Shown one piece after another: positions 1 through 32,000 of a stretch of DNA of 32,000 nt. The position numbers were made by a program, and so were the translations under genes. Every line of letters starts with the position of its first letter. The stretch's first letter is position 1. The stretch comes from Candidatus Lokiarchaeum ossiferum. Lineage in GTDB: Archaea > Asgardarchaeota > Lokiarchaeia > Sigyniarchaeales > Promethearchaeaceae. The DNA lies in assembly GCA_025839675.1 (NCBI GenBank), contig CP104013.1:2010001-2042000 (forward strand). The letters are read 5' to 3'. The notes under the pieces are model-generated. The model saw only the letters and a list, made by a program, of their open reading frames with translations. It did not search any database and had not been told where the DNA came from.

Positions 1-728
1 TGGGCATCTTTTAAATATTTGAGAGCTACATCCAGATTCCCAAGCAGTTTATGAATCCATGCGATATTATTTAATATTTTTGCAAGAGCTTTCTGATTAT
101 TTGTTTCAGTATAGATGGTCAATGCTTCTTCAAGGTAGATTAACCCACTTGATAGGTCGCCTTGTTCACAATAAACAACACCAATTTTTCCGAGGGATTC
201 AGCAATTGAATTTTGATCTCCATAAACTTCTCGAATTTGAAGTGATTTCTGCACATTTAATAAAGCCTTATCCAATTCTCCTTGAAACCAAAAAATATCA
301 CTGTGAATGGAACAAATATCTGCAAAAAATAATTTATATTGCTTTTTGTTAAGTGCCGAAGTTTTAATCAATACTTCTAGCTCATCTAAGAAGCTTCGAG
401 ATTCAGATAGTTTTCCCAAGCATTTTAATGATCTTGCATGAATACATCCAAATTGAACTTTTTCAACTAATTCAGATGAATTTGATAAATTTTGAAATCC
501 ATCATAAGAGTACTTCAAAGCAAGATTATAATCATCTAACTCGTATAACGTTTGGCAATGTAGAAGCTTGTATTGATTTCTTTCTTGAAATGATAGTGTT
601 GAATTATTAGATAACGTTAAGATTAAATCCAAGGCCTCTAAATTAGATCCATCTTGGATAAGAGAATCAATTTTTTTGATCTGATTTAAAGCCATATCAC
701 GTACTCTGCTTAATGTATTTTTTCCCAT
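1..728 (-). CDS. TPR-repeat protein, N-terminal part (C-terminus lies beyond the left edge)
   Basis: This ORF is absent from the ORF track because it runs off the edge. I translated the minus strand from the ATG at 728-726 (MGKNTLSRVRDMALNQIKK...) and checked every in-frame triplet down to base 3; there is no stop. It contains repeated TPR-like helical units (AESLGKIGVVYCEQGDLSSGLIYLEEALTIY, ALAKILNNIAWIHKLLGNLDVALKYLKDA). The + strand ORFs 59..352 and 428..610 are antisense shadows of it. Confidence 0.75.
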   Translation of the reverse strand, partial: MGKNTLSRVRDMALNQIKKIDSLIQDGSNLEALDLILTLSNNSTLSFQERNQYKLLHCQTLYELDDYNLALKYSYDGFQNLSNSSELVEKVQFGCIHARSLKCLGKLSESRSFLDELEVLIKTSALNKKQYKLFFADICSIHSDIFWFQGELDKALLNVQKSLQIREVYGDQNSIAESLGKIGVVYCEQGDLSSGLIYLEEALTIYTETNNQKALAKILNNIAWIHKLLGNLDVALKYLKDA

Positions 729-837
729 CTAAATAAATGTATTTCTTTGCAGAAACGGAAGCAACCCAACAATATTGGTGAAGAAAGAGATAAATTGTGG
801 AAAAAAAATGTATTTTTTGCCAAGAAAATAGAAAAAA

Positions 838-1161
838 TTATTTAACTTGAAGATGAAATGCATCATCAAGGGGATTTTTTACTTTCCCTGAAATATATAA
901 GAGCCCATTTTCATACTTTCCACTTACCGAATCTATATCAATTTCCCATGGAAAATGTCCATGAAGCGAATATTGCGCTTGATCTCGGATGGCTTCCAAA
1001 TCAAATAGAGTTGGGAGAACTCGAAATTTCACCTTTGATTTATCCACACCGGGAAGATGAACTTCAAGATTCCATTCTTTCTTTACATTTTCGTAATTAA
1101 AATGGCTAGTGGGGGTAATTTGATATTTAATTTCTGGCTTATCAGTTGATTTTTCACTCAT
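838..1161 (-). CDS. small heat-shock protein, Hsp20/alpha-crystallin domain (107 aa), paralog A
   Basis: It carries the sHSP hallmarks LPGVDKSKV and YENGLLYISGKV and a C-terminal L-Q-V (I-x-I-like) tail. The start is ATG, with GGAGG 7 nt upstream. The gap to the upstream paralog is 11 nt. Confidence 0.8.
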   Translation of the reverse strand: MSEKSTDKPEIKYQITPTSHFNYENVKKEWNLEVHLPGVDKSKVKFRVLPTLFDLEAIRDQAQYSLHGHFPWEIDIDSVSGKYENGLLYISGKVKNPLDDAFHLQVK

Positions 1162-1172
1162 CGTTATTCCTC

Positions 1173-1532
1173 CTAAAAATTAATTTCTTTTGCTCCATCA
1201 AAAGGGTCAGGAATTTTGGCCCATATGGTTAATAATCCATTCTCATATTTTGCAGTGGTTTTTTCGGGAATAATTTTCTTTCCAAAATTTTGGTTAGCAC
1301 TGTACATAAGCTGTCCTCTCTTAGCATTAAGATGGAACCAGTTTGGTAAGGATTTAAGGCTTATATCTTCTTTTTTGACTCCAGGTAAACTTACTTCAAA
1401 AGTAATTTCCCGTTTATCATAATTTATATTTCTACGCATGTCTGGATAGACTTTGTATAATGTTTCTTGTTCTTCTTTTTTGGATTCTGATTCAGTTAAA
1501 TTTTCTTTTATATCACGTTGTACGATTGCCAT
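1173..1532 (-). CDS. small heat-shock protein, Hsp20/alpha-crystallin domain (119 aa), paralog B
   Basis: It contains LPGVKKEDISLK, FHLNAKRGQLMY and YENGLLTIWAKIPDP. It sits between paralogs A and C on the same strand. Confidence 0.8.
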   Translation of the reverse strand: MAIVQRDIKENLTESESKKEEQETLYKVYPDMRRNINYDKREITFEVSLPGVKKEDISLKSLPNWFHLNAKRGQLMYSANQNFGKKIIPEKTTAKYENGLLTIWAKIPDPFDGAKEINF

Positions 1533-1563
1533 TTTTTTTCATCTCCAATAATTTAAAAAATTA

Positions 1564-1905
1564 TTATTCAATTTTTACCTCATAAGCATGTTCTAAAGGA
1601 TTGTATCGTTTCAATTCGATTTTCAATAACCCTTCTTCATATTCAGCTTTACTCACTTCTGGCTCTACTTTGATCATTTCAAGATCCAGAGTGTACATGA
1701 CTTCCCCTCGAGGTGCTCGTAGTGTAAAATAATTAGGTAGGACTTTCATTTCAATATCGGCTTTTTTGACACCTGGAAGTGCGACTTGCACAGTAATTTT
1801 ATCATCTTTACTCCACACTCCATAGCGAGGAGTCACTTTGTATTTAGGTTCAATTTTATGTTCGGCCATATCAGTACTTTCATTTTTTGTTTCAGTAATT
1901 GACAT
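1564..1905 (-). CDS. small heat-shock protein, Hsp20/alpha-crystallin domain (113 aa), paralog C, first gene of the trio
   Basis: It contains LPGVKKADIEMK, FTLRAPRGEVMY and YEEGLLKIELKR, with a C-terminal V-K-I motif. The start is ATG at 1905-1903. Confidence 0.8.
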   Translation of the reverse strand: MSITETKNESTDMAEHKIEPKYKVTPRYGVWSKDDKITVQVALPGVKKADIEMKVLPNYFTLRAPRGEVMYTLDLEMIKVEPEVSKAEYEEGLLKIELKRYNPLEHAYEVKIE

Positions 1906-1925
1906 CTTTTTTTTCTCCGTTGTTA

Positions 1926-1942
1926 GACAACTATTTGTTGTC
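1926..1942. promoter_or_regulatory. inverted repeat GACAAC-N5-GTTGTC between an A/T-rich TATA-like stretch (about 1944-1975) and the start of the hsp20 operon; candidate operator
   Basis: I read it directly: gacaac(1926-1931) tattt gttgtc(1937-1942). A third GACAAC copy lies at 2003-2008 in the same intergenic region. The arms are short, so its significance rests on its position only. Confidence 0.3.
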
Positions 1943-2079
1943 GTAATATAATAATATATAATAAATATGACTATTTAAAGGTTTTGAAAAATTTCATCTT
2001 ATGACAACAAAAAGTTAATTTATTGTTAATATTACTAAACTAAAAAAAAATTTATTGGTTAAAAACACTTCATAAATTC

Positions 2080-2352
2080 ATGGGATTTTATACAACCTCG
2101 ATAAGTGGTAAACTTATTTCACAGCAACAAGGATCAGGAACATTATCCGAGGGACCGGAATATTATTTAATTCCCTCTGGAAAATATGCCCATTGGAAAA
2201 AAATCTTAATTCGAAAAAAAACACATCTCTGGCAAGAAGATCCAATTTTGCATCCATTTGTAAATCGCCAAATAAAAATAAAAGCAGACATTACTGAAAC
2301 TAAGGATACGATAACAATTGATTATATTTCAGTGATTTTGTTAGAAAATTAA
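2080..2352 (+). CDS. hypothetical small protein (90 aa)
   Basis: It is an ATG-initiated ORF in an otherwise empty region, divergent from the hsp20 operon. I recognise no motif. Confidence 0.4.
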   Translation: MGFYTTSISGKLISQQQGSGTLSEGPEYYLIPSGKYAHWKKILIRKKTHLWQEDPILHPFVNRQIKIKADITETKDTITIDYISVILLEN

Positions 2353-2422
2353 GACTAATAATATCTATTCGAGGTCACTTCCATACAAAAAACCTTAATT
2401 ACTTTCAATTACACCCACATTT

Positions 2423-2902
2423 ATGCTTAGTAACGAAGAAAAGTCAGCTCTTTACAAAGTGATAATAGAAAAGATAACAAAAACACTTCAAAACCTAACA
2501 ACGAAACAGGAAAAATTTGATATAGTAATTAAAGAATTAAGTAACCTCCCCCATTTTCAATGGACAGGGATTTATGAATACGATGAACCAAAAGCAATGC
2601 TTACACTTTACCCGGTTTACATTGGACTTCCAACAGATCATATTAAAATCCAGAAAGGTCAAGGTGTATGCGGAACAGCGGTTGAAACCGGTGAAGATAT
2701 CATCGTTAAAGATGTTACCAAATTAGATAACTATCTGGCATGTTCCACTCAAACTAAATCGGAAATTGTGGTATTACTAAAGGACAAGCAAAAAATTTTG
2801 GGGCAGATAGATGTGGATTCGGATGTTGCAGGAGCATTTTCTGAGATAGATCGTCAATACCTTAATCAAATTGCTGATCTGTTAGTTCGTAACCTAAACT
2901 AA
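2423..2902 (+). CDS. msrC: GAF-domain free methionine-(R)-sulfoxide reductase (fRMsr / YebR-MsrC family)
   Basis: It is a single GAF domain of 159 aa with the family signature GQGVCGTAVETGEDIIVKDV...YLACSTQTKSEIVVLL...GQIDVDS. The Cys-containing motifs are spaced as in E. coli YebR and yeast fRMsr, as I recall them. Confidence 0.7.
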   Translation: MLSNEEKSALYKVIIEKITKTLQNLTTKQEKFDIVIKELSNLPHFQWTGIYEYDEPKAMLTLYPVYIGLPTDHIKIQKGQGVCGTAVETGEDIIVKDVTKLDNYLACSTQTKSEIVVLLKDKQKILGQIDVDSDVAGAFSEIDRQYLNQIADLLVRNLN

Positions 2903-3162
2903 CAGATTTGAAAGTTATTCATTTGTGAAATTTTCTAAAAAAAAAAGGAATGAAATCCAGCATCACAATCAGCAAAAACCCTACATAAGCCTAATATTAA
3001 ATGTCTTTAATGTTGAAAATTTATCGGATATTTTATAACGAGACCATTTTTTCTCTATATATTTAGAGTCCTTTGTGAGAATTTCTACAATATGGAAATA
3101 ATTCTACTTATTTTTATCAATTTAGATTAATAGTGAAGATACAAAAAAATAAATAGGGCACG

Positions 3163-3795
3163 TTAGATGAATCCTAATGGAATAAAAATCGCTAAAAGTA
3201 TGATATTCAACCCCCATATCGAACTCAAGACAATTTTCTGAGTTTTTGGCTCCCAATAATAGGCGTACGTGGCTCCCAAAAAGAAGGGGATGTAAACAAA
3301 CAAAAAGACCGTGAGAGCCCCCCACCATGGATAAACCCAAACAAACGCGGGAGTAGTCACCAGGAATATTTCAATAATAGATGCTAAAGCCGCATTGAAA
3401 ACACCATAAAAGATTCGGACATTAACCCCCAACACTTTTTCCGTTTTATCTTCTGGTAATAAACGAGTTGTAGCAAGCCCCGCAATTGAAAACATCAAAC
3501 TCAGCTCAATACCAACCCCAACCAAAATTAAGTATGCAGTCCCGGTGGGAACAGTCCACAATGCATGGTCAGACCAATGTTGAATCAGGGCATTCACAAT
3601 TTCTACAAACCAATGAATTCCATATAGCATCATTCCCCCTGCAATACCCTTCCAATTTTTCTTGCCCATTTCCGTAAAGTAAATAAACATTACAATTACT
3701 AACAATGGAATAACATACCATTGAAAATACGAAGGATCACGTAAAATAGCGAGAGCCTGTGCTGTCGCTTCTGGTTTATTTAGTTCAAAAATCAT
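3163..3795 (-). CDS. polytopic integral membrane protein, unknown function
   Basis: It has about 6 hydrophobic segments (e.g. WYVIPLLVIVMFIYF, AYLILVGVGIELSLMFSIAGL, ALTVFLFVYIPFFLGATYAYY). The track start at 3807 is GTG; the ATG at 3795 (MIFELNK) is the more likely start. Confidence 0.6.
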   Translation of the reverse strand: MIFELNKPEATAQALAILRDPSYFQWYVIPLLVIVMFIYFTEMGKKNWKGIAGGMMLYGIHWFVEIVNALIQHWSDHALWTVPTGTAYLILVGVGIELSLMFSIAGLATTRLLPEDKTEKVLGVNVRIFYGVFNAALASIIEIFLVTTPAFVWVYPWWGALTVFLFVYIPFFLGATYAYYWEPKTQKIVLSSIWGLNIILLAIFIPLGFI

Positions 3796-3997
3796 TTTGC
3801 AAATCACATCAAGCTATTAATTTATGCTTTTCCTTTATCCATTTAAAAATTTACTTCCATTTATTTAGAGGTAAAAAAAAAAGCAAAAAAAAAGGCACAT
3901 TTTCCTCATTTTTTATGGAAAATTCTGTACTTTAAATAGAGAATTTTATCAGTCAATAACTATTTTAAGGAATAAGTTCACTAGTTATTTGAAAATA

Positions 3998-4546
3998 ATG
4001 GGAAACAAATCAATTTACATAAAAGTCACTTCAAATATACCTCTATTTACGAAAATAGTGAAGTACATTGATTTATTTAACCATCACTTAAGCGAGCAAA
4101 TCCAAGGAGGATTCTATTTAGAAGTAGTTGAAGGAGGATTAATCTACATCTATGATGGGATTACGGCTTTCAAAAAAATTAACCGCCAATTTTCTCCCCA
4201 ACTAATAAAATCCTTTTTAGAAACACATGATCCAATTTTACCTCCAGAAGCGCTTCTAAATGGAGTTTTGGATCGAGCTAATTTCCCAAAAGATGGGGTC
4301 ATTGTAAATTTTATTGCTCAAACTGAACCAAAAGACCAATATTTATTTCTCAAAGAAGCTCACTTTAGAAGTTATTTAACTACAGGTGTTTCTATTGACA
4401 CTAAATCTCCAGATGATTTAATTCTTACTTTCCATACCTATGAAGCCCTTTTAAACTACAGTAAATTCTTAGTAGCACTTATCAGTGGATTATTACCATA
4501 TCAAAAAATATTCACTGATCAAAAGCAAAATGTTCATGAAATTTAG
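3998..4546 (+). CDS. hypothetical protein (about 182 aa)
   Basis: It is a long ORF with coding-like composition. The track start at 3989 is TTG, and the first ATG is at 3998. I recognise no motif. Confidence 0.5.
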   Translation: MGNKSIYIKVTSNIPLFTKIVKYIDLFNHHLSEQIQGGFYLEVVEGGLIYIYDGITAFKKINRQFSPQLIKSFLETHDPILPPEALLNGVLDRANFPKDGVIVNFIAQTEPKDQYLFLKEAHFRSYLTTGVSIDTKSPDDLILTFHTYEALLNYSKFLVALISGLLPYQKIFTDQKQNVHEI

Positions 4547-4620
4547 ATTCTTTTTTCAAATATTCGAGAATGGAAATTTTATTCGAACGTTTTAAATTTA
4601 AGTTTTGATAGTATAATACC

Positions 4621-5562
4621 ATGTCAAAAGCAATTGAATTTGATTCCCCGTATTTTACAATCCATAAATTGCATGAGGGAATCTATGCGACTTTAGGTCT
4701 TAAAGACGATTCATATGAATCTAACGCTGGATTTTTTGATTTAGGCAATCATGTTATTGTATTTGATACTTTTCTCAACTACTCTGCCGCTAAAGATTTA
4801 AAAAGAGCTGCGGAAGAAATTACGGGAAAACAAGTTTCCATGGTGATCAACTCCCATTACCATACAGACCATGTTATTGGAAATAATTTATTTGACCAAT
4901 CCGTACCCTTGATTAGTACTCAAGCGACTTATGATATTACAAAAGAGCAAGCAATGAAAAGTGTGCGGGAAATTAAAGCTTTGGATCAAAAAGAAGTAGA
5001 TGATTTGGAAGCCCAACTGGAAACAGAAACAGATGAAACCAAACGGAAAAATATTAAAAATGAATTGAATTTTATCACCCGAATGCGTAATCCAGAATTT
5101 GAAGTAAGACTCCCAGATACGATTATAAAAAAAGAATTAATAATTTATGGAACAAAGCGCACCGTTCATCTCACCAATGTAGGTGAAGCTCATACCGATG
5201 GTGACTTAGTTGCATATTTTCCAAAGGAAAAAATCTGTTTTATGGGTGATCTCCTCTTCTCAGACTGTTTTGCTTGGATCGGATCTGGAAAACCTGAGTT
5301 ACTCAATGAAGTTTTGAAAACCTATATGGATAAAGATATTGACATTTACGTATCTGGACACGGTCCTTTATCAACCAAAGATGATTTAACTATCCAAGTA
5401 GACTATGTCACTGAGTTAATTGAAATTATCAAAAAACGCATTGAAACAAAAACAGAAGATACCCCAATATCCAAGTCGGAATTTAAAACAAAAATTCAAA
5501 ATTGGGATGGAGTATGCTATGAATGGAATATTAATTTTCTCAAAGAATACCTCAAACAATAA
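4621..5562 (+). CDS. metallo-beta-lactamase-fold hydrolase (paralog 1)
   Basis: It has the canonical MBL motifs in order: NSHYHTDHVIGN (HxHxDH), GEAHTDGD, FMGDLLF and VSGHGP. A highly charged insert of about 60 aa lies between motif 2 and the next His motif. Confidence 0.8.
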   Translation: MSKAIEFDSPYFTIHKLHEGIYATLGLKDDSYESNAGFFDLGNHVIVFDTFLNYSAAKDLKRAAEEITGKQVSMVINSHYHTDHVIGNNLFDQSVPLISTQATYDITKEQAMKSVREIKALDQKEVDDLEAQLETETDETKRKNIKNELNFITRMRNPEFEVRLPDTIIKKELIIYGTKRTVHLTNVGEAHTDGDLVAYFPKEKICFMGDLLFSDCFAWIGSGKPELLNEVLKTYMDKDIDIYVSGHGPLSTKDDLTIQVDYVTELIEIIKKRIETKTEDTPISKSEFKTKIQNWDGVCYEWNINFLKEYLKQ

Positions 5563-5637
5563 GCATTTACATCCTTTATCTGCCATATTAAGCAGATAAG
5601 GTAAGAGTTTATTTCTCCTTTTTTCCAATTTCTTACC

Positions 5638-6294
5638 ATGGTAATTGTTATTGAACCGTATTTTGAACGGCTTCAAATCACAGAATCTGACTGGGATAAG
5701 GAGGTTATTTTCCAAAGAATTGAATTAGCAGCACGAACATGTTATAAATCGGAAGATCTGATTCAACTTGGATCGGGTGAACGGTTAGTTCGAGGTTTAG
5801 TGTCACGAGGGCACTGGGCAATGATTGAATTTGGAGGAATGTTCACGGTGCGTTTTTTCTGTGATAGAGGTTTTTCCCATGAAATTGTTCGACATCGAAT
5901 GTGCAGTTTTGCACAGGAAAGCACACGATATTGTGATTATACGAAAGGAAAATTTGGAAAAGAAATTACAGTAATCGCTCCACCAGGTCACCTAAAACAC
6001 AGTCAAGCCTACCAAGATTGGTTGGACGGCATGAAACGAGCAGAAACTGCATATATTGCACTTCGTGACCAAAAATTCAAACCACAAATCGCCCGAGCAA
6101 ATCTCCCGATTAGTATTAAAACAGAAATATGTGTGGCAACTAACTTACGTGAATGGTTCCACATTTTTGAATTACGTTGTGCGCCAACAGCTCACCCTTC
6201 CATGCGTCAGTTAATGATCCCTCTTTTAGATGAATTTCATGAGGTTATTCCTTTTATCTTTGATACTCTCTGGGAAAAATATTGTAAAAAATAG
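5638..6294 (+). CDS. thyX: flavin-dependent thymidylate synthase ThyX
   Basis: The ThyX signature RHRxxSxxxxSxRY is present as VRHRMCSFAQESTRYC. The size of 218 aa is typical. Confidence 0.9.
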   Translation: MVIVIEPYFERLQITESDWDKEVIFQRIELAARTCYKSEDLIQLGSGERLVRGLVSRGHWAMIEFGGMFTVRFFCDRGFSHEIVRHRMCSFAQESTRYCDYTKGKFGKEITVIAPPGHLKHSQAYQDWLDGMKRAETAYIALRDQKFKPQIARANLPISIKTEICVATNLREWFHIFELRCAPTAHPSMRQLMIPLLDEFHEVIPFIFDTLWEKYCKK

Positions 6295-6320
6295 ACAAAT
6301 AAAAGTAAAAAAGGGCGAAT

Positions 6321-8699
6321 TTATACGTATTTATATCCCGCACGAACCCAAGCGATCATTCCACCTTGAACCGAACGAATGTATTCAAATCCTGCCCTTT
6401 GAAGTAATCGACCGGCCATATACGAACGAGAACCACTATGACAGATTGTAATTATTTCTTGTTGTTTATATTGTTCCAATTTTTTCATCTCTCCTTGTAG
6501 TTTTCCCAATGGGATGAGAGTAGCTTCCTTCAAATGACCTTGATTCCATTCTGATTTTTCACGAGTATCAATGATAATTGGAGGTGGATTATCAGAATGC
6601 AATTCTGCATACAAATCTTCCGCAGTAATTTCAGATAAAATTGGAAGACCTACAGGCCGAATCGATTTATCTTTTTTCTTAGTTTCTTCAGATTCTGAAA
6701 TTGTAGGTGTTGCATCCACATATGCCTTCTTCTTGAAAACTGTGGCCAATAGGATATCACCCTTCTTCTTTAGAGAAATCAAATCAATCCCATCATTCAG
6801 CTCTACATAGGTTTTGATCGTGGATGCAAAACTAGGATCAGTAGCTTGCACTTGTAAAAATTGTTCTTCTGGAAGATCTTTCAAGCCTACAATCATAGAA
6901 TTTAAGGGTCCAGGGCAAGAAAGACCACATGCATTTACAACTTTTAATTCTTTTTGACCAGATATATCATCCCCCGGCCTCCCTAATCGTTGTTCTAAAA
7001 TCTTTACACGTGGATCCACAGCCATAGGTGCAAATTCTTCAGGTCTCATTTGAGCATATTCAAAGGTCTTATATCCACCAGTTAAATTATAAACTTCTGA
7101 AAATCCGAGTTGAATGAGAGTACGGTAAGCAAGATATCCCCGAAATCCAACTTGGCAATTAATATAGATAGGCTTATCTCGAGGAATCAAATCAATTTTT
7201 TTACGTAATTCTAAATCCGAAATATTAAGAGCCCCTTCGAAATGTGCAATATCAAATTCTTCTTTAGTCCTCACATCTAAGAATACCCCACCTTGTTCTC
7301 GAATTTGGTCAACATCATGCCAATGCCAGATTTTCATTGTCCTGCGAAGAATATTGGAACCTATAAAACCGAGCATGTTTACCGGATCTTTGGCAGATCC
7401 AAATGGAGGAGCATAAGAAAGTTCTAATCGTTCTAAATCAAATACAGTGCCCCCAAATTTCATTGCCGTTGCAATGACATCAATTCGTTTTTCAGTACCA
7501 CTCCCCCCAATTGCTTGAACCCCAAGAATTCTTCCAGTAGGTATCTCAAATAATAGTTTTAAAGAAATCGAAGAGGCACCAGGATAGTATCCAGCATGAT
7601 TATTAGGATGAGCGTAAATTTTTTCATATGAAATACTTTTAGTTTTTAAAGTTCTCTCATTCATACCCGTGGCAGCTGCAATCATTCCAAAGATTTTAAG
7701 GACGGAAGTGCCCAATACACCTTCACAATGCGTTTCAACACCTGCAATATTGTCAGCTGCAACCCTCCCTTGTCGATTGGCGATCCCTGCCAATGGAACA
7801 GCCCAGGGTTCATCTAAAACCATATTATGGACTTGAATTGCATCCCCTACAGCAAAAATATTAGGATCTGATGTATGCATGGTATGATCTACAACAATAT
7901 GTCCCCTTGCAGAAAGATCTAATCCAGCATTTCGAGCTAAACTAGTATCCGGCATCACTCCAACGGCCATGATCAGCAAATCCGTTTCTATAGAATCACC
8001 ACTTTCCAATTTTACAATGGTTTTTTCTCCAGGTTTAGTAAATCCAACGGCCCGTTCATTCAAGTGTAATTTTACGCCATTAAAGCCCATTTCTTGATGT
8101 GCAATTTGAGCCATTTCAAAATCAAACGGCATTAAAATTTGAGGTGCCATTTCTACGATTTCGACATCGAAGCCTCGCTCACGCAAATTCTCAGCAATTT
8201 CAATTCCAATATATCCCCCTCCAATTACTGTTGAATGATTTACTTTATTATATTCAATGAATTTAGTAATTTTCTCCACGTCTGGAATATCTCGAATAAC
8301 AAAGTGAGGCACTTCATTTAGACCAGGAATAGGAGGAACAATGGGTTTGGCTCCAGGTGATAGAACTAACACATCATAGGATAGCACGTACTCGTCATCA
8401 TTTTCCAGTTTTTTGACTGTAACTGTTTTTTCTTCTCGATTGATAGAAATTACCTCGTGCTTTACCCGCACATCAAAATTAAATCGTTCATTGAAGAGTT
8501 CCGGAGTCATTAATTCTAGTGCATCACGCTCTTTAATTACATTCCCTACATAGTAAGGGAGACCGCAATTAGCGAATGAGACATAAGGACCACGTTCGAG
8601 CATAATTATGTTAACATCTTCACTTAAACGACGTAATCGAGCTGCTGTACTTGCACCACCAGCAACTCCACCGACAATTACAACATTTTTGATAGACAT
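6321..8699 (-). CDS. CoA-disulfide/persulfide reductase family flavoprotein fused to rhodanese, TusA/SirA-like and second rhodanese domains
   Basis: - The FAD fold is VVIVGGVAGGAS, the redox Cys motif is SFANCGLPYY, and the NAD(P)H fold is VIGGGYIGIE, followed by FAVGDA.
- Rhodanese domain 1 has the loop CQVGFRG.
- The TusA-like domain has the CPxP motif ACGLSCPGP.
- Rhodanese domain 2 has the loop CHSGSRS.
- The track start at 8756 is GTG. The ATG at 8699 (MSIKNVVIVGG) places the GxGxxG fold at the N-terminus as usual. Confidence 0.85.
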   Translation of the reverse strand: MSIKNVVIVGGVAGGASTAARLRRLSEDVNIIMLERGPYVSFANCGLPYYVGNVIKERDALELMTPELFNERFNFDVRVKHEVISINREEKTVTVKKLENDDEYVLSYDVLVLSPGAKPIVPPIPGLNEVPHFVIRDIPDVEKITKFIEYNKVNHSTVIGGGYIGIEIAENLRERGFDVEIVEMAPQILMPFDFEMAQIAHQEMGFNGVKLHLNERAVGFTKPGEKTIVKLESGDSIETDLLIMAVGVMPDTSLARNAGLDLSARGHIVVDHTMHTSDPNIFAVGDAIQVHNMVLDEPWAVPLAGIANRQGRVAADNIAGVETHCEGVLGTSVLKIFGMIAAATGMNERTLKTKSISYEKIYAHPNNHAGYYPGASSISLKLLFEIPTGRILGVQAIGGSGTEKRIDVIATAMKFGGTVFDLERLELSYAPPFGSAKDPVNMLGFIGSNILRRTMKIWHWHDVDQIREQGGVFLDVRTKEEFDIAHFEGALNISDLELRKKIDLIPRDKPIYINCQVGFRGYLAYRTLIQLGFSEVYNLTGGYKTFEYAQMRPEEFAPMAVDPRVKILEQRLGRPGDDISGQKELKVVNACGLSCPGPLNSMIVGLKDLPEEQFLQVQATDPSFASTIKTYVELNDGIDLISLKKKGDILLATVFKKKAYVDATPTISESEETKKKDKSIRPVGLPILSEITAEDLYAELHSDNPPPIIIDTREKSEWNQGHLKEATLIPLGKLQGEMKKLEQYKQQEIITICHSGSRSYMAGRLLQRAGFEYIRSVQGGMIAWVRAGYKYV

Positions 8700-8855
8700 A
8701 TTCTTACTAGGAACTAGGTTTCCTAAGAATAAATAGTTTGTGAATATTATTTGCACATCCTTAATTTTTAGATATTATGGAATATAAATCGAGGAAAAGC
8801 ATAGAACAATAACATCAGAACGATCTATATATAAAAATTTCCACTAATGAATGAA

Positions 8856-9015
8856 AAAGTGTAGATTTTGGATGAACATACCTTAAAAATCAGATAGTAT
8901 ATGGAAAAAAATACTTGAAATTACTAGCAACATTGAACCTTGATGCAATCAAAGTTGGTCGATAGTAAATCTTTCCGATTAATATTACAGTGATTCTGTC
9001 TAAAATCTACACTTT
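8856..9015. repeat. pair of perfect 14-bp inverted repeats (AAAGTGTAGATTTT / AAAATCTACACTTT) bracketing about 132 bp of non-coding DNA
   Basis: I read both arms directly: 8856-8869 and 9002-9015 are exact reverse complements. They lie in the roughly 360-nt intergenic region upstream of the CoADR-fusion gene. Confidence 0.4.
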
Positions 9016-9059
9016 AGCAATAGAACCGAAAAAAATGAGACATTTGACAAACATGCAAG

Positions 9060-10235
9060 TTACAAACAGGTCAAAGCATCATTTAAAGCATCCATTAACA
9101 ACTGTGGATTTTCTAATCCGATATGAATTCGGATCAACGAGATACGATCTTCAGGTATATTCTCAACATAGGAGATAGCATTCGCATATATTAAACTCTC
9201 ATAACCCCCCCAACTTACCGCTCTTTTAAACACTTTAATGGAATTTACAAACTGCTTAATTTTTTCTACATTGTGAGATTTCACTCGAAAAGAGAAGAGC
9301 CCAGCTCCACCGGTCATTTGGGACTTAGCTAAATTATTCTGTGGGAACGAGGAAAGAAAGGGATAACAAACGCTTTCAACTTTCGGATGTTTTTCCAAAA
9401 ATTCAGCGATTAATTGAGCACCTGCATTATGCTGTCTTAAACGGACTTGTAGGGTCCGCATCCCTCGCAAGATTAGCCATGCCATGAAGGGATCTGGCAC
9501 ATGACCGATATTAAGGAATTCTTGTTTATAAATCTGAAGCATATCAGATTTGTTACCGATTATCACTCCAGCCACCAAGTCTGAATGACCCCCAAAATAT
9601 TTTGATGCGGAATGTACAACGATATCTATCGCATGATCTATGGGATTTTGATAAAGAGGCGTTGCCCATGTATTATCAATAATCGTTTTGATTCCATTAT
9701 CTTTTGCAATCTTAGCAATGGCAGTGAGATCTTGGATCTTAAAAGTCAAGGAGGTAGGACTTTCAAGGTAGATAATTTTCGTATTCGGTTTAATTGCTTT
9801 GGCAAAATCTTGAGGATCCACCCCATCCACAAAATCATGTTCGACACCAAATCGCCCCAAATAGGTTGTGAATAATGTTTTAGCCCATGTGTAACAATCT
9901 CGGATGGAGATAATATGATCTCCCGTTTTAACAAAAGCCATCACAGCCGCAGATATGGCGGCCACCCCAGAAGACATTAATTTCGCTTGCTCACCATGTT
10001 CTAACGCAGCAATTTTCTGTTCAACGAGATTAACGGTTGGATTATTTCCACGAGAATATAGAAAACTATGCGTTTCGTCAGCCAAAGCAGCTTGATAATC
10101 TTCATAGGAATCAAACGAGAAGATGGATGTTTGAAATATGGGAGGAGACATAGCGTTGAAAGGGAGGTTTTCTTCTCCTAGATGATGAAGAATCTCGCTA
10201 ATATCCCGTTTTTGTTTCAAATTCTGCATGATCAT
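9060..10235 (-). CDS. PLP-dependent Cys/Met-metabolism enzyme (cystathionine gamma-synthase / gamma-lyase / O-acylhomoserine sulfhydrylase family)
   Basis: It has the family motifs PPIFQTSIFSF, YSRGNNPTV..LE..IA.LE and the PLP-lysine motif HSASKYFGGHSDLVAGV. Subfamily assignment is not possible by eye. Confidence 0.85.
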   Translation of the reverse strand: MIMQNLKQKRDISEILHHLGEENLPFNAMSPPIFQTSIFSFDSYEDYQAALADETHSFLYSRGNNPTVNLVEQKIAALEHGEQAKLMSSGVAAISAAVMAFVKTGDHIISIRDCYTWAKTLFTTYLGRFGVEHDFVDGVDPQDFAKAIKPNTKIIYLESPTSLTFKIQDLTAIAKIAKDNGIKTIIDNTWATPLYQNPIDHAIDIVVHSASKYFGGHSDLVAGVIIGNKSDMLQIYKQEFLNIGHVPDPFMAWLILRGMRTLQVRLRQHNAGAQLIAEFLEKHPKVESVCYPFLSSFPQNNLAKSQMTGGAGLFSFRVKSHNVEKIKQFVNSIKVFKRAVSWGGYESLIYANAISYVENIPEDRISLIRIHIGLENPQLLMDALNDALTCL

Positions 10236-10287
10236 TCAGTGAATTTATAAAATGATCACTAAATTTAAAATCATCAGCTAGCAGTTT

Positions 10288-11397
10288 TTATGGAAATTTG
10301 ATCTTTATATTCCTTAGCATTTTAGTAAAATAAACAAATATTGCCAATAATCCAACAATTAATATAGTTTCAGAATGATATCCGGGAACTGAATGTAATC
10401 TTTGAATAGATACCACTTCAATTTTAAAGTTTTGGATGGAAAAATCACCATTACAATCCCAAATTGTCAAATTACCCGCGTATGTCCCTGTAGCATTAAA
10501 GAGGTGAATATCTGAGGCAGTTGTTGAGTTAAAACCATCTCCAAATTGCCAAAGATAATTGATAATCGGATCTTCAGATTCTGAAATGCTGTAGAATTCC
10601 ACTTCATTTTTTGATTGTATCACTGAAACATTTGCAACGGGTAGATTATTTCCAGGAATAGTCCCCGATTTAATAGAATGAATTTCAAAATCAAGCATTC
10701 CAGAGATATTATCAGGCAATCTAATATCTAAGTAGTCAATTGCACCTAAAACGGGGTTGATTGTAAAATTTAATAAATAATCATAAGTGGAATCAATTAT
10801 TTCTGTAAAAAATGAATAATCTGTGAAATTAATATTCATCATCTCTTCTGAGAAAAATTCTTGCATATCATAAAGAGCCCCCAAATTTTCACCTAACATT
10901 TGGGTTATGGTTGTATTACACGGAAAAACTAATGGAAACTCAGGGAGATTTAGAATAATTTCACCTGTTTCTTTGGTATTTCCAATTAAAGTAGAATCAT
11001 CAGTCTTACTACGGAAATCATCATCAGCAAGCCAATGACCGACAGTGCCATTATAATCCCAAACATAAAAATCAGCCATAACTGAATAGAATGAATTTTC
11101 TGGAGAATCGCCGCAAAGATTCGGAATACAGGCTTCGGATATCACATATTTAAAATATGTATACTCACATTCCGATTGAGGTTCAAGAAACTCATAAATG
11201 AGAGAGTCTCCAACATTAATTCCCCAAGACCAAGAGTTATCAGAGGTTCCTACAATTTCTTCAATTGAAGAAGATATTGGAAAGACTCGAGTGTTATAAG
11301 ATAAAGTGCCCTCTAAATGAGTACAATTTGTAAAAATTACCCAGATCAATAGACTTGAGAAAATTTTTAGATTTACTTTGTTAATTAACCTCAACAA
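10288..11397 (-). CDS. secreted, C-terminally TM-anchored protein with a PKD domain
   Basis: - The PKD signature is YLWQFGDGFNSTTASDIHLFNATGTYAGNLTIWD.
- The C-terminal anchor is ILIVGLLAIFVYFTKMLRNIK.
- By my count there are about 10 N-X-S/T sequons.
- There is no ATG start. The track start at 11481 is TTG and would overlap the upstream gene by 68 nt.
- TTG at 11397 or 11394 gives a classical signal peptide (LRLINKVNLKIFSSLLIWVIFTNC). The start remains uncertain. Confidence 0.65.
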   Translation of the reverse strand: MLRLINKVNLKIFSSLLIWVIFTNCTHLEGTLSYNTRVFPISSSIEEIVGTSDNSWSWGINVGDSLIYEFLEPQSECEYTYFKYVISEACIPNLCGDSPENSFYSVMADFYVWDYNGTVGHWLADDDFRSKTDDSTLIGNTKETGEIILNLPEFPLVFPCNTTITQMLGENLGALYDMQEFFSEEMMNINFTDYSFFTEIIDSTYDYLLNFTINPVLGAIDYLDIRLPDNISGMLDFEIHSIKSGTIPGNNLPVANVSVIQSKNEVEFYSISESEDPIINYLWQFGDGFNSTTASDIHLFNATGTYAGNLTIWDCNGDFSIQNFKIEVVSIQRLHSVPGYHSETILIVGLLAIFVYFTKMLRNIKIKFP

Positions 11398-11413
11398 CCT
11401 CTTCAATGTGGAA

Positions 11414-14236
11414 TCAACCTGTGATTTTATGCTTTTTGATAAGAAATGAAAGGGACACAATGCAAAATAGCAAGCTCCCAAAGAAACTTATACTCATAGT
11501 TAAATAATCTACACTGATTAAAAAAGGAATCTCCGAAATTTTAGCAACATTTTGGAAAACTAAAATTGAGAGAGATGTACCTATGAACCCTCCAATAATA
11601 CTCGCAGAAAGGAATTTTATGCTCATTTCTTGAAACAGCATTCGAGATTTTTCTTTGGCACTTACCCCTATAGCGCTAAGAATTTTCAATTGGTGTTTTC
11701 TTTGATCCATCAATGAATTAAATGCAAAACTGATACCAATCAAATTCACAAAAACTGAGAATCCTATTATCAAATAATTATAAGTTCGGGTCAGTTGTTC
11801 ATTATTTTGAAAAAATTCACGTTTTTGAATAGGATCAGAAATAACATAGTTAAGATTATTATAAAACTGAGCATTGAAAGATTTTACAAAACTATCACGA
11901 CATTCTAGAGTTGATTCTTCTAACTTGAGCAAAATTTTATCTATTTTTTGGTTGAAAGCATTAAAATCACCAGATTGATTTAGAAGATCAAAGTACAGGG
12001 ATGGGGACACGATTATAGCTTCATTGGAAGAGAGTGAAACTTGATTTGTATGAATATTGGTAAATCCAGGTAACATGGAAACTATCCCAGCAACCTGAAG
12101 AATTCTTTTTTCAGCTAATTCAGGAAAAGTTTCCCAAATCGATAAAGAAACATAGTCTCCGACTTGATCAATACCAAGAAAAAGTGCACACGCCTCGGTA
12201 ATTATACATGAATTGTTCATATTGTACAAATCATCAAAAGAATGGAGGGTACTGTTGCTTCCTTCCATCCATCCGATATTTTCAAGAGGAATGATAGAAG
12301 AATAATTGCAATCGACAGCCATCAATCCACAAGGAATTTCTTGAAGTTGACCTAAATTGCTGAGAGAATTGCGAAATGTCGGATCTTTTCCTTTAGAAGA
12401 CATTTGTAGATTAATATTATTGGATTGAGATTGAAAATTGATTTCCGTCTCGAAAGAAAAAGTTGCATACATAGCTGAAACTTGAGCAACTGACGTCATA
12501 GATAAAATTTGATCCAAGACAATTCCCGAGATAAAATTATTTTCCTGAAGATTCCCCCCATTTATAATGTGAAGATCGGTTCCATATTCATATTGAATCG
12601 TTGTAATATACCCAAACATGCGAAGCTGTTGCGATGTAGCGATAAACTGGTTAAACGTAAATATGATTAGGACCATATAAACGTAAGGAGGATGATTAAT
12701 ATGTTTAGTTGCGAACCACATCTTTATTTGATGAAATGAACGCCGATCTCTTTTTCTCCATTTTAAGAGTTGCATTAATAATATATTGAAGTATTTCAAC
12801 AAATTTAGGGCGATTATGATAAAACCGCTTAAGATTATAATTAGTAATAGTAAGAAAAATCTTCGAATGAGGAGTGAATCGTTGGAAATTGCAATTTTTG
12901 GTAAGAAAAAGAAGATTATTTCTCCCATAAGAAGAATAAAACCTCCAATGAAAAGGGACTTGTAATTGACATTACCAAATTTTTTCGAAGTAAAAAATTG
13001 AATACCACCATCACGGTTTGGTTGCAATATCTGAATTAAATTCTTATTCCTCATAAAAAACAAGGGAAGAATACAAAGAAGGATACTAAGCCCAATCGTA
13101 AAAATATTAAAAGAATTACGGAAAATTGCCTCAAAATTGATCCCAAATAGAAGAAAAGCGAGTAAATGCCCTCCTAAAATCCCCAAAACAAGGCTGGGAC
13201 CCATATAGATGATATTTTGAATTAATTGAAACTGTGCAATTTTTTGTGGTGAAGCACCAATAACTTGAAATAATCCATGATCACGAATGGAATAGACAAA
13301 AATTGAATGAAGAATGGAATATATGACAAATGCAAAGAGAATGACCATTAAAATCTTCATTAAATCATAAATTATACCTGAAAAAAAAGTAAATTCATGA
13401 ACTTCTTTAAGTTGGATTAAGCGCGGTTCTAAGATAAGATAGGTTTCATCCAGAAAATTAATTATTTTTTGATTGATAGCATTAATACGTAGTTGAGTTC
13501 CATCTAAATCACCTAAATCATAAATAATTTCAGGATGCTCAAATTGACCAACTAAGAAATTAATGCGATTTTCGAGCTGGCAGAATTCTTGAGTAAAATA
13601 TAGATTGGTGAGTATCAAAGCGGATTCATAAATGGCGAAGCGACCATCATTTTCAACAATGGCATCAATCATAAGAGATTCTTCTCCCGTTGCAACCTGT
13701 ACTAAAATTTGATCGTTAATGCTTGAATTTAATAAAATAGCCGCATTTTTGGTAAGAACGCAATGTCCCGGAAGTATTTCATTTTCATATAGCAAATGGG
13801 TATTCTGAAGCTGTTCATCGCATAGCCATAATGATCCCAATGTTGGATTTGAAAATTCTTGTTGTGAATCTATCCCACAAATTAATATTTCTTGCTGAGG
13901 AAAAACAGAATCTACAATATCTTTAGTTGTAAAAGAAGGAATATATAGACGAGGAATTAAGCATTCGATGGATTCTATCTGATTGGGTATTTCTTTAGCA
14001 AGAGATTCATTAAAATATATATTATAACCTACGGTCTCCATCTTTTTAGATATAATTATATCTTGATTACCAAAATATGTCGATGAATTTTGAAAGTAAA
14101 CATAATTCAAAGAGGATGTTAAAGAACCTATAAGAGTAAGAAATATAATGGTTATTGTTAAACAAGTGATATATAATCCGGTCTTTTTTTTATGTTTACT
14201 GAAAGATTTACTCAAGAAAAACAATATTTTCATCAT
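11414..14236 (-). CDS. ABC transporter permease with two FtsX/MacB-type modules and two large extracytoplasmic domains (940 aa)
   Basis: It has two FtsX-like blocks: SIRDHGLFQVIGASPQKIAQFQLIQNIIYMGPSLVLGILGG and MDQRKHQLKILSAIGVSAKEKSRMLFQEMSIKFLSASIIGGFIG. Each block follows a hydrophilic region of 250 aa or more, and there is an N-terminal TM. Its ATG (14236-14234) overlaps the upstream stop (ATGA). Confidence 0.8.
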   Translation of the reverse strand: MMKILFFLSKSFSKHKKKTGLYITCLTITIIFLTLIGSLTSSLNYVYFQNSSTYFGNQDIIISKKMETVGYNIYFNESLAKEIPNQIESIECLIPRLYIPSFTTKDIVDSVFPQQEILICGIDSQQEFSNPTLGSLWLCDEQLQNTHLLYENEILPGHCVLTKNAAILLNSSINDQILVQVATGEESLMIDAIVENDGRFAIYESALILTNLYFTQEFCQLENRINFLVGQFEHPEIIYDLGDLDGTQLRINAINQKIINFLDETYLILEPRLIQLKEVHEFTFFSGIIYDLMKILMVILFAFVIYSILHSIFVYSIRDHGLFQVIGASPQKIAQFQLIQNIIYMGPSLVLGILGGHLLAFLLFGINFEAIFRNSFNIFTIGLSILLCILPLFFMRNKNLIQILQPNRDGGIQFFTSKKFGNVNYKSLFIGGFILLMGEIIFFFLPKIAISNDSLLIRRFFLLLLIIILSGFIIIALNLLKYFNILLMQLLKWRKRDRRSFHQIKMWFATKHINHPPYVYMVLIIFTFNQFIATSQQLRMFGYITTIQYEYGTDLHIINGGNLQENNFISGIVLDQILSMTSVAQVSAMYATFSFETEINFQSQSNNINLQMSSKGKDPTFRNSLSNLGQLQEIPCGLMAVDCNYSSIIPLENIGWMEGSNSTLHSFDDLYNMNNSCIITEACALFLGIDQVGDYVSLSIWETFPELAEKRILQVAGIVSMLPGFTNIHTNQVSLSSNEAIIVSPSLYFDLLNQSGDFNAFNQKIDKILLKLEESTLECRDSFVKSFNAQFYNNLNYVISDPIQKREFFQNNEQLTRTYNYLIIGFSVFVNLIGISFAFNSLMDQRKHQLKILSAIGVSAKEKSRMLFQEMSIKFLSASIIGGFIGTSLSILVFQNVAKISEIPFLISVDYLTMSISFFGSLLFCIVSLSFLIKKHKITG

Positions 14237-17200
14237 AGGTGAACTTTACTCCTTCTTTTTATGTGGATTATGAAAAACATTAGAGACACACCAATGACCA
14301 TACTTGATGAGAGTCCAAAAATAAGATTAAATGTTGATCTAACTTGCAGAGTTTTGATTTCACTTGTGATTTTTATCTGAGAAACGTAAAGATATCTAAC
14401 TTGAGCTCCCAATAATTCAAAATTACCTAGTTGCTCAAGATTTAGGGAATAGTTGAATGAAAAAGACTCACCCACACCTAAAATGAAAATAGATTTCTGC
14501 AGAACACCTTGGTCTAAAGACATAGATTGAATAGGAAAACCATAGTAATCATCAATTACCAGATTTTGAATGGGAATATCCCCGAAATTTGTAATTTTTA
14601 TAGAAACCACAACATTTTGACCCGTCCATCCTTGAATTCGATTCAAAATTTTGGAAATCGTGATGTTTGGAGACCCAAGTGGATGAGAAATACATGAAGA
14701 GAAATGATACAAGTAAGAATCCAATCCATTCATCCAAATCAAGGGGGATAATATAGCGTAGGGAAATATTATCTCAAAAATAAATACAGTTGTATAAGTT
14801 TCTAAAGGAGTTAGAAGGGAAATGTTTGAGTTTTGAGTGATATTTGTTAAAATATAGGAATCACTTGGAAATAATGGAAGAAGATTCACATTTGTAATAT
14901 TTGAATCTCCGACATTCATCATGGTACAATTCACAAGAAGTATGGATTTATTATGAATAGAAATAGAAGTATCAAGACTTAATTGAGGAATAAAAGGCAA
15001 GTGCAATTTATCATCAAAATATGGCTCGACGAACATTTCAACTTCATTTGATAACAAAATTCTTTGGTATGATTCATCTTCCCACCAAACTTTGGTAGAG
15101 CGTATTATTAGCGAATTTGGAGAAAAAAAGGTATAACTGAATTCTGTTTGAAGTGTAGAGGCATTAAAATATGGGATATTTAATGACAATATCTTCCCAT
15201 TCCGATCAAAATCACCAGAATCAATTAAAATTCCAACAATAGAAACATTTATCTTAATATTCGTAAAATTTTTATTTCCAGAATGATGAAGAGAAACGAT
15301 ATAACTATTCTGATACCCAGAACGTGTAAAATTTTGAACGAGTCGAGCGGTGGCTTTGATAGATGTTGATGAATTTAAAAAAATTGCTAGAGAATTAGAT
15401 CGGATATCATGAAATTCATAGCCATGTTCAGATCCATAACGGAATGTAGCAGGATCATTAGTTAGAAAAGTAGAATTTCCTGTATCTAAAGTGATTTGTG
15501 AGAAAAAGTTCAAAGTTGAATTTGGTTGAATCACCCAGTTGAGAGGATTATACATACTATAAGAATAATTGAAGGACTGAGCATATTCTACCAGTTGTGA
15601 TTCATTATAGGAAGTATGAACTGTTAAATCCGCTAAATTATCAAGAATGGATGCAGTAAAGGCAGGAGAATAACGAGAACGAACAGATTCATTTAAAATG
15701 TTTGGAAAAATCTGGGAAAAATAGCCTTGTCCTAAAAGATCAATAGAAAAAAAGCGCGGGATATCGCTTGAAAACATTGATTTAGTATTATAGCCCAAAA
15801 CTTCCAAACGATTTGAAATGGAGTTATCAGGAGAAAGGTTATTTATCCCAAATGAAGATAAATCGGGCATAGGAAGCCCCCAAACATCAGAATTACATAA
15901 GTTCTTTACTTTTAGGGTAAAATTAACCGTTTGATTGTCAAAAAAAAAGGGTTCCGAATGGTTCAAGGATATCATTTCTTTTTGAATTTTAATTAACGTG
16001 GGATTTTCTTTTAATTTGTACTTCATATAAAAATCTGGAACTGAATCAAAGAACAGGCAAGGAAGAAAAGATAAAGCAAATGGAGAGAATAAATCAAAAA
16101 AATCTTCCAAATTGGGTGCCAAATTTTGAACTTTCTTAGGAAGAGTTTTTAACTGCGAAATACTCCCTTGAGATTCAAATAGCACATTCCATTGATAATC
16201 CCTAAAGTTCAATGAAATATCAGCACCATTACTTGCTAAATAAAGAAAATGTTGGAGAGGCACAATGTTTTCAGAAGAAATATTAAACTTTTGAGGCGAA
16301 ACTTCAAGAATATCGGAATGTGCACATACAATCGATATACCAGAAAAAAGACCAAATAAAGAATTCAAACATTCAGTACTTAATTCTATTGGAAAATTAT
16401 CAGGTAACCCTAAAGCTTTCCGGAAATTGAATATATATTCGCCATTTTTCGTTTTAATTCCTTCCGAATTACCAGTATAACTCACTTGCAAGATATGAAA
16501 AGGAAAATTTATCAAATCATCAATATTCTGATCCAGGATTAAATTATCAACCTCTGCGGAAACCAGAGCTCTATCTGCGGAGTTACCCTCCATTTCGGAA
16601 AAATCATTGACTAAAGAGAGCAAGGGGATTCGATTTAGCGGAGTATAAATATCAAAATTTAAAGATTCATAATGTTTTTCCCAAAAATGAGTAATAACAT
16701 TTATGGTTGTCGGGGAATGAAAATAAAATAAGGATTCTTGAACAAAATTAGATGAAGAAATAGAAGTATTTAATGGTTGATTTAAAAAACTAGGATTAAA
16801 ATAACCTTCAGTTGATATAGAACCGAGAACATTTTCAGTAAACTGCGAAAAGTTAGAAATAAGACCGTAAAATGGAAAAAAGTAAATGTTCTCGTCGGTC
16901 ACATTTTGAAGCTCAATAATGTTTAGTTCAAATTTGGTTTCAAATAGTTTAACCACCCTATCCCTTAAAGATGCGACCACATTTGCAGAATAAGATGTCT
17001 CATAAACTAAAAAACCCAAAAAACCAAATTTAGAAACAGAAGGAGCATTTTTCCCATATGAAAATGTGGAGAGAGGAATAGGATTCTGCAATTCATTTGT
17101 AAAGGAGAGATAAAATGAAGCATTTGAAAAACATGGTTCTAAAAGATCTAAACCAAACATATTTCGACTATTTGAAACACGAGAATGATGAATGACAGAA

Positions 17201-17412
17201 GTATCTTGGGAAATTTCAGCTAAAATATTTTCGACATATAAGTTATCCCCTAACGATTGTGATTCCAATGGATTACCAACTTTATCAGAAGATTTTTGTG
17301 TAGAGGTAAGAAAATCATTTTGAATCATATTTCTATTTTCAAAAATATTCCCCCAACTTAACGAAGACAATGAAATAAGATATATCAAGAATAATATTTT
17401 CTGGTGTTTCAA
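14233..17412 (-). CDS. 1059-aa secreted, C-terminally anchored, sequon-rich surface protein with CARDB/DUF11-like beta-sandwich modules
   Basis: - The signal peptide is MKHQKILFLIYLISLSSLSWG, with a TTG start and AAGGGGT about 9 nt upstream.
- The C-terminal TM plus basic tail is FGLSSSMVIGVSLMFFIIHIKRRSK.
- My manual count gives about 26 N-X-S/T sequons.
- Three segments resemble the first strand of CARDB/DUF11 domains: TVNFTLKVKNLCNSDV, ILLVNCTMMNVGDSNITNV and NVVVSIKITNFGDIPIQNLVI. Confidence 0.7.
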   Translation of the reverse strand: MKHQKILFLIYLISLSSLSWGNIFENRNMIQNDFLTSTQKSSDKVGNPLESQSLGDNLYVENILAEISQDTSVIHHSRVSNSRNMFGLDLLEPCFSNASFYLSFTNELQNPIPLSTFSYGKNAPSVSKFGFLGFLVYETSYSANVVASLRDRVVKLFETKFELNIIELQNVTDENIYFFPFYGLISNFSQFTENVLGSISTEGYFNPSFLNQPLNTSISSSNFVQESLFYFHSPTTINVITHFWEKHYESLNFDIYTPLNRIPLLSLVNDFSEMEGNSADRALVSAEVDNLILDQNIDDLINFPFHILQVSYTGNSEGIKTKNGEYIFNFRKALGLPDNFPIELSTECLNSLFGLFSGISIVCAHSDILEVSPQKFNISSENIVPLQHFLYLASNGADISLNFRDYQWNVLFESQGSISQLKTLPKKVQNLAPNLEDFFDLFSPFALSFLPCLFFDSVPDFYMKYKLKENPTLIKIQKEMISLNHSEPFFFDNQTVNFTLKVKNLCNSDVWGLPMPDLSSFGINNLSPDNSISNRLEVLGYNTKSMFSSDIPRFFSIDLLGQGYFSQIFPNILNESVRSRYSPAFTASILDNLADLTVHTSYNESQLVEYAQSFNYSYSMYNPLNWVIQPNSTLNFFSQITLDTGNSTFLTNDPATFRYGSEHGYEFHDIRSNSLAIFLNSSTSIKATARLVQNFTRSGYQNSYIVSLHHSGNKNFTNIKINVSIVGILIDSGDFDRNGKILSLNIPYFNASTLQTEFSYTFFSPNSLIIRSTKVWWEDESYQRILLSNEVEMFVEPYFDDKLHLPFIPQLSLDTSISIHNKSILLVNCTMMNVGDSNITNVNLLPLFPSDSYILTNITQNSNISLLTPLETYTTVFIFEIIFPYAILSPLIWMNGLDSYLYHFSSCISHPLGSPNITISKILNRIQGWTGQNVVVSIKITNFGDIPIQNLVIDDYYGFPIQSMSLDQGVLQKSIFILGVGESFSFNYSLNLEQLGNFELLGAQVRYLYVSQIKITSEIKTLQVRSTFNLIFGLSSSMVIGVSLMFFIIHIKRRSKVHL

Positions 17413-17435
17413 TTAATTTGACCCCTTAAGTAATT

Positions 17436-18428
17436 TTAAGATTCAATATATTTCTTTAAGATTAATGTATTATTTTTGATTGTATAGAGCAACTGATTCT
17501 TTTGGATCATTTCGCTAAGGAGTATTTCAAATGGTATGGGAAGATTTTTGAGAATATTTGCTTCAATATTTTGTTTTATCGATTCAAAGCTCAATTCAGT
17601 TTGAGAATGCATTAAAGCTTGATTTATTAAGAAATATATCCTATTTTGGCATATGAGAACATAATCTAAAGGATTTTTTGTTGATAAAGGAATTTGAGTG
17701 GATGACTCAGAAGAAATAGAAGAAGTAAGCATTTCATTGGAATCATCAATTTTTCCATCCTTAATATGAATAATTCGACTACAATATGAGGCAACCAGGG
17801 GATCATGAGTCGCAACGATAAAGGTTGCACCTTTTTGGTTAAGTTGACGCAAAAGTTCCAATATTTCATGAGCAGATTTAGAATCTAAATCCCCTGTGGG
17901 TTCATCTAACAAAACAATTGTAGGATCATTTGCAAATGCGCGAGCAATGGCAACTCTTTGCTGTTGCCCTCCAGAAAGTTCAGAAGGAGCATGATCTGCT
18001 CGATCTTTCAATCCCACATCATCAAGTAACGTTAAAGCTTTTGTTCGAGCTTCATTCTTTGACAATCCTTGAAATAGCATTGGGGACATAACATTTTCTA
18101 CCGCTGATAATAGAGGGAAAAGATTATAAAATTGAAATACGACCCCAATTTTATCCCGACGTAGGTGTGCTTTTTCTGTTTCGGTCAACTTTGATAAATC
18201 ATCTCCCTCAAGATAAACAGTACCCCTTGAAGGATCATCTAGCCCCCCAATGATATTTAGGAGAGTTGTTTTTCCACAACCAGAAGGTCCCATAATACCG
18301 ACAAATTCGTGTTCTTTAAATTCAAGATCAATTCCTCGTAAGGCAGGAACAGCATTGGTTCCTAATAAGAACGTTTTATGCAAATTTTCAACGATTATTT
18401 TGGTTTCATTTAATTGGGTAGTAGTCAT
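17436..18428 (-). CDS. ABC transporter ATP-binding protein, MacB/LolD-like (COG1136 type) with a C-terminal extension of about 100 aa
   Basis: It has Walker [10 protein letters not shown], a Q-loop VFQFYNL, the signature [14 protein letters not shown], Walker [13 protein letters not shown] and an H-loop VATHD. The canonical NBD ends near IHIKDGKI (about aa 227), and 100 further residues follow. Confidence 0.9.
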
Positions 18429-18440
18429 TGTGATTTTCCT

Positions 18441-21290
18441 TTAAATAGTTAAATTTGGAGCAATTTTGGTTTCAATCTTCTGTCGGAAGATACGATGATA
18501 GGTAAATTTGAGATATAAGCCTGAAATTATAAACAGAGCAATTATAAGATCAAAAGAAAGGGAAAAAGGAGTTTGGACGCGATAAGCAACTTCCCCTAAA
18601 GAAGAAAAGGTATAAGCCATAAAACTGCCTCCCAAAACACCCACAATTCCATTAGCAAATAATAAAATTAATAATTCGACAGAGAATACTTTTTCAATAT
18701 CCTTGATACTAAGGCCTATTCCTCGTAAAGCGCGAATTTCATTTTGGCGTTCTACAAAAATAGAATAAGCAGAAACACTCAAATTGGAAACAGCCGTAAA
18801 AATGAAAATAAATAATAAGATCGACACGCCATACTTGATATTTGAAAATAATTTTTGATCTTGAAAGATCCATTGAGTGGTTGTAATTATTTCAAGGTTG
18901 TAATTGGTTAAAAGGGTATATATATCTGAACGTACAAGATCTTCGTCAGCATTGGCACTTACCTTTACTAAAATTCGCGATGCATATCCTTGATTACCAG
19001 TATCAGAGGTCATTCCAAAGCCTTGATTAAATAAAGAACGTGAAAATAATATTCCATTTTCATTCAGATAATCAAACGATTGCTTATCGAGATTGGTAAA
19101 TTCTTCAAAACTTCTTACTCCGGGAATTTGTGTAAAGATCCCAGCAACATTAACAATTTCCTCTTGGATTGTATTATTATTTTTAAATTTTAACCGAAGA
19201 GAATCATTTATCGTAATTTCCAAAGTAGCTGCGAGTTTTGCAAATATAATTACCGATGTGTGTGAGAATAATTGTTCAAAGGCACCCTCAAAAGTCCCCA
19301 TATCCATCCGGATTATATCTTGATAGATCGTTCTGGCAAAATCTTGATCAACTGCAACTGAAAACACATTCGTGGAGATAACTCCTCCAATCTCACTGAT
19401 GGATAGCGATAAATCTTGATAAACGTGTGGATTTCCGGGAAAATTGTGATTTTGCAAATCACCAGTTCTTAAAACAGCAGTTGAACTTTCAACACCTTCG
19501 ACTTCTCGCACTTTATCTCTAAGATCCATTGGAAGTAATGTTTGGTCAGAGCTATGAATAAACATGTCCGAACCCGTTTTAAGTTGTTTTTGTAAGATCA
19601 TTTGATTCGTGACATTCGTCATAAATGAACTTGTAAAAATTATCATGCAAAAACTAAAGAGAAGCATGAAATTAATCAAATTATTCCTTCGATTATGCCG
19701 AAAAATGGACATTTTAAGAAAATTTCGGATATTTGATAAGACTGGGGAGAAAACGGCCAAAAATCCCCGTATAAGGAGAGGTAAAATACCCAAACCAAGA
19801 AGAATAAATCCTATCATGACACAAAATAGCGTAATACTCATCAAATTTAAAAAAAAGTCTATTTTTCCTGAGATCATAATATTTGGTAAAGACATAAAAA
19901 CAAACAATCCCACCAGACATAACACAAAACCAACAAAAGTCAAATAGAGAAGAGTTTTTTTACCATTGGTTTTGAATGATATCTTACTTTCAATAAATCT
20001 ATCTGGATAAATGCTTCTAATTAAGGGCATATTATACGCATAACGAGCTGGAACAAAGGAAACCAAAGTGGATATAATAATCCCTAGACTACAGCCATAG
20101 AACACATTTAGAGGTCGAATTCTTATCGAAGTGAGATCAAATTTCTGCAAGAGGGGGCTTAATATCAAGAAAAAGAGAACAGAAGCAAGACTACCTATCA
20201 GAGATCCCACGATACCCAATTTAAATCCTTGGAAAGTTATTTTCTTTAAAATGTGATCTTTAGAGGCCCCAATCGTTCGTTCAATTCCAAATTCTCTAAT
20301 TCTATCATTTAATGAAGTCGTCAATGTGCTATAAATAAAAGTGGTACTCAAAAATACCGCAGATAACCCCATAAAAAACGTTAAGGCAGTGACCAATAAT
20401 TGAAAAGTTTTTGAATTACGAGCATTAGCTAATTGTTTATATTCTAAAGTCAAATCTTGAAGACTAGGCATATAATTTTGTGCAGCTACTATGATTTGAG
20501 CCCCTTGATTCTGAAGAAAATCGTTGGTTTCCTCCATAGTTCCAAAGGTGTATAAATCTGTTTCAGGCACTAAATCTATGAGCATAGTATTTACTTTGTG
20601 ATTCCACGAGATCCCATTTGATAAAGGAATTTTGGTGTTAAGTAAGTCCCAAAATGTTGGTAAATTTACAATTAACTCAAAATTAGGATTTTTTCCTAAA
20701 CCAGCATTCTCATCCTTTTCAAATATCCCTACAACAAATAAACTATGGGTAAAATTTAATTGGGGGAATGTGATCTCGAGAACAGTGCCAATTGAAACCT
20801 GATTTTGTTCACTATATCGATCGGATATGATACAATTGTCAGAGGATAACCCTTGAAAAATAGACTGAGTCCAATTTTCACTCCGAAATAGGAGGGATTC
20901 TTCATTGAATCCAAAATTCTGATTATGTTCGCCAGAAAAATCTACCGCAAGCATAGTAGCAGAGTCGAAGTTTGAGTCACCATTCTTTTTAAGAAAATCC
21001 ATTTTTATTCGCGAGAATGATCTACTGAACTCAGATATTGACGAAGAAAGAGAATCAACCATCAGATCAGAATTGAAAAACATAGAAGGTGAATAAATAT
21101 CAATATCGACATCATTTGAAGATGTTAAATATTCGGTTAGGGAAGCATCAATTGAATCACCCATAAAAAGTACCGAAGTAAAGAAAAAAATGGCCAAACT
21201 CAACCCTACAATTGCAATTCTTCCATCCTTCAATTGTTTTGAGTTAAATTTTGGAAATTTTTGCGTTTTTTCTTTTAATTTCCCATTCAA
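18441..21290 (-). CDS. ABC transporter permease with two FtsX/MacB-type modules and two large extracytoplasmic domains (949 aa)
   Basis: It has two FtsX-like blocks: LNDRIREFGIERTIGASKDHILKKITFQGFKLGIVGSLIGS and VERQNEIRALRGIGLSIKDIEKVFSVELLILLFANGIVGVLGG. The start is TTG (no ATG before TM1), and the stop lies 12 nt before the ATPase start. Confidence 0.8.
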   Translation of the reverse strand: MNGKLKEKTQKFPKFNSKQLKDGRIAIVGLSLAIFFFTSVLFMGDSIDASLTEYLTSSNDVDIDIYSPSMFFNSDLMVDSLSSSISEFSRSFSRIKMDFLKKNGDSNFDSATMLAVDFSGEHNQNFGFNEESLLFRSENWTQSIFQGLSSDNCIISDRYSEQNQVSIGTVLEITFPQLNFTHSLFVVGIFEKDENAGLGKNPNFELIVNLPTFWDLLNTKIPLSNGISWNHKVNTMLIDLVPETDLYTFGTMEETNDFLQNQGAQIIVAAQNYMPSLQDLTLEYKQLANARNSKTFQLLVTALTFFMGLSAVFLSTTFIYSTLTTSLNDRIREFGIERTIGASKDHILKKITFQGFKLGIVGSLIGSLASVLFFLILSPLLQKFDLTSIRIRPLNVFYGCSLGIIISTLVSFVPARYAYNMPLIRSIYPDRFIESKISFKTNGKKTLLYLTFVGFVLCLVGLFVFMSLPNIMISGKIDFFLNLMSITLFCVMIGFILLGLGILPLLIRGFLAVFSPVLSNIRNFLKMSIFRHNRRNNLINFMLLFSFCMIIFTSSFMTNVTNQMILQKQLKTGSDMFIHSSDQTLLPMDLRDKVREVEGVESSTAVLRTGDLQNHNFPGNPHVYQDLSLSISEIGGVISTNVFSVAVDQDFARTIYQDIIRMDMGTFEGAFEQLFSHTSVIIFAKLAATLEITINDSLRLKFKNNNTIQEEIVNVAGIFTQIPGVRSFEEFTNLDKQSFDYLNENGILFSRSLFNQGFGMTSDTGNQGYASRILVKVSANADEDLVRSDIYTLLTNYNLEIITTTQWIFQDQKLFSNIKYGVSILLFIFIFTAVSNLSVSAYSIFVERQNEIRALRGIGLSIKDIEKVFSVELLILLFANGIVGVLGGSFMAYTFSSLGEVAYRVQTPFSLSFDLIIALFIISGLYLKFTYHRIFRQKIETKIAPNLTI

Positions 21291-21514
21291 TTTCAGTTAC
21301 ATCACATCTACAAATTCCAAGAGACCCTTGGTTATATTTTTACTTTTAATTCCTAATAAAAATTGTTGTCAAACAATCATTATTCAAAAAGAAAGGAAAA
21401 AATTGAGTCAATTACGTATCCCACAAAAGATGCGTAATTTTCAGTCAATTTACAAACCTATCAAATCCAATTGCAGAAGTGTCAAAGATCCCAATTTTTG
21501 AATCATTTCGGGAT

Positions 21515-21580
21515 GCGGACGAAAAAATGACAAATGAAGACTAAAAACAACCTCACACAATTCGATCCGCTTTTTGTTCT
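21515..21580 (+). other. GC-rich long-range stem (GCGGACGAA ... TTCGATCCGC) followed by a T-run; orphan terminator-like or small structured RNA element
   Basis: Positions 21515-21523 pair with 21561-21570 (9 bp with one bulged A). TTTTTGTTCTTT (21571-21582) follows directly. It is located in the 385-nt divergent intergenic region, about 95 nt upstream of the PfkB start. Confidence 0.25.
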
Positions 21581-21675
21581 TTCAATATCTTCCGATCAAA
21601 AAAATTTTAGATCATTACTTGGAAAAAACCAAGGAGAAGTAAATCCTTTTTTTGTTCATAGCTGCTATTTATAAC

Positions 21676-22605
21676 ATGGGTTATGATATTATGGGAATTG
21701 GAGAAGTGGTTGTGGACTGGGTTGCCACAGTGGATCATTTTCCCGAACCTGACGAAAAAATTGATTCCAAGACTCAAAATCTATTTAGTGGAGGAGTTAC
21801 TGCCAATTATTGTGTAGCTGCAGCACGATTAGGCGCAAAGGTGTCATTTTTTGGAGCAATCGGAAGTGATGACCATGGAAATTTTTTAAAGGCAGATTTC
21901 ATTTCTGAGAAAATTGACTGTCAAAACCTGCTAGTTAAGGCAAATTGTCCCACTCCGGTCAATTTTATATTTGTAGTTGAAAAAACTGGCGAAAAGGTTA
22001 TAATTCAAAGCCCATATATGCATACAACGGTACCTTCAATAGAAAGTTTTCAAGAAAAGATCTTATCGGGAGTTAAACTTGTCCATTCCACGGGTATATA
22101 CCCCGAAATTACATTACGTGCATTTAGATATGCCCGAAAACATAATATTATAACTTCATTTGATCTAGAAAAACAGATTGCTGTTTGGGGAGTAGCCAAG
22201 CTTAAACCAATTCTTGAAAATGTAGATATTCTCTTACCAAATAAAATGGGAGCAATGGAACTCACCAATACAAATTCACCGTTAGACGCGGCCAAAATTT
22301 TCATCCAGTGGGGAATTAAAACGATAGTTATAACACTTGGTGAAGAAGGAGCTTTGGCTGTTACTAAAGATCGCATTTTACGCTTCCCCGCCAAAAAAAT
22401 TAAACCTGTTGATACCACAGGAGCGGGAGATACTTTTTGTGCGGCCTTTGGTTATGCTTACGGTATTCTATCAATGCCTTTAGATAAAGCGGTTCAATAC
22501 GCAAATGCAGCAGCATTTCTCAAAATTCAACATTTAGGTGCTCGAAGCGGAATGCCCAGTTCTAGTCAAGTCGAACAACTTTTGATCAAAGAAAAACTAA
22601 ACTGA
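21676..22605 (+). CDS. PfkB-family carbohydrate/nucleoside kinase
   Basis: It has the PfkB signatures GGVTANYCVAAARLG (N-terminal) and DTTGAGDTFCAAF (C-terminal). The track start at 21652 is TTG; ATG at 21676 (MGYDIMGIGEVVVDW) gives a typical N-terminus. Confidence 0.8.
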   Translation: MGYDIMGIGEVVVDWVATVDHFPEPDEKIDSKTQNLFSGGVTANYCVAAARLGAKVSFFGAIGSDDHGNFLKADFISEKIDCQNLLVKANCPTPVNFIFVVEKTGEKVIIQSPYMHTTVPSIESFQEKILSGVKLVHSTGIYPEITLRAFRYARKHNIITSFDLEKQIAVWGVAKLKPILENVDILLPNKMGAMELTNTNSPLDAAKIFIQWGIKTIVITLGEEGALAVTKDRILRFPAKKIKPVDTTGAGDTFCAAFGYAYGILSMPLDKAVQYANAAAFLKIQHLGARSGMPSSSQVEQLLIKEKLN

Positions 22606-22793
22606 AAGTTTTATCTTGATTTACCATTGGTTATTCTGAAATAACTAATGTTGAATTTTCTAACAATCTCGCACCTTATTTATTAGAAGCTTTTTTGCAG
22701 CGGGTATTCATCTTATTCAGTCGGATATGAACCAAGACTTCTTTTTTTGTATTCGTTTTAAAAACCAACAAATAATATAGTCTTTGATTGTAT

Positions 22794-23696
22794 ATGATAA
22801 GTATGGATGATGAACAAGATTCTAAATCGCGACGATTATGCAAAGAGTATCAAGCGGACATTTTGGAAGTCATCCAAGCTTTAGGAAATCTCCATCGATA
22901 TAAAATTCTTATGACATTGGTAGATCATAATTCCGACTTTCAAGAATTGCTTGCTATATTAAATCTCGGAAAAACTGCTACATCTCATCATTTAAGGAAA
23001 TTAGGAGATCTCAACCTTATTGTAAAGACCCATCGAGGAAAATATGCAATTTCCCATGATGGAAAATCATTTCTCCATGCTATTGCCAAGGGATATTCAG
23101 AAACTTATCTCAAAAGACGATTTGATCAACAGCTCCAAACACTATACAATCAAAATAGAACAAAATTTAGGAAAAAATATAAAATGAACAAATTTCCAGT
23201 AAAAATTGTATCACTACCTCCAATGAAGGTCGCGAGTGTTAGAGCCATCAGTCCAACCCCAGAAAATGATGCTTGGACGAAATTAGAAAAATATGCAATG
23301 AAGCATAATCTGTTGGAAAATCATGAATTACATCCAATATATGGCTTCAATAATCCAGATCCAACACAAGGTCAAAAAGAATATGGCTATGAATTTTGGA
23401 TCCGAGTGGATTCCTTTACCCAATCGGAAAAAGATGTCATTATCAAAGAAATCCCTAGCGCTCTATATGCTGTTAAGGAATGTAATCTCTTTGAAGAAAG
23501 TCAATCAGATTTTTTCAAAAAGAATGGAATTTTAGAATCCTGGTCCCAATTATTTCATTGGGTTGAAGAAAGTGAGTATCAACGAGGAACACATCAATAT
23601 TTAGAAAAATCACTTAATCCAGGACATGATATTGAAGAATTAATTTTGGAATTGCATATGCCAATTATTAATAGCAGGAAGGGAGTTGGAAATTGA
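22794..23696 (+). CDS. transcription regulator: N-terminal ArsR-type winged helix fused to a GyrI-like (SbmC/Rob/BmrR-type) ligand-binding domain
   Basis: The ArsR-like wHTH is LGNLHRYKILMTLVDHNSDFQELLAILNLGKTATSHHLRKLGDLNLIV. The GyrI-like half is VKIVSLPPMKVASVRAISP...HPIYGFNNPDP...EYGYEFWIRVD...IPSALYAVKEC. The track start is TTG at 22788, and the first ATG is at 22794. Confidence 0.7.
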   Translation: MISMDDEQDSKSRRLCKEYQADILEVIQALGNLHRYKILMTLVDHNSDFQELLAILNLGKTATSHHLRKLGDLNLIVKTHRGKYAISHDGKSFLHAIAKGYSETYLKRRFDQQLQTLYNQNRTKFRKKYKMNKFPVKIVSLPPMKVASVRAISPTPENDAWTKLEKYAMKHNLLENHELHPIYGFNNPDPTQGQKEYGYEFWIRVDSFTQSEKDVIIKEIPSALYAVKECNLFEESQSDFFKKNGILESWSQLFHWVEESEYQRGTHQYLEKSLNPGHDIEELILELHMPIINSRKGVGN

Positions 23697-23697
23697 T

Positions 23698-24195
23698 ATG
23701 TCAATCCAGTTAGAAACAGATAAGATGGAAATTCTTCCAATCAATCTCACAGAAGATCTCCCAAAATTAACTGAAGTTATGAAACGAGCATTCAATGACG
23801 ATGCACGCAGATTTAATAATAAACCAGAAGGAGATGGCCCTCCAGGATATGATGATGGCAATTTTTATCGTAAATGGAGTCCCCAATCTAAAGGGTTTAA
23901 AATTGTATTTCAAAATAAGATTGTAGGCGCAATTTTAGTTTTTCCTAATTCGAAAGGAAAGAGCTATCTTGGAAATATCAATATAGATCCCCAATATCAA
24001 AATCTTGGCATCGGTACCAAATTAATTCAATTTATCGAACGAAAATTTCCTTTATCAAAACTCTGGGTTCTGGATACTCCCTCTTGGGCTACCCGAAATC
24101 ATCATTTTTATCAAAAAAATGGATATTCTAAAACCAAAGAAGTTGTGCATAATAAATCAATGAAGAGTTTTGTTTTTGAGAAGAGAATTGAATGA
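23698..24195 (+). CDS. GNAT-family N-acetyltransferase
   Basis: The acetyl-CoA motif A is IDPQYQNLGIGTKLIQFIE, and the C-terminal motif is NHHFYQKNGY. The ATG lies 2 nt after the regulator's TGA, with GGAAGGGAG upstream, so the two genes are translationally linked. Confidence 0.8.
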   Translation: MSIQLETDKMEILPINLTEDLPKLTEVMKRAFNDDARRFNNKPEGDGPPGYDDGNFYRKWSPQSKGFKIVFQNKIVGAILVFPNSKGKSYLGNINIDPQYQNLGIGTKLIQFIERKFPLSKLWVLDTPSWATRNHHFYQKNGYSKTKEVVHNKSMKSFVFEKRIE

Positions 24196-24220
24196 TCCTA
24201 ATAATGAGAGTGAATCAAAT

Positions 24221-24823
24221 TCACTCATCTTTTTTTGCATAGGTTTTTCCAATAATCCCACCTGGATGGCGGACTTTGAACCACACATCATTAAACCCTA
24301 ACTTTTCTGCAGCAGTTATCGCTAAAATATCAGCGATAATTAGCATTAGAGTAGTGGAAGTCGAAGGTACTTTGGAAACCAAACAAGATTCTTGAATTTG
24401 TCCGTATGAAATCAAAACATCTACGTCAAATTGTGGTGTGGAAGTTCCAGAAACAAGGATTGTTGGATTGGTTTGCTGATGAAATTTATGAAGGGATGCA
24501 ATCATTTCTTTCACCTCCGATGTGGCACCAGAATGTGAAAAAATAATCAGGAGATCATTCTCTCGAACCTTTCCTAAATCACCATGTAAAGATTCCGCCG
24601 GATTTAGATAGAAAGAGGGGATGCCAATACTTGCCATTGTCGCACTCATTTTTTGTGCGATAATCCCCGCTTTTCCCATCCCAGTAGTAATCACAATGGA
24701 ACCTTCTTTTTGGGCATTATATATACGATCCACAGCATCTTTATAATGGCTATCAATTGAAAGTGCCATAATTGCCTTTTGCTGAATTTGAAGTATTTCC
24801 CCCATACGGTCAACAATGTTCAC
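24221..24823 (-). CDS. SIS-domain sugar-phosphate isomerase, KpsF/GutQ/KdsD-like (arabinose-5-phosphate-isomerase type) without CBS domains
   Basis: TTGMGKAGIIAQKMSATMASIGIPSFYLNPAESLHGDLG...IFSHSGATSEV closely follows the KdsD/GutQ SIS pattern (GMGKSG..K.AAT.ASTG.PSFF..P.EA.HGDLG...SNSGES.E). The protein is only 200 aa, so the CBS pair is absent. The GTG start at 24823 has GGGAG 8 nt upstream; an alternative ATG is at 24805. Confidence 0.75.
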   Translation of the reverse strand: MNIVDRMGEILQIQQKAIMALSIDSHYKDAVDRIYNAQKEGSIVITTGMGKAGIIAQKMSATMASIGIPSFYLNPAESLHGDLGKVRENDLLIIFSHSGATSEVKEMIASLHKFHQQTNPTILVSGTSTPQFDVDVLISYGQIQESCLVSKVPSTSTTLMLIIADILAITAAEKLGFNDVWFKVRHPGGIIGKTYAKKDE

Positions 24824-24946
24824 TTTTCTTCTCCCTATTGTTCTGAGAGCTGGGACCCCTTAAAAATTCATCCAACAAGGTTTGATAAAAAAACTTTATA
24901 TCGGAAAAATAACTTTCAATCTTGTTTCTGGTATTCATAGCACAAC

Positions 24947-24960
24947 TATTTTTACATAAT
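24947..24960 (+). promoter_or_regulatory. TATA-like box (TATTTTTACATAAT) about 30 nt upstream of tRNA-Trp
   Basis: Its position relative to the mature 5' end at 24984 matches archaeal promoter spacing. This is weak evidence in AT-rich DNA. Confidence 0.3.
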
Positions 24961-24983
24961 TGTGTGGAAACCGAATCATCTTT

Positions 24984-25059
24984 GGGACGTTCGTCTAGTG
25001 GCTAGGATGGTGGGCTCCAGACCCACTGATCGCGGGTTCAATTCCCACACGTCCCACCA
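24984..25059 (+). tRNA. tRNA-Trp (anticodon CCA), 73 nt plus genomically encoded CCA
   Basis: I folded it manually.
- Acceptor stem: GGGACGT/ACGTCCC, 7 bp.
- D-stem: GTCT/GGAT, with loop AGTGGCTA.
- Anticodon stem: GTGGG/CCCAC, with loop CT-CCA-GA.
- Variable loop: TGATC.
- T-arm: GCGGG-TTCAATT-CCCAC, with one C:A mismatch.
- Discriminator A, then CCA at 25057-25059.
- There is no intron. Confidence 0.85.
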
Positions 25060-25100
25060 TTTCTTCACTTTTAACAAAATGTGACATCTTTTTAGGAAGT

Positions 25101-25128
25101 AATCCATCCATTGACAAGTGTATGGATT
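25101..25128. terminator. hairpin between convergent tRNA-Trp and the 25153 gene (AATCCATCCA-ttgacaag-TGTATGGATT)
   Basis: It is a 10-bp stem with one mismatch and an 8-nt loop, read directly. T-rich tracts flank the tRNA 3' end (25060-25075). Confidence 0.3.
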
Positions 25129-25152
25129 CATTAAACATGGGATGATTACTCA

Positions 25153-25830
25153 TCACTGAAAACGGGTATAGCAGTTGTTATATATCCCTTGATAAGTAGA
25201 TTCATATAAACTCGCTTCTATAGGCAATTTAACTATGAAATCGAGATGAACCGATAAGTCATCACAACCAGAACCAATGTTAAACGTTAATGTGTCACCC
25301 CACTTGATGACATCATTGCTTCCAATAATGATGTAAACACGAACTTGTTCATGCAAATCAAGATACATGTCAGAGATTATCTCCTTACGCCATTCCATCC
25401 ACGAGACTGAAACAGTACTCTTCATTTTTAAACGTTGAGTTAAATTCTGTTCCATTGGATAACGAAATTGATCAAACCAGCGATCATCCGATTTCAGATG
25501 ACAGAAAAAACCATTATTATCACGCCAAGAGGATTCAAAGGAAGTGAAATATCTTAAGTTAGGAAGAAGAGAGGAATTTACGGATAAATCAAACCATAAA
25601 TATCGAATTTCCGACGAATTCATAGGGTGTGTAAGGATATGGAGCTTCCTATCATCCACTTCAATTCCAGAATAGAGACTATCATATGGGCCAGGCTTAT
25701 TACAAGGACAAATTTCCCTTTCTGGGAAATTATTAAAAATTAAAATCCCAAAAAAAGCGATATTCAAACAAATTACTAAGCAAATTCCCAAAACAAAGCG
25801 TTTATGGTTCTTATGATAGCCGTGCTTCAT
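25153..25830 (-). CDS. type-II (N-terminal signal-anchor) membrane protein with a Cys-containing extracytoplasmic domain, unknown function
   Basis: The ATG at 25830 gives MKHGYHKNHKRFVLGICLVICLNIAFFGILIF, a basic segment followed by a TM. The track start at 25920 is TTG and adds 30 low-complexity residues. The ectodomain has W/Y/C-rich beta-like segments and several sequons (NSS, NLT). Confidence 0.55.
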   Translation of the reverse strand: MKHGYHKNHKRFVLGICLVICLNIAFFGILIFNNFPEREICPCNKPGPYDSLYSGIEVDDRKLHILTHPMNSSEIRYLWFDLSVNSSLLPNLRYFTSFESSWRDNNGFFCHLKSDDRWFDQFRYPMEQNLTQRLKMKSTVSVSWMEWRKEIISDMYLDLHEQVRVYIIIGSNDVIKWGDTLTFNIGSGCDDLSVHLDFIVKLPIEASLYESTYQGIYNNCYTRFQ

Positions 25831-25982
25831 TAGTTTTGAAAACAAATTTAAGTATATATACTTAATATTCAAAAAAAATTCTACAAAACTAACATCCATG
25901 AAATTCATGATTTGGATCAATTCCGGCTATCGAAATTTGGATTAAACATTTGCCTAATCTGATCATTTAATGTGATTTCAAG

Positions 25983-28067
25983 TTAATATTCAATCAAGTT
26001 TTTAATTATTTTATTTCGAATTGATTTCATTTTTTCCTTATCTATCTGGGATGCTTCAGTCAAGGTATTCATTTCTTCAATGAAAATGGATTCAATTTTT
26101 TGCCTATCAGTAAAAATTTGCTTCAATTCTTCTGGAAAAATTAAAGTAAAGAGAATATATGCCTTTCCATGCTGCCTTTCACTCGTTTGGGTGCAATCGT
26201 TGATTATAGTTGCATATATAAGCGCACGTAAGTTTCCTCCTCCAAATGGAAGTAGTCCAAATAATCCTTGATGATATTTATGTCCTTGACCTAAAGCAGA
26301 TGTATACAACGAGCCACTCAAGATTAAATCTTTATACCAATTGCTATCATTTGGATCTAAATTATCAGCCAACATCACATCTGGACCCATAATTTCATCA
26401 ACTTTGAAAAGAACGAGATAGATTTGATTTTGATCCCCTTTCTTCAATTTCTTTTGATTGAAAGTGGATGTTGCACTATTAATTTCATCAATGGCAAATT
26501 GAATAAAAAATGAATTGGTATCTTTACTATCTACCGATATTCCTTCTCCATTTATCTGATTTAAAGTAAAAGTATAAGTATTTTGTGAAGTGAGAATTAG
26601 GTTTGGAATTTCGCATTTTTCCGCCAATTCAATTGCTTCTCCAAAGATTTTTTTTACATTCTCAACTTGCTTTTTAATTCCAAGTAAAATTCCCTGAATT
26701 ATTAGAGAAGTAATCAATTTTGGAATCAAATTTTTTTCACGAGTAAAGTTAATTGCTTTCTGAATATAATCGAATGCATGATTAAAATCACTTTGATCCA
26801 TTGTTTTTTTATATTTGAGGAGATAAGCAAGAGTAAGTAATAATAAGGCATTGTTATGTAAAATGAGATTATGTTTCTCTTCTGAAATATAGCTTGCTCG
26901 AATTAGATCAATTTCAGCAAGATCATATTGCTGTAATCTTAACTCAATTCGAGCTTTTTGGATTAATACTTTAATATATTCACTTTCCGATTTCTTCAAC
27001 CGCGCTATTCTGTCTGCTTCCTTTAGATAATGAAAAACCAAAGGAAAATTTTTAAATCCTAAACTTATTTCCGAGAGCGAAATACAAATATCTACTGCAA
27101 AAACCGTAACTTTGAATTCTATGACAATATCATAAGCTTCTTTTAAAAGTTCATGAGCTTTAATAGCATTTCCTTTTAACATCCAGAAAAAAGAATATTT
27201 ATACAGAGTTTCTATTTTTATTTGAGGACTATCGGAATCCTTAAAAAATTGCATAGCCTTTTCAAAAAAAAGTTGAGATTTTTTAAGTTTTCCAATATTA
27301 GCAAAAAAATAGGCATAGGAAGTTAACATTCCTCCTTCAAGAGAAGATTCTGATTCATTTGTAGCGATAGTCAATCCTTCCTTCAGACAATCTTCTGCTT
27401 TTTTTATCCTACCAGTTAGGAAATAAATATCAGCAAGATTTAATAAGGAAATACCAACAGCATTATGATATGAAATTTCTCGAAACAATTCAAGAGCTTT
27501 CTCATAATTTGATATAGTATGTTCTAAAGCCCCCTCAGACTCATATAAAATTCCAATGTTATTAAAAACTCGTGCTTTTTCTAAATTACTTATTTTATTG
27601 CTTTGAGAATTTTTAATATTGATAGAAAAAAGATGTTTTGCTTCAGAAATTTTCCCATTCAAATAAAGCATATAAGCTAAATCGGTTCTAACACCAAAAG
27701 CGGATTCAAATTTCCCCAATTTTTCATATATTGATAAAGCCATCTGATCGGACCGAATTGCATCATCAAATAATCCTAAATCACGATAGACTTTTCCATA
27801 TAAGAAGAAGATTTCTGCGAGCTCAAATTGATATCCTGCTTTTTCAGCAATTATTTTAGCTTTTAGTAAATATTCCTTAGATTTATTCAACTCATTGCTA
27901 AAAATGAAGAGATGGCTTAACTTAGTTAAACATTTAACTTTCTGTATAGAGTTTAGATTTTTCAAGAGTAATTGATCAAGGATTTTTTTTGCAGATTGAG
28001 GTTCAGAGAGTTTTAGCTTCAATGCTTTTTGGTATAAATGAGAAAATTCATCATTTGAAATGACCAT
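25983..28067 (-). CDS. TPR-repeat protein (about 545 aa of TPR) with a distinct C-terminal alpha/beta domain of about 150 aa (possibly longin-like)
   Basis: It has many TPR_12-like units (AEIFFLYGKVYRDLGLFDDAIRSDQMALSIYEKLG, ARVFNNIGILYESEGALEHTISNYEKALELF, and others). After a low-complexity linker the sequence changes character: IYLVLFKVDEIMGPDVML...GLFGLLPF...ALIYATIINDC...KAYILFTLIFPEE...helices. The track start at 28070 is GTG; ATG is at 28067. Confidence 0.75.
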   Translation of the reverse strand: MVISNDEFSHLYQKALKLKLSEPQSAKKILDQLLLKNLNSIQKVKCLTKLSHLFIFSNELNKSKEYLLKAKIIAEKAGYQFELAEIFFLYGKVYRDLGLFDDAIRSDQMALSIYEKLGKFESAFGVRTDLAYMLYLNGKISEAKHLFSINIKNSQSNKISNLEKARVFNNIGILYESEGALEHTISNYEKALELFREISYHNAVGISLLNLADIYFLTGRIKKAEDCLKEGLTIATNESESSLEGGMLTSYAYFFANIGKLKKSQLFFEKAMQFFKDSDSPQIKIETLYKYSFFWMLKGNAIKAHELLKEAYDIVIEFKVTVFAVDICISLSEISLGFKNFPLVFHYLKEADRIARLKKSESEYIKVLIQKARIELRLQQYDLAEIDLIRASYISEEKHNLILHNNALLLLTLAYLLKYKKTMDQSDFNHAFDYIQKAINFTREKNLIPKLITSLIIQGILLGIKKQVENVKKIFGEAIELAEKCEIPNLILTSQNTYTFTLNQINGEGISVDSKDTNSFFIQFAIDEINSATSTFNQKKLKKGDQNQIYLVLFKVDEIMGPDVMLADNLDPNDSNWYKDLILSGSLYTSALGQGHKYHQGLFGLLPFGGGNLRALIYATIINDCTQTSERQHGKAYILFTLIFPEELKQIFTDRQKIESIFIEEMNTLTEASQIDKEKMKSIRNKIIKNLIEY

Positions 28068-28421
28068 CACCTTTACTAGGGAAATCCAAAATATATGTCA
28101 TATTTTTATAAAAAGCTTAAAAAGTTTCACAATAATTTATACAACTAACAATTTTCGATTATTTACTGATTATTAATTCGAGATTTTACCCGAGCAAATG
28201 AAGGACATAAAATTTCTTGTGTAATATTAAATTAAAACCAGTAGTGTTCGAGTTATATGAATACTTAGATTGATAGGATACAAAGATACCGTTTTTATGG
28301 AAAAGGAAAGAAAAATGAAATGCGATCTATGAGAAAATATTGGGAATAACTTTGGTTAAATATGTACTAAAAATCCGTCCTTATTCTGGTAGATTTATAT
28401 ACCAAATTTGCGATAAATTAA

Positions 28422-28985
28422 ATGATGCCAATATTCAAAAATTCAAAAACCAAATGGGCGCGAATCCATGATGGATTTCGCCTTATAGTATCGTTTCACC
28501 TAATTGCCTTCTTGATTTACGTCAATATTTCTGTCGCTAGAGGACCTGAATATAGTTGGGGTTATTTAGTTATCTCAATCCTAATACTTCTCTCGGCTAC
28601 ATTCTGGACATATATTCATTATAAACCCCCCAAAAGTCTTCAAAATCAAAAAATTGCTAAAATTGGGTTAAATATTGTAGCATTAGAATACATTTTCTGT
28701 TTTGTAATACTAATAGCAGGATTTATGGGTTTATTTAATGAGATATTATCAATTATCTTTGTATTACCTTCTATTATTCACTCACTCTTAAATTTAACGG
28801 ACATAAATACTAATATGAATGGAATTCATGATCCAGACCAACATGAGATGATTTCTGATGTAAAACTAAGGAGGATTAAGAACATTAAAGTAGGAGGGTA
28901 TTATTTAGGCATAGTAAGTGGTATTATATTTACAATAATACTTGTTTCTGAATTAATTAATCTTATGAGAGAAGTTAGTATTTGA
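28422..28985 (+). CDS. integral membrane protein (4-5 TM), unknown function
   Basis: It has an ATG start and hydrophobic segments LIVSFHLIAFLIYV, YLVISILILLSATFWTYI, IVALEYIFCFVILIAGFMGLF, ILSIIFVLPSIIHSLL and YYLGIVSGIIFTIILV. Confidence 0.55.
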   Translation: MMPIFKNSKTKWARIHDGFRLIVSFHLIAFLIYVNISVARGPEYSWGYLVISILILLSATFWTYIHYKPPKSLQNQKIAKIGLNIVALEYIFCFVILIAGFMGLFNEILSIIFVLPSIIHSLLNLTDINTNMNGIHDPDQHEMISDVKLRRIKNIKVGGYYLGIVSGIIFTIILVSELINLMREVSI

Positions 28986-29202
28986 GGATCATTTAAATTC
29001 ATTAAAATTGAACAACTTAGTCCTTTCTTCTTCAATTAGAGAGATTATTAAAAAATGATTGACATGGAATTTAACAAAGTATCTAGAAATTTACACTTTT
29101 TTTTATTTTCTGATTCTTAACATAGATTCCAATTTTCAACCGCCATATGGTTCAATAGGACGAAACCTTTAAGTGTAGAACATATTCTTATCTTAGACAA
29201 AA

Positions 29203-29436
29203 ATGGTAAAAAAAATAAATTTCGCACGCCCGATGCGAAGTGCTCATAATGATTGGGGAAAGTATAACGAATATGAGAATCATCTTCTACCTATTGATGA
29301 AGAAGAATTACGAAAAATGCGAAGTACACAATTTCGCAACAGAGAAAGAAGGGAGCGTAGAACAGGAATATTGATTATTGGTACTTTATGTTCGATCATC
29401 CTGGCGATTTATTTCTATGCTAAATTAAATTATTAA
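29203..29436 (+). CDS. small protein (77 aa) with hydrophilic basic N-terminal part and a single C-terminal TM (tail-anchor-like)
   Basis: It has an ATG start. The basic segment RNRERRERR is followed by TGILIIGTLCSIILAIYFYA close to the C-terminus. Confidence 0.4.
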   Translation: MVKKINFARPMRSAHNDWGKYNEYENHLLPIDEEELRKMRSTQFRNRERRERRTGILIIGTLCSIILAIYFYAKLNY

Positions 29437-29610
29437 GAGAGCAAAAAGTTGCTGATATCTGAAGTAAGGCATAAAGATAAGGAAAATAGGAAATTTTTAC
29501 TTCTTATTTCATTAATAATAGAATTCAATGAAGAAAGAAATTCAGAACGAAGCCATAACCCACCCTTTTCTTCCTGTTTTCTATGAAGGATAGCATTTTA
29601 TAAATAAAAG

Positions 29611-30279
29611 CTATTTCTTTTGAAATATAGAATTCAATTGAGAACGAAAATCGGAATTCTCAATAAAAAGCTTAAAAATAGCAGTTATGCTAAACATTTC
29701 TTTAAGATGCCAAACAGAAAGGGGAGACGCTAAATCCGCTAAGGTTTTATCAGACTCGATGGCTTCAAATTGATCTTGAATATTTTTGCTTTCACCACTT
29801 AAGTATGTTTCAATGAGCTGTGTAAGAGGTTCAATTGAAGATTTTTCAACTTGGAAAAACCTTTGCATATACTCAGGGACAATTTTCATAAAATCTGCTC
29901 CAGAAGATGAATCCCACCAATTTTTTTTATCAAGATTTTCTTCAAAAAGAAATACCACAGCAGTTCGACAGTATAATTTCTCAGCCATGCGACTTTTTTG
30001 AGCCATTCTATGGCCCGAAACTTGTATAAGAGATGATTTTTCAAGAAATTCCATATAGCGATAGATAGTTTTCAATGCTTTAGAATATTTTTGGGTTTGG
30101 GGGTTATAATATAAATGATGAATTTCCTTGACGGTCATATGTCCATATTTCGTCAAACTTTTCATAATAAGTACGTGTTCCCTTAAAAGTTCTTCTTGTT
30201 TTAGGGAAATACGCCGAATTAGTTGAGGTTTTTTGGTTACAAAATCTTCATAATTCTTAGCGCTAATTTCATCAACCAT
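29611..30279 (-). CDS. winged-helix (ArsR/HTH_20-like) transcriptional regulator with an uncharacterised C-terminal helical domain
   Basis: The HTH-like stretch is HMTVKEIHHLYYNPQTQKYSKALKTIYRYMEFLEKSSLIQVSG. It is divergent from MBL paralog 2, with a palindrome in the shared intergenic region. Confidence 0.6.
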   Translation of the reverse strand: MVDEISAKNYEDFVTKKPQLIRRISLKQEELLREHVLIMKSLTKYGHMTVKEIHHLYYNPQTQKYSKALKTIYRYMEFLEKSSLIQVSGHRMAQKSRMAEKLYCRTAVVFLFEENLDKKNWWDSSSGADFMKIVPEYMQRFFQVEKSSIEPLTQLIETYLSGESKNIQDQFEAIESDKTLADLASPLSVWHLKEMFSITAIFKLFIENSDFRSQLNSIFQKK

Positions 30280-30328
30280 GTGAATGCAAGTTATTCAAGA
30301 TATGAAAACTTTTTAAACTTGTGAATCA

Positions 30329-30354
30329 TTGTCATGACATGACAACCATTTGTC
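30329..30354. promoter_or_regulatory. perfect 17-bp palindrome TTGTCATG-A-CATGACAA overlapping a second GACAA-N4-TTGTC repeat; candidate operator
   Basis: I read it directly (30329-30345, plus TTGTC at 30350-30354). It sits midway between the divergent starts at 30279 (-) and 30381 (+), just downstream of the A/T box TTTTAAAC (30311-30318). Confidence 0.35.
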
Positions 30355-30380
30355 GATATGCAAGAATTGGATGAAAAAAT

Positions 30381-31319
30381 ATGTCAATCGAAAAAGCAGA
30401 AATTATTGAAGTTACCGATAAAATATACTTACATCGTTATACTGGAACCAGGTTCAATGAAGGAAACATTTCCTGCATTAATATGAAGTGGGGATTAATT
30501 TTTATAGATGCGGGAGCACGAATGGATAAAGCCGCAGAATTTCGAAAACAGATGGAACAAAAATTTCAAAAATCCTCGAAAATATTAGTTTTAACCCATA
30601 CCGATGGGGATCACATTCAGGGAATGGATGCTTTTGCAGATCTTCAAGTAATTGTCTCTGAATCTGGAATGCAAAAGATGGTTGAAGACGAAAGGGAAGG
30701 TGCCTTCAAGAAAGAATTTCGTCAAAATCAAATTGACAAAATAATCAAAGGAGCGGAAGAACGAAAGGACCCTTTACCAGATGCATGGATGAATGACTTT
30801 GCACCTCGCTTCATTAAAGCAAAGTTTTTTCTTCCCAATATATCCTTTAAGAATCAGATGTATATCAGAGATAATACTCAAACATTAACACTAACTTTGA
30901 TTCAAGGGCATACTCCTTGTTCCATTCTAATTGAGTATCGTTCAAGTGAAGATAATTCACAAAAAATTTTGTTTACGGGAGATAATCTGAATGCAGAGCA
31001 TGCTGATAATTCCGGTTGTATGTTAGGGCGATCTATGGAAAGTTTGAAGCAAATTAAACATATAATTGATTCAGATTTTAATGTTTTTGTACCTGGACAT
31101 GGACCTGTGGTTGATAAAGAATATGCAATTAAAACATTAGCTTATTTAACAGAAATGAAATCAAGAATAAACCAATTGATAGCAGAAAATTTATCAAAGG
31201 AAGCAATCATAACACATCCAAGTCTCCCCGTCTTCTATGAAACCAAGGTCCCAGATTTTCTCCCAAGAGTTATTTCATTATGGTATGACTATTTCAATTC
31301 AGATCCAAAATCAGTTTAA
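30381..31319 (+). CDS. metallo-beta-lactamase-fold protein (paralog 2) with variant first metal motif
   Basis: It has the same motif order as paralog 1: LTHTDGDHIQG (H-x-D-x-D-H in place of HxHxDH), QGHTPCS, FTGDNL and VPGHGP. The length (312 vs 313 aa) and the charged insert are also similar. Confidence 0.8.
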   Translation: MSIEKAEIIEVTDKIYLHRYTGTRFNEGNISCINMKWGLIFIDAGARMDKAAEFRKQMEQKFQKSSKILVLTHTDGDHIQGMDAFADLQVIVSESGMQKMVEDEREGAFKKEFRQNQIDKIIKGAEERKDPLPDAWMNDFAPRFIKAKFFLPNISFKNQMYIRDNTQTLTLTLIQGHTPCSILIEYRSSEDNSQKILFTGDNLNAEHADNSGCMLGRSMESLKQIKHIIDSDFNVFVPGHGPVVDKEYAIKTLAYLTEMKSRINQLIAENLSKEAIITHPSLPVFYETKVPDFLPRVISLWYDYFNSDPKSV

Positions 31320-31332
31320 TAGGACTCCCTTA

Positions 31333-31339
31333 TTTTTTT
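31333..31339 (+). terminator. oligo-T tract (7 T) 14 nt after the MBL paralog 2 stop, followed by a CCATATG...CATATGG hairpin (31342-31368)
   Basis: I read it directly. An oligo-T tract is the usual archaeal termination signal. This is weak evidence in AT-rich DNA. Confidence 0.3.
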
Positions 31340-31475
31340 CCCCATATGATTTTCTAGTTACCATATGGATCCATTGGAACTCTTTGGTGAATTCATATTA
31401 GACTAAGAGACTATTATATAATTAGAATCTTAGTGATTCGGGTGAAATATTATATCAATATATGAAAGCGCAAAA

Positions 31476-31649
31476 ATGGATTTTATGAGACGGGAACACT
31501 ACAATGTTGGGCGATATGATGATGTTCAAAAGGATTATGTTCAACACGATAAGAAGAATAGCATTATGAAAATGGTAGACAAATTAGTACCTTTCATCCT
31601 ATTCGGTGGAATTTTTCTGATGTGGATTCTCGTTTTTAATAGAGCTTGA
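31476..31649 (+). CDS. small ORF (57 aa, not in track) with a C-terminal TM, tail-anchor-like
   Basis: I translated it by hand: MDFMRREHYNVGRYDDVQKDYVQHDKKNSIMKMVDKLVPFILFGGIFLMWILVFNRA*, 58 codons in frame. Its architecture matches the 77-aa ORF at 29203. Confidence 0.3.
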   Translation: MDFMRREHYNVGRYDDVQKDYVQHDKKNSIMKMVDKLVPFILFGGIFLMWILVFNRA

Positions 31650-31922
31650 AGGGTAATCAACCTATCTATTTATTTTTTCAATCAACTGACCTAAAATACT
31701 TACAATTATTTAGAACTTTTCGATTTTTTCGAAAATACTTAAACTTTTAATCAATTAACAATGTATTTGGCGGATAACAAGGTTATTTTTGGGATATCTA
31801 CCAGTTCGTTAAAGACTACACTTTCGTACATATCCACATTCTTCTGTTTCTTCCGAAAGGATATATAAACTGTTGTCTGTTAAATACAATTTTTTTTATT
31901 ACTCCAACTTCAAGATCTATCA

Positions 31923-32000
31923 ATGAGTTTTCATACTGCAGAATCGAACCTCATCTTGGATTGTGTATCGGAAAATCAAAAAATAATTCGTGGGGGCAAA
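31923..32000 (+). CDS. possible 5' end of a gene running off the right edge
   Basis: The ATG at 31923 is followed by 26 open codons (MSFHTAESNLILDCVSENQKIIRGGK). An A/T box ATATATAAA lies at 31861-31869. The fragment is too short to judge. Confidence 0.2.
   Translation, partial: MSFHTAESNLILDCVSENQKIIRGGK

Follow-up and report, generated by a model that had tools for sequence, protein, structure and literature searches.

The stretch of the Candidatus Lokiarchaeum ossiferum genome analysed here, 32,000 nucleotides long and termed the window, carries at 10288-21290 five intact open reading frames (ORFs), all listed on the minus strand. In order of transcription they encode permease A (18441..21290, a 949-aa ORF), an ABC ATPase (17436..18428, 330-aa ORF), a large anchored protein that we call BIG (14233..17412, 1059-aa ORF), permease B (11414..14236, 940-aa ORF) and a PKD accessory surface protein (10288..11406 when read from a TTG; the 397-aa ORF reaches to 11481). 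Permease A and the ATPase are separated by 12 nt, with AGGA 5′ of the ATG, and the ATPase and BIG by 23 nt, with GGGG 5′ of a TTG; BIG and permease B overlap by 4 nt in an ATGA (14233-14236). The 397-aa PKD ORF overlaps permease B, and use of the in-frame TTG at 11406 (or 11397/11394) leaves a gap of 7–16 nt. These ORFs and gaps bear out the original prediction of five packed same-strand genes in the order permease-ATPase-BIG-permease-PKD, and the spacing of −4 to 23 nt, together with the SD-like motifs, indicates that they form one operon. Its presumed promoter region, 21291..21651, is a 361-nt A+T-rich intergenic segment between the cluster and a divergent PfkB kinase gene, and is the sole large non-coding gap around the cluster; a sigma-70 scan there gave only background level, with a model that is not applicable to archaea. 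The same gene order recurs with different flanks in another lokiarchaeon (L001/L002), so that the cluster is more than a chance assembly.

Pfam finds FtsX in two stretches of each permease (74 bits in A, 42.7 bits in B) and MacB_PCD (PF12704) in two stretches of permease A (38.8 bits). The hydropathy of permease A reads TM1-ECD1 (∼250 aa)-TM2-4-TM5,6-TM7-ECD2 (∼260 aa)-TM8-10, with MacB-type ectodomains at aa ∼44-295 and ∼557-813; permease B follows this arrangement with nine segments detected, TM7 being too weak to pass the threshold. Each permease is predicted to be a single-chain protein with 10 TM segments and, as originally proposed, two FtsX modules and two ectodomains. Permease A may start at a TTG at 21233 instead of at 21290. 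Its PDB sequence matches are YtrF, LolE, LolF and MacB. Permease B is colinear with it at 23% identity by BLASTP; A groups with the ‘upstream’ permeases as their orthologue, and B belongs to a separate ‘downstream-type’ clade.

The cluster has one ATPase gene only, as had been claimed, and the further proposal that two permeases share this ATPase agrees with the retention of both permease paralogues in every subfamily, wherever the locus reaches far enough. The ATPase (Pfam ABC_tran, 128.9 bits) has a LolD/MacB/FtsE-clade nucleotide-binding domain at aa ∼13-235, in which Walker A, Q-loop, signature, Walker B and H-loop motifs are all intact, and an extra C-terminal domain of ∼75 aa (aa ∼255-330) that is conserved in 75 homologues. 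NCBIfam scores it at 235.8 bits for LolD and 226.8 bits for MacB, both under the equivalog cut-offs. The closest NCBIfam and PDB matches of the ABC proteins taken together are LolD, MacB, DarD, bacteriocin exporters, YtrF and LolE, and we judge the ABC part of the cluster, from these likenesses, to be a normal MacB/FtsX (type VII) system.

BIG, which is 100% identical to L. ossiferum protein NEF87_001663, has a signal peptide, an alpha/beta N-terminal region, a beta-sandwich domain array (aa ∼633-1025), a C-terminal TM (14263-14334, minus strand) and a 10-aa basic tail. Its AF2 model is confident (pLDDT 81.9, pTM 0.79) and depicts a type I anchored ectoprotein. The orphan N-terminal region (aa ∼56-630; 15523..17247, minus strand) contains many family-invariant residues; it gave no Pfam match in 16 family members, no PDB sequence match and, by hhalign, no relation to the permease ectodomains. 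As these 570 residues have no recognisable fold relative, they offer no pointer to how BIG would couple to the ectodomains. The membrane-proximal beta-sandwich (aa 915-1023; 14344..14670, minus strand) is of CARDB/DUF11/BatD/TRAP-beta type and matches Pfam TRAP_beta (E 2e-7; 31 bits, above the gathering score of 22.4), TRAP-beta in PDB (E 1e-3) and, by Foldseek, 8b5l_v (target TM-score 0.68). Matches of this beta-sandwich kind were the only ones found, so that the large protein stands, as anticipated, outside characterised families; with its relatives it forms an orphan family restricted to Asgard archaea. BIG and the PKD protein contain more N-X-S/T sequons than their shuffled sequences do (26 versus 16.5 ± 3.5 and 10 versus 4.4 ± 1.9, respectively), with no such enrichment in permease A, the ATPase or permease B; from this we infer only that the two surface proteins might be glycoproteins.

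The PKD accessory was described as a 397-aa anchored protein. Its PKD domain is present (10444-10641, minus strand; Pfam PKD_4, 37.1 bits), but the protein is probably 372 aa long, since reading from the TTG at 11406 yields a good signal peptide, and its C-terminal ‘anchor’ is probably a sorting signal of Loki-CTERM-like layout (SVPGYHSETILIVGLLAIFVYFTKMLRNIKIKFP; 10291..10392, minus strand), in which VPGY is followed by a TM and a basic tail. Between signal peptide and PKD domain lies a ∼230-aa domain common to the accessories of sister clusters (match to L084_703, E 4e-7). The [VI]PGY-TM-basic layout is also present in L084_703 and L086_778, which pass the NCBIfam Loki-CTERM model NF033507 (21.8 and 25.5 bits; cut-off 19.9); the window protein gave no match to this model. 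We found no paper on Loki-CTERM in the literature.

We surveyed the BIG-permease pairing in 80 species-level Asgard genomes and nine metagenomic loci. All loci recovered with the permease profile are from Asgard archaea (80/80), and the BIG gene adjoins a tandem-FtsX permease wherever sequence is available. A first count placed BIG directly downstream of the permease in 64 of the 74 loci with enough sequence, at a median gap of 15 nt. Re-translation showed that in eight of the ten exceptions the BIG ORF runs off the locus end or is interrupted; in the other two, L064 and L066, the profile had matched the second permease, upstream of which the S8 gene is seen in L066 and presumed in L064. The ATPase is directly upstream of the permease in 66/68 loci. 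An S8 gene follows BIG in 57/61 loci by this count; the four loci that seemed to lack it have one too, revealed by re-translation in L049, L058 and L083 and by an overlapping ORF in L062. Even L032, which has no intact permease ORF, shows BIG and then S8 on re-translation, and the second permease follows S8 in all three loci long enough to show it. The common form is ATPase-permease-BIG-S8 subtilase-permease, its 1600-aa subtilase having an intact catalytic triad in 55/58 proteins, a plain TM and a cytoplasmic Cys-rich tail. No Loki-CTERM protein was found in these widespread S8-type clusters.

Synteny alone is weak evidence within the common-form subfamily, where RNase III, GDPD and other genes that lie upstream and are unrelated to the module are syntenic too. 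The permease-BIG linkage is however kept by four subfamilies that differ in gene order and have unrelated flanks; it survives rearrangement in the window, L001/2, L084, L086, L087, L088, L089, L090, L091 and L092, at 21-24% identity. In subfamily B and in all eight short-form clusters the operon has no S8 gene while permeases and BIG are intact, so the protease is not an invariant element; in one short-form locus, L090, an S8-domain gene lies ∼3 kb off on the other strand. Most short-form clusters have no adjacent ATPase, and several have no accessory, so the system cannot exist for the accessory alone.

The module thus spans Asgard archaea, and its permease-BIG-permease linkage is invariant; from the gene orders, these three genes (plus the ATPase) appear as the conserved core. 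The window cluster is best read as a divergent short-form paralogue of the common form: its BIG is ∼250 aa shorter, at the same low identity. L. ossiferum appears to have an S8 form besides, as it has consecutive S8, TRAP_beta, FtsX and ABC orthogroups in common with P. syntrophicum, and CP163304.1 likewise carries two paralogous clusters in one genome. The idea that both surface proteins are tied to the ABC engine holds for BIG as firmly as gene-neighbourhood comparison allows, since its synteny was kept and it adjoined a permease wherever sequence is available; it needs revision for the PKD protein, which is found in only 2/8 short-form clusters (in L001/L002 as a 42% identical orthologue in the same position), is related to accessories in two others, and is by its distribution a facultative accessory. 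Existing annotation of the module proteins is generic, and our literature search found no paper describing this gene module, in agreement with the claim of an undescribed system; the exact five-gene arrangement, though, seems limited to L. ossiferum and one relative, the widespread form having an S8 subtilase instead of the PKD protein.

We propose, as a reading with about an even chance of being right, that the operon encodes the short form, a paralogue, of a surface machine peculiar to Asgard archaea and driven by a type VII (MacB/FtsX) ABC engine. We infer a physical complex, its stoichiometry, mechanotransmission and the accessory's role as follows. Each 10-TM permease would act as a pseudo-dimer and bind two copies of the single ATPase as a dimer, in BceAB-like stoichiometry, and the two paralogous permeases would act together, with membrane-anchored BIG as the obligate extracytoplasmic partner of both. 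The engine would probably pump no solute across the membrane, like other type VII systems; ATP-driven movements would pass through the MacB-type ectodomains to BIG, which would then position, activate or release a variable accessory surface protein, namely, in the common form, the S8 subtilase with its intact catalytic site and, in the window, the PKD protein with its Loki-CTERM-like signal. Such a module would probably build or control part of the unusual Asgard cell surface.

True exporters and resistance pumps, such as MacB, BceAB and HrtBA, are also found among type VII systems. The permeases and ATPase might likewise clear the outer leaflet of antimicrobial peptides, lipids or other hydrophobic compounds by export or detoxification, in which case the two surface proteins would be passengers, or a protective or sensing canopy, and not mechanical clients. 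The nearest database matches, the BceB-like 10-TM single chain and the several paralogous copies per genome, as in a detoxification family, would all suit a pump. Every equivalog cut-off is nevertheless missed by a wide margin, and inspection of the neighbourhood found no two-component system, bacteriocin or biosynthetic gene near the cluster. An ordinary pump moreover leaves unexplained both the orphan ectoprotein of 1000-1300 aa, invariably between or beside two permeases in every subfamily, and the constant retention of two distinct permeases, and we consider it unlikely.

Asgard archaea grow on peptides, and the primary role of the family might instead be regulated surface proteolysis or nutrient acquisition, by ATP-gated control of the S8 subtilase for extracellular protein degradation; the window copy, now without the protease, would then be a paralogue that has degenerated or been re-purposed. 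Consistent with this are the regularity of S8 after BIG, its mostly intact triad, the shortened, divergent window BIG and the established precedent of FtsEX-type control of extracellular hydrolases. What makes it quite improbable is the persistence of permeases and BIG in the operons without S8, and the intact, tightly packed state of all window genes. We regard as distinctly improbable a Lol-like release system, in which the engine would extract processed Loki-CTERM-type proteins (possibly lipid-anchored forms, as archaeosortase produces with PGF-CTERM proteins) from the membrane and pass them to BIG, which would assist their display or shedding as a scaffold or chaperone. The LolCDE-type matches fit it, as do the two sister short-form accessories that pass the Loki-CTERM model and the window protein's shared layout; Loki-CTERM-like proteins also lie within 10 kb of 5/8 short-form clusters, which may be no more than their background frequency in these genomes. 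The S8-type clusters, whose subtilase has a plain TM in place of such a signal, and the failure of the window protein to score with the model speak against it.

The proposed Asgard surface machine can be set beside several known systems. MacB, LolCDE and FtsEX perform mechanical work beyond the membrane, and the operon-linked hydrolase partners under FtsEX control are EnvC, PcsB, CwlO and RipC. FtsEX is similar in being a type VII ABC system, with a LolD/FtsE-clade ATPase, an FtsX-fold permease with ectodomain and a genetically linked extracytoplasmic partner, and in transporting no solute, which for the Asgard module is our supposition; the common Asgard form includes a hydrolase as well. It differs in that the Asgard module has two permease paralogues, each a tandem duplication within one chain with 10 TM and two MacB-type ectodomains, and that their partner is a 1000-1300-aa TM-anchored orphan, not a coiled-coil regulator; window proteins do not reach the NCBIfam FtsE and FtsX cut-offs, and archaea to our knowledge have no peptidoglycan. 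MacB and LolCDE share the 4-TM FtsX module, the MacB_PCD ectodomain, the closest ATPases (LolD and MacB) and the PDB sequence matches to LolE, LolF and MacB, but the Asgard system has internally duplicated permeases and no outer membrane, adaptor/TolC or LolA/LolB, and its scores are far under the equivalog cut-offs (e.g. lolCE, 48 versus 362 bits). BceAB, YbbP and ADOP (TIGR03434) resemble it in the single-chain 10-TM permease, with two FtsX bundles and two extra joining helices, expected to bind an ATPase dimer, and ADOP also in its two MacB_PCD and two FtsX modules; BceB however has one ectodomain and comes with the BceRS two-component system, the window scores 41.6 bits against an ADOP cut-off of 622, and we know of none of the three that is tied to a giant anchored protein. 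BIG is like TRAP-beta (SSR2) in its membrane-proximal domain plus TM, which superposes on TRAP-beta of the ribosome-translocon complex, but TRAP-beta is a ∼180-aa single-domain ER translocon protein, the remaining ∼900 residues of BIG are unrelated to it, and BIG has ABC permease genes for genomic partners and not Sec/OST genes; small TRAP-beta homologues exist separately in Asgard archaea (PMC11417166). The PKD protein resembles Loki-CTERM proteins in its C-terminal layout and its related accessories, and differs in lying under the model threshold. For Loki-CTERM sorted surface proteins themselves, the analogue is the PGF-CTERM substrates of archaeosortase.

The five minus-strand open reading frames of the cluster (10288–21290) lie exactly where the original prediction placed them: permease A (949 aa, 18441–21290), an ATPase (330 aa, 17436–18428), an anchored 1059-aa protein termed BIG (14233–17412), permease B (940 aa, 11414–14236) and an accessory surface protein, the PKD protein (10288–11406). 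The tight packing it described also holds, with gaps of 12 nt and 23 nt and an ATGA overlap at 14233–14236. The last junction, put there at 16 nt or less, measures 7–16 nt with an in-frame TTG at 11406 (or at 11397/11394) as the PKD start codon; the start at 11406 yields a protein of 372 aa with a proper signal peptide, probably the true length in place of the 397 aa first called. Internal starts are preceded by SD-like AGGA and GGGG motifs. Unrelated genes flank the cluster on both sides: downstream, 52 nt off, a Cys/Met PLP enzyme gene with its own TATA-like box, and upstream, across 361 nt, a divergent PfkB kinase gene. A promoter and terminator scan of the bacterial type, which is not applicable to archaea, gave background levels. 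Two genes downstream of the cluster, and apparently unrelated to it, is an 811-aa ORF (6321–8756, minus strand) in which pyridine-nucleotide disulfide (CoA-disulfide-type) reductase, rhodanese-like and SirA/TusA-like modules are, by eye, fused.

Pfam and hydropathy agree with the earlier claim that each permease carries two FtsX modules with a large hydrophilic domain ahead of each. The FtsX module (PF02687, cut-off 25.5 bits) scores 74.1 bits in permease A and 42.7 bits in permease B, in two stretches each, and hydropathy places loops of ∼250 aa before both modules of each protein; the topology runs TM1, a first ectodomain (ECD1, ∼250 aa), TM2–4, TM5 and 6, TM7, a second ectodomain (ECD2, ∼260 aa) and TM8–10. 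MacB_PCD (Pfam cut-off 27) is found in permease A at 38.8 bits in two stretches, while for permease B the Pfam level is reached by homologs only (45.9 bits in locus L006). The permease is a single-chain pseudo-dimer of the MacB/FtsX fold, and its sequence relatives in the PDB are YtrF, LolE, LolF and MacB; A and B are colinear paralogs with 23% identity. The ATPase retains intact Walker A, Walker B, Q-loop, signature and H-loop motifs and ends in a conserved extra domain of ∼75 aa. Its best NCBIfam matches are LolD, MacB, DarD, YbbA and FtsE, with every equivalog cut-off missed. The engine is thus, as judged by sequence, a bona fide type VII ABC system outside every named subfamily.

The window BIG is 100% identical to NEF87_001663 of Candidatus Lokiarchaeum ossiferum, and its sole Pfam match is TRAP_beta (PF05753) at aa 915–1023 (31 bits, cut-off 22.4); relatives have extra DUF11, CARDB and BatD matches on the same C-terminal β-sandwiches. 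An AF2 run with three sequences gave a pLDDT of 32, and one from a 35-sequence alignment gave a pLDDT of 81.9 and a pTM of 0.79. The latter model has a signal peptide, an α/β region (aa ∼59–630), four to five β-sandwiches (aa 633–1025), a TM helix and a 10-aa tail. A Foldseek comparison with PDB structures found generic tandem Ig-like β-sandwich legs only, apart from TRAP-β on the last domain and TM helix (target TM-score 0.68; PDB sequence E ∼1e-3). This membrane-proximal β-sandwich and TM helix (14344–14670, minus strand) is the only part of BIG with a solved relative, the eukaryotic TRAP-β. The N-terminal region has a Pfam match in none of 16 family members, and searches found neither a PDB sequence relative nor a relation to the permease ectodomains.

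Specific integrin or A2M homology of BIG was rejected, the matches to integrin alpha, alpha-2-macroglobulin/C3 and mastigoneme having query-normalized TM-scores of ∼0.1. Nor is BIG the Asgard TRAP-β: TRAP-β proper is a small single-domain translocon subunit with Sec/OST context, whereas BIG is neither, and the identity is excluded by its size of 1059 aa (∼900 residues unrelated), its ABC-gene neighbors and the separate small homolog that Asgard archaea possess (PMC11417166). Since the TRAP-β-like domain of BIG passes Pfam, the 'TRAP-beta ESPs' counted by Pfam in Asgard genomes may include ABC-linked BIG giants; the L. ossiferum paper, for its part, labels orthogroup 1400 TRAP_beta. The NCBI name 'BatD family protein' is likewise explained by some BIG homologs reaching Pfam BatD (PF13584; 30.6 bits in the relative P0016), a match that the window BIG does not have.

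A HMMER search of 1.84 billion representatives returned 72 clusters at E<1e-30, ∼45 of them the true BIG family and the remainder giant repeat proteins matching the CARDB-like domain only. All named members are from Asgard archaea, under the titles 'hypothetical' or 'BatD family'. Among the loci fetched for comparison, full-profile matches comprised the window protein, 68 further ORFs and one fragment (E 1e-102 to 0). Scanning genomes with the permease A profile yielded 80 loci, all from Promethearchaeota, some of them in MAGs that bear the labels Thor-, Hermod-, Hod- and Odinarchaeota; in them the permease is followed directly downstream by a BIG ORF (∼1300 aa, full-length E 1e-170 to 1e-245), at a median gap of 15 nt. 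On a first count BIG was immediately 3′ of the permease in 64/74 loci; in eight of the ten exceptions it is present, interrupted or as an ORF running past the locus end, and the other two (L064 and L066) are second-permease matches, with an S8 gene upstream in L066 and, by inference, in L064. The common order is ATPase (∼392 aa), permease (∼1000), BIG (∼1310), anchored S8 subtilase (∼1600) and permease (∼990). The ATPase is upstream in 66/68 loci, and a second permease follows S8 in all three loci of sufficient length. S8 follows BIG in 57/61 loci by a first count, and is also present in the four apparent exceptions (L049, L058, L083, by re-translation; L062, as an overlapping ORF); 55 of 58 S8 proteins keep their triad motifs intact.

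Several further features of the common form were observed. Its S8 subtilases have a C-terminal TM helix followed by a Cys-rich, Zn-ribbon-like cytoplasmic tail (S8 genes at L003 13872–18704 and L071 16966–21810). The asCOG label of the orthogroup, 'polymorphic toxin', was rejected for proteins made up of S8, Ig-like and Reelin-like domains, a TM helix and this tail, with no RNase domain. Common-form BIGs have a conserved cytoplasmic tail of 25–73 aa, with HEAT repeats in one relative (P0004), and common-form ATPases a Lys/Glu-rich N-terminal extension of ∼70 aa (e.g. the ATPase gene at L071 8739–9917); the window BIG is without that tail and the window ATPase without the extension. A contact between tail and extension was retained as a lead only, their co-variation being only partial. 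An unrelated gene block ∼1–9 kb upstream of the ATPase in L004–L083 (an RNase III-like gene, an RPB9-type Zn-ribbon, two GDPD phosphodiesterases, an ADP-forming acyl-CoA synthetase-like gene and an MFS transporter) is syntenic with the cluster in many Asgard lineages, in an order unusually stable for genomes so divergent. Because these neighbors are likewise syntenic, only comparison across subfamilies carries weight for linkage.

A BIG tree of 35 representatives separates the common clade with S8 from two other long-form clades and from a short-form one (1030–1246 aa) to which the window protein belongs. Common-form members are 36–90% identical to one another (median 47%), whereas the window BIG is 21–24% identical to all of them. 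Locus L088 has the order ATPase-permease-BIG-S8-permease, and L087 has ATPase-permease-BIG-permease followed by a VWA-domain gene. In L084 permease-BIG-permease is followed by a 703-aa protein, with the ATPase on the opposite strand, while L086 reads NHL protein-BIG-permease-permease-NHL protein, L089 permease-permease-BIG, L090 and L091 permease-BIG-permease, and L092 BIG-permease-permease. Two permeases and BIG are constant across these differing contexts and so form the invariant core; order, flanks, ATPase position and the fourth surface protein are variable. The neighborhood check that accompanied the prediction thus came out in favor of linkage for BIG, whose homologs travel with tandem-FtsX permeases in the fetched Asgard loci of every subfamily. 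As for the five-gene arrangement itself, a second lokiarchaeon (L001/L002) has the identical order with different flanks and a BIG 46% identical, but all that is common to every clade is the two permeases and BIG. The upstream-type permeases fall into one clade and the downstream-type ones into another; the pair is therefore old, and it is always retained. Most short-form clusters (L086, L089, L090, L091, L092) have no adjoining ATPase gene and must therefore use the ATPase of another cluster or an unlinked gene.

One complete 6.27-Mb genome, CP163304.1, carries an S8-type and a short-form cluster together. The supplementary orthogroups of Rodrigues-Oliveira et al. include a consecutive run common to L. 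ossiferum and P. syntrophicum (S8, TRAP_beta, FtsX, ABC_tran, Gtr1/RagA-Arf) that agrees with the L088 arrangement. On these two grounds the window cluster is most likely a paralog whose genome has an S8-type cluster as well. In the S8-type cluster of CP163304.1 a Gtr1/RagA-Arf GTPase gene (513 aa, L088 4198–5739, plus strand) lies ∼340 nt upstream of the ATPase, and the matching orthogroup 1403 comes after the ABC orthogroup in the L. ossiferum/P. syntrophicum table; it may be a cytoplasmic small-GTPase neighbor of the machine.

The PKD protein matches PKD_4 (37.1 bits, cut-off 27) and PKD (23.9 bits, cut-off 23.5) in Pfam. Its sole positional ortholog is that of L001/L002 (42% identity), and a metagenome scan for relatives found none. 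The N-terminal domain has a relative in the 703-aa accessory of L084 (E 4e-7 and 6e-10), itself a relative of the NHL accessory of L086, and all of these proteins end in [VI]PGY, a hydrophobic helix and a basic tail. Endings of [VI]PGY, TM helix and Lys/Arg tail are carried by the accessory proteins at L084 16458–18581, L086 3553–5889 and L090 11690–13399 (minus strand), and similar tails occur, as a raw count, within 10 kb of 5/8 short-form clusters. The related accessories reach the Loki-CTERM model NF033507 (21.8 and 25.5 bits, cut-off 19.9); the window protein has the VPGY-TM-basic layout at 10291–10392 (minus strand) but no NF033507 match. A literature search found no paper on the Loki-CTERM sorting signal. 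The PKD protein is thus a facultative accessory, probably sorted rather than simply anchored: of its description as anchored, the C-terminal hydrophobic helix stands, but the layout is that of a sorting signal. Of the five proteins, only BIG and the PKD protein have more N-X-S/T sequons than shuffles do, a result compatible with glycosylation of the two though no proof of it; P. syntrophicum glycoproteomics detected few glycoproteins (PMC11284389).

The comparisons thus establish a type VII engine whose two tandem permeases are distinct from each other, an anchored ectoprotein that only Asgard archaea have and that is locked genetically to both permeases, and surface accessories that vary. MacB, LolCDE, FtsEX and BceAB are the established basis for the mechanism that we propose, in which an ATPase dimer would sit on each permease, ATP hydrolysis would move the ectodomains and BIG would be the mechanical client or adaptor. 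The accessory, be it the subtilase or a Loki-CTERM PKD/NHL protein, would be the final object of activation, positioning or release. Were the system instead an ordinary peptide or lipid resistance pump with BIG a mere bystander, the invariant permease-BIG-permease triad would be left unexplained. Extraction of sorted proteins in a Lol-like manner has its appeal for the short-form clade, though not for the S8 clade, and protease control, with the window copy degenerated from such a system, is at odds with the protease not being an invariant element.

A broader joint reading, which as a whole we consider rather improbable, treats permeases, ATPase and BIG as a single heteromeric ATP-powered surface machine and an Asgard signature. 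Such a machine would occur in almost all lineages, each genome having several paralogous versions, and would deploy, activate or remodel subtilases and Loki-CTERM adhesin-like proteins on the S-layer-less envelope. Some of the 'complex surface densities' that cryo-ET shows on L. ossiferum might be due to it, and the TRAP-β-like module of BIG and the eukaryotic translocon accessory subunit might be of common ancestry.

As the original prediction supposed, the arrangement is not a recognized system: a full-text literature search found no description, no PADLOC system matched, and present annotations are only 'antimicrobial peptide ABC transporter', 'S-layer domain', 'BatD family' and 'hypothetical'. 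Cultured Asgard archaea have a single membrane, no ordered S-layer and a plethora of uncharacterized surface structures, thought to mediate cell–cell contacts relevant to eukaryogenesis (PMC9834061). The module matters because this protein-studded envelope has so far been without assigned machinery. It is a concrete, testable candidate for one such structure, conserved in Loki-, Thor-, Hermod-, Hod-, Odin- and Sigyn-type genomes and duplicated in each into several subfamilies, and it would couple a cytoplasmic ATPase to an orphan ectoprotein of 1000–1300 aa. In ABC biology it would be the first archaeal type VII system whose protein partner is obligate and hard-wired genetically, and two paralogous tandem-FtsX permeases around one client would be a new architecture.

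An anti-phage defense system was considered and rejected, PADLOC giving generic ABC/AAA matches to the ATPase only and none to the permeases, BIG or the PKD protein. The level of LolCDE is not reached (lolCE 48.1 versus a cut-off of 362 bits; LolD 235.8 versus 307.75), nor is that of FtsEX (FtsE 203.7 versus 264.85; FtsX 20–21 versus 225–255 bits). The 10-TM layout resembles that of BceB, but with two ectodomains against the one of BceB (TM7–8), and no BceRS-like kinase or regulator adjoins the cluster in the window or related loci. ADOP (TIGR03434) has the same architecture as the window permease, which is nevertheless not a member, scoring 41.6 against a cut-off of 622.3 bits with a single FtsX module aligned. 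On this comparison the kind of machine, a type VII ABC mechanotransducer, is known, and what appears to be new is the lineage-specific obligate partner and the two-permease architecture.
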